IMG/VR virus record: IMGVR_UViG_3300027734_000299
Span: 1-24,741 of that record
From: a virus
Taxonomy: Duplodnaviria > Caudoviricetes
Length of the DNA: 24,741 nucleotides
Reading direction: 5' to 3' (one strand)
The notes beneath the pieces were generated by a model, which worked only from the letters and a program-made list of their open reading frames with translations, did no database searches and was not told where the DNA came from. The position numbers were made by a program, and so were the translations under genes. Within the stretch, counting starts at the first letter, position 1, and each line of letters begins with the position of its first letter. Below are positions 1 through 24,741 of the stretch, one piece after another.

Positions 1-434
1 CAGAACGTCCTTCACGTGAACGTCAAAGGAATTTATTTAATGGTACTCAAGCAAAGTTAACTGTAAATCATTTAATCCCTGGATACCACCTACACATCTT
101 TAATGATGAACCAGGTAGAGTCCAGACCGCACTTGATGGAGGATGGGAGTTTGTCAGTCCTGATGAAGTGGGCGGTGTTAAAGATAGTGTAACGTCTGGT
201 AATACAGACATAGGAGATAAGGTAAGATACCTCGTCGGTACAAGTGAGAAAGGCGATGGTCTTTATGGCTACTTGTTAAAAATTAAACAAGATTGGTTTG
301 ATGAAGATCAAGCAGATTTACAAAAACGTAATGATCGAGTAGATGCTGCAATCCGTGGTGGTGTAAACATTAAGGACGGAACAAGTTCTGATGGTTTCTA
401 TACTCCTAAGGGTGGCATTAACTACAAAACATAA
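1..434 (+). CDS. Conserved phage head-module protein, 5'-truncated (ORF runs off the window; longer than the 168..434 track call)
   Basis: Frame is open from position 3 (ERPSRERQRNLFNG...PGYHLHIFNDEPGRVQTALDGGWEFVSPDEV) into the track ORF. The PGY..GWEFV pattern resembles the gene preceding decoration/capsid genes in this capsid lineage. Confidence 0.7.
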   Translation, partial: ERPSRERQRNLFNGTQAKLTVNHLIPGYHLHIFNDEPGRVQTALDGGWEFVSPDEVGGVKDSVTSGNTDIGDKVRYLVGTSEKGDGLYGYLLKIKQDWFDEDQADLQKRNDRVDAAIRGGVNIKDGTSSDGFYTPKGGINYKT

Positions 435-459
435 ACTTAATTTCTAAAAGGAAATAAAA

Positions 460-1083
460 ATGGCTAACGCAAATACCCCTCGTGGACTTAGCCCAGTAGG
501 AACAATTACTGGTGCTGCGTACAACGAACAGGGTCGCCTCTATGCTATCGCTAACGACGGTTCTAACACTTACGCTATTGGCGATGTTGTTAAAGTTGCT
601 GGTTCAAGCGATGCAAACGGTGTACCTTATGTAACAAAAGCTCTTACTACTGATACACCAGTTGGTGTTATCGTTGGTATTCGTGTATCTGATCCAGGTG
701 TATCTCTTGTAGGTACTACATTGGCTCTAAATACAATTTACTTACCACTTAATTCTGGTCTTCGCTATGTATTTGTAGTGGATGATCCATCAATTATTAT
801 GCAAGTAACAGGTGACGCTACTGGCGTGGCTGCTGCTGACGTATTCAAGAATGCTGGTATGACTATTACAGCTAACCAAACAACTCTTGCTATGTCTGCT
901 CCGCAATCAAGCACAGTATTAAATGCTGCTTCTTTCTTAGCTATTGGATCTTCTGGTTCATTAGCATTACCATTACAAATCATTGGCCTAGTTCAAGCAG
1001 TTAATAATGCTCCTGGTGCTTATGCTCAAACATTGGTAAAATGGAATAAGCATCAATTCCTCAACCCAGTTGGCACTGCTTAA
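460..1083 (+). CDS. Putative capsid decoration/cement protein
   Basis: 207 aa, AAGGA SD, small-residue beta-rich, N-terminus MANANTPRGLSPVG, immediately upstream of the major capsid gene. Confidence 0.6.
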   Translation: MANANTPRGLSPVGTITGAAYNEQGRLYAIANDGSNTYAIGDVVKVAGSSDANGVPYVTKALTTDTPVGVIVGIRVSDPGVSLVGTTLALNTIYLPLNSGLRYVFVVDDPSIIMQVTGDATGVAAADVFKNAGMTITANQTTLAMSAPQSSTVLNAASFLAIGSSGSLALPLQIIGLVQAVNNAPGAYAQTLVKWNKHQFLNPVGTA

Positions 1084-1101
1084 TAATTAGGAGAATATAA
1101 C

Positions 1102-2016
1102 ATGGCTGGTATTATTACAACTGCTTCACATCCGAAGGCCCTATGGCCTGGGATCAAAGCATGGTGGGGTCAAGTCTATGACGAACATAAAGAAGAATAT
1201 TCTTCATTGTTCGATAGCGACACATCATCAATGAACTATGAAGAAGATGTTCAACTTACAGGTTTCGGTTTAGCTCCAGTTAAATCCGAAGGTTCTGGCG
1301 TTGCATACGATTCAGAAATTCAAGGTTTCACAACACGTTATACACACATTGCTTACGCTTTGGGTTATATCGTAACAAAAGAAGAGTTAGATGACAACTT
1401 GTATGAACAAGTATCACGTCGTAGATCTGCTGCATTAGCAATGTCTTTCCGTCAAACGAAAGAAAACGTTGGTGCTAATATCTACAACCGTGCATTTAAT
1501 AGTACATACTTAGGTGGTGATGGTGTTTCTTTATGTAACACAGCACACCCTAACACTTCAGGTGGTACTTTTGCTAATGCTCCTACAGTTGCAGCTGACT
1601 TGTCAGAAGCTTCTTTAGAAGATGCACTAACAGCAATTATGGGTTTCCAAAATGACCGTGGTCTTTTGATCAATGTTATGCCGAAGTCTTTAGTTGTTGC
1701 TCGTCAAAACTTCTGGAATGCACATCGCATTCTTAAGTCAGCATACACACCATCAACAGCAAACAATGCAGTGAACGTTTTAGTAGCGACAAATGCTTTA
1801 CCAGAAGGTATCGTAATGAATCACTATTTAACTTCACCAAATGCTTGGTTTGTACGTACTAACATCCAAAACGGTTTGAAATACTATAGCCGCGTAGGTA
1901 TTCAATTTGATCAAGACAATGATTTTGATACAATGAATGCTAAAGCAAAAGGCTATGAGCGTTATTCATTCGGTTGGACAGATCCACGTGCAATCTATGG
2001 TGTTAACGGTCCTTAA
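1102..2016 (+). CDS. Major capsid protein (Mu gpT-like / HTVC010P-type family)
   Basis: 304 aa, AGGAG SD. Motifs YEEDVQLTGFGLAPVKSEG, TRYTHIAYALGYIVTKEELDDNLY, GGDGVSLCNTAHP, ERYSFGWTDPRAIYG are typical of this family. Followed by a terminator. Confidence 0.92.
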   Translation: MAGIITTASHPKALWPGIKAWWGQVYDEHKEEYSSLFDSDTSSMNYEEDVQLTGFGLAPVKSEGSGVAYDSEIQGFTTRYTHIAYALGYIVTKEELDDNLYEQVSRRRSAALAMSFRQTKENVGANIYNRAFNSTYLGGDGVSLCNTAHPNTSGGTFANAPTVAADLSEASLEDALTAIMGFQNDRGLLINVMPKSLVVARQNFWNAHRILKSAYTPSTANNAVNVLVATNALPEGIVMNHYLTSPNAWFVRTNIQNGLKYYSRVGIQFDQDNDFDTMNAKAKGYERYSFGWTDPRAIYGVNGP

Positions 2017-2030
2017 TTAGGACTACATGA

Positions 2031-2072
2031 GATGTAGAGGGGGCGAGTTAAAGCTCCCTCTTATCTTTATTT
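2031..2072 (+). terminator. Probable intrinsic terminator after the capsid gene
   Basis: Stem AGAGGGGGC (2036-2044) / GCTCCCTCT (2053-2061), extendable by GATG/TATC, followed by TTTATTT. Confidence 0.7.
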
Positions 2073-2082
2073 AGGAGTTATT

Positions 2083-2142
2083 ATGTCATATCCAATAGAA
2101 GAAAAAAAAGGTAAACGCCCACCTGTCAAAAAGGGTAAATAA
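2083..2142 (+). CDS. Lys-rich 19-aa micropeptide MSYPIEEKKGKRPPVKKGK (not in ORF track)
   Basis: AGGAG 5 nt upstream of ATG at 2083; TAA at 2140-2142. Confidence 0.55.
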   Translation: MSYPIEEKKGKRPPVKKGK

Positions 2143-2150
2143 TTTATTGT

Positions 2151-2204
2151 TCTCTGATGACGCTTAGAAATAAGCGTTGTTATAACATACAACGTCAAAG
2201 GAGA
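2151..2204 (+). ncRNA. Candidate structured cis-regulatory RNA enclosing the SD of the 2210 gene
   Basis: TCTCT/GGAGA and TGACG/CGTCA outer stems, CTTA-GAAA-TAAG hairpin with GNRA loop, TTGT/ACAA hairpin: a three-way junction. Confidence 0.5.
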
Positions 2205-2209
2205 TTTTT

Positions 2210-2917
2210 ATGTCAAATCCAACAAGATTTTCAAATGGTGTATCTACAAATGATGCACAGTATTTAATGGGTGATTATCCATTACCAAGTCCATTTACTT
2301 CAAGTGGTTCACGTTCTACAGGAGTTGCTGAGTATGCAAATGATTTTACAAACTCAGTTGCAGAATATACAGCAGCAGGTTCTGGTTCAACATTTGCTTT
2401 AACAGATGGTAACGGTGGTCTTGCAATATTAACACCAGGTGGTGCATCAACAGTATCAGCTGCTTATAAAACAGCAACTAATGTTGCTTTTGTTGCAGGT
2501 AATGCTGTATGGTTCCAATCTAGATTTAAAGTTTCAGCAGTATCAGGTGCTAAATCATTCTATGTAGGTTTAAGAAAAGGTTCAGCAGTAACTGATGGTT
2601 TATGGTTTACTAAACCTGCTTCATCAACATCAGTTAATTTAGTTTCTACAGTAGGTTCTACAGCAACTACATTAGTAACAGGTGTTGCAACAGCAGAGGC
2701 TGATACATACCTTGAATTAGGTTTCTATTTTAATGGTGTAGATTTATTAGTTTATAATAATAATCTTTTAGTAGCTAGAGTTGATGCTCCAACAATTGGT
2801 ACTTCAGGTACAACTTTAACTAGTGTTGCTTTAGGCCCAGTATTGCACATTACACCAACAGCTACTGATACATTAACAGTTGATTATATTTCTGCTTCTG
2901 TAGAAGTTACACGATAA
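2210..2917 (+). CDS. Putative head fibre/spike protein with beta-sandwich (lectin-like) domain
   Basis: 235 aa, AAGGAG SD, N-terminal PTRFSNGV anchor-like motif, S/T/G/A-rich beta strands, post-capsid position. Confidence 0.5.
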   Translation: MSNPTRFSNGVSTNDAQYLMGDYPLPSPFTSSGSRSTGVAEYANDFTNSVAEYTAAGSGSTFALTDGNGGLAILTPGGASTVSAAYKTATNVAFVAGNAVWFQSRFKVSAVSGAKSFYVGLRKGSAVTDGLWFTKPASSTSVNLVSTVGSTATTLVTGVATAEADTYLELGFYFNGVDLLVYNNNLLVARVDAPTIGTSGTTLTSVALGPVLHITPTATDTLTVDYISASVEVTR

Positions 2918-2929
2918 TAGGAGGCCAAT

Positions 2930-3346
2930 ATGGCTAATTCAGTACAGATTCAAACACTAGTTGATAGTGAGCGTAATCTAGTTGTTAAATTAGTTGGTAT
3001 CCTAGATACAAGTAACGTAAGTTTAGCTACATTAATTGACCCAGCACTTGTTGCTGCGGTTAATGCTTCAGGGTTAAACTCACAACAACCTACTAAGGTA
3101 GCAATTAAAAAAGTAACTTACACTGTAGAAGATGGCTTAGCTGTCAACCTTTATTGGGATGCTACAACAGATGTACCTATCTGGAGGTTTGTAGGTAGGG
3201 GATTTGTAATGGGAGAACAGATTGGTTTCTTACAAAATAATGCTGGTGCAGGTGTGACTGGTAAAGTTTTATATGATACAGACGGCTATTCATCAGGCTC
3301 ATTATCATTCAGTTTATTAATTGAATGTATTAAACAATGGAGTTAA
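2930..3346 (+). CDS. Putative virion structural protein
   Basis: 138 aa, AGGAGG SD, beta-rich, in head module. Confidence 0.55.
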   Translation: MANSVQIQTLVDSERNLVVKLVGILDTSNVSLATLIDPALVAAVNASGLNSQQPTKVAIKKVTYTVEDGLAVNLYWDATTDVPIWRFVGRGFVMGEQIGFLQNNAGAGVTGKVLYDTDGYSSGSLSFSLLIECIKQWS

Positions 3347-3347
3347 A

Positions 3348-3698
3348 ATGGAAGATATCATAGGACTATTGTTTTTTGCACGTAATGTTACGCACATTGA
3401 ACATTTAAAAACTAAGAGCTATGCTCAACACAAAGCTCTTGGTCATTTCTATGATGACGTTATTGAGTTAGCAGATAAACTAGCAGAAGCATATCAGGGG
3501 GATCAAGGCCTTTTAGGAGAGATCCCTTTATATGCAAAAATGCCTAATTACCCAATTGATGTATTTTTAGAAAAACAACTTACAACAATTGACGAGTTAC
3601 GTAAAACTGCTACTACTAGATCAGCAATTCAAAACATCATTGATGAGATCATTGAATTATATTTAAGCACACTTTATAAACTAAGGAACTTATCATGA
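3348..3698 (+). CDS. Ferritin/Dps-like helical protein (DUF5856-like); true start likely ATG 3348, not TTG 3321
   Basis: GGAG 5 nt before ATG 3348. Motif THIEHLKTKSYAQHKALGHFYDDVIELADKLAEAYQG and C-terminal IQNIIDEI..L..STLYKL. Confidence 0.7.
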   Translation: MEDIIGLLFFARNVTHIEHLKTKSYAQHKALGHFYDDVIELADKLAEAYQGDQGLLGEIPLYAKMPNYPIDVFLEKQLTTIDELRKTATTRSAIQNIIDEIIELYLSTLYKLRNLS

Positions 3699-3850
3699 TA
3701 GCTTCTGATGCTAAAGTAAAACAAATGGAGATCTCTGCTATTATTACAAGAGCAGACGGAACTATTGAAAATCTTGGAACAATTCAATATTGGCACAAGA
3801 ACCCACTTAAACGATTATTATGGAGAATTAAAAAATGGCTACACTATTAG
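3695..3850 (+). CDS. 51-aa protein (not in ORF track)
   Basis: ATGA overlap with upstream stop, AAGGA SD. MIASDAKVKQMEISAIITRADGTIENLGTIQYWHKNPLKRLLWRIKKWLHY fills the gap exactly. Confidence 0.65.
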   Translation: MIASDAKVKQMEISAIITRADGTIENLGTIQYWHKNPLKRLLWRIKKWLHY

Positions 3851-4200
3851 TAAACACAGGTAAAGCTGTTGTTACAAACCGTATCAAAGGCTCTGGAACT
3901 GAACCTTCCTACGTTGCTTGGGGTACTGGTGCTGGTACAACTGCTGCTACTGATACTACTTTATTTTCAGAAACAGGTACTAGAGTTTTAGGTACATCTA
4001 CACAACAAACAACAACTACAACAAGTGATACATATCAAGTTGTAGGTACACAAACTGCAGGTGGTTCATTATCAATCACTAATGCTGGTTTGTTTGATGC
4101 TATTACATCAGGTAACTTGTTTGTTAAAGGTGACTTTTCTACTATTAGCTTAACTTCTGGCGATAGTATTCAGTTTACAATTAAAGTACAATTTAGTTAA
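3835..4200 (+). CDS. Tail-fibre/collar-associated structural protein
   Basis: LVNTGK...YVAWGTG...AATDTTLFSE...ITNAGLFDA..SGNL motif series is typical of phage fibre-base proteins; GGAG SD. Confidence 0.65.
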   Translation: MATLLVNTGKAVVTNRIKGSGTEPSYVAWGTGAGTTAATDTTLFSETGTRVLGTSTQQTTTTTSDTYQVVGTQTAGGSLSITNAGLFDAITSGNLFVKGDFSTISLTSGDSIQFTIKVQFS

Positions 4201-4220
4201 CCTGATTAGGAGCCAATATT

Positions 4221-5012
4221 ATGGCTATTAATCAATCGGCAATTAACGTAGCGGCTGTTAATGGTACTGCTAGTGTTTTTAACACTCAGCTGTTAACAGT
4301 CAATGCTACAGTTAGTCCTAGCATTGTTTATCAAGGTATTGTAACTTTACTTTTAAGTGTTATTGCATCAACTACTGCTAGTATTTATAAAGGACTCTCT
4401 CAACTCTTAGTAGTTGCCTCTAGGTTCTTTGTAGGTACAGGTGCTCTTGATGGTAATGCTTTAAATACAAGTACTATAAATGCTCAAGCTACGGGTGCAG
4501 TTTCAAGTAACTCATCACTCTTTACTAACTTTTTCTTTTATAGATCTATTACGGCTGCATCAACAGCTTTAAATTCTATTAGAAAAGATGTGCTAGGGCC
4601 TAATGTATTTTTAGTTACTGTTAACTCAACTGTTACTATTACTAAAGCAATAAATAAACTAATAGATCTTGTTTTAAGTACAGCTACAGCTACTATGACA
4701 AGAGCTTTAATTTTATTTAAAGAACTATTAGCTTCAGTTACAAGCAGTGCTACTTTATTAGCTACAAGACTTTACTATAGAACTTTAACTTATATATCTG
4801 TTTCTGTATCTACTATAGTAAAATCTATTCAAAAACCATTGACAATTCTGGTAAATTGTGGTATTATATTAGTTAAGGGTGTAAAAAAGATTCTTACAGT
4901 AGTAGTTACTTCTACAGCTACAATGATTAGAAGTGCTATATCTTTTGTAAAATTCCCTTTAAATAGATTAATATATGCCGCTTCTAAAATTAGAAAAGTC
5001 TTTTATTCTTAA
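4221..5012 (+). CDS. Repetitive hydrophobic S/T/V/L-rich virion fibre-like protein
   Basis: 263 aa, AGGAG SD, degenerate ~18-20 aa repeats (K.L....S.AT..K), almost no acidic residues. Confidence 0.55.
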   Translation: MAINQSAINVAAVNGTASVFNTQLLTVNATVSPSIVYQGIVTLLLSVIASTTASIYKGLSQLLVVASRFFVGTGALDGNALNTSTINAQATGAVSSNSSLFTNFFFYRSITAASTALNSIRKDVLGPNVFLVTVNSTVTITKAINKLIDLVLSTATATMTRALILFKELLASVTSSATLLATRLYYRTLTYISVSVSTIVKSIQKPLTILVNCGIILVKGVKKILTVVVTSTATMIRSAISFVKFPLNRLIYAASKIRKVFYS

Positions 5013-5023
5013 GGATTTAGGGT

Positions 5024-5335
5024 ATGCCTACGGCTTTTTCATATAAAGTAATTACTGAAAACGAACAGTTTACTTTTGATTTTTCCCCAGCTATGGGTAC
5101 AGGAGAGACTATTACGAGTGCTACTAGCACTGCACTAGTAGTTTCTGGTACAGATGCATCTCCTACTTCTATACTTCTTGGTAGTCCTGTAGTTAGTGGT
5201 CAACAAGTAGCTCAAAGAGTTTATGCTGGTTTAGATGGAGTAATCTATCGTATTCAAATGACGGCAGTTACGTCCTCTGCTAATACTTTAGTTCTTTTAG
5301 CTGACTTACAGATTCTTGCTCCACTTAGTGTCTAG
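5024..5335 (+). CDS. Putative fibre-tail adaptor protein
   Basis: 103 aa with pattern K..E..FTFDF...GETITSAT...G.D...G.DGVIYRI. Confidence 0.5.
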   Translation: MPTAFSYKVITENEQFTFDFSPAMGTGETITSATSTALVVSGTDASPTSILLGSPVVSGQQVAQRVYAGLDGVIYRIQMTAVTSSANTLVLLADLQILAPLSV

Positions 5336-5344
5336 GAGACTCAG

Positions 5345-5752
5345 TTGAGTTACATACCTAGATATGATAAAGGCAACTGGATTGCCATGTGTGACGTGTG
5401 CGGTCGTAAGTATAAAGCCAGTGCTCTAACTAAACGTTGGGATGGTCTAATGTGTTGTCAAGAGGATTGGGAAATCCGACAACCACAAGACTTTGTAAGG
5501 GGTATTGCAGATACTCAAATAGCTCCTTGGTTAAGATCAGAACCATCAGATAGCTTTATAGCAGTAACACTAAGTTTGTTAAGTCAACTTTTTTCAACAA
5601 GTACAGCAACTCTACTTACAGTTTTTACAGCAGCACCATACAACTTTTATATAACGAGCCCAGTAACAGTAACCTTGAGTGCTATATTACTCAATCCATC
5701 AACACCAACCCAAATTAATGGGAACCCAATTAATACTACAACATTAAACTAG
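5345..5752 (+). CDS. Zn-finger virion assembly protein with C-terminal fibre-like extension
   Basis: TTG start with AGGAG SD. CDVCG...WDGLMCC..DWE.RQPQDFVRG core plus S/T/L-rich tail ending INGNPINTTTLN. Confidence 0.6.
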   Translation: MSYIPRYDKGNWIAMCDVCGRKYKASALTKRWDGLMCCQEDWEIRQPQDFVRGIADTQIAPWLRSEPSDSFIAVTLSLLSQLFSTSTATLLTVFTAAPYNFYITSPVTVTLSAILLNPSTPTQINGNPINTTTLN

Positions 5753-5761
5753 GATAATATT

Positions 5762-7399
5762 ATGGCAGGATTAAATCTATTTACAAATAATGCATCAACT
5801 ACACTAGCTTCTGGCATTTCAGCAGTAGCTACCTCATTAACAGTGGCACCAGGTACCGGGGCTTTATTCCCGACATTAGCAGGATCACAATACTTTTATA
5901 CTACCTTAAGCAATCTTGCTGGTACTATTATTGAAATTGTTAAAGTAACTGCTAGGTCTACAGACACGTTTACTATTGTCCGTGCTCAAGATAATACAAG
6001 TGCTTCTGCATATATAACTGGTGATAAAGTAGAACTTCGTTTAGTAAATGCTAATTTAACTAACTTTCCACAATTAGACTCTACTAATACTTTTGCACAA
6101 ACTCAAACATTTGTAACTCCTATATTAGGTACCCCTACCTCAGCTACACTTACTAATGCAACAGGTTTACCTTTAACTACTGGTGTTACAGGAACGTTAC
6201 CTATAGCTAATGGTGGTACAGGTACTACATCTACTACATTTACAAACTTAACTACTAATGTAACAGGCACTTTACCAATAGCAAATGGCGGAACTGGTGC
6301 AACAACATTAGCTGCTGCAACAATTGCTACACAAGGATATACAACTACTGCTACTGCGGCTGGAACAACTACACTTACTGTATCTAGCACACAGCTACAA
6401 TTCTTTACAGGAACAACAACGCAAACTGTTACATTGCCTGTAGCTAGCACCTTAACAGCTGGACAAAGATTTGAAATACATAACAACTCTACTGGATCTG
6501 TGACAGTTAATTCTTCTGGAGCTAATTTAGTTGCAACTGTATTAGCTAATACAACAGTAGTCTGTACTTGTATCTTAACTTCTGGTACCACAGCAGCTTC
6601 ATGGGATGCTGATATTCAAGGATTTACCACTACACTTCCTGTAGCTCAAGGCGGAACAGGATTAGCAACACTAACAGCTAACAATGTTATTTTAGGTAAT
6701 GGTACTTCTGCTCCTACATTTGTAGCTCCAGGTACATCTACTAATGTTTTAACTTCTAACGGAACTACATGGACATCTGCAGCTGCCCCTCAACCTGGTC
6801 TTGGTGGAACAACAGTATTTACTGCTAACGGAACATTTACAATTCCTAGCGGTAAAACAGTGGTTAAAGTTACTGTTCAAGCGGGTGGTGGTGGCGGCGG
6901 TAATTATAACGGAGGCGGTGGTGGTGCAGGTGGAGCGGCTGTTAAATATTTAACAGGATTAACTCCTGGCAATACTCTTACTGTAGTTAGAGGAGCTGGC
7001 GGTTCAAACGCCGGTGGTGCTGGAAGCACTTCATCTGTAGCATCAGGAACTCAAATTATAACTACAATTTCAGCAACGGGTGGTGCAGCTGGGACGACTG
7101 GAAATCAACAAAATGGTGATGGTGGTGTTGGTGGTGTTGGTACTAATGGTGATATAAATATTACTGGACAAGGCGGTGGTGGTGGATCAGGTGAAAGTGG
7201 ATGTGGTGGTGGTGTTTCTGTAGGTGGTGTAGGTGGATCAGGTTTATATAGTGGTGGTGGTTATGGATCAGGATCTTCTTATGGCTCTGCTCATAGCGGA
7301 GGTACTGGAACTCTTGGTGGAGGAGGCGGAGGAGGGGCTGGTTATTATTATGCATCTGGCGGTTACGGTGGTAATGGTATTATTGTATTTGAATATTAA
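5762..7399 (+). CDS. Tail fibre protein with Gly-rich C-terminal domain
   Basis: 545 aa. N-terminal NNASTTLASGI...IEIVKVTAR..TIVRAQD attachment domain, LPIANGGTG repeats, GTFTIPSG..VKVTVQAGGGGG...GGNGIIVFEY Gly-rich tip. Confidence 0.85.
   Translation: MAGLNLFTNNASTTLASGISAVATSLTVAPGTGALFPTLAGSQYFYTTLSNLAGTIIEIVKVTARSTDTFTIVRAQDNTSASAYITGDKVELRLVNANLTNFPQLDSTNTFAQTQTFVTPILGTPTSATLTNATGLPLTTGVTGTLPIANGGTGTTSTTFTNLTTNVTGTLPIANGGTGATTLAAATIATQGYTTTATAAGTTTLTVSSTQLQFFTGTTTQTVTLPVASTLTAGQRFEIHNNSTGSVTVNSSGANLVATVLANTTVVCTCILTSGTTAASWDADIQGFTTTLPVAQGGTGLATLTANNVILGNGTSAPTFVAPGTSTNVLTSNGTTWTSAAAPQPGLGGTTVFTANGTFTIPSGKTVVKVTVQAGGGGGGNYNGGGGGAGGAAVKYLTGLTPGNTLTVVRGAGGSNAGGAGSTSSVASGTQIITTISATGGAAGTTGNQQNGDGGVGGVGTNGDINITGQGGGGGSGESGCGGGVSVGGVGGSGLYSGGGYGSGSSYGSAHSGGTGTLGGGGGGGAGYYYASGGYGGNGIIVFEY
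6173..6661 (+). repeat. Three (T)GTLP(I/V)A(N/Q)GGTG fibre repeats
   Basis: LTTGVTGTLPIANGGTG at 6173, LTTNVTGTLPIANGGTG at 6248 (75 nt later), TTTLPVAQGGTG near 6626. Confidence 0.8.
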
Positions 7400-7404
7400 T
7401 TTTA

Positions 7405-8151
7405 ATGGATAAATTTATAGCGTTAAGTGGATTACCTAGATCAGGATCAACTTTACTATCAGCTATACTTTCACAAAATCCTAATATTCATGCAGAAGGC
7501 AATAGTGCAGTATGTCAATTAATGTGGGATATGCAACAATCATGTTTAGGCAATTCAAATGAGCAATTAAAAGCAACTTATAGAGAACAAACTGCTTTTG
7601 ATTTAATATCATCAATACCTAAAACATATTATAAAGATACTAATGCAAAAGTAATTATAGATAAGTGTAGGTCTTGGACACTACCTGATAATATGCAAAT
7701 GCTTTATAGTTATTTTGAACACAAACCAAAAGTGATTGTATTAGAAAGACCTATTATTGAAATAGTAAAATCTTTTGTAGCATTAAGAATAACTAACAAT
7801 TGGGAAGGAAATCCTGAAGATGGATTGTTAGATACATGGTCAGAACCTATTATGCGTTCTTATGAAGGTGTAAAATGGGCAAAAGCCAATAATAATGGTG
7901 AGTTTTTATTTGTTCAATATGATGATTTGGTAAATAACACTCAAGATACAATAGATACAATATATGAGTTTTGTGAGTTAGAGTGTTTTGAACATGATTT
8001 TAACAACATTACAAACAAGCATCCTGAAGATGACACAGTTTATAATATGATTGGTCAGCATGATGTAAGACCTACCATAAATAAAAAAGACTTGGATGTA
8101 GTTCTTACAGATGCTACAATAAAAAAATGTAAGGCAATAGAGAATAAATGA
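7405..8151 (+). CDS. PAPS-dependent sulfotransferase family protein
   Basis: 5'-phosphosulfate loop GLPRSGSTLL, IDK, 3'-phosphate motif KVIVLERPIIEIVKSF, FVQYDDLV. Confidence 0.85.
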   Translation: MDKFIALSGLPRSGSTLLSAILSQNPNIHAEGNSAVCQLMWDMQQSCLGNSNEQLKATYREQTAFDLISSIPKTYYKDTNAKVIIDKCRSWTLPDNMQMLYSYFEHKPKVIVLERPIIEIVKSFVALRITNNWEGNPEDGLLDTWSEPIMRSYEGVKWAKANNNGEFLFVQYDDLVNNTQDTIDTIYEFCELECFEHDFNNITNKHPEDDTVYNMIGQHDVRPTINKKDLDVVLTDATIKKCKAIENK

Positions 8152-8678
8152 TTATTCCTTTAGTAATAGATAGGAATATAAAAAAAGAAGTATTAAAGTT
8201 TGTAGATAATTCTGACAAATCTTTATGGACTATTAATCCTATAGGAGAGAACAGAAAATATTGTACTTTAAATGCTTTTAATATAGAGCTAACTAAAATA
8301 ATAAAAGATTACAGTAGTAAAGTATATAAATATTTTGAAATTGATAATATTATGTCTGAGCCTATATTTGGTAATTTTATAGGAGTTCAAACTAATGGAG
8401 CATTTGTTCATGAACATACAGATGAAGCCCCTAATGGTTTGCATCATATAAGACTAAACTTTTTAATATCAAAACCAGAACAAGGTGGAATGCCTAATAT
8501 TAATGGAATTGAATTTAAAGTTAATGAAGATGAAGCATGGTTTAATTGGGCTAATAAATACAGACATTCATCTAGTAGTGTAATAGGTGATAAAAAAAGA
8601 ATTGTATTAAGCCTTGGTGCATTAATAACTGAAGATAATGTTAATAAGATCATAGCTAAATGCGAATCCTTATCATAG
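8148..8678 (+). CDS. 2OG-Fe(II) dioxygenase
   Basis: HxD (HEHTD), distal His (YRHSS), 2OG-binding Arg (KRIVLS), KPEQGG strand; ATGA overlap with upstream gene. Confidence 0.8.
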   Translation: MIIPLVIDRNIKKEVLKFVDNSDKSLWTINPIGENRKYCTLNAFNIELTKIIKDYSSKVYKYFEIDNIMSEPIFGNFIGVQTNGAFVHEHTDEAPNGLHHIRLNFLISKPEQGGMPNINGIEFKVNEDEAWFNWANKYRHSSSSVIGDKKRIVLSLGALITEDNVNKIIAKCESLS

Positions 8679-9064
8679 GACTATCAGGTTCAGGTAAGAC
8701 TACACTAGCTAAAGAACTAAGTGCTAGCCTAAACGCTAAGCATTTAAATGCGGATGAACTCCGTAAGCAATACAACGACTGGGATTTCTCAGACGCAGGA
8801 AGGTTAAGACAAGCACATCGAATTAAAAACTTGTCTGATAAATATGATTTGGTAGTGTGTGATTTTATAGCACCTAAAGAAATACATAGACATATTGTAG
8901 ATGCTGACATATTAATATGGATGGATACAGTTAAAGAAAGTAAATATAAAGATACAGATAAATTGTTTGAAACACCAAAAAACTATAGCTTAAGAATATT
9001 AGAAAAAAACTCAAATTATTGGGCTAATATTATTTATGACAAGATAGGTAAAAATGAGTTATAA
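8660..9064 (+). CDS. Adenylylsulfate (APS) kinase-like P-loop protein (CysC-like, short)
   Basis: GLSGSGKTT Walker A, then LNADELR, DFSDAGRLRQ, VVCDFIAP, matching the CysC motif order (LDGDxxR, GFSxxDR, FISP). Confidence 0.7.
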   Translation: MRILIIGLSGSGKTTLAKELSASLNAKHLNADELRKQYNDWDFSDAGRLRQAHRIKNLSDKYDLVVCDFIAPKEIHRHIVDADILIWMDTVKESKYKDTDKLFETPKNYSLRILEKNSNYWANIIYDKIGKNEL

Positions 9065-9404
9065 AAAAGCATCAGAACTTGCACTAAAAGCCAAAAAAGT
9101 CTATTCATCAATAGATTCACCTTGGCATTGTTATTACCATGCTTTAAGTGGTGATGAACTAAAAGAACAGATTATGACTATTGCTCACAAGCCAACAGAC
9201 GCTATGATGAGTTTTGCATACAAAGATTTAACTGCACCTTACAAGATGTATGAAGATCAAGGTTTAGTTGAGTTTGTAAGACACAATTATAAAGTAACAG
9301 ATAATGAAATACCTGAATGTATCAACTGCATTAAAGAGTTTCTTGATGATGCTAAAATTGAATACACAGGAAAACCATTTTTTAATAAGGAAATAACAAT
9401 ATGA
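9054..9404 (+). CDS. Hypothetical protein
   Basis: 116 aa ORF overlapping both neighbours; no motif recognised. Confidence 0.6.
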   Translation: MSYKKASELALKAKKVYSSIDSPWHCYYHALSGDELKEQIMTIAHKPTDAMMSFAYKDLTAPYKMYEDQGLVEFVRHNYKVTDNEIPECINCIKEFLDDAKIEYTGKPFFNKEITI

Positions 9405-9652
9405 AATATGCTTTAGTATGTAAAAATGAACCTAGACAACAAGGTTATAGAGTAGCTGAAATTGTGGATACTTTACCATCTTTTGAACCTGCACCCGACC
9501 ATCAATGGATTGAATGTGCTGATGATTTAGTAGCGGATGCAAAGTGGTTTGATCCAAGTGATAACACTTATAAAGACTTTCCAATTCCTGAACCAACCCA
9601 AGCAAGGGCAGCTGACGGCCAACCAAAAACAAACGGAACACAAGAAATTTAA
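9401..9652 (+). CDS. Putative tail-fibre assembly/chaperone-type small protein
   Basis: 83 aa, MKYALV...RVAEIV...WIEC.DD...W.D....F..PEP pattern often seen directly after Gly-rich fibres; AAGGA SD. Confidence 0.5.
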   Translation: MKYALVCKNEPRQQGYRVAEIVDTLPSFEPAPDHQWIECADDLVADAKWFDPSDNTYKDFPIPEPTQARAADGQPKTNGTQEI

Positions 9653-9933
9653 TGGTTCAAGCAGCACCACTTAAACATAGCTTTACTTATGATGGAGCAC
9701 AGTTAAATGTAATTCATGCCAATAAGGGGGAAGGTTTACCTAAGCATTCTCACTCTTATAGTCATGCTACTATTTGCCACAACGGCTCTTGCGTTATAAG
9801 AATGGAAGGCAAAGAAAAGATTATTAATAAACACAGTGGTGCTTTTAATTTACCAGCTGGTGAGTGGCATGAGATTGAAGCATTGGAAGACGATACTGTA
9901 TTTGTAAACGTATTCTCAGAGGGTAAGTACTAA
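9652..9933 (+). CDS. Cupin domain protein
   Basis: GEGLPKHSHSYSHATICHNGS and LPAGEWHEIEALEDDTVF cupin motifs 1 and 2. Confidence 0.8.
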   Translation: MVQAAPLKHSFTYDGAQLNVIHANKGEGLPKHSHSYSHATICHNGSCVIRMEGKEKIINKHSGAFNLPAGEWHEIEALEDDTVFVNVFSEGKY

Positions 9934-10298
9934 TGGATCCAATAACAATCCTATCAGCTTTTGCTCCAGTAGTAATGGACTTAGGTAAGTCCCTTATTAA
10001 CAAGTTTGTAGCTCCAGATCAATTTAAACCTGCAACTATCGAGCAGTATGCTCAGATGAAGAACATAGACTTAGAGTTCTTTAAGGTTATGAATGATGCT
10101 GGGGCAGGTAATTCTTCATACCTTTGGGTAGAAGCCATCGTTAGATTAATGAGGCCTCTAATAGGCCTTCTTGTGCTTTCTACATGGGTATATATGCATG
10201 TAACTGGTATAGGAACTCCTGAGGTAGATAACTTTGCTAGTGCTGTAGGTTTCTACTTATTTGGTGAGAGAAGCTTATTTTATATTAAAAAGAAATGA
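9933..10298 (+). CDS. Putative holin (GTA-type 3TM holin-like)
   Basis: N-terminal amphipathic helix, W...RP followed by a TM segment, C-terminal GFYLFGERS and basic tail. Confidence 0.6.
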   Translation: MDPITILSAFAPVVMDLGKSLINKFVAPDQFKPATIEQYAQMKNIDLEFFKVMNDAGAGNSSYLWVEAIVRLMRPLIGLLVLSTWVYMHVTGIGTPEVDNFASAVGFYLFGERSLFYIKKK

Positions 10299-10633
10299 AT
10301 CTTATAACAGTTGAGTCGTGCAAGGCAGTTTACAGAATGTTACGTGAACTCCCACCCTTCAACAAGTATGAGTTACCTAGACCTTCAGAGATAGAATTTT
10401 TAGTAGTAGATGATCCTGCAATGTATGGGCAGTATCAACCTGAACCTCATTGTATTACAATTAGTTCAGCTAAGATGAGTCAACTACAGACCCTTGAGAA
10501 AACAATGGCACATGAAATGGTGCATCTTATTTTATACCTTCAGGGTAAAAGATATGAACTACATAACAAAAACTTCTATAACTTAACATATCAAATAGCC
10601 GCTATCTATGGCTGGGAACCTAAGGATTTATAA
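10295..10633 (+). CDS. SprT-like zinc metallopeptidase
   Basis: TMAHEMVHL (HExxH) plus downstream HNKNF third-ligand motif. Confidence 0.75.
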   Translation: MNLITVESCKAVYRMLRELPPFNKYELPRPSEIEFLVVDDPAMYGQYQPEPHCITISSAKMSQLQTLEKTMAHEMVHLILYLQGKRYELHNKNFYNLTYQIAAIYGWEPKDL

Positions 10634-10812
10634 TGGAACATTTACAAGAGTCAACTAAACACATAATAGACACAGCATCAATAGCTACTGCAGTAGGAAC
10701 CATGATGCAAGTATTGCCAGCAATTGCTGCTTTATTTACAATTATTTGGACTTTAATTCGTATTTACGAAACTAAGACAGTACAGAAACTATTAGGTAAA
10801 CATAAAGGATAA
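10633..10812 (+). CDS. 59-aa holin-like membrane protein (not in ORF track)
   Basis: TAATG coupling, AAGGA SD. MEHLQESTKHIIDTASIATAVGTMMQVLPAIAALFTIIWTLIRIYETKTVQKLLGKHKG has a hydrophobic core and basic C-terminus. Confidence 0.7.
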   Translation: MEHLQESTKHIIDTASIATAVGTMMQVLPAIAALFTIIWTLIRIYETKTVQKLLGKHKG

Positions 10813-10814
10813 GT

Positions 10815-11813
10815 ATGGCTACTTCAGGTACTACTACATTTACAGTTACCAGAGATCAGATTATTGAGGCTGCACTACGTAGTTTAGCAGTTCTTGAAGA
10901 AGGTGCTACACCAGGGCCTAATGCCCTAGAGAATGCTTCTTTCTCTTTAAATCTTATTCTAAAGAAATGGCAATCAGAAGGTATTAAACTATGGACTATT
11001 AAAGAGTATACACTACCTTTAGTTCCTAATCAAACTTCTTATACTATTGGACCTTCAGGAACTTATAATTTAAATGCTGCTAAACCTTTAAGACTTATTC
11101 AAGCTTACTTAAGAAACTTATCTAATGCTACATACTCAGTAGGTGAAATTTCTTTAACGTCTGGTGGTACGGGTTATACAGTACAACCAACTAATCCAGC
11201 TGCTACTACTGGTGGTACTGGATCTGGGGCTACATTTAACTTAACGTTTACTGGCCCAACTGTTACAAGTGTAATGCTTGCTAATACAGGTGGTAGTGGG
11301 TATGCTGTAGGTGATGTACTAACAATGACTGGTGGTACCTTTACAACACCATGTACTGTTACAGTAGACACTCTTTTAAGTGTATTTACAGATATGCCTA
11401 TGACTGTTATCTCACAACAAGAGTATAACATTTTAGGTGCAAAGCAATCACAAGGTAACGTAAATACTGTATACTATAAACCTTGGAGAGATTATGGGGA
11501 ACTAAGTGTATTCTTAACTCCTAATACTTTTACAGCTGAAAATTATAATTTACATTTATTTGTACAAACACCTATTGAAGACATAACATCAGCTAATCAA
11601 AACTTTGATTTCCCTTCAGAATGGTTTTTAGCTCTTAAATGGAATCTAGTTGCAGATCTTGCTTCAGATTATGAAAAGACTCTTACTGATAAACAATACT
11701 ATGAACAAAAAGCAAGTATGCTTAAGAATGAATTAATGGACTGGGATATTGAGTGGACCTCAACATTCTTCCAACCAGATGTAAGGGGCGGATTTAACAG
11801 GAGCTTTAGATAA
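10815..11813 (+). CDS. Head-tail adaptor (P22 gp4-like position) with inserted beta domain
   Basis: TRDQIIEAALRSLAV...LNLILKKWQSEGIKLW...DFPSEWFLALKWNLVADLA; directly before the gp10-like gene. Confidence 0.75.
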   Translation: MATSGTTTFTVTRDQIIEAALRSLAVLEEGATPGPNALENASFSLNLILKKWQSEGIKLWTIKEYTLPLVPNQTSYTIGPSGTYNLNAAKPLRLIQAYLRNLSNATYSVGEISLTSGGTGYTVQPTNPAATTGGTGSGATFNLTFTGPTVTSVMLANTGGSGYAVGDVLTMTGGTFTTPCTVTVDTLLSVFTDMPMTVISQQEYNILGAKQSQGNVNTVYYKPWRDYGELSVFLTPNTFTAENYNLHLFVQTPIEDITSANQNFDFPSEWFLALKWNLVADLASDYEKTLTDKQYYEQKASMLKNELMDWDIEWTSTFFQPDVRGGFNRSFR

Positions 11814-13465
11814 TGCCTATTGTTAATATTCCATTAACAACTCCTATAAAACAACGTACCAATGATGTTAGCAAAGATGCTAAGATGGTTAATTGTTTTA
11901 AAGAGACTTTAGCTGATGGTAGAACATTAGCTATTAAACGTCCAGGTAAAGCTTCTTATACAATTACACCAGTTCTTCCTTCATCAGGAGAAGGCTTATG
12001 GTCTTATAATAATAACCTATATGCTGCTGCTGGCGGTAAACTATTTAGTATTACTAGTGGTGTATCTACACAATTACTTACAGGTATGAGTGGAGAGAAT
12101 GTAAGTTGGGTAAATACTTTAGATACATCTAGTCCTCATCCTTACATGGTATTTCATGATCAAGTAAAGGGTTGGTATTTAACTGCTACAGGCACTATTT
12201 ATGAAATTCGTAAAATGGTAGCTGGTGTTACTTTAGTAAGTGGTGGTTCAGGATATCCTGCAACAGGTACATTTAGTATTACAGGATCAGTTAGTGGTAG
12301 TGGTGCTGTAGGGACTTATACTGCTGATGGTGGTGGTGTTATTACTAATGTTACTTTAACAAATCCTGGTTCTAATTACGCTGGTACATTAACTGTTGTA
12401 TTTTCAGGTGCAGGAACATTAGCAGTAGCTAATGCTTATTTAAATGCATTTCCAGCAAACCCTGTTCCAGGTTTAGTATACCTTGATGGTTATGTATTTG
12501 CAATGGATTCTCAAGGACAAATCTTTCAATCTGATAATGAAAATCCTGGTCAATGGAATCCTTCAAATTATACATCAGCTAAGTCAGAAGCAGATGAAGG
12601 TAAGGCTATAGCACGTCATCTTAATTATATTATAGCATTTAAAGAATGGACAGCTGACTTTTTCTATGATGCAGGTAATGCACAAGGATCTGTTCTATCT
12701 ATTAACCAAGCAGCTCATATGGAAATTGGATGTGCTGATGGTAATTCAATACAAAATCCAGAACAGTCTTTAATTTGGATGGGAACTGTAGTTGAAGGTG
12801 GTAGAAACATTATGGTAATGGATGGGTTATCACCTAGAAAAGTATCTACTAAAGCTGTAGAAAACTTCTTAAATGCTAGTAATTTAACTGGTACATATTC
12901 TTGGTTATATAAAATTGCTGGCCATACATTATATGGTTTAGTACTAACTGATCAAAATGTAACCCTTGTATATGACTTAGCAGAAGATCAATGGCATTAT
13001 TGGACTACAAGTAAAGATTATATTGCAGGTGGTGAAAACTACTTTGAATGTTCTTTTGTAACACAATTCCCATTTAACAGTGGTAACTTTTATGTATTAG
13101 ATGCTGTTAATGGTTTAGTATTTACATTAAGTCCTAATAACTATGTAGATCCTTTTGGGCCCATTAGGATGCGTGTAGTAACAGATCGTTTAGATTTTGA
13201 TACGTATGCATTTAAAACAGTATCAGGTTTAACTCTTTATGGAGATACAATTAATGATGTACTTAACATACGTCATACAGAAGATGATTATACTAACTGG
13301 TCTCAGTATAGACAAGTGCAATTAAACTTACAAAAACCTGGTTTATATCAACTTGGTAGGTTTAGACGAAGAGCTTATGAATATTTATATCAAGGTAATA
13401 ATCCTTTCCGTTTAGAAAAAGTACAATTTAATATTAATGGTAGATTAGATCCAAGCTCAGAATAA
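11813..13465 (+). CDS. Tail hub / packaged DNA stabilization protein (P22 gp10-like)
   Basis: 550 aa beta-propeller-like. KRPG, VYLDGYVF, IGCA...SI, GHTLY...TLVYDL...W..W, QLGRFRRR motifs. Confidence 0.8.
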   Translation: MPIVNIPLTTPIKQRTNDVSKDAKMVNCFKETLADGRTLAIKRPGKASYTITPVLPSSGEGLWSYNNNLYAAAGGKLFSITSGVSTQLLTGMSGENVSWVNTLDTSSPHPYMVFHDQVKGWYLTATGTIYEIRKMVAGVTLVSGGSGYPATGTFSITGSVSGSGAVGTYTADGGGVITNVTLTNPGSNYAGTLTVVFSGAGTLAVANAYLNAFPANPVPGLVYLDGYVFAMDSQGQIFQSDNENPGQWNPSNYTSAKSEADEGKAIARHLNYIIAFKEWTADFFYDAGNAQGSVLSINQAAHMEIGCADGNSIQNPEQSLIWMGTVVEGGRNIMVMDGLSPRKVSTKAVENFLNASNLTGTYSWLYKIAGHTLYGLVLTDQNVTLVYDLAEDQWHYWTTSKDYIAGGENYFECSFVTQFPFNSGNFYVLDAVNGLVFTLSPNNYVDPFGPIRMRVVTDRLDFDTYAFKTVSGLTLYGDTINDVLNIRHTEDDYTNWSQYRQVQLNLQKPGLYQLGRFRRRAYEYLYQGNNPFRLEKVQFNINGRLDPSSE

Positions 13466-13881
13466 TGAATGTAATTATAGTACCACAAGAACATAGACAC
13501 ATTATATTTCCTAAAGTAAAACACTATCTAGAAAAAGCAGCTAAACTTTCAGGTGGTAGAATTTCTATAGAAGAGATTGAAAATAATGTGTTATATAAAA
13601 ACCATCAGCTTTGGATTGCTTTTAATGATGATGAAATTGTAGCAACTGCTGATACAGAACTAATTCAGTATGCTAAAATTAAAACACTAGTGGGGCATTT
13701 TATTGGTGGTAAAGATTTAGAGTCTTGGAAACAACCTATTGTAGATGCAATGACTATGTTTGGTAAAGCAGAGGGTTGTTCTAGAATTGAATTTATGGGT
13801 CGTCGTGGTTGGACTAAACCATTAAAACAAATAGGCTGGAAAGAAACGTATCGTGTATATGAATATAATTTGGAGACGTAA
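13465..13881 (+). CDS. GNAT-like virion assembly protein (P22 gp14-like position)
   Basis: QLWIA...IGG....W...GC..IEF.GRRGW...L pattern, between tail hub and ejection genes. Confidence 0.55.
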   Translation: MNVIIVPQEHRHIIFPKVKHYLEKAAKLSGGRISIEEIENNVLYKNHQLWIAFNDDEIVATADTELIQYAKIKTLVGHFIGGKDLESWKQPIVDAMTMFGKAEGCSRIEFMGRRGWTKPLKQIGWKETYRVYEYNLET

Positions 13882-13883
13882 CA

Positions 13884-14573
13884 ATGATTAACTTATTTAA
13901 CTGGGTAACTCTTTTAGTAGAATCATTTACCTTTTATGGTGGTGGTAAAGGTGGTGGTGGTAGTACACAACAATCTACTTCACAAGCTGTAGACTTTTTT
14001 GGTGTAGACAAACGACAAAAGTATGAAGATCTTCTTTACAAATATGTATCAGGAGACTCTGATACTTTAGCTAATGTTAAAAATCAACCTGGTTTTCAAT
14101 TTGGTTTAGATTTAGCAAATGAAGCACAAGATCGTAGTTTTGCAGCTACTGGTGTAGGTCCCTCAGGTTATGAAAATATTGCTAGAAGTAATTTAAATCA
14201 AGGTTATGCTCAAAATTATATCAATGGTATGATTGGTAATTTAACAGCTCCTTCTGGTGCTGGTATTAGCTTAGGTCAAAACTCAACAATGACAAGTAGT
14301 TCACAAGGTCAAAGTCCATTATGGAACGTAGCAGGTACTGTTGCAGGTGCTATGCCTTGGGGTAAAATATTCTCTGATAAAAATCTTAAAACTAATATTA
14401 AACATATTCAAACTATTAAAGGTATTAAAATTTATAGCTTTAATTATATATGGTCTCATGTTAAATCTATTGGTGTCCTTGCACAAGATCTTCTTAAGAT
14501 GCCTGAATATAAACATACGGTAAGTTTAACTAGTCTTGGTTACACTGTTGACTATTCTAAATTACCTATCTAA
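13884..14573 (+). CDS. DNA ejection protein (P22 gp7-like) with C-terminal peptidase S74 autocleaving chaperone
   Basis: Leader then GGGKGGGG; PGFQF motif; SDKNLKTNI...IYSFNY...GVLAQDL...GYTVDYSKL S74 signature from 14373. Confidence 0.75.
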   Translation: MINLFNWVTLLVESFTFYGGGKGGGGSTQQSTSQAVDFFGVDKRQKYEDLLYKYVSGDSDTLANVKNQPGFQFGLDLANEAQDRSFAATGVGPSGYENIARSNLNQGYAQNYINGMIGNLTAPSGAGISLGQNSTMTSSSQGQSPLWNVAGTVAGAMPWGKIFSDKNLKTNIKHIQTIKGIKIYSFNYIWSHVKSIGVLAQDLLKMPEYKHTVSLTSLGYTVDYSKLPI

Positions 14574-14588
14574 CTAAAGGATTATATC

Positions 14589-16457
14589 ATGGCATTTTCT
14601 GATGGCTTTTCAGCTGGACTTCAACTAAGAAAGTATATGGATGAGCAAAGTAAAGAAGAACAAGCTACTGAAATATATAATAGAAACATGGGTATAGATC
14701 CAGCTACTCCTATAGTTCCTGATGGTTTTGCAGCTCCTCAATCTATACCTACTAATTATACTAAAGGTACTGGTTTTGGTGGTCAAGAAACAATGATGCC
14801 TAAAGGTGCTATGTCTATGACTCCAGGTACTACTAATGAAAAGATGGTGGCTAATAAAGATACAGTACCAGGTTATAGAGATGGTAATGTAACTACTTAT
14901 CCGTATCAAATTAATGAACCTATTCAAAACACAACTCCAATAGGAACATCTCCATACAATACTACAGAACCTGTAACTCAACAAGCTCCTAATTATAATG
15001 TAATGAATGGCTACCCAGCAGGGGCTCAACCAAGTACTGAACCTACTGGTCCTGCTATGCCTAATGCTATTACTCAAGATTACGATGCTAATACTCCTAA
15101 AGAAGTTAAGGATAAACTAGCAAATGCTCAGACAGAAGATGAATATAATAGTATTTTAAATGATTATAAAAAGTCTCAACAACCTAAAGAGTCTAGTTTT
15201 TATGACAAGACTGTTGCAGAAGTTACATCTGCTAAAAATAAAGTAGAATCACATCAAGAAGAATTAGCTCGTATTAAAAAAACAGCTAATGAAATGAGAT
15301 CTAAAGGTCTTTGGAAAGAAGCTGAAAAGTTTGAAACTAAAGCTGTTCAAACTCAAAAAGATTATTATGAATCTACAAATGAATATAATAAAGTTGTAAG
15401 TAAAGCTTTAGAGACTAAAGCAGGTTTAGCTAAATCATATTTAAATGCTCTTGAAGCTGGTGTAGATCCTGAGTTTGCTTTTAATCAAACATTAATGAAA
15501 GCTCATAGCATGGGCATTCCTGACTTAGATCAATATAAATCTATGAGTGGTACTCAACGTGCTCAAGCTGCTCAAATGATTGTTGATGATGCTATTTCAA
15601 CTAAAGACAGACTTAGAACTGATCTTGAGATTATGAAAGATGAGACTAAAAAAGCTCTGTTTAATAAAACTATAACTCAAAAACAAGAAACTAATCTTAT
15701 GAAAGATAGATGGCATACAGAAGAGCGTGAGCTTAAAGAAAAATCTCTTGATATAAAAGCTGTTAAAACTAATTTTGATATGGCTAACCAAACTGTTAAG
15801 AATACTCAAAGAGATCTTAAGATGATTCAAGATCGTTTAGATTTAATTAAAAATGGTTATGTAATTAAAGATGACTTTGGTAATATTATGTCTCCTGCTG
15901 AATCACAACGTGAAGCTCAGGTTTTAGTACAACAACGTGAAAACTTGCAAGATAGGTTAGTTGCTGCAGAAGAACATGCTGCTAATGTTAAAAAGTATAT
16001 TCCTACTAAAGAATTAAAAGAAATTGAAAAAGCAGATAAAGTTTTAAATAATCAAACATCTGCTATTCCTGAAAAGAATGCTAATATTATTAAATCATAC
16101 TTTAATAAAATAGTTGCTTTACCTGCTGATAGACAAGCTCAACAATTTAATATTTTAAAATCTAATGTAGAAGCAGAACATCCTGGATATACTTTAGATA
16201 CTAAAGGTAATCTTGTTGAGAAAGGTAATGTTTCTGCTGAATCTAAACCAGAACCTAAAACTCAAGAGAATGTATTAAAATCATTTGAAGGATCTCCAAA
16301 TCGTGTAAAAGTTGATGTAACTAAACAACCAACATCTTTTATTAGTGATGCTCAAGATGCTATTGTTAGAAGAATGGGTCCAGTAGAAGATCCTATAACA
16401 GGTAAAATGATTACTCGATCAGAGTTCCGTAAAAAATATGGTGAAAATCCTAAGTAA
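14589..16457 (+). CDS. DNA ejection protein (gp20-like position)
   Basis: 622 aa. MAFSDGFSAG N-terminus, P/T/N-rich disordered region, long K/E/Q coiled coils; between gp7-like and gp16-like genes. Confidence 0.6.
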   Translation: MAFSDGFSAGLQLRKYMDEQSKEEQATEIYNRNMGIDPATPIVPDGFAAPQSIPTNYTKGTGFGGQETMMPKGAMSMTPGTTNEKMVANKDTVPGYRDGNVTTYPYQINEPIQNTTPIGTSPYNTTEPVTQQAPNYNVMNGYPAGAQPSTEPTGPAMPNAITQDYDANTPKEVKDKLANAQTEDEYNSILNDYKKSQQPKESSFYDKTVAEVTSAKNKVESHQEELARIKKTANEMRSKGLWKEAEKFETKAVQTQKDYYESTNEYNKVVSKALETKAGLAKSYLNALEAGVDPEFAFNQTLMKAHSMGIPDLDQYKSMSGTQRAQAAQMIVDDAISTKDRLRTDLEIMKDETKKALFNKTITQKQETNLMKDRWHTEERELKEKSLDIKAVKTNFDMANQTVKNTQRDLKMIQDRLDLIKNGYVIKDDFGNIMSPAESQREAQVLVQQRENLQDRLVAAEEHAANVKKYIPTKELKEIEKADKVLNNQTSAIPEKNANIIKSYFNKIVALPADRQAQQFNILKSNVEAEHPGYTLDTKGNLVEKGNVSAESKPEPKTQENVLKSFEGSPNRVKVDVTKQPTSFISDAQDAIVRRMGPVEDPITGKMITRSEFRKKYGENPK

Positions 16458-16474
16458 TACATAAAGGAGTTCTA

Positions 16475-19400
16475 ATGGCTGGAAATGCTTACTTAAAAGG
16501 ACTTGATCCTAGCATTGGTGAAGAAGCTAATATGCAAGCTTACTTAGATGGTTTAGGTAAGGCTGAGGGTGCTGACTATGATACTATTGTTGGTGGTAAG
16601 AAGTTTACTGATTACTCTAAACATCCTAATATAGTAGGTGTTACTACTAAGGAAGGCCCAAGCACGGCTGCTGGTAAGTATCAAATTACTAAAACAACTT
16701 ATGATCAGTATGCTCCTAAACTAGGCATAACTGATTTTTCTCCTACTTCGCAAGATGCAATTGCAAAAGCAATTCTTAAAGCTAAAGATGCTGAAGGAGA
16801 TGTTATTAAAGGAGACTTTGAAACAGCTCATAATAAACTAGGATCTGTTTGGGCAAGTCTTCCATCAAGCACCTATTCACAACCTAAGAGATCCACTAAG
16901 TGGGTTCAGGAAAATATAAAACCTATTACACAAGCAGACATGCTAGATGTGACAGCTAATATAGCACAACCTGAACAGGTGTCTTATCGGCTCGGTTCTA
17001 ATGACAATCCTTATGCTAGGGGTCTTGACTTACCGACTGAAACAGAAGTATCAGTAGAAAATAATCCTTATCGTAAAGGTATAGCTAAAGATAATCCTTA
17101 TATGAAGGGATTAGATTTAAGTGAACCTATCTCTGCTACTAAATCATTTGGTAAGTCGTTCTTAGGCAGTGCGTCTAAAGCTATTGCTGCTTCTCCTGGT
17201 ATGGCTATTGGTGCAACAGGTGGCTTTGAGCTTGGTGCTTTAACAGGCCCTGCTGCTCCTATTATGTCTCCTGTATTAGGACTTGTAGGTGGTGTAGGTG
17301 GATATTTAGCAGGTGAAAAAGCTGTTAGTGCAGCTTATGATAAGTTTGTACCTGAGTCTGTTAAAAAATATATAGGTTATGATAAAGCTACTCGTGAAGC
17401 TGAGATGGCTGCTAACCCTGAATCATCTTATGCTGGTGAACTAACAGGTAATGTTGCACTATTTAGACCTGGATCATTAGCTAACATTACTCTTCCTGGT
17501 GGTAAAGTAATAACTCCTCTTGCTCAACGAGCTACATTAGGTGGTGTCTCTGGTGGTATTGAAGCTGGTTCTGAGGCATTATCTGGTGGTGAATTAAATC
17601 CTCAACGTATTGCAGAAGCTACTGCATTTGGTGCTATTGCGGCTAAACCTACAGCTATTACTCGTCATGCTGACAAGTTAGCTTCTAATCTTATCTCTAG
17701 AATTCCTGGAACTTCTGCTTATGAAACTAGATTATCACAAGGACTTGAAACTGATCGTACTATTAATGGTACGCAAGAACGTACGACTACTCAAGAACGT
17801 GCTGCTCCTGAACAACGAGATTTATTCCAAGAAGAATTAACTCAAGCTCAAGAGATGCAAAACAGGGGTCAAGTATTTGAACCTGGAGCTACTAGAACTA
17901 CACCTACAGATGCTGTAATTCGATCAGAACAAGACATTGATCTTGCTAAGATGGAAGCTAAACAAACTCGTTCTAGACTTGAAGAAGAGATTCCTGATGC
18001 TCGTAATCGTGAACAAATTACTATGTCTATTGAAGGACAGAAACGTCAAGATAGATTATTAAGTGACAGACAAAAAGCAGAAGAGCTTCGTATTTTAAGG
18101 TCAAGTATTGCTAAAAAAGAAAACTTAGCAAGAGGTATGGAAAGAGATCCTCTTAATGTTGTCTTACAAGATTTTAGAAATAGGGATGCTTATAACAATC
18201 TTAGAAACAAAGAAGGTTTTCCTAGAGATGGTACTCAAGCAGAACAATTAGCTTTCTTACGTAATGATATAGAGAATACTATATATGGTCATAACTCTTT
18301 AAGAGATCGTCCTTCTGATGAACCATCATTTGGTGTAAGGGATTATATTGTTAGTGAGTTTAGACGTTTAGGTGAACGTGCTAGAAGTGAAGGTTTATTC
18401 CCACAATTACGTAGGGATTATGTAACTCATGCTTTAGACTTTACTGACTCTGTTTTAAATAGAGAACAACAACGAGCTTTATCTGACTATTTATTTGCTA
18501 ATACTAATGAGTCTAGGTTTGTTAGAGACTTTACACAAGCTCGTCAATTTAGGTACCTTCGTGATCTTGAGAATGCTTTACGTCAAGCAGGAGATGAGCT
18601 TGGTATAAATACTCGTGGTATTAAAGTACAACGAGACATAGCTAAGGTTATGGAAATCTATAAGAATGCTATGGGTAGAGCTATTGTAGAGAAACGATTA
18701 GCTAACTACTTACTTAAAACTAAAATAGATGGTTCTCCTATCTCTGGGCAAGTAGGGGAACTTCCTATTGTAACTAATAACATAGAACAAGGTTTTAGAA
18801 ATAACTATGTTAAGTTTACAGGTCAAGGTTCTGATATCCTGCAAGATTTTATGGTACATCCTGACTTTAAAGATATTTTAGGGCATGTCTTTAGACAAGA
18901 TAATCCAAATGCTATGCTTGAAGCATTTAAATCTGTATCTATGTTATCTAAGTTTTTAAATACTGCAGGTTCATTATTCCATGCTACATCATTAGCAGTA
19001 GCACAAGCTACCGCAGCTCCAGGATTATTCTTAAAAGAAGTAATGACTGGTGGTAGTGGTATTCGTGCAGCTTTAAAAGACCTAGAACATAGAGGTGTTG
19101 GAGCACAGGGTCAATTACTTATTAAAGGTGGTTTAAAGGTAGCTACAGAGGACGTACAGCGTACTATTATAGGTGATGCTGCAGGTACAGCAGACAAGTT
19201 AATTGGTGATCATCTTGTTGGTGGAAGAAATGTAAAAGTTCTTAGACAAATGAGTGATCCTTTAGAGAATCATTTCCTTAATCATATGAATAGATTTACA
19301 TGGGATTACATGCATGCTGGTGGTAAATTAAATTTAGCACAGCATTTCTTTACACAAATTAAATCTAAACATCCTGAGATACCTGATGATCAAATTGCTT

Positions 19401-20230
19401 CTGAAGTAGCTAGCTTTGTTAACAATACATTAGGTGGTTTAAATTGGTTACAAGTAGCTAATGAAGTAGAAAACAAATTTCTTAAAGCTTTTGCAATTAA
19501 AGCTATGAAGTTACAGAACAGAGATTGGGCACAGATTGTATTGTTTGCTCCTGACTGGACTGTATCTACATTAAGATCATTTACTAAGGCATTGCCTAAA
19601 GAATTAATGAAACCACAAAATTGGGAGTTAAGAGCTGGTGTTAAAGGTCTTATTGATCCTACAAATAGTAGTGACTTAGCACGTAGATATGTATTAACTA
19701 CAGGTTTACTATGGTTAACTATTCTTAATGGCTTTAATATGGCATTTACAGGTAGACCTATTTGGACTAACAAAGATCCTACTCGTGTAGATTTAGGTGA
19801 TGGCACAGCTATGCAGATGGCTAAACATTCTATGGAAGCATTTCACTGGTTACTAGATCCTGAAAAGACATTAGGTAATAAGTTAGGCTTTATACCTAAG
19901 GGAATTATTACTATGACTACAGGTAAAGCATACCCAAGTCCTAAGGCACCTATGGTTAAAGATAATACAACTCTTGGACGTTTGGTTCATTCAGGTAAGG
20001 CTGCTCTACCATTCCAAATTAGTGCCGCTGCTTCCGCTCCTCCAGGAGAAGGTGGTAAACGTGCACTAGCAAGTTTCTTGGGTGTACCTATCTATGGTCA
20101 GACAGATAAAGCTAACTCTACTGCTGAAGTATTAGCAGAACGTAAGGCTCAAAGTAAAGAAACTAGAATTAAAAATAGACTTGATAAACTAGAACAGCAA
20201 TATGAGGAATCAAAATGGCAACAGGATTAG
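16475..20230 (+). CDS. Large DNA ejection protein with N-terminal lambda-R-type muramidase domain
   Basis: 1251 aa. AEG..YD..VGG..F.DYS.HP, STAAGKYQ, DFSP.SQD, WASLP.S.Y.Q lambda-lysozyme motifs at about 16529-16920; Gly/Ala membrane-like segment; helical C-terminus. Confidence 0.8.
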   Translation: MAGNAYLKGLDPSIGEEANMQAYLDGLGKAEGADYDTIVGGKKFTDYSKHPNIVGVTTKEGPSTAAGKYQITKTTYDQYAPKLGITDFSPTSQDAIAKAILKAKDAEGDVIKGDFETAHNKLGSVWASLPSSTYSQPKRSTKWVQENIKPITQADMLDVTANIAQPEQVSYRLGSNDNPYARGLDLPTETEVSVENNPYRKGIAKDNPYMKGLDLSEPISATKSFGKSFLGSASKAIAASPGMAIGATGGFELGALTGPAAPIMSPVLGLVGGVGGYLAGEKAVSAAYDKFVPESVKKYIGYDKATREAEMAANPESSYAGELTGNVALFRPGSLANITLPGGKVITPLAQRATLGGVSGGIEAGSEALSGGELNPQRIAEATAFGAIAAKPTAITRHADKLASNLISRIPGTSAYETRLSQGLETDRTINGTQERTTTQERAAPEQRDLFQEELTQAQEMQNRGQVFEPGATRTTPTDAVIRSEQDIDLAKMEAKQTRSRLEEEIPDARNREQITMSIEGQKRQDRLLSDRQKAEELRILRSSIAKKENLARGMERDPLNVVLQDFRNRDAYNNLRNKEGFPRDGTQAEQLAFLRNDIENTIYGHNSLRDRPSDEPSFGVRDYIVSEFRRLGERARSEGLFPQLRRDYVTHALDFTDSVLNREQQRALSDYLFANTNESRFVRDFTQARQFRYLRDLENALRQAGDELGINTRGIKVQRDIAKVMEIYKNAMGRAIVEKRLANYLLKTKIDGSPISGQVGELPIVTNNIEQGFRNNYVKFTGQGSDILQDFMVHPDFKDILGHVFRQDNPNAMLEAFKSVSMLSKFLNTAGSLFHATSLAVAQATAAPGLFLKEVMTGGSGIRAALKDLEHRGVGAQGQLLIKGGLKVATEDVQRTIIGDAAGTADKLIGDHLVGGRNVKVLRQMSDPLENHFLNHMNRFTWDYMHAGGKLNLAQHFFTQIKSKHPEIPDDQIASEVASFVNNTLGGLNWLQVANEVENKFLKAFAIKAMKLQNRDWAQIVLFAPDWTVSTLRSFTKALPKELMKPQNWELRAGVKGLIDPTNSSDLARRYVLTTGLLWLTILNGFNMAFTGRPIWTNKDPTRVDLGDGTAMQMAKHSMEAFHWLLDPEKTLGNKLGFIPKGIITMTTGKAYPSPKAPMVKDNTTLGRLVHSGKAALPFQISAAASAPPGEGGKRALASFLGVPIYGQTDKANSTAEVLAERKAQSKETRIKNRLDKLEQQYEESKWQQD

Positions 20231-20661
20231 TACCAATACCCAATCAACCTATAAGTGAGACACATGAATGGAGAGAATGGTTTTTTAATTTATGGGAATC
20301 TCTTGGTGGTGCTCAAGGTCAAATCTTTTATACAGGTTTAAATTTTACAGGATCTAATTTAAATAGTATTCAAACTAGAGCACATAATATTTTACAAGGA
20401 TTACAAGGTGGTAATATAGGTGCTACTGAGTATTACCATTTAGATGCTACTCAATATGCAACTTTAACTTCACTTTCATTGCCTTTATCTATTGCTAACG
20501 GGGGAACTGGAGCAACTACACAGGCAGGGGCTAGAACTAATTTAGGATTAGGAAGTGGTTTATCTGTAACTATTACTACAGCTGCTTTAACAGCGTTAGG
20601 AACACAGGGTAGTATGACTTTTGTTAATGGTATATTAACTGCACAAACACAGGCGACTTAA
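20215..20661 (+). CDS. Putative tail needle/spike protein
   Basis: PIP...WREWFFNL N-terminus, HNILQGLQGG..EYYHL, LSIANGGTGATT..ARTNLGL, MTFVNGILT fibre motifs; GAGGA SD. Confidence 0.55.
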   Translation: MATGLVPIPNQPISETHEWREWFFNLWESLGGAQGQIFYTGLNFTGSNLNSIQTRAHNILQGLQGGNIGATEYYHLDATQYATLTSLSLPLSIANGGTGATTQAGARTNLGLGSGLSVTITTAALTALGTQGSMTFVNGILTAQTQAT

Positions 20662-20663
20662 TT

Positions 20664-21059
20664 ATGGAAATGAAGCTTAAACGATTTGAATTTGGTAAAA
20701 CATTTACTATTGGTAAATTATATATAGATGGTATATATCAATGTTTTGTGTTAGAAGATGTTATAAGACCTAAAGGAGAGAAAGTAGATGGACAAACAGC
20801 TATACCTAGCGGCACTTATTCTGTTATTATTGATCGTTCTACCAGGTTTAATAAAGATATGCCTCACATCCTAGATGTGCCTAACTTTACTGGTGTTAGA
20901 ATTCATTCAGGTAACTCTTCTAAAAATACAGAAGGGTGTTTATTAGTAGGTACTACTTGGTCAAGTGGTGATTTTATTGGTAACTCTAAGTTAGCTTATG
21001 ATGCTTTATTTAAAAAGCTAGTAGCTACTAATGAAAAGATTACAATTACAATAGAATAA
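20664..21059 (+). CDS. DUF5675-family putative endolysin (His/Cys L,D-transpeptidase-like motif)
   Basis: TIGKLYIDG..CFVLED, TAIPSGTY, GVRIHSGN...TEGCLLVG. Confidence 0.75.
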   Translation: MEMKLKRFEFGKTFTIGKLYIDGIYQCFVLEDVIRPKGEKVDGQTAIPSGTYSVIIDRSTRFNKDMPHILDVPNFTGVRIHSGNSSKNTEGCLLVGTTWSSGDFIGNSKLAYDALFKKLVATNEKITITIE

Positions 21060-21088
21060 AAAAGGGGCCGAAGCCCCTAATATTATTT
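21055..21088 (-). terminator. Intrinsic terminator between convergent operons (possibly bidirectional)
   Basis: Minus strand reads AGGGGC-TTCG-GCCCCT-TTTTATT: cUUCGg tetraloop plus U tract. Confidence 0.9.
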
Positions 21089-21235
21089 AGCGTCCTTTAA
21101 GAAAGCCGCAACTTCATCCCAGTCTTTAAAGATCAAGACTTCGTTAAGCTGTGTCTTTGTTAAAATATCAATCTTAGTACCATTTAAAACATAACCATTG
21201 TTTACTTTGGTAATTTGAACGTTATCAAATTTCAT
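21083..21235 (-). CDS. 50-aa hypothetical protein (not in ORF track)
   Basis: AAGGAG 5 nt upstream; MKFDNVQITKVNNGYVLNGTKIDILTKTQLNEVLIFKDWDEVAAFLKDAK. Confidence 0.75.
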   Translation of the reverse strand: MKFDNVQITKVNNGYVLNGTKIDILTKTQLNEVLIFKDWDEVAAFLKDAK

Positions 21236-21245
21236 ACTATCTCCT

Positions 21246-21383
21246 TTAAAAATTAACTACAACTCTAACTAAAAATAAATCAATCACTAGGTAAATATCT
21301 TCATTCTTAGGATCTACATCTTTACCGCTTACAAGTTCTATTCCAAAAGTACAACCTTGTATTAAATGAAATGTAGCATCCAT
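21246..21383 (-). CDS. 45-aa hypothetical protein (not in ORF track)
   Basis: TAATG coupling with the nrdJ stop, AGGAG SD; MDATFHLIQGCTFGIELVSGKDVDPKNEDIYLVIDLFLVRVVVNF. Confidence 0.65.
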   Translation of the reverse strand: MDATFHLIQGCTFGIELVSGKDVDPKNEDIYLVIDLFLVRVVVNF

Positions 21384-23269
21384 TATTGCACTCCTACAAT
21401 CTCACAAGCACCCGCAGTACAACTAAGCTCTTGGGTGCCTGTGGTTGTATCTTCTTCCTCTTTTAAGTTACCCCAATCAATCAATGGGAAACTTGCTACA
21501 AAGGCATCATACTCTTCCTTTGTTATTTCTTGATAAGGTGCTTGTTTATACACGTGATCGGAGTGCGGCAGAAGCGATACTCCTGATACATCACTGAAAT
21601 TATTGTATATCCAATCGCCTATCGTCAAGAACTCGTTATCTTTATAGTATACAGTAATAGATGGATTATGTTCTGTCCAGTTCTTTTGATATACACTATA
21701 AAGTTTTAATTGTTCAATTGCATTTGTTTCATTTCTAGTAACACCAGACTCCGTTCCTTTTTGAGGGAAACTAAATATAGTAATGTCACTAGGTTTAGTT
21801 ACATCAGGTTCATTAGGAACACCTTGTGTTTTAAAGAATAACGTTAACGGATCTTTGTTATCCATACGTACAGTCCTAATATAATATTGACTATATGCAG
21901 GATGAATCCCACTAGAACAACCCACCAACTGACTGACTGTACCACTTGGCTTAACAGTAGTGATAGCAGCAGACACAGGAATACCGAGTCGTTCAGCCCA
22001 CTCTTTATTGATCTTAATCGCATGTTCTCTTAGTTCTGTTAACCATTTAACTGTCTCCTCAGTAGGTTTACTAAGTACAGGATGGTCCATAATACCCGTC
22101 ATGCTTACACCAAGTAAACGTTCTTCTTCTTGATTACGTTTCCAATCACTTCTTAAGTATCTAAAGTTTGTAAGGGTGGATTGAAATGTCCCGATAATTG
22201 TTGCGACCCTAACTTTTTCTTTAAGGTCAGCAAGGGTATCGTTCTCTCTGATGACAACTTCACTGAGATTACAAAGCCCTTTAGATCGCAGGATAATTTC
22301 TCCGCAAGGGTTTGTACCGTACTCAAAGCCATCAACATCTCGTCTTCCGTTAGAGCTTGCTTTTTTTGTAGCTGCAACTCTATTAAATAATCCTCTTTCT
22401 CCACTCTTTGATTCATATAATGTTGTCCATTCCTTTAAGAAAATACCTACATCAGGTTTCTCAGTATAGGCTACAGAGTTATTGGCAAGTGCACGTTGCA
22501 CATCAGATTCCCACCAGGCTCCGTTCTTTGCGTTTCGCATCCTATCGTCGGTGAGGTTTGACAAGCTGATAAGAGCTGACCTACGCACACCGCCAACAAT
22601 AACAATATCAGCAACTTTACATACGATGTCATGGCATTCTAAGCTGTTAAGCTTTCTCCCCGCTGCTTTCTTAAAAGTATGAACCGTAAATTGGAACAGG
22701 TCCTCGAGAGGCTTAGGGCCAGATGCTCGGCCTCCAAAAGTTTTAAGCCTAGCTCCTGCAGGTCTGATTCCTGAAGTGTCCCACTTTGGCACTCGTCCTG
22801 AATAGAGTAAGCTAATGAGTTCGCGGTACGCACTAGCCCAGCCAATTCTTGAATCTTTGACTCTAATTGTTGTATCAGTTTCATGGAACTCCTCTGCAAT
22901 AGTAGGTAGGTTATTAGTAAACTGACGTTCTACACTAAAGCCTACGCCAGTACCACACATTAAAACATACATTACTTCATCAAATGCTTTAGGGGAATCA
23001 ATAGCAATGAAGCTACAATTGTAACCTGCTATTTCATCACGTTCTAATGCAGCACCCGCTGACATTAAACATCTCATACTAGGCATTACATTAAGATCAT
23101 GTATTGCTTTATTTACTTCTTGATCTGGAAAAGTATCTGGAAAACGATTCTTAAAAAAGCTAGTGTATCTGTTTACAGTTTCTTCCCATGTTTCTCTACG
23201 GCTTTCATCAGGCATCCATCTTGCATAACGGCTTGCGTGAATAAAACGTTGATAGTCTGTTAATTGCAT
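21383..23269 (-). CDS. nrdJ: Class II adenosylcobalamin-dependent ribonucleotide reductase (monomeric RTPR-like)
   Basis: RETWEETVNR, PSMR, YNC, GTGVGFS, GGVRRSA, GTNPCGEI, CNLSE, TTVKPSGTVSQL, C-terminal CTAGAC redox pair; no small-subunit gene nearby. Confidence 0.93.
   Translation of the reverse strand: MQLTDYQRFIHASRYARWMPDESRRETWEETVNRYTSFFKNRFPDTFPDQEVNKAIHDLNVMPSMRCLMSAGAALERDEIAGYNCSFIAIDSPKAFDEVMYVLMCGTGVGFSVERQFTNNLPTIAEEFHETDTTIRVKDSRIGWASAYRELISLLYSGRVPKWDTSGIRPAGARLKTFGGRASGPKPLEDLFQFTVHTFKKAAGRKLNSLECHDIVCKVADIVIVGGVRRSALISLSNLTDDRMRNAKNGAWWESDVQRALANNSVAYTEKPDVGIFLKEWTTLYESKSGERGLFNRVAATKKASSNGRRDVDGFEYGTNPCGEIILRSKGLCNLSEVVIRENDTLADLKEKVRVATIIGTFQSTLTNFRYLRSDWKRNQEEERLLGVSMTGIMDHPVLSKPTEETVKWLTELREHAIKINKEWAERLGIPVSAAITTVKPSGTVSQLVGCSSGIHPAYSQYYIRTVRMDNKDPLTLFFKTQGVPNEPDVTKPSDITIFSFPQKGTESGVTRNETNAIEQLKLYSVYQKNWTEHNPSITVYYKDNEFLTIGDWIYNNFSDVSGVSLLPHSDHVYKQAPYQEITKEEYDAFVASFPLIDWGNLKEEEDTTTGTQELSCTAGACEIVGVQ
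21844..22023 (-). CDS. Candidate nested +1-frame ORF D in nrdJ, 59-aa two-TM protein
   Basis: MRLRSIKSGLNDSVFLCLLLSLLLSQVVQSVSWWVVLVGFILHIVNIILGLYVWITKIR; weak SD (AAGAG). Confidence 0.3.
   Translation of the reverse strand: MRLRSIKSGLNDSVFLCLLLSLLLSQVVQSVSWWVVLVGFILHIVNIILGLYVWITKIR
22153..22416 (-). CDS. Candidate nested +1-frame ORF C in nrdJ, 87 aa
   Basis: Track ORF on the same strand as nrdJ, in a stretch of atypical nrdJ codons. Confidence 0.3.
   Translation of the reverse strand: MNQRVEKEDYLIELQLQKKQALTEDEMLMALSTVQTLAEKLSCDLKGFVISVKLSSERTIPLLTLKKKLGSQQLSGHFNPPLQTLDT
22471..22632 (-). CDS. Candidate nested +1-frame ORF B in nrdJ, 53-aa lipoprotein
   Basis: MTSYVKLLILLLLAVCVGQLLSA-CQTSPTIGCETQRTEPGGNLMCNVHLPITL with lipobox LSAC; ATG is 6 nt after the stop of ORF A. 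Confidence 0.45.
   Translation of the reverse strand: MTSYVKLLILLLLAVCVGQLLSACQTSPTIGCETQRTEPGGNLMCNVHLPITL
22639..22884 (-). CDS. Candidate nested +1-frame ORF A in nrdJ, 81-aa coiled-coil protein
   Basis: GAGGAG-TTCC-ATG start (same 4-nt spacing as the exonuclease gene SD); MKLIQQLESKIQELAGLV... Confidence 0.45.
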   Translation of the reverse strand: MKLIQQLESKIQELAGLVRTANSLAYSIQDECQSGTLQESDLQELGLKLLEAEHLALSLSRTCSNLRFILLRKQRGESLTA

Positions 23270-23445
23270 TAGTCTATATCTCCGTCCATGGACAATTGTT
23301 TGTTAAAGAATTCGTATTTGTCTTCAATACGGTCAAAGAAAGCATCAACAAGATCAAAAGAATTGATATTTAAAACTTCTAATAAAGTTATTTCATCAAA
23401 CTCCTCAGCAAGTTTTTCTTTAATCTCTTGCAATGTTAACGTCAT
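23269..23445 (-). CDS. 58-aa acidic hypothetical protein (not in ORF track)
   Basis: MTLTLQEIKEKLAEEFDEITLLEVLNINSFDLVDAFFDRIEDKYEFFNKQLSMDGDID; TAATG-coupled to the nrdJ start and fills the gap exactly. Confidence 0.8.
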   Translation of the reverse strand: MTLTLQEIKEKLAEEFDEITLLEVLNINSFDLVDAFFDRIEDKYEFFNKQLSMDGDID

Positions 23446-23446
23446 T

Positions 23447-23671
23447 TTATGTTTTTAGTTCTTTCAATAGTTCTACATAATGGATAATCTTATTAAGATC
23501 TTCCACTCCACCTTTGTCTTGCCATCGACATATATATTTAATAATGTTTCCTTCAATATAAGGAATATTATTTTTAGTAATAAATTCAACAGGTTGGATT
23601 ACATACTTCTTGTAATGTGTACCTGCCACTTGTTGTTCTATAGCTTTTTCTAATTTAGGAAATTTACTCAT
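23447..23671 (-). CDS. DUF3310 / SaV-like protein (T7 gp1.7-related nucleotide kinase family)
   Basis: QVAGTHYK...QPVEFI...EGNIIKYICRW..KGGVEDL.K..HY motif. Confidence 0.85.
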   Translation of the reverse strand: MSKFPKLEKAIEQQVAGTHYKKYVIQPVEFITKNNIPYIEGNIIKYICRWQDKGGVEDLNKIIHYVELLKELKT

Positions 23672-23677
23672 GCTATT

Positions 23678-23706
23678 ATTATATCATGCCTTTCTGAGAT
23701 TTGCAA
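23678..23706 (-). promoter_or_regulatory. Consensus sigma70 promoter with extended -10
   Basis: Minus strand TTGCAA (23706-23701), 17 nt spacer ending TGA, TATAAT (23683-23678), 6 nt, then ATG of the DUF3310 gene. Confidence 0.8.
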
Positions 23707-23798
23707 GACTTTTTAGAGGGGTTATGATGATAGTAGTTACTACGTTTTTTATCTATGTAGCAAGCCATTGATAGGAATATAATTATTAATACAATCAT
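23679..23798 (-). CDS. Possible 39-aa membrane-anchored peptide (not in ORF track)
   Basis: ATGA overlap with the exonuclease stop; MIVLIIIFLSMACYIDKKRSNYYHHNPSKKSCKSQKGMI. Confidence 0.3.
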   Translation of the reverse strand: MIVLIIIFLSMACYIDKKRSNYYHHNPSKKSCKSQKGMI

Positions 23799-24541
23799 AC
23801 GTTAACTAATTTCTGTGATCCTTTTGGTTTGAGATTTGTACCATCTCTAAACCAATTACCACATGTTCTACATTGATAACGTTGGTATCTGCTAGTTGTA
23901 GTAATATTAAATCCACGTTTCTGTACGTTTTTAGATTGACAAGTAGGACAGCAATCAGTCGTACCATTAATTACATTGTTGTTAAGGTGATTTTTAATCC
24001 AAGGTTTAAATCGTTCATATACTTTTTCAAGAAGAATAACATCATTCTTGTTGTATGCTTCCATAATCTTCCATGCTTTAGGAATACCAGCCATACACTG
24101 TACCCATAACTCATGACCACTGTGTTCAGTCTTTTTACCTAATCCTAGTTGCTGTGCAACATAATCAAGCTTGTTAGATACAAATCTAAAGCGACTTTTA
24201 GCAACAGTAAGCAAATCAATTTCTTTAAATGGGGCAGGTGGGAACATGCCATGTAATAAGAATTCTTTATTGAGTGATGGGATATCAAATCGTTTACCGT
24301 TGTAATGAATGACGGCATCAGCCTCATCTAGTAATTTATGAATGCCTTCAAGCATTTTCTTATCACCAGATTTCTTAACAGAATCAAACATCATTTTTTT
24401 ATCACCCAACCATTTGGCTGCATAACACATAACATATGAAGATTCTTGTAATTGATTGATACCAATATTCTGATCCCATATTCCCCATACGTGTGCCACG
24501 TTGGGTGCCATTTCAATGTCTAATAGAAGTATCTTACTCAT
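23795..24541 (-). CDS. RNase H-like DEDD 3'-5' exonuclease with C-terminal zinc ribbon
   Basis: LLDIE (ExoI), HYNGKRFD (ExoII), YNKNDV (ExoIII), CPTC...CRTCG; AAGGAG SD. Confidence 0.85.
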   Translation of the reverse strand: MSKILLLDIEMAPNVAHVWGIWDQNIGINQLQESSYVMCYAAKWLGDKKMMFDSVKKSGDKKMLEGIHKLLDEADAVIHYNGKRFDIPSLNKEFLLHGMFPPAPFKEIDLLTVAKSRFRFVSNKLDYVAQQLGLGKKTEHSGHELWVQCMAGIPKAWKIMEAYNKNDVILLEKVYERFKPWIKNHLNNNVINGTTDCCPTCQSKNVQKRGFNITTTSRYQRYQCRTCGNWFRDGTNLKPKGSQKLVNV

Positions 24542-24550
24542 ATAGCTCCT

Positions 24551-24741
24551 TTACCAATAGAGTTCCATCTTATTATTTCTTTTTATTAAATGCCCTTGAA
24601 GAGTAATACGATGATCTCCTTGAACAATTTGTTTTAGTCCTGCTATTCTATGTACATTTAAACCATCATGCCATACAATTTGTTTTTCTTGGTATTCTAA
24701 ATGTTGTACATTATCTTTAGAGTCAAGCCAATCTATACCAC
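24551..24741 (-). CDS. 2OG-Fe(II) oxygenase-like protein, C-terminal part only (start lies beyond the window)
   Basis: Open frame ...GIDWLDSKDNVQHLEYQEKQIVWHDGLNVHRIAGLKQIVQGDHRITLQGHLIKRNNKMELYW*, with distal His and R-x-T motif. Confidence 0.55.
   Translation of the reverse strand, partial: GIDWLDSKDNVQHLEYQEKQIVWHDGLNVHRIAGLKQIVQGDHRITLQGHLIKRNNKMELYW

Follow-up and report, generated by a model that had tools for sequence, protein, structure and literature searches.

Introduction

Genes 19.2 and 19.3 of T7 lie out of frame, in series, inside terminase gene 19, and phiX174 E, a small out-of-frame gene in an essential phage gene, lies inside D; in both cases the mother gene differs from nrdJ, the gene treated here. 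In the available text of PMC8785237, embedded genes are described as rare in Caudoviricetes, with Rz1 in Rz as the main example. The lambda Rz1/Rz arrangement resembles the nrdJ locus in that a same-strand, out-of-frame gene lies wholly inside a tailed-phage gene, and one of the nrdJ ORFs (B) is also predicted to be a small lipoprotein. It is unlike it in that nrdJ carries three to four serial ORFs in a metabolic enzyme gene, across the active site, and in that Rz1 sits inside its functional partner whereas the nrdJ ORFs include no i-spanin. A cellular precedent is GndA, which, according to the accessible part of bioRxiv 10.64898/2026.10.22.760973, lies out of frame inside E. coli gnd, is translated and relocalises Gnd. 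There too an internal ORF in a conserved metabolic enzyme gene overlaps functional residues, and GndA is described as a small membrane-associated protein. It is, however, single and cellular, with translation shown, whereas the nrdJ ORFs are several, longer (53-87 aa) and known from sequence alone.

No description of nested genes in phage nrdJ was found in searches of the open-access literature. The passages of the cobavirus paper PMC6775973 dealing with ribonucleotide reductase, spanin, holin and proteomics mention no nested nrdJ gene, and none of nine annotated phage records lists a gene inside nrdJ. Nested genes as such are of a known kind, as with Rz1 in Rz and GndA.

Results

The nrdJ locus and its +1-frame ORFs

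The window, that is, the whole stretch of DNA that was analysed, is a 24.7-kb virus record with an estimated completeness of 55%. Its + strand operon holds virion and lysis-candidate genes, and its - strand replication operon ends in nrdJ. DNA near-identical to the window is contained in freshwater and lake runs. A scan of GTDB gave two phage-like contigs in MAGs and one weak partial match, and no host was found there; Rz-like spanins in relatives suggest that the host is Gram-negative.

The product of nrdJ belongs to the monomeric class II reductases (RTPR), with the insertion domain PF21995 at residues 133-192 and the catalytic NPCxE loop. N320, P321, C322 and E324, as well as C85 and C333, were invariant across 50 NrdJ sequences, and the NrdJ frame is widespread, matching 1221 phage records. 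Promoter-like sites were at the level of shuffled sequence (12 versus 14.3). Contigs assembled from an RNA-library run match most of nrdJ at >=99%; such contigs cannot show transcription, frame, strand or level.

The first-pass annotation had described four ATG-started ORFs in series in the +1 frame of nrdJ, and all four were recovered (Table 1). Each lies wholly inside another gene in a different frame, and together they span 852 of the 1041 nt of their stretch. The GAGGAG-TTCC-ATG sequence ahead of ORF A was confirmed, as was the rarity of such ORFs elsewhere: the + strand operon has a single nested same-strand ORF of >=60 aa (14341-14523). The open frame of ORF A also has a TTG further upstream, at 22899.

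Table 1. Features of nrdJ and of the ORFs nested in its +1 frame (window positions)
Feature	Position	Strand	Evidence or remark
nrdJ, monomeric B12-dependent (class II) ribonucleotide reductase, 628 aa, mother gene	21383..23269	-	Pfam PF02867, PF21995, PF17975; phrog_367 E 4e-185; PDB 1L1L E 5e-47
NrdJ active-site motif N320-P-C322-G-E324, overlapped by ORF C	22298..22312	-	Aligned to GTNPCGEI motif of 1L1L
GAGGAG Shine-Dalgarno-like site of ORF A	22889..22894	-	Sequence
ORF A, 81 aa, over NrdJ codons 129-210, predicted acidic antiparallel helical hairpin	22639..22884	-	Open in 37/37; AlphaFold2 pLDDT 90.8
ORF B, 53 aa, predicted lipoprotein, lineage-restricted	22471..22632	-	Starts 6 nt after ORF A stop
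Lipobox L-S-A-C of ORF B, residues 21-24, over NrdJ L233-I234-S235-L236-S237, rare codons	22561..22572	-	9/9 close representatives
ORF C, 87 aa, over NrdJ codons 285-372 including catalytic loop	22153..22416	-	Open in 37/37; ATG at codon 282-285
ORF D, 59 aa, hydrophobic, over NrdJ codons 416-475 including KPSGT	21844..22023	-	Open in 34/37; ATG at 414-417

ORFs of this length were not produced by shuffling synonymous codons. When nrdJ codons 129-476 were redrawn from the usage of the 31 other window genes, 28.7±3.6 +1 stops were expected against 10 observed, and none of 5000 draws had as few. A synonymous shuffle within the region itself gave 15.9±2.1 (P=0.0056), and the total +1 ORF length was matched in 0 of 5000. 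The codon shift reported for the stretch held in part. Comparing 348 nrdJ codons inside it with 280 outside, CGA (6 versus 0), CTC (6 versus 0), GGG (4 versus 0) and ATC (8 versus 0) were enriched, while GCG (3 versus 2) and AGC (5 versus 4) were not.

Open +1 frames among diverged relatives

Homologous loci comprised 79 viral ones found with the NrdJ of the window, nine from annotated phage records, three from GTDB and 160 obtained via two distant NrdJ queries. Nine duplicates among the first 80 CDS were dropped and, of the 161 later loci, 19 in which the gene was partial or interrupted or had N in it, leaving a final sample of 149 representatives at <93% nucleotide identity, with clades taken from FastTree. 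The test windows were NrdJ codons 129-206 (A), 213-265 (B), 285-371 (C) and 416-470 (D), the ends of A and D having been trimmed by 3-4 codons after inspecting where relatives stop.

The window falls in a clade of 37 representatives (FastTree support 0.94; 62-100% protein identity). Within it every representative had A and C open, 34 had D open and 20 had B open; the combination of A, C and D was open in 34 of 37, versus none of the 112 representatives outside. Taken singly, ORF A was open in 8 of the out-group representatives, ORF B in 1, ORF C in 15 and ORF D in 62. One clade member (L072) has a deletion in the A window; it was counted as open and left out of the 16-lineage stop test and the acidic-residue comparison described below. 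The ORFs were gained and lost independently across lineages, and long +1 ORFs recur at matching positions in the helicase and polymerase genes of relatives.

Some further observations concern the distribution of open frames. In clade III, +1 ORFs follow one another stop-to-start over most of nrdJ. Cultured phages with open windows include Sinorhizobium phage phiM6 (A and D open; host Sinorhizobium meliloti), Lentibacter phage ICBM2 (C and D open) and Roseobacter phages CRP-5 and CRP-403. nrdJ lineages beyond the clade, cultured phages included, keep D or C windows open.

Avoidance of +1 stops

A column of the alignment was taken as stop-able where a synonymous change could create a +1 stop. 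The stop-able columns in which any stop occurred were, in clade I, 0/8 for A, 4/13 for B, 0/15 for C and 3/10 for D, versus 40/44 elsewhere; in clade II, 0/11, 10/13, 0/12 and 0/9 respectively, versus 36/45; and in clade III, 0/13, 0/13, 0/13 and 0/10, versus 23/48. A further count took 16 near-saturated lineages, in which identity at four-fold sites outside the ORFs is only 16-49%. With expected stops calculated on each protein's own sequence, there were 0 stops against 46.3 expected in A, 0 against 61.5 in C, 1 against 39.6 in D, and 25 against 65.6 in B.

The codon context of the avoidance was as follows. Before a purine, A-ending Leu/Ile/Val codons numbered 0/304 in A, 0/377 in C and 4/281 in D, versus 680/1617 outside; before a pyrimidine they numbered 90/234, 63/225 and 52/163 respectively (the cells in these counts are not independent). 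Since avoidance depends on the next base, plain codon preference is ruled out. In addition, out-groups with identical NrdJ protein motifs carry +1 stops. A and D show no depletion of +2-frame stops, and C shows none in the two closer groups. Antisense ORFs were discarded as an explanation, since stops persist in the antisense frames of these windows, although the codon-aligned one has fewer of them in C and D than expected.

The second coding layer proposed in the first-pass annotation is strongly supported, as none of the three outcomes named there as telling against it was found: no scattering of +1 stops was seen across A, C or D in relatives, shuffles fall short as given above, and recent import left no trace, third-position identity being no lower in the region than in its flanks in the five closest of nine relatives. 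In the other four it was similar in region and flanks, near saturation. The predicted reduction of synonymous variation was borne out for C in clades I and II and for B in its close subgroup, was weak for A in clade I, and was absent for D overall and in clade III. Taken together, support for the layer is best for C and A, good for D, and lineage-restricted for B.

ORF C

ORF C is the best-supported nested gene. An ATG at codon 282-285 was present in 37/37 members of the clade versus 11/112 representatives outside, and where the ATG at codon 285 is lost, one at 282 is found instead. Pairing with the anti-Shine-Dalgarno sequence had a mean of -5.8 at codons 285 and 416. Synonymous changes per invariant codon fell to 1.26 versus 3.20 in clade I (p=1e-10) and to 2.04 versus 3.24 in clade II (p=2e-5); synonymous constraint was absent in clade III for all four ORFs. 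Radical changes of the +1 product were disfavoured in clade II (p about 0.005), for transitions and transversions alike, while the same test was negative for C in the other four groups and for A, B and D in every group. AlphaFold2 predicted two helices at low confidence (pLDDT 66.8, pTM 0.31; run without a folded out-group control), and the ORF C profile matched only three proteins of near length. Folding of the RNA in the C region is slightly better than that of shuffled sequences (z -1.97). A conserved RNA structure there was considered and rejected, with a covariation term of -0.32 and two-sided change in 4/61 pairs. Starts and C-termini of the C window differ between lineages, and a +1 product of a marine clade has an all-or-none four-cysteine motif.

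ORF A

The start of ORF A moves: it is found at codon 129, at codon 117, or not at all nearby, with an ATG at one of these two codons in 31/37 versus 17/112 outside. At codon 129 the anti-Shine-Dalgarno pairing, with a mean of -7.8 kcal/mol over 19 sequences, was the strongest of 42 recurrent +1 ATG columns; pairing was weak at codon 117, and the Shine-Dalgarno site of ORF A is weak in clade II. AlphaFold2 gave a confident helical hairpin with helices at 3-34 and 39-79 (pTM 0.68; run without a folded out-group control). Synonymous changes showed a mild drop in clade I (2.30 versus 3.20, p=0.011), and no constraint was seen in clades II and III. In a profile search 107 of 109 aligned matches fitted the +1 frame of invariant NrdJ residues and no stand-alone homologue was found, so that ORF A arose by overprinting.

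Asp plus Glu made up 11-13% of A and C in all three clades versus 4% in the 112 out-group translations (z-scores of about 1.7-2.6 versus about 0), and the values for xGA Gly/Arg codons of NrdJ were 0.59-0.66 versus 0.25-0.27. Because acidic residues in A and C need xGA codons, the CGA/GGA shift is explained without import.

ORF D

ORF D is shorter in the window than in most relatives, where it mostly has 56-102 aa. Its ATG at 414-417, present in 34/37 versus 28/112 outside, is kept despite a His/Asp change in NrdJ. The ORF is broken in four close sequences (L013, L014, L076 and L020). Synonymous constraint was not seen overall, only at four-fold sites in clade II (p=0.009), and hydropathy was only moderately above that of out-group translations (1.2-1.6 versus 1.1-1.2). 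The out-group representatives that keep the D window open often do so without A or C. In a marine nrdJ group (48 representatives), stop-making codons numbered 17/372 in the D window versus 623/1944 outside the windows, and the D window is open in five of eight cultured phages.

ORF B

ORF B is probably real in the subgroup of the window, as judged from its codons there, and is lineage-restricted. Among the 23 distinct genes of this subgroup, stops occurred in 0/13 stop-able columns versus 37/44 outside, synonymous changes were reduced (1.20 versus 1.93, p=0.0017), and the lipobox codons were invariant save for one TTG/CTG change, silent in +1. All 12 clade II representatives have B broken while A, C and D persist; all nine of clade III have it open, one of them with the lipobox pattern. 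Its ATG, present in 35/37 versus 51/112 outside, is uninformative. In this genome ORFs B and D have almost no Shine-Dalgarno sequence (+0.2 and -1.7 kcal/mol). Out-group +1 translations of the B and D windows are also hydrophobic (mean hydropathy 1.1-1.7), so that the NrdJ codons largely account for this property of B and D. One relative's copy (L007) gave a weak match to the Cor family phrog_1119 (E 0.034) that the copies of the window, L020 and L027 did not give, and there was a weak match of ORF B to an Rz-like family (E 0.03); both may reflect only the signal peptide.

Candidate functions and competing explanations

Judged by their codon patterns, the four ORFs are likely to be unannotated genes for small accessory proteins. 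Searches of known families gave no functional assignment: the four ORFs had no Pfam match at E 0.1, and PHROGs gave nothing better than E 0.001 for single ORFs or for all alignment members (C 33, A 22 and D 29 sequences), the PHROG spanin family included for A, C and D. ESM Atlas had no usable match for C and a best score of 0.86 for A, and Foldseek gave no match at E<=0.001 for C in a viral library or for A in PDB and viral sets. The maximum 19-residue hydropathy (0.6 for A, 0.9 for C) indicates no hydrophobic segment in these two; D is hydrophobic over most of its length.

One or more of the products, C or D, might instead partner NrdJ and tune the reductase or hold it at the membrane, in the manner of GndA with Gnd. 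The precedent of GndA in E. coli, so far as the accessible part of bioRxiv 10.64898/2026.10.22.760973 goes, the co-expression guaranteed by a shared mRNA, and the D window being open across many nrdJ lineages would fit such a role. We consider it unlikely, given that the C window varies in starts and C-termini among lineages, and that +1 ORFs also in the helicase and polymerase genes suggest that the +1 frame is used generally and not in a way specific to ribonucleotide reductase.

The first-pass annotation had suggested that A-D perhaps form one envelope module, for lysis or superinfection exclusion, and B, with its LSAC lipobox, could then stand in for the o-spanin. Searched by tblastn, the near-complete close relatives G001-G004 had no Rz/Rz1-like pair of the type that lies upstream of nrdJ in L027, L028 and G006 (the last being the positive control; the search covers the queried spanin types), which is a weak hint in that direction. 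G005, on the other hand, lacks both ORF B and the pair, and L027 has both. Genome searches with spanin queries were run without a positive control. Hydropathy screens for i-spanins were set aside, as known positives were missed. None of the four ORFs has the i-spanin architecture, in which a membrane anchor at the N-terminus precedes a long helical periplasmic domain. An intact B is confined to the window's subgroup and one distant clade, and its loss throughout clade II leaves A, C and D in place. Some close relatives have lost D, many other lineages keep it open without A or C, and nrdJ itself belongs to the replication operon, which is encoded on the other strand from the lysis candidates. 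The module is thus weakened, and we hold it to be improbable.

It is slightly less probable still that passage of ribosomes in the +1 frame was selected rather than the products, whether as a re-initiation relay, for nrdJ regulation or for a frameshifted NrdJ isoform. Stop avoidance in A and D with little amino-acid constraint would be expected of it, and so would the stop-to-start tiling in clade III. Against this stand signals at the level of the product (acidic enrichment, amphipathic helices, the confident fold of A, the invariant lipobox and the four-cysteine motif of a marine clade), and the conserved ATG codons argue against entry by frameshifting.

The last account invokes chance, constraint on the NrdJ protein, biased codon use, RNA structure or a recent import from a GC-richer donor. 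In its favour, NrdJ residues explain why B and D are hydrophobic as well as part of the Shine-Dalgarno-like sequences, and RNA folding in the C region slightly exceeds that of shuffles. Such an account is barely conceivable, being refuted for A, C and D by the stop-able columns, the codon context and the near-saturated lineages, with stops expected from each protein's own sequence, out-groups carrying stops in the same protein motifs, no covarying structure over C and no third-position identity drop in close relatives.

Discussion

The reading that we prefer is that the overprinted +1 frames have been kept stop-free by selection and are probably translated as four separate replication-phase accessory proteins. 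That A, C and D were kept open by selection is almost certain; that protein products are the reason is very probable. Because the ORFs were gained and lost independently, a single four-part lysis module is unlikely, and separate accessory genes expressed with the replication operon are indicated.

On this reading of overprinted accessory genes, ribosomes would translate the nrdJ mRNA in two frames, entering the +1 frame at internal starts. A and C may start at internal Shine-Dalgarno sites, B by re-initiation 6 nt past the ORF A stop, and D just past an upstream +1 stop. A and C are predicted to be helical proteins of the cytoplasm with host proteins as binding partners, D to be a small protein of the inner membrane, and B to be a lipoprotein of the outer membrane.

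Llp and Cor of T5 are ordinary stand-alone genes, unlike the nested ORF B. In the available text of PMC9586334 they are small phage lipoproteins that block the outer-membrane receptor, and ORF B resembles them by size and lipobox only, with no significant homology. A receptor blocker of this kind is a tentative suggestion for ORF B, made by analogy. Equally speculative is the idea that the +1 frame of phage class II nrdJ might be a reusable gene nursery, in which the codons of the catalytic site are overwritten with different proteins in different lineages (helical hairpin, lipoprotein, zinc-ribbon, membrane), culminating in clade III in a second, completely tiled operon with 5-6 translationally coupled genes, and with at least one product acting on the reductase.

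In nrdJ, which encodes a core enzyme, 852 of 1887 nt (about 45%) appear to be doubly coding, active site included. Ribonucleotide reductase serves as a phylogenetic marker for phages, and a doubly coding nrdJ would distort synonymous-site and dN/dS analyses in these clades. Embedded genes are dropped by annotation practice, being treated as rare in tailed phages in the available text of PMC8785237. The cultured phages with open windows make part of the system directly testable, and the birth and loss of overprinted genes, lineage-specific and replicated, can be followed at fixed positions of nrdJ.

Lysis-type genes in the window and its relatives

The window holds two small hydrophobic holin-like genes, which were assigned by eye and are without a family match, and a DUF5675 gene that occupies the endolysin position; in relatives, different endolysin-like genes are found at this position. 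At 21063-21078, a bidirectional terminator-like hairpin separates the converging operons. An Rz/Rz1-like spanin pair lies directly upstream of nrdJ in some relatives (L027, L028 and G006). When close relatives were searched by tblastn for the queried spanin types, with G006 as the positive control, this pair was not found in the window's subgroup.

Nested +1 ORFs in other replication genes

The helicase and polymerase genes were compared in the related genomes G002-G006 (loci L256, L260, L262-L263, L266 and L270). Nested +1 ATG ORFs were observed at corresponding positions in 4-5 of these genomes: near codons 145-158 and 305 of the putative helicase gene, and near codons 64-80 and 193-197 of the gene for the exonuclease part of the polymerase. 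In the exonuclease gene of the window (23795-24541, minus strand), +1 stops are sparse, with 8 across 249 codons. Among its homologues (39 homologous stretches), A-ending codons stand at 0.31 before purines versus 0.49 before pyrimidines.

Open +1 frames in nrdJ of marine, rhizobial and clade III phages

Another +1 ORF in the C window, over NrdJ-equivalent codons 297-393, is carried by the marine group L101-L159 (22 representatives) and also by L083, L172 and L225. It starts with GTG, preceded by a strong SD (about -9 kcal/mol in most members). Its C-terminal end carries CxxC-x(9-12)-CxxC in 17 of the 22 marine representatives, in codons that overlie hardly varying NrdJ residues; in the remaining five, all four cysteines are gone jointly. 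The motif is also present in the cultured Roseobacter phage CRP-403.

In the Rhizobium/Sinorhizobium phage group (L081, L084, L173 and L185), the +1 frame is open from codon 70-110 to 233, over at most 163 codons, and the D window is open in three of the four. The two GenBank records of this group leave the open +1 stretches without annotation.

Location of nested ORFs, clade III tiles and lysis-type genes
Feature	Location	Strand	Remark
Nested +1 ORF, exonuclease gene	24327-24145	-	60 aa
Nested +1 ORF, exonuclease gene	23967-23806	-	53 aa
Holin-like gene	9933-10298	+	
Holin-like gene	10633-10812	+	
DUF5675 gene	20664-21059	+	
Rz/Rz1-like spanin pair, canonical	L027:2332-2856 and 2585-2755		replication operon
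Clade III +1 tile	codons about 110-207		
Clade III +1 tile	codons about 208-266/278		
Clade III +1 tile	codons about 279-378		
Clade III +1 tile	codons about 379-413		
Clade III +1 tile	codons about 414-479		
Clade III +1 tile	codons about 480-542		

In clade III (L044, L062-L077 and L091), stop-to-start ORFs tile the +1 frame of nrdJ. This arrangement resembles a second operon.

What the first reader, a model, noticed from the sequence alone, without database searches (positions are those of the whole stretch)
22471..22632. Nested lipoprotein with canonical lipobox read through the RNR GGVRRSALISLS motif
Seen: MTSYVK-LLILLLLAVCVGQL-LSA-C has a basic n-region, hydrophobic h-region and LSAC lipobox. 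The mature 30-mer has two more Cys, three Pro, and Gln at +2. The lipobox depends on nrdJ using ATC AGC TTG for Ile-Ser-Leu, all non-preferred codons here. Established: nested +1-frame lipoprotein genes exist (lambda Rz1 within Rz), and non-Asp at +2 favours outer-membrane sorting in E. coli. No Rz/Rz1 pair is visible in this window's lysis genes. Inference: an o-spanin-like or Cor/Llp-like exclusion lipoprotein. Caveat: the Leu run arises naturally from T-ending codons read in +1.
Basis: partly seen in the sequence, partly recalled or inferred. Interest (0 to 1): 0.8.

Follow-up and report, generated by a model that had tools for sequence, protein, structure and literature searches.

The report
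Hidden lipoprotein gene inside ribonucleotide reductase
A small gene for a predicted outer-membrane lipoprotein is written in a second reading frame inside a freshwater phage's ribonucleotide reductase gene, is intact in all 27 close relatives examined, is one of four hidden frames kept open in that gene, and likely helps breach the host's outer membrane in phages where no ordinary spanin genes were found.

Summary
The ORF is real: minus strand 22632-22471, +1 frame of a class II nrdJ. Start, lipobox, two further cysteines and an uncharged h-region are kept in 27 of 27 close relatives. Random synonymous recoding gave start+open frame+lipobox in 0 of 200,000 trials; nrdJ-silent changes over the signal and lipobox run at 0.29 of background in this clade and 1.15 in the sister group where the ORF has mostly decayed. 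The distal mature part is barely constrained (0.91). It is one of four +1-frame ORFs (A, B, C, D) covering about 45% of nrdJ; A, C and D stay open down to about 60% NrdJ identity, and no other of 25 gene families shows this. Function is untested. No i-spanin partner or Rz/Rz1 was found in four near-complete close genomes, while many relatives with broken B carry Rz/Rz1; one has both, several have neither. Best guess: a partner-less outer-membrane disruptor working like colicin lysis proteins (0.35); rival: Llp/Cor-type exclusion (0.28). No homologue or paper found. The scan noted analogous nested ORFs in terminase genes of other phages, not this one.

The parts
21383..23269 (-). Host gene: nrdJ, monomeric class II (B12-dependent) ribonucleotide reductase, 628 aa
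   Evidence: phrog_367 E 4e-185; PF21995 and PF02867; 59-60% identical to annotated cobalamin-dependent RNRs of isolates
22471..22632 (-). ORF B (the finding): 53-aa predicted outer-membrane lipoprotein in the +1 frame of nrdJ codons 213-266
   Evidence: Intact in 27 of 27 close relatives; silent-site constraint 0.53 of background over the ORF
22561..22632 (-). Signal peptide and lipobox of B; lipid-acceptor Cys24 at 22563-22561
   Evidence: Constraint 0.29 of background over codons 213-241, 0.41 at codons where no stop is possible; no Asp/Glu/Lys/Arg in residues 7-23 in 27 of 27
22641..22654 (-). 5-bp hairpin 8 nt before B's ATG, between a purine-rich stretch and the start; candidate aid to B initiation (weak, about -3.5 kcal/mol)
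   Evidence: 5 of 5 pairs in 27 of 27 close relatives, compensated in L027, 1-2 pairs in the 11 sister sequences L021-L026, L028-L030, L196, L201
22639..22884 (-). ORF A: 81-aa +1-frame ORF, predicted helical hairpin without a transmembrane segment; stop 6 nt before B's ATG
   Evidence: Open in 105 of 130 nrdJ sequences; AlphaFold2 pLDDT 93, two helices; silent-site constraint 0.71 near, 0.57 mid, 0.96 far
22889..22894 (-). Shine-Dalgarno-like GAGGAG before ORF A
   Evidence: Glu126 uses GAG in 24 of 24 near and 12 of 14 mid sequences against 189 of 785 background Glu codons
22153..22416 (-). ORF C: 87-aa +1-frame ORF, predicted helical, soluble
   Evidence: Open with ATG in 41 of 41 near+mid sequences, open in 104 of 130 overall; constraint 0.42 near, 0.38 mid, 0.72 far; model pLDDT 64
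21844..22023 (-). ORF D: 59-aa +1-frame hydrophobic ORF (up to two predicted membrane segments); weakest of the four
   Evidence: Open in 99 of 123, 35 of 40 near+mid; no silent-site constraint in the near clade (1.07), some in mid (0.67) and far (0.84)

Best explanation
ORF B is a gene overprinted in the +1 frame of nrdJ and kept intact across one phage clade; it is predicted to encode a small lipoprotein that is likely made from the nrdJ message right after ORF A, would be anchored in the outer membrane, and most likely weakens that membrane without a partner, as colicin lysis proteins do, in phages where no Rz/Rz1 spanins were found. Shown: the ORF, its conservation, selection on signal and lipobox, the absence of detectable Rz/Rz1 in close genomes. 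Inferred: translation (coupling to A's stop 6 nt upstream, perhaps helped by a small hairpin), lipidation, outer-membrane sorting (Gln at +2, E. coli rule, recalled), and the lytic role. I put 'real, translated lipoprotein gene' at about 0.88 and this particular mechanism at 0.35.
For: Gene: 27 of 27 close relatives keep ATG, lipobox, Cys32, Cys45, no stop, no charge in the h-region; A-ending Leu/Ile/Val codons are 0 of 230 where they would make a +1 stop (background 508 of 911) but 26 of 92 where they would not (background 206 of 471); constraint is clade-specific, near versus mid Fisher p 7e-7; no unusual RNA fold, z -0.1 to 1.6 for the three stretches covering B and its start. [quoted passage not shown]
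Against: L027 carries both an intact B and Rz/Rz1. Nine mid sequences (L021-L026, L030, L196) and complete genomes G006, G011, G012 have neither an intact B nor detectable Rz/Rz1, so B is not the family's only way round spanins. The B-without-Rz pattern is essentially one evolutionary event. No Pfam colicin-lysis match at E up to 1 in 0 of 19 members. No translation, lipidation or lysis data. That colicin lysis proteins depend mainly on signal peptide and first mature residues is recalled; one search found no paper holding all five terms. B has no canonical Shine-Dalgarno at normal spacing.
Confidence: 0.35

Rival explanations
1. B is a superinfection-exclusion lipoprotein working like T5 Llp or Cor: made with the replication genes, it binds the phage's outer-membrane receptor from the periplasm and blocks adsorption.
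For: Two conserved extra Cys could form an intrachain bond; T5 Llp has a C11-C58 disulfide (10.64898/2026.03.26.714494, passages) and B's second Cys is mature residue 9. Marginal hits to the Cor family phrog_1119 in 5 of 19 members (best E 0.015) and to EexN entry-exclusion lipoproteins in 8 of 19 (best E 0.049). It needs no i-spanin and is compatible with L027 having both B and Rz/Rz1, and with relatives that have neither.
Against: Mature B is 30 aa, Llp about 62. The distal mature part, which would contact a receptor, shows no overall constraint (0.91). Hits are marginal, and Rz-like phrog_456 is hit more often (10 of 19).
Confidence: 0.28
2. B is a true o-spanin whose i-spanin partner is undetected (for example ORF A, ORF D or a gene missed by my scans).
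For: Size, Cys content and +1 nesting resemble Rz1 (PMC6139136); the family's own Rz1 often has its second Cys about eight or nine residues after the lipid Cys, as B does; phrog_456 hit in 10 of 19 members, best E 0.022; A is a two-helix hairpin directly upstream.
Against: A has no N-terminal membrane anchor and the frame upstream of its ATG is closed by stops; D is broken in 5 of 40 near+mid sequences, among them L013, L014 and L076 with intact B; no i-spanin-like ORF in G001-G004; a profile of mature Rz1 does not find B; hhalign matches only 19 columns; B lacks the Pro-rich tract of the family's Rz1.
Confidence: 0.1
3. B is not a functional protein: the segment is conserved for a nucleotide-level reason (RNA signal, recent sweep or recombination) and the lipobox is a by-product of the RNR motif.
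For: The Leu run and Cys32 are forced or favoured by the NrdJ sequence; a hydrophobic +1 stretch appears in distant relatives; the distal mature part is unconstrained; close relatives are not independent samples.
Against: Sites inside the segment do vary but avoid stops and charges: Gly226 uses three codons and never GGA in 27 sequences (GGA is 154 of 489 background Gly codons), and rare GTG (Cys45) and GCC (Pro50) are fixed 27 of 27 well outside the signal; no RNA structure signal; 0 of 200,000 recodings reproduce it.
Confidence: 0.12
4. B is a real lipoprotein with another envelope role, for instance acting with A, C and D in host takeover or modulating a transporter such as one for vitamin B12.
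For: B sits in a row of four nested ORFs; A and C are intact in every B carrier examined; NrdJ needs B12.
Against: A, C and D are far more widespread than B, so they do not need it; no homologue or fold match gives any lead; the B12 link is speculation.
Confidence: 0.15

Closest known systems
Lambda Rz1 and other embedded o-spanins (Kongari et al. 2018, PMC6139136, passages read)
   Same: Small lipoprotein gene wholly nested in the +1 frame of another gene; extra periplasmic Cys.
   Different: Nested in an enzyme gene, not in its i-spanin; no i-spanin found; no Pro-rich tract; no similarity to the family's own mature Rz1.
Colicin lysis proteins / bacteriocin release proteins (PMC9517006, passages; size and signal-peptide role recalled)
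   Same: Small partner-less lipoprotein; B's constraint is concentrated on signal, lipobox and first mature residues.
   Different: No sequence match in Pfam; phage-borne and overprinted; two extra Cys; activity untested.
T5 Llp and Cor exclusion lipoproteins (10.64898/2026.03.26.714494, passages)
   Same: Small phage lipoprotein with two extra Cys; marginal phrog_1119 hits.
   Different: Mature part half as long; free-standing genes there, overprinted here; receptor unknown.
T7 nested genes 4.1/4.2 and 19.2/19.3 (recalled; one search found no paper)
   Same: Several short out-of-frame ORFs inside one large conserved phage gene.
   Different: Here four ORFs in one frame of a ribonucleotide reductase, one a lipoprotein; no sequence comparison was made.
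phiKT gp28 disruptin (10.1101/515445, passages)
   Same: Precedent for outer-membrane disruption in a spanin-less phage by one small protein.
   Different: gp28 is a cationic peptide from a phage with no lipoprotein gene; B is a predicted lipoprotein with a near-neutral mature part.

Membership tests
Overprinted (nested) protein-coding gene | Alternative frame kept open beyond chance in relatives | tested here: met
   27 of 27; 0 of 230 stop-making codons; open in 17 of 200,000 recodings
Overprinted (nested) protein-coding gene | Reduced host-silent substitution | tested here: met
   0.29 over signal and lipobox, 0.91 over the distal mature part, 1.15 in the sister group
Overprinted (nested) protein-coding gene | Translated product | not testable with these tools
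   Only assembled contigs of RNA libraries were available
Bacterial lipoprotein (Sec/SPII) | Basic n-region, uncharged h-region, lipobox with invariant Cys | tested here: met
   Motif rule; 27 of 27; SignalP not available
Bacterial lipoprotein (Sec/SPII) | Lipidation and outer-membrane location | not testable with these tools
   Gln at +2 predicts outer membrane by the recalled E. coli rule only
o-spanin (two-component spanin) | Cognate i-spanin with N-terminal membrane anchor in the genome | tested here: not met
   None in G001-G004 by rule-based scan and family profile; a divergent one could be missed
o-spanin (two-component spanin) | Similarity of the mature part to known o-spanins | tested here: inconclusive
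   phrog_456 10 of 19 at E 0.022 or worse; mature Rz1 profile no hit
u-spanin | Lipoprotein signal plus C-terminal membrane segment in one chain | tested here: not met
   B ends after 53-61 aa with no second membrane segment
Cor/Llp exclusion lipoproteins | About 60-residue mature beta-rich domain with disulfide | tested here: not met
   Mature B is 30-38 aa against about 62 for Llp; B was not folded
Cor/Llp exclusion lipoproteins | Blocks the phage receptor | not testable with these tools
   No host or isolate
Colicin lysis protein / bacteriocin release protein | Sequence similarity to the family | tested here: not met
   0 of 19 members match such a Pfam model at E up to 1
Colicin lysis protein / bacteriocin release protein | Permeabilises the outer membrane without a partner | not testable with these tools
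   Needs expression tests

The most novel reading that the evidence does not exclude
The ribonucleotide reductase gene of this widespread phage family hides a second, four-gene operon in its +1 frame, and one lineage has turned the reading of a conserved RNR motif into a newly born lipoprotein that replaces Rz/Rz1: a partner-less lipoprotein class of outer-membrane lysis protein, invisible to gene callers, that could account for some 'spanin-less' phages.
Probability: 0.25. Interest if true: 0.88.

Novelty: new variant of a known kind. Interest (0 to 1): 0.7.

Why it matters
It is a well-controlled case of de novo gene birth by overprinting on one of the most conserved enzymes, with living intermediates (closed, open but non-lipoprotein, intact) in sister lineages. 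Up to 45% of this nrdJ is double-coded, which gene callers miss and which distorts silent-site and codon analyses of a common phage marker gene. If B disrupts the outer membrane it offers a directly testable answer, with the existing lambda Rz/Rz1 complementation assay, to how some spanin-less phages lyse Gram-negative cells; if it excludes superinfection it is the smallest such lipoprotein I know of.

Tried and rejected
Homologue searches: B none (none by tblastn in 50,697 phage records); profiles of C and A returned 3 and 4 proteins that look like the same nested ORFs called on short contigs. ESM Atlas hits for B and A all scored under 0.9; B's were small lipoprotein clusters, a lead only. 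Fold searches with the A model gave nothing. PDB sequence search with the B profile: one chance hit. The exhaustive HMMER search of 1.84 billion representatives could not be run, so distant free-standing relatives of B remain possible. RNA structure as cause of conservation: z-scores not significant. Internal sigma-70 promoter: 12 sites against 14.3 expected. RNA libraries X1 and X2 hold contigs across B, which shows neither transcription level nor translation; 4 of 21 runs were laid. Other frames: +2 and the three reverse frames show no comparable closure-free zones, though the codon-aligned reverse frame is also somewhat depleted in C and D. General codon-bias artefact: rejected because only stop-making A-ending codons vanish and only nrdJ shows shared runs. 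A as i-spanin and B-C-D as a read-through u-spanin: rejected (no anchor; many stops between ORFs). Host: the genome scan gave only phage-like contigs in unrelated assemblies; no host identified. No complex prediction was run.

Full report
Observation. The window is a fragment of a tailed phage with a structural arm on the plus strand and the end of a replication arm on the minus strand. The last large gene of that arm is a 628-aa monomeric class II ribonucleotide reductase, nrdJ, 23269-21383 (phrog_367, E 4e-185). The described features are there: one Lys, a hydrophobic run, a Leu-Ser-Ala-Cys lipobox, a 30-residue mature part with two more Cys, three Pro and Gln at +2. The codon adaptation of nrdJ drops from about 0.7 to 0.34-0.45 over codons 130-250 and 300-345, wider than B alone, and the +1 frame holds three more long ORFs: A (22884-22639), C (22416-22153) and D (22023-21844).

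Relatives. A scan of viral contigs gave 79 loci, 71 distinct nrdJ sequences with the window: 23 'near' (at least 90% identical), 10 'mid' (85-87%) and 38 'far' (61-69%). B was open in 23 of 23, 3 of 10 and 10 of 38; A in 21 of 21, 10 of 10, 35 of 37; C in 23 of 23, 10 of 10, 36 of 38; D in 19 of 23, 10 of 10, 17 of 36 (sequences not covering a region left out). Further scans added 56 distinct sequences. In the enlarged near set 27 of 27 keep the ATG, the lipobox with Gln, Cys32, Cys45, an open frame and no charged residue at positions 7-23. On a tree of 130 of the 135 sequences (5 fragments dropped), A is open in 105, B's zone in 57, C in 104, and D in 99 of 123. The intact lipoprotein form is confined to the near clade plus L027. 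B's zone is also open, as a hydrophobic ORF mostly without a lipobox at this place, in a 20-sequence far subclade and in a 7-sequence group of more distant phages; whether those are genes was not tested. Two Streptomyces phage nrdJ genes have 5 and 4 stops in zone A, and three roseobacter-group phages 2 each.

Is it chance? Four tests say no. (1) In the near set, A-ending Leu/Ile/Val codons occur 0 of 230 times in B where they would make a +1 stop (background 508 of 911), but 26 of 92 times where they would not (background 206 of 471); A and C give 0 of 172 and 0 of 317. (2) Random synonymous recoding with nrdJ's own background usage gave start, open frame and lipobox together in 0 of 200,000 trials. 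(3) On a tree of 20 of the 23 near sequences, changes silent in NrdJ but not in the +1 frame run at 0.29 of background over codons 213-241 (lower than all 228 background windows), 0.91 over 242-264, 0.42 in C, 0.71 in A, 1.07 in D; in the mid set, where B has mostly decayed, B gives 1.15 while A and C give 0.57 and 0.38. The constraint persists at codons where no stop is possible (0.41 for B's signal, 0.48 for C, 0.88 for A in near). These p-values assume one tree and independent changes and are rough. (4) Genome-wide control: among 25 gene families aligned across up to 11 near-complete relatives, only nrdJ has +1 stop-free runs shared by all members, at A, C and D; the 11 most depleted of 597 windows are all in nrdJ. 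RNA structure does not explain B. Variable sites avoid charge: Gly226 uses three codons, never the one giving Glu in B (0 of 27; background 154 of 489), and rare GTG and GCC codons giving Cys45 and Pro50 are fixed. Against this, the Leu run and Cys32 are largely dictated by NrdJ, and the distal mature part is not constrained overall.

Expression, inferred. A has a Shine-Dalgarno-like GAGG motif built from a non-preferred Glu codon (24 of 24 near, 12 of 14 mid; background 189 of 785) and an ATG in 36 of 38. A's stop lies 6 nt before B's ATG (15 nt in L002 and L027). B has no ribosome-binding motif at normal spacing, but a 5-bp hairpin sits between a purine-rich stretch and the start; it is complete in 27 of 27 near sequences, compensated in L027, and absent in 11 mid sequences without intact B. 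It is weak and one compensated case is thin evidence. RNA-library contigs cover the region but show nothing about translation.

Function. No homologue of B was found; marginal family hits are all lipoproteins: Rz-like phrog_456 in 10 of 19, Cor phrog_1119 in 5 of 19, EexN in 8 of 19. Context is more informative. Relatives carry ordinary embedded Rz/Rz1 pairs, which implies Gram-negative hosts: directly upstream of nrdJ in L027, L028, L029, L198, L200 and L201, or at the end of the structural arm in L047, L050-L052, L059, L061, L070, L080, L213 and, more weakly, L123 and L040 (the profiles were built from 7 and 11 of these, so they test absence elsewhere). No near-clade locus and none of G001-G004 (94-100% complete) has them. 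B is broken or lacks its lipobox in all those Rz/Rz1 carriers except L027. Against a simple replacement: L027 has both, and nine mid sequences plus complete G006, G011 and G012 have neither; G010 and G013 have an open B zone and no Rz/Rz1. A true o-spanin is unlikely since no i-spanin was found, A lacks an anchor, and B resembles the family's Rz1 only around the signal. A partner-less outer-membrane disruptor like the colicin lysis proteins fits the size, the missing partner, and selection concentrated on signal and lipobox (0.35); an Llp/Cor-type receptor blocker fits the extra cysteines and the exceptions (0.28). Neither is shown. A folds as a confident helical hairpin, C poorly; neither has a structural or sequence match.

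Comparison with what is known. Nested lipoprotein genes are known as Rz1 in Rz (PMC6139136, passages); disruptin as a spanin substitute (10.1101/515445, passages); Llp structure (10.64898/2026.03.26.714494, passages); colicin lysis proteins (PMC9517006, passages); cobaviruses, which share this RNR type, have free-standing one-chain spanins (PMC6775973, passages). T7's nested genes are recalled. Searches (listings only) showed no paper on ORFs nested in phage nrdJ; the library lacks most subscription papers and no supplements were read, so annotation tables could hold such ORFs. The scan's notes hold nothing on this genome or feature but describe lipoprotein-like ORFs nested in terminase genes of other phages (not checked). 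The closest isolate by capsid is an Alcaligenes phage (55%) that has a two-subunit RNR instead; the host here is unknown.

Verdict. Observation confirmed; a real overprinted lipoprotein gene is likely (about 0.88), within a larger undescribed four-ORF overprint of nrdJ. It is not shown to be a member of the o-spanin, Cor/Llp or colicin-lysis families. New variant of a known kind; interest 0.7.

Noticed in passing
window 22884-22639, 22416-22153, 22023-21844 (minus): Three further +1-frame ORFs in nrdJ (A, C, D), more widely conserved than the finding itself; C shows the strongest selection across all three groups. They deserve study on their own.
   Followed up: yes
L027 3332-3856 and 3585-3755; L028, L029, L198, L200, L201: An embedded Rz/Rz1 pair sits in the replication arm just upstream of nrdJ, far from the endolysin; in other relatives a related pair ends the structural arm, and close relatives lack it, so it behaves as a mobile accessory.
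   Followed up: partly
G002:C1:28357-29595 (helicase codons about 161-240), 26930-27838 and 26127-26843 (polymerase genes), 41019-43094 (portal): Weaker shared +1-frame ORFs in other genes of relatives, the helicase one open in 8 of 10 genomes over codons 161-210.
   Followed up: partly
window 21157-21664: RNA-library contigs from two runs over the nrdJ 3' end and the 45-aa ORF have depth 45 and 43 against 2.5-7 for other pieces, near a codon-adaptation dip at nrdJ codons 540-570; possibly an internal promoter, but contig depth cannot rank genes.
   Followed up: no
L239, L240, L254, L257, L259, L260, L262; L063, L064, L067, L069, L044, L071, L077 and kin: Distant phages keep the same zone as B open, some while closing C and D, suggesting repeated co-option of this hydrophobic shadow frame.
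   Followed up: partly
L020 2213-2464 (+); L114 11308-11541 (-): Free-standing small lipoprotein-like genes of unknown function in single relatives.
   Followed up: partly
L081 971-3602 (Rhizobium phage RHph_N3_13): nrdJ annotated in two pieces around an inserted gene.
   Followed up: no
window 21063-21078: Bidirectional terminator-like hairpin between the converging arms.
   Followed up: no
window 9933-10298, 10633-10812 and 20664-21059: Two small membrane-protein genes (holin candidates, no family hit) and a DUF5675 gene at the end of the structural arm where relatives have various endolysins.
   Followed up: no
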